Positions 1-6,791 of a stretch of 6,791 nt of DNA are shown here, in pieces (within the stretch, counting starts at the first letter, position 1; every line of letters begins with the position of its first letter). The notes beneath the pieces are model-generated. The model was not told the origin of the DNA, made no database searches, and saw only the letters and a list, made by a program, of their open reading frames with translations. The translations under genes and the position numbers were made by a program. Source of the DNA: Geosiphon pyriformis uo1. Taxonomy: Eukaryota; Fungi; Glomeromycota. The DNA lies in the NCBI GenBank assembly GCA_016748015.1, contig JAAOMT010000330.1, forward strand, positions 1 through 6,791, in the 5' to 3' direction.

Positions 1-320
1 AAATCCAATACTGCAACCAATGAAAGTCCAATACATTGGCAAACTCACAGAACTGAAATTTCAACAATTTTCAGACCAGATTACTTCAATTATTTTAGAT
101 CATTATTTCAATATTACAGATAGTGCTTGGACTTTGACGGAGCTTAGTCTTGAGGAGTAGATTATGTTACCAGTAGAATTTTAGCTATTAATTAGCATAA
201 AAATTACCCTTATAATTCCTATAATTCATTAGTATATTAATATCATTTCAAATTATCATTTATTATTTAATCAATTATCACATATCACGATTCAATTAAA
301 ATAATCTAATTAGTATAACA
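1..320 (+). mobile_element. 3' end of an LTR retrotransposon: internal region, polypurine tract (152-161) and short 3' LTR (165 to about 320)
   Basis: A frame-1 remnant ends at TAG 145-147. GAGGAGTAGA follows, then TGTTAC at 165-170. A candidate LTR end TATAACA (TGTAACA with one G>A) is at 314-320. Confidence 0.5.
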
Positions 321-514
321 GAAAGTAGGATGATCAAATTACACAATACCCTGAACTTTGTAATATTCAAAAATTTACAGAAATTTGCCGAAATTATGAA
401 TAGTTCACTCAAATTAATTAATAGTTTAGCGAAATAACTTGTAGTTCATCAAAATGTATCTTTAGTTCGCCGAAATTTGAGCAAAGAGAAAAAGTGCAAG
501 TTCATAGACTAGTA
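321..514. mobile_element. Possible DNA-transposon end with subterminal repeats
   Basis: Degenerate (T)AGTTCGCCGAAAT motif at 381, 401, 422, 442 and 463, a partial copy at 498 and an inverted partial copy (TGAACT) at 352. The segment ends in GACTAGTA (507-514). Confidence 0.4.
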
Positions 515-516
515 CT

Positions 517-1128
517 ACAACAAGTTGTATAAAAGAAGAGCTTTTCTTTTCTGGAAAATGTATCTTACTTTAGATTTATCTCTTGAAACCATTCCTATAC
601 ACACAAAAAGAAATAAATATCAAATAATTCAAAAAAACCAAATTCTTTAATTATTGTACTTGGAAAATCACCAAAACCCAACTAACATTTCGAAATTGAT
701 TAGCTACCAATTTCAGTAAACTGTTAGTGACTCCAGGTCTGGATAGAAAACGTTTCTCTTGACAAAATTCTATTTCTTTTACATTTCTTTTATTTTTTTT
801 TCTTTTCTTATTACAATTATTAAGGTAGCCTACAGATAAAATTCTGGTAGAAGAGTTGACTTTCACAGCAAAGTAACTATATATTTTAGTGAGCTTCCAG
901 ACGAGCAATTCCTGGAAAAGCATTGATGTTTACTACAATATAACTACATAAAATAACTGGCACAGAATTGGCCATTTCACTTATAAGCCCAGCAGTTCAA
1001 ATTATAGGAGATAATTTGAAGATAAATTCAGTTATTAGAGGTTCAACTACTTCCTGAGAATGTGAATTCACAGCAAATCAATATTATCAACATTTAAGAA
1101 AAGAGACCAAAACCTCCGATAACAGCAT
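517..1128 (-). pseudogene. Possible decayed retroelement ORF (gag N-terminus or accessory type)
   Basis: From ATG 1128: MLLSEVLVSFLKC**Y*FAVNSHSQEVVEPLITEFIFKLSPII*TAGLISEMANSVPV..RLP**L**EKKKK*KKCKRNR. The purine-rich stretch back-mutates to a QQLQQ/E-R-rich coiled coil. It has many stops and no diagnostic motif. Confidence 0.25.
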
Positions 1129-1553
1129 TTATATATTTACACTATTAATAAATATACTTATTGGTTATATCAACTTAATTATTCACTATTAACATTTCAT
1201 GTTAATAATAACTGATATCTGATTACACTAGAACAATAGCTTTTAATTATGGTTATTGACAGAATACTAATTTGTCTTGGCTTAATTACTTTATTTTCTT
1301 TATTTTTTTTATTTTTTCTTTTATCTTGTTTTGTTATTTACTAAAATTGAATAAGGATTAAGTACTGAATGGTTGATGTCAAAAGACTGGTAAAAGACCT
1401 GGGAACAAAGATAAAAACTCATCAAATTGAGAATAACTTACCAGGAGATTACTGGTCACTATGCTGAAAAAAAAATTTGATAGAATTATGATTCTGGGAG
1501 GCTATTGAAAACAACCATTGAATCTTTGTCTATTATACAAAAGACTCAAATCT

Positions 1554-1614
1554 AAAACCTTTAGATTGACAAAACCTTTAGATTGACAAAACTTTCAGAT
1601 TAACAAAACCTTCA
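1554..1614. repeat. 17-bp tandem repeat, about 3.6 copies
   Basis: aaaacctttagattgac (1554), aaaacctttagattgac (1571), aaaactttcagattaac (1588), aaaaccttca (1605). Confidence 0.95.
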
Positions 1615-1707
1615 AAAATTACCAAATATTACCAATCAAATTAGTAATTGAGCACCAAGTTATGGATTTGTTATTTGATTTGTGACCCCAAATAATCATC
1701 TGTAACA

Positions 1708-2766
1708 TTATTTACTATATATGCTCTTAGAAATAAAACTGAATTGGATTTTGTAACTAATAATAAGATGTAACACTACTAAAACCAAATAAAAAAGCTG
1801 TTTATCTAAAATAGATTTTTTCAAGACCACATTAGCAAAAAACTTGACATCTGAGTGTGTTTTTATTAAGCTAAGCTTGAACATATCCTCAAAAGACAAA
1901 AAAATACCAAAATACTTATGAAATTTTCCCTTTTATGCAATTAATATTAACAGATTACTTATTAACAATAAGATATTCTTAACTTTCTAGTTAATAAAAA
2001 TGGCTACCATTTTTTTATTATTAATTGAAATATTATTAAGCCTAAAAAAATCACTTGTAATATCCAAAATATACTAAGTAACAGTCTAACTATTCTTTAC
2101 TCAAATTGTGTTATTAACAAAAGTTTTAGCAGCCAAATATAAAGTCAACTTATTCTGGACTTCTATTCTATCAGTTTTGGCAACAAACTTAGTATCAATG
2201 TGGTAATCACACAGGCTTTTGTGTCTCTTAACTTCACACAAAAGAGGATCATAAAAGATTCTTCAGAGCAAAAGTGAAAAAATCTCATCTGATTCAGGCT
2301 ATCATATATATAATACTCATTAGTAAGCCCAAAATCTATTATAATCCAGTTTATCTTATCATTGTAAATGCTACCAAAACCTAACAAAGCATTTACATAT
2401 TTTAATTTAAACCAAACTGTTCTTAAGATGATATCAGCCAACTAAATTATATGCTTTTTGCATATTCTACAAAATTAACCAAAGTTCATAATCTTTTTTC
2501 AAAGCATCTTTAACAACCAAATCTACTACAAAAATAAAAGACTAAGTAATAGTGTCTTTTAATACAGAAAAATTATTATCATGCAGCACATCAAATTTGC
2601 TACATGCCAACAAAATTTTATCAAAGAACAACTTAGAAAGGATCTTTTGAACAGTCTTAATTAAGGCAATTGGTCTAATATTAGTCAAAATTTTCTTCTA
2701 CTTATAAGACTTAGGAATTATTAAAACCCAAGCTTTTTTTCAAAGACTAAGCACTAATTTATGTAC
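1708..2766 (-). pseudogene. Non-LTR reverse transcriptase domain (LINE ORF2), pseudogenised
   Basis: Translation reads VHKLVLSL*KKAWVLIIPK..NIRPIALIKTVQKILSK..L*NMQKAYNLVG*..SLNQ/EIFSLLL*RIFYDPLL..AAKTFVNNTI*..HKYFGIFL. Motifs: IPK 2710-2718, RPIAL 2662-2676, DxxKAYD as NMQKAYN 2446-2466, GxxQG..SP as SLNQ/EIFSL, FVDD as FVNN 2110-2121, YLG as KYFG 1906-1917. Frameshifts at about 2377 and 2288. Track ORFs 1708..1899 and 2163..2441 are pieces of it. Confidence 0.95.
2763..2766. repeat. Target-site duplication GTAC, left copy
   Basis: Identical 4-mer abutting the LTR start; partner at 3633-3636. Confidence 0.9.
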
Positions 2767-2863
2767 TGTTACAGTTTAAGAATTTAGCAAAAAGAATTAT
2801 AAAAATAATACAAACTATTCAATTATAATATAGCACAGTAATAATCTTAGAAAGGTAATGATT

Positions 2864-2955
2864 AACATAATAGCAAACACCATCTCACAATAGTGGCAAG
2901 CACCAGTTCACAATAGCAGTCAATACTAACTGGTGATAGCAGCAAACACCAGGTT
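2864..2955 (+). repeat. Four degenerate 22-24 bp tandem repeats in the U3-like part of the solo LTR
   Basis: Units: aacataatagcaaacaccatct / cacaatagtggcaagcaccagtt / cacaatagcagtcaatactaact / ggtgatagcagcaaacaccaggtt. Confidence 0.8.
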
Positions 2956-2997
2956 GAAATATCAAAAAGAAAGTATTTTCTCGTAGAACTACAAACA

Positions 2998-3009
2998 TGT
3001 ATATATACA
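2998..3009 (+). promoter_or_regulatory. Candidate LTR TATA box (palindrome TGTATATATACA)
   Basis: TATATATA inside a perfect 12-bp palindrome about 45 bp downstream of the U3-like repeats. Confidence 0.4.
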
Positions 3010-3632
3010 GTAGTTTTAATATTGGGAAAAAAACAATCAAGTAATAAAAATCATAATTTATCAAGCAATAGATCCAATTTTATCCAACAAACTCCACTTT
3101 AAATCATACTTTCAAATTAAATATTCCAAGAAACCTTTAAATCAAAAAAAAATGAAAAAGAATATTTAAAACTGAATTATCACAATCCAAAGTATTAAGA
3201 AACTTACTTGTATTATTTATTGAATAAAACTATTATTCATTAACTGAATCTCTTGGAAGAATAATCCTTGATCAAGATTATTCATATTGTTACTAATTGA
3301 TAAAAGCTTTATTGTAAGAATTAGAAAAAGCACTAAAGACCATTAACATTCTGTGTTTCTAGATTAGAGAAACACATTAGGCAATTGCAAGAATAGCCTC
3401 AGAGAAGACCCCAAACAGTGGGTAGATTTCAGTTCAGCCTCTGAGAAGGAGTACATAAACACACACAACAATCAGGAATTGAAAAATAACTTATATCGCA
3501 ACATTAAAAAAAAAGCCTTCAGTATAACAGTAACATTATCACACAAATAGAATTGAAGAACTCATGAAAGACTGATTGCAATTAAAACAGGACATCAGCA
3601 ATTAAATATAACAAGAAAATCATTCCGTAACA

Positions 3633-3636
3633 GTAC
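3633..3636. repeat. Target-site duplication GTAC, right copy
   Basis: Identical 4-mer abutting the LTR end; partner at 2763-2766. Confidence 0.9.
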
Positions 3637-5269
3637 CAAACAAAAATTCAAGAGATCTAAAAGCATTACAAGAACAGAACTATTACAATGTTTCTAAAGT
3701 TTATTGATAATATCAGACAAATAAGCAGTTTTTTTATCAAGCAAATCCTTAATTACTTGTAGCAGATTATCAAAAGTAATAGTATTTATAACCTTAAAAA
3801 AGGCAGCATTATTAACATAAGCCAGCAGTAAATATTGATGACTTTATTGGTTAGAAACCCCACTTATAATCAATTTTTTTTTGTTTAATTCTTTATTATT
3901 TTATTCACTTTAGATTTAACATTATTAGGATCCAGAATTAACTTATTATTTACTATTAGATAATTCAAAACCACTTTCTAAAAAAGATGCTTCAACACAT
4001 TTCTAATTGTGTAACTCTTGTTGACTGTGAAACTTTCCATCTGTTTATTAATAACTGACCTAATTTTTAACTCTTTAGCTTACAAAAATTCAGCAAACTT
4101 AAAGACACAATATAATTTCTTTACACTAAAAAAAGCTGAATGTATACTATCAAAATCCATACCAGAATTCAAAAAAGCCTGAACAGATGAAGTCTTATTA
4201 ATGTCCAAAAAAGTTCAGTAGGTTATCAAAAACTTAAATACACTATTAACATTCTTATACAAAGGTTTAACAATTCTTGAAACCAAAATTTCTAACTTAT
4301 AAAACCTAGAAGATATCTTGATAAAAATACTGTCAAAGTTCTTACACTATTTTTTCTTGAAAATTTCATTTGCTAAAAAACATATTACTTTACAAACTGT
4401 ATTCCATATAATATTCAAATTTGAAAATCTCTTAAACACAACAAACTTACCAGAAAACATTGCTGTATTAGCTGCTATAGACTTCTTAAACTTGCATTAC
4501 TTTGCTTTATCAGCACTTTTAATGTCAAACTTTCAACAATTCTTATTCACTTGTTTGCAAAAAAAGTTTAATTGTGTATTTAATAATTCACTTAAACTTA
4601 CAAACACAAAAACAACTTAGTAATTAGTGTCAAAATGTTTATTAACATTTAAAACATCATAATATACTACTGTATTAACCAAATTTGAAAAAACAACCAC
4701 ATAATTAATCATCTTTTTAGCACTTTTTGAATTTTTTTATGTAGAACTTTTTACAATCAAATTTCTTGACAAAAAATTGACCAACTTCAAATCAAGGCAT
4801 TTCTTAAAACTAACACATTTTTGCAAATTATCTTGATTGAAATTTCCACTCAAGATGACAAAAAAAGATTCATTCACAGTCTTTGCAATCAAAAAATTGA
4901 TCTTACCAACTTAAAACAAATATACAGCCAAAGTGGCATTAGTATATAGCCTCAAAATTGAACCAGATAACTTATTCTTAAAAAGCAGCTTAATAGACAA
5001 AAATCTATTAAAAACTTCCAAAATTTTGTATACATGTCTTGCCAAATCAATGTTTATAATAATTGCAACACCAGAACCCAGATAATCAGAATCCAATTTA
5101 GAAGTAAACACATATACACTAGCAAACTTGTCAGCAATTCATAGGTGGACTTTTTCCTTCAGCTTTGTTTTAGTAACTATTGAAATCAAATTGTTCATAT
5201 CTTTATGCCAACAAATAATATCCATTTGCTTAACAGAAACATTAATACTTCATATATTGGATTTGTCAT
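3633..5269 (-). pseudogene. AP (APE/EEP) endonuclease domain plus EN-RT linker of LINE ORF2, pseudogenised
   Basis: One frame runs from 5258 to about 3882. Motifs: NI*S (=NVRG) 5247-5258, TKTK (=xETK) 5163-5174, GVAI 5061-5072, ILSGNFN (=ILGGDFN) 4836-4856, T* (=TW) 4737-4742, INY (=IDY) 4701-4709, DTNY (=xS/TDH) 4620-4631. After a frameshift in the T9 run at 3874-3882 it continues QYLLLAY..DLLDKKTAYLSDIINKL*KH..LLNFCLV, the pre-RT KAxGxxGIxNE region. Track ORF 4911..5111 is a piece of it. Confidence 0.93.
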
Positions 5270-5585
5270 TAAAAAAAAAAGTATTTACACTTAAACTAAA
5301 ATTGTCTAATTTGGCCATTAAGTTTATAACTGTGTTTGATAAACTGTTCAAAGTTACTTCAAGTTTCAAAACAGCCAAAGAATCAAAACTCATCACTCTC
5401 ACAATAGTCTCATCACTAGTGGTTATACTCAAATTCTTACTTATTACAACAGGCTTCTTTGGTTTTTTATAAGATGCACTATATAAGCAAACACTCTTTA
5501 CTTATTTCTTTTTTACACTTGAACAGATCCTTAAACCAGCCAAGCTTGAACCAAAATTATCAACAAAAGTACTTACTGAATTCAT
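5266..5585 (-). pseudogene. LINE ORF1 remnant (about 105 codons, probably internally deleted)
   Basis: From ATG 5585: MNSVSTFVDNFGSSLAGLRICSSVKKK*VKSVCLYSASYKKPKKPVVISKNLSITTSDETIVRVMSFDSLAVLKLEVTLNSLSNTVINLMAKLDN. It has a basic N-terminus and a heptad-like C-terminus, lies directly upstream of the EN, and has one internal stop. Confidence 0.6.
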
Positions 5586-5720
5586 TATAACAAAAAAAGA
5601 TAAGCTAAAAGAAATAATTAAAAGAAATACAAAAGAGAAAAGAAAAAAAAATAACTAAAACTTCAAAAAAAAATTTTTTTGCTCTTATTATAGACAAAAG
5701 ATTGACAAAAAAAAGAGTTT

Positions 5721-6380
5721 TTCATATTAAATTTAATATAAAAATTTATTTTTAAATGTTTTTTGTTTATTGTTTTGGTATATTCTTTAAAATATTGTTA
5801 TAATTAAATAATATTATATTTTAATATAAGCAAAATTATAATTTATAAGTTTTTATTATGCTTAATAATTATAAAAATTTTAATTTGAATAAAATAATAT
5901 TAAATCAAATATTTAATTTTTTTACAAATTTGAAAATATAATAATAGTAAAACACCAAAATAATTACATAAGAAGAAAATACATAAATTTAAAACTATTA
6001 ATAAGTATAACTTATTTTTTTGGTTACTTTAACAAGTAAATTTTGTTTATAAACTTAAGTCTTTATTGATGTTTTTGTATTGTATAGTTGACTATTACAG
6101 GTTATGTTATTTAGTATAAACACTTTAAAAACATCAAATACTTTAAAATATAAAGGCTTTATAAATAAAAATATAATAATAATAAAAAATACATTATTAA
6201 ATAATCTATAATAAAATCTATAAACTAATGCATTTTTTTAAAAAATGGTTTAGAAATTTATTTTGTAGTTAAATTTTTTCTGTAAACATTTTAAATAGAA
6301 ACCAATAGTAAATAGAGTGAATTTTCAGCATTTAGACCAGTATTTACTAAAAGATTTTTAATACAAAATGCACTTTCAAT
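5721..6380. other. Extremely AT-rich, CpG-free low-complexity tract, probably terminally eroded repeat
   Basis: Long A/T runs, no CpG seen and no recognisable frame. Confidence 0.55.
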
Positions 6381-6384
6381 GGAA

Positions 6385-6580
6385 ACAACGGGTTTTTAAT
6401 TAAAAAAACACTCTAAACCAACAAACGTTTTTTTTTGCTTTTTTTTGGGAAAAAAACGCGTTCTGAAATGCCAAAGAATATTGTGGGAAGAACAGAGTTA
6501 TAAGGCAAATGGCACTCTTATATAAAAAAGGGAAAGCCTGGGAGCCTCTTAAATAACTTTAAGAGTCACTCTTAAAATAA
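6385..6580 (+). promoter_or_regulatory. Promoter-like region with retained CpGs
   Basis: Poly(dA:dT) tracts at 6428-6456, AACGCGTT (MCB-type ACGCGT) at 6455-6462, TATATAAA at 6519-6526, and an inverted repeat at 6558-6576. Confidence 0.35.
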
Positions 6581-6659
6581 AGTAATTTAAAATTGTTTCC
6601 TAATTGATGATTTATTATATAGTATCATGTGGTTTATTATTTTATTAATAAAATAACAA

Positions 6660-6674
6660 CCCCCCCCCCCCCCC
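6660..6674. repeat. C15 homopolymer (G15 on the minus strand)
   Basis: Direct count of 15 consecutive C. Confidence 0.95.
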
Positions 6675-6791
6675 AATATACTATGTCGAGAATTTCAGCA
6701 GTGGTGCAATATTTGATGTCTTTAGAGTGCTTGTTTAATTTTAAACAATTAGCAATATTTATTGTGTTCTTATAATAAAAACTTCGACAAT

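Follow-up and report, generated by a model that had tools for sequence, protein, structure and literature searches.

C:G to T:A decay of a truncated LINE and its neighboring repeats in Geosiphon pyriformis

The prevailing view restricts RIP to certain ascomycetes and recognizes CpG-centered look-alikes in a few basidiomycetes. The stretch of Geosiphon pyriformis DNA analyzed here, 6,791 nucleotides in full length and referred to as the window, carries a retrotransposon riddled with stop codons, and it raises the question of what process could turn so many C:G pairs into T:A pairs in the repeats of a glomeromycete. An initial annotation had taken positions 1708–5585 to be a single LINE with RIP-like damage. 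We compared this copy with its relatives in the genome, with the repeats that adjoin it and with paired LTRs.

The LINE copy and the repeats around it

Window positions 1708–5585 hold, on the minus strand, a dead, 3′-truncated non-LTR retrotransposon (LINE) of the APE plus reverse transcriptase (RT) type belonging to G. pyriformis. Features are given in window coordinates.

165 to 1123, no strand: repA, another repeat, which accounts for 17 of the 21 substitutions found among three near-identical contigs
1124 to 1707, no strand: repB, an unrelated repeat that abuts the truncated LINE and was co-duplicated with it onto contig C616
1708 to 2762, minus: LINE 3′ part, with RT motifs RPIAL to FVNN (about 2700 to 2100) and then about 130 codons
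2763 to 2766 and 3633 to 3636, no strand: 4-bp target-site duplication GTAC flanking the solo LTR
2767 to 3632, plus: Ty3/gypsy solo LTR inserted into the LINE, its sense strand opposite to that of the LINE
3633 to 5585, minus: LINE 5′ part, from translation and collinear alignment with 26 other copies
Within 3633 to 5585, after the APE endonuclease, minus: LINE linker and start of the RT
About 5260 to 4600, minus: LINE APE endonuclease (family members match PF14529 and PF03372)
5585 to about 5260, minus: LINE leader
5586 to 6791, no strand: further repeats upstream of the LINE

Pfam searches with stop-free pieces gave no match for 10 pieces from the window or for 10 longer pieces from other copies, and the identity of the LINE was therefore drawn from less decayed family members. 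PF00078 (RT) is present in a 56%-identical member (P0001), and RT motifs are readable in the window translation; the match of the LINE 3′ part to an R2 RT is weak (E 0.045). Among 21 aligned members, PF14529 was found in three (best E 3.5e-6) and PF03372 in two, and the alignment consensus of the 21 contains the endonuclease motifs ETK, GGDFN and IDY. A profile search of solved structures using the endonuclease alignment returned no match. RT and endonuclease pieces match G. pyriformis proteins only, one of them encoded at 100% identity in the same genome, so the earlier guess that the host is a Glomeromycotina fungus was correct. Many copies of the family keep open frames of more than 1000 amino acids alongside the decayed ones. 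Many decayed pieces are now labeled as hypothetical proteins in annotation.

The 3′ end of the copy lies at 1708 against another repeat, with no poly(A) or other tail, and the same junction is present in the C616 paralogue. The solo LTR, which the first reading missed, is identified by its termini (TGTTAC...GTAACA, thus TG..CA), by the short duplication and by copies elsewhere that flank gag-pol, with adjoining RT/RNaseH, gag and integrase domains. Its family comprises dozens of copies at 92–95% identity, many of them as pairs 7–10 kb apart. Other LINE copies lack this LTR, the C616 paralogue has ATAT at the empty site, and in the source run the joined form without the LTR is present; an approximately 1000-fold higher depth in that run is further LTR evidence. 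The interpretation of 1708–5585 as a decayed LINE with transition damage thus stands, but the span is not uninterrupted, being split by the solo LTR and containing three coding frameshifts.

These frameshifts are small (about 3875, −1; about 2380, −2; about 2289, −1). Two further alignment gaps, of 1 base at about 5279 and of 22 bases at about 5260, lie on the 5′ margin of the coding sequence, and indels are few overall (six gaps in 3 kb). A frame of about 570 codons with 13 stops had been counted by hand; recounting from 5585 on the minus strand gave exactly 13 stops to codon 567, at about window position 3885. Read in the family frame, the 891 codons of this copy include 27 stops. All of the motif changes listed earlier are present in the translation (NI*S, KTK, SGNFN, ST*, INY, TNY, NMQKAYN, FVNN and SLLL), and the 21-member protein alignment retains the unmutated states TETKLK, GGDFN, TW, IDY and FDTD at matching positions. 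Across 27 copies, 473 of 508 stops (93%) need only C>T or G>A changes to arise from the sense codon of another copy, with TGG, CAA and CAG as the source codons; changes of TGG to TAG, TGA or TAA make up 308 of the 508. Mutated fractions at codon positions 1, 2 and 3 are nearly equal (0.41, 0.41 and 0.44), which places the damage after inactivation.

All DNA compared is repetitive, both in the window and in its flanks. Long flank ORFs are all transposon genes, and 5586–6791 is likewise repetitive; within it, 5586–6250 is a stretch of 13% GC with zero CpG and strong TpC depletion.

Substitution spectrum and sequence context

Transition to transversion counts for the LINE against sister copies were 152:12 at 94% identity and 517:40, 529:40 and 481:28 at 80% identity. 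The expected excess of transitions was therefore found, far beyond chance, and the claim that both strands were hit held as well, with about 44% of C and about 40% of G lost. Because the same sites mutate repeatedly, strict outgroup parsimony failed (112 of the 164 sites differing between the window and C616 carry both states in outgroups), and polarization was replaced by per-column state counts and LTR pairs. Note that, where private transversions are compared with the C>T load, close duplicates mask private changes.

Five 5′/3′ LTR pairs, each from the same element, were used as a post-insertion control; 153 transitions and 5 transversions separate their members. Polarized, these comprise 72 C>T, 68 G>A, 10 T>C, 3 A>G and 5 transversions; of the 140 C>T or G>A changes, 14 are at CpG and 76 at TpC. 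Across the LTR family, 511 C:G>T:A changes (258 C>T and 253 G>A) were counted along with 33 transversions. Other repeats gave similar transition to transversion counts: 21:1 for repB against its C616 copy, 20:1 for the three near-identical contigs and 36:1 for contigs of the source run. Outside CpG, C>T is about 40-fold above C>A and C>G combined.

Sequence context follows the same order in the LINE and LTR families, CpG > TpC/CpC > ApC/GpC, in agreement with the earlier proposal of a process fastest at CpG and then acting at every other CpN. Mutated fractions in the LINE are 0.53–0.73 at CpG, 0.38–0.54 at YpC and 0.24–0.37 at RpC. Those in the LTRs are 0.24–0.33 at NCG (TCG 0.26, ACG 0.33, GCG 0.26, CCG 0.24), 0.10–0.17 at TCN, 0.07–0.10 at CCN and 0.02–0.12 at ACN and GCN. 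The 5′ base decides, CpA being no more mutable than CpT. A 5′-pyrimidine preference is more typical of cytidine deaminases than of a methyltransferase context, which counts against the methylation-linked explanation set out below. These fractions, together with the RIP index, bear out the view that the spectrum is neither the CpA type of Neurospora RIP nor the TpCpG type of Pucciniomycotina.

No CpG is left in 3009 bp of the LINE, against about 47 expected from composition, and TpG and CpA are both at 1.2 times their expectation. Double hits at one CpG numbered 2, against 10.9 expected, and apparent T>C changes are mostly CpG sites already mutated in most copies. That changes reach beyond CpG, as had also been claimed, is evident from the TGG-derived stops and the LTR pairs. 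Passive decay of 5-methylcytosine at CpG only was rejected, given that 90% of the C>T changes dating from after insertion affect cytosines outside CpG and that TGG-derived stops are widespread. CHG-type methylation was rejected on mutated fractions of 0.052 for CHG and 0.079 for CHH, which contain no symmetric CHG signal; this, too, counts against an explanation by methylation.

Hits are unclustered and strand-mixed: neighboring hits within 5 bp numbered 69 (71 ± 6 expected), and a strand-runs test gave a combined Z of +1.2. The load per LTR copy, 9–31, is close to Poisson, and within a single element the paired LTRs, linked repeats of 870 bp, have diverged by about 3.5%. Across LINE copies the mutated fraction is 0.43–0.65.

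Gradual deamination and its alternatives

Once integrated, this LINE exchanged about half of its C:G pairs for T:A, the losses falling on either strand and being accompanied by few indels and few transversions. A fast part of the process acts at CpG and halts once one strand of the CpG is mutated, as would be expected of deamination of 5-methylcytosine maintained by the DNMT1 encoded in the genome. A slow part acts at all other cytosines and prefers a 5′ pyrimidine (TpC and CpC over ApC and GpC); per site, these non-CpG changes still outnumber every other class of substitution roughly 30–40 times. As to mechanism, we give about an even chance to the reading that cytosines in repeat copies deaminate gradually and that this is linked to the copies being inactive, and probably methylated or heterochromatic, as suggested by single, independent hits and an active lineage that appears to be spared. 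Hits would accrue singly and independently, at a similar pace in copies of the same age, and the active lineage giving rise to the copies would seem to be spared. The outcome is RIP-like, but in our reading there is no Neurospora-type burst. Against this reading, transposon methylation has been reported in CG only in Rhizophagus irregularis, and Glomeromycotina are not known to methylate outside CG.

The proposed search for methyltransferase and deaminase genes yielded the former: an intact DNMT1 on C371, with RFD, two BAH domains and a methyltransferase domain, and loci on C657, C646 and C692 that match PF00145 only, without RFD or BAH. DNMT1-like copies interrupted by stops were also seen, on C702 and C666. 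It yielded no deaminase candidate, there being no OTT_1508, NAD1 or DddA-like match in the genome; these are weak negatives, since the controls were also silent. That the decay stems from a lost uracil-DNA glycosylase was rejected, since C609 matches the ung model over four exons; the general UDG model gave one weak match.

Alternatively, a dedicated genome defense could be responsible, either a homology-triggered RIP-like process or a repeat-directed DNA cytosine deaminase that acts in all contexts with a preference for TpC/CpC and CpG. We consider this unlikely. The extreme, two-stranded C:G>T:A excess in every repeat examined (LINE, LTR, repB and the near-identical contigs) is what it predicts, the TpC/CpC preference resembles the target choice of deaminases, the PF00145-only methyltransferase genes are candidates, and the sites at which the three near-identical contigs differ form clusters. 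The uniform mutated fraction of the LINE copies could reflect a homology threshold, or equally the way in which copies were retrieved. Against a defense are the lack of clustering and of strand-coherent runs, the near-Poisson load per copy, the divergence of only about 3.5% between linked LTRs, the many family copies with long open frames, a RIP index that does not fit and, as weak negatives, the missing deaminase matches. Similarly doubtful is the wider proposal that G. pyriformis possesses an undescribed, RID-independent cytosine-deaminating defense, directed at repeats or heterochromatin, with a signature of its own (CpG, then TpC/CpC), which would slowly reduce duplicated genes and transposons that have been silenced to AT-rich deserts.

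A mutational bias of the whole genome, with mostly C>T everywhere and dead transposons recording it for lack of selection, appears less probable still. Accumulation that is clock-like, unclustered and strand-symmetric agrees with it, as do the AT-richness of the genome (sampled loci have 21–37% GC) and the presence of the signature in every window segment, to a degree that its age could explain. The 5′-pyrimidine preference would also fit UV-type damage, for which sunlight is a possible source in a surface-living fungus, but tandem CC>TT changes are not in excess (13 against 10.4 expected) and UV damage was rejected. The uracil-DNA glycosylase gene also speaks against a general bias, and the 40-fold non-CpG C>T excess is far above any spontaneous spectrum known to us. 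The observed spectrum implies, by arithmetic from the substitution counts, a neutral equilibrium of about 3% GC, whereas the inferred GC3 of the source LINE is 0.38–0.47 and genes of young LTR elements have 31–40% GC. A source GC3 of about 0.4 thus favors a state-specific over a genome-wide process, provided that the inferred ancestral states are right and that neither the process began nor the family arrived recently; this argument is the sole basis for restricting the process to repeats.

Editing of RNA or cDNA before integration, in the manner of APOBEC3 during retrotransposition, would account for the TpC/CpC preference but is scarcely credible and was rejected: the paired LTRs of an element integrate as identical copies and have come to differ by almost nothing but transitions, C>T equals G>A both in the LTR pairs and across the LTR family, and DNA-level duplicates (the window and C616, including the non-LINE flanks) show the same spectrum.

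Comparison with known systems

No published description of such all-context C>T decay was found for this fungal group, and previous studies reported Gigaspora and Mucoromycotina to lack a RIP signature. In a glomeromycete, a C>T process that acts on both strands and in all contexts with a 5′-pyrimidine signature would represent either a new kind of mutagenic repeat control or an unusual mutational regime. In both cases it would bear on how transposons are restrained in large, repeat-rich, supposedly asexual genomes, on the origin of AT-rich deserts in them and on the dating of repeats, as a divergence clock that counts transitions would give badly wrong ages.

With RIP as it occurs in Neurospora crassa and elsewhere in Pezizomycotina, by the RID-dependent or the DIM-2/heterochromatin route, the decay shares C:G>T:A changes on both strands, repeats riddled with stops, few indels or transversions and an AT-rich end product. 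RID is documented in Pezizomycotina only, and a 2025 kingdom-wide survey limits Neurospora-like RIP to a few ascomycetes; the host here is a glomeromycete. The context also differs, being CpG > TpC/CpC and keyed on the 5′ base instead of CpA, as does the index (CpA+TpG)/(ApC+GpT), which is 1.1–1.4 here and below 1.03 in RIP, and hits are unclustered and strand-mixed with a gradually rising load.

RIP-like mutation in Pucciniomycotina, including Microbotryum, likewise hypermutates transposons by C>T, involves CpG and occurs outside Ascomycota. Its target site is TpCpG, whereas the NCG contexts are similar to one another here (TCG and ACG, for example) and nine-tenths of post-insertion C>T changes are non-CpG.

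Deaminases of the APOBEC3 and DddA types share the preference for C after T or C (TpC for DddA). The changes in G. pyriformis, however, postdate integration, fall equally on the two strands and do not cluster, and the searches, weak negatives as they are, found no such gene. Deamination decay of transposons carrying DNMT1-type CG methylation, a methylation reported for R. irregularis transposons, has in common with the present case total CpG loss, the excess of TpG and CpA, the deficit of double hits and DNMT1. It accounts only for the fast CpG part, whereas most changes here are at non-CpG cytosines.

Anatomy of the contig and identity of the LINE

The window is the whole of contig C199 (6791 bp of a 128.3-Mb assembly), and GC content is 13–30% across its entire length. 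A search of its own genome returned two further contigs nearly identical to it. Translation of the minus strand from 5585 gave endonuclease-like and then reverse-transcriptase-like (RT) peptides, both riddled with stops. Query positions 1954–2822 matched a distinct repeat with dozens of copies at 92–95% identity, many of them paired at a spacing of 7–10 kb; in LINE copies elsewhere this insert is absent and the two flanks are directly joined. Because RT/RNase H, gag, integrase and Tf2-type SH3 domains adjoin its copies, the insert is a solo Ty3/gypsy LTR.

Features of the window
165–1123: repeat (repA)
1124–1707: repeat (repB), co-duplicated with the LINE onto contig C616
1708–5585, minus strand: LINE, its end at 1708 abutting repB
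2763–2766 and 3633–3636: target-site duplication, GTAC
2767–3632: solo Ty3/gypsy LTR, ends TGTTAC...GTAACA
5586–6791: repeat

The LTR-less form, with ATAT at the target site, was present in contigs from the source sequencing run, where LTR depth was ∼1000-fold higher. GTAC at both LTR flanks differs from ATAT in the LTR-less paralogue (L004, ∼3335–3338) by two transitions in four bases since duplication. RepA and repB (165–1707) recur beside LINE copies in both orientations (loci L007, L037, L041, L042, L050 and L058), and may form an element in its own right, one that either inserts close to the LINE or moves along with it. A weak dUTPase match (E 8e-4) was seen in one Ty3/gypsy flank ORF (flanks of loci L009–L030). 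The window also holds a 17-bp tandem repeat (1554–1612; 3.5 copies, 90% match) and a run of ∼14 C within otherwise AT-rich DNA (6660–6675).

Stop-free pieces of the LINE gave no match to Pfam. The RT piece matched Geosiphon pyriformis proteins only, one of which carries PF00078 and is encoded in the window's genome at 100% identity; the endonuclease piece matched 34 Geosiphon proteins, and PF14529 was matched in 3 of 21 aligned family members. The motif changes proposed in the initial annotation proved correct, the family alignment holding TETKLK, GGDFN, TW and IDY as unmutated states versus KTK, SGNFN, T* and INY in the window. The public annotation lists partly decayed fragments of the LINE, dozens in number, as hypothetical proteins (P0001–P0038; G9A89_* of Geosiphon pyriformis), mostly without a Pfam domain.

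Damage and substitution spectrum

The initial annotation had counted 13 stops in its frame, and we obtained the same number up to codon 567. Summed over all copies, stops numbered 508 in the family frame and 1805 and 3076 in the other phases; the family reading frame is unambiguous, and in it the window copy has 27 stops in 891 codons. Alignment with 26 copies placed only three small indels in its coding part (∼3875, ∼2380 and ∼2289), with two additional gaps at the 5' edge of the coding region (∼5279 and ∼5260). C>T or G>A alone explains 473 of the 508 stops, starting from a sense codon seen in another copy: TGG>TGA (120), TGG>TAG (99), TGG>TAA (89), CAA>TAA (71), CAG>TAG (69), CAG>TAA (22) and CGA>TGA (3). 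Strict parsimony fails because stops stand at the same Trp codons in at least half of the copies.

Transitions and transversions by comparison
Window versus C616 copy (94% identity): 152:12
Window versus three copies at 80% identity: 517:40, 529:40, 481:28
Window versus more distant subfamilies: ratio 2.4–3.8 (transitions saturated, transversions from older divergence)
Five 5'/3' LTR pairs: 153:5
repB, window versus C616: 21:1
Three near-identical contigs: 20:1
Variants at ≥95% in the source run: 36:1

No CpG remains in the LINE (∼47 expected); CpG observed/expected was below 0.1 in all LINE copies, with TpG and CpA at 1.1–1.4. Differences among the near-identical contigs C199, C303 and C274 (20 transitions, 1 transversion, 1 indel) all lie within 329–916 and 4762–4821, the remaining ∼5.6 kb being identical; these two clusters could reflect gene conversion, mosaic assembly or local mutation. 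Positions 5586–6250 (13% GC, CpG 0, (TC+GA)/(AC+GT) 0.55) are repetitive, with copies elsewhere at 82–92% identity, and appear to show the same decay at a more advanced stage.

Sequence context of the changes
LTR family: CpG 0.24–0.33; non-CpG TCN 0.10–0.17, CCN 0.07–0.10, ApC/GpC 0.02–0.12
LINE family: CpG 0.53–0.73; non-CpG TpC/CpC 0.38–0.54, ApC/GpC 0.24–0.37

The 3' base had little effect unless it was G, and there was no CHG effect.

Timing and mode of the changes

Because both LTRs of an element start out identical when it integrates, LTR pairs offer a clean control for changes made after integration. Five LTR pairs, polarised using other LTR copies, gave C>T 72, G>A 68, T>C 10, A>G 3 and 5 transversions; of the 140 changes in the first two classes, 14 were at CpG and 76 at TpC. 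Across 23 LTR copies the counts were C>T 258, G>A 253 and 33 transversions. Apparent T>C changes fell mostly at CpG sites already mutated in the majority of LTR copies. By arithmetic on the LTR counts, C>T per C:G site exceeds T>C per A:T site ∼40-fold, with an implied equilibrium of ∼3% GC.

The order of C>T and G>A along each copy was random (combined runs-test Z +1.2). Changes were not clustered (69 close pairs versus 71 ± 6), tandem CC>TT was not in excess (13 versus 10.4), and changes per LTR copy (9–31) were near Poisson. Double changes at one CpG were scarce (2 versus 10.9 expected), as would be expected were the remaining C no longer in a methylated context. Mutated fractions at codon positions 1, 2 and 3 were equal (0.41, 0.41 and 0.44), and the changes therefore postdate inactivation. 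GC3 of the source element, inferred from per-column state counts, was 0.38–0.47 (0.30 by the strictest rule). At equilibrium the process would leave a far lower GC content than that, an argument that it did not reach the active lineage. Open frames of >1000 aa are kept in many family copies.

Explanations and known systems

The mutation signature is real and strong. Its best fit, to which we give even chances given that all of the DNA compared is repetitive, would be a gradual, two-speed deamination of cytosine acting on inactive repeat copies. A dedicated system directed at repeats is a less likely source, judged on the same all-repeat comparisons. A genome-wide mutational bias is improbable, again with repeats as the only DNA compared.

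The genome encodes an intact DNMT1 on contig C371 (RFD, two BAH domains and a methyltransferase domain), and several further loci carry a methyltransferase domain alone. Two DNMT1-like loci contain several in-frame stops (C702:1325162–1327926 and C666:678738–681548); both retain RFD and methyltransferase domains, with a weak BAH match on C702, and they may be duplicated host genes struck by the same decay. A uracil-DNA glycosylase gene is present. Searches of the genome for OTT_1508, NAD1 and DddA-like deaminases gave no match, and are weak negatives.

A literature search for RIP in Geosiphon found no linking paper. No RIP signature is reported for Gigaspora or Mucoromycotina, and CG methylation lies on Rhizophagus transposons. 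RID is documented in Pezizomycotina only, and a 2025 kingdom-wide survey, in which Geosiphon is unmentioned, limited Neurospora-like RIP to a few ascomycetes. Neurospora-type CpA RIP is a misfit to the Geosiphon repeats, with the RIP index (CpA+TpG)/(ApC+GpT) at 1.1–1.4. Pucciniomycotina-type RIP-like mutation is also a misfit, because TCG is not preferred to ACG.
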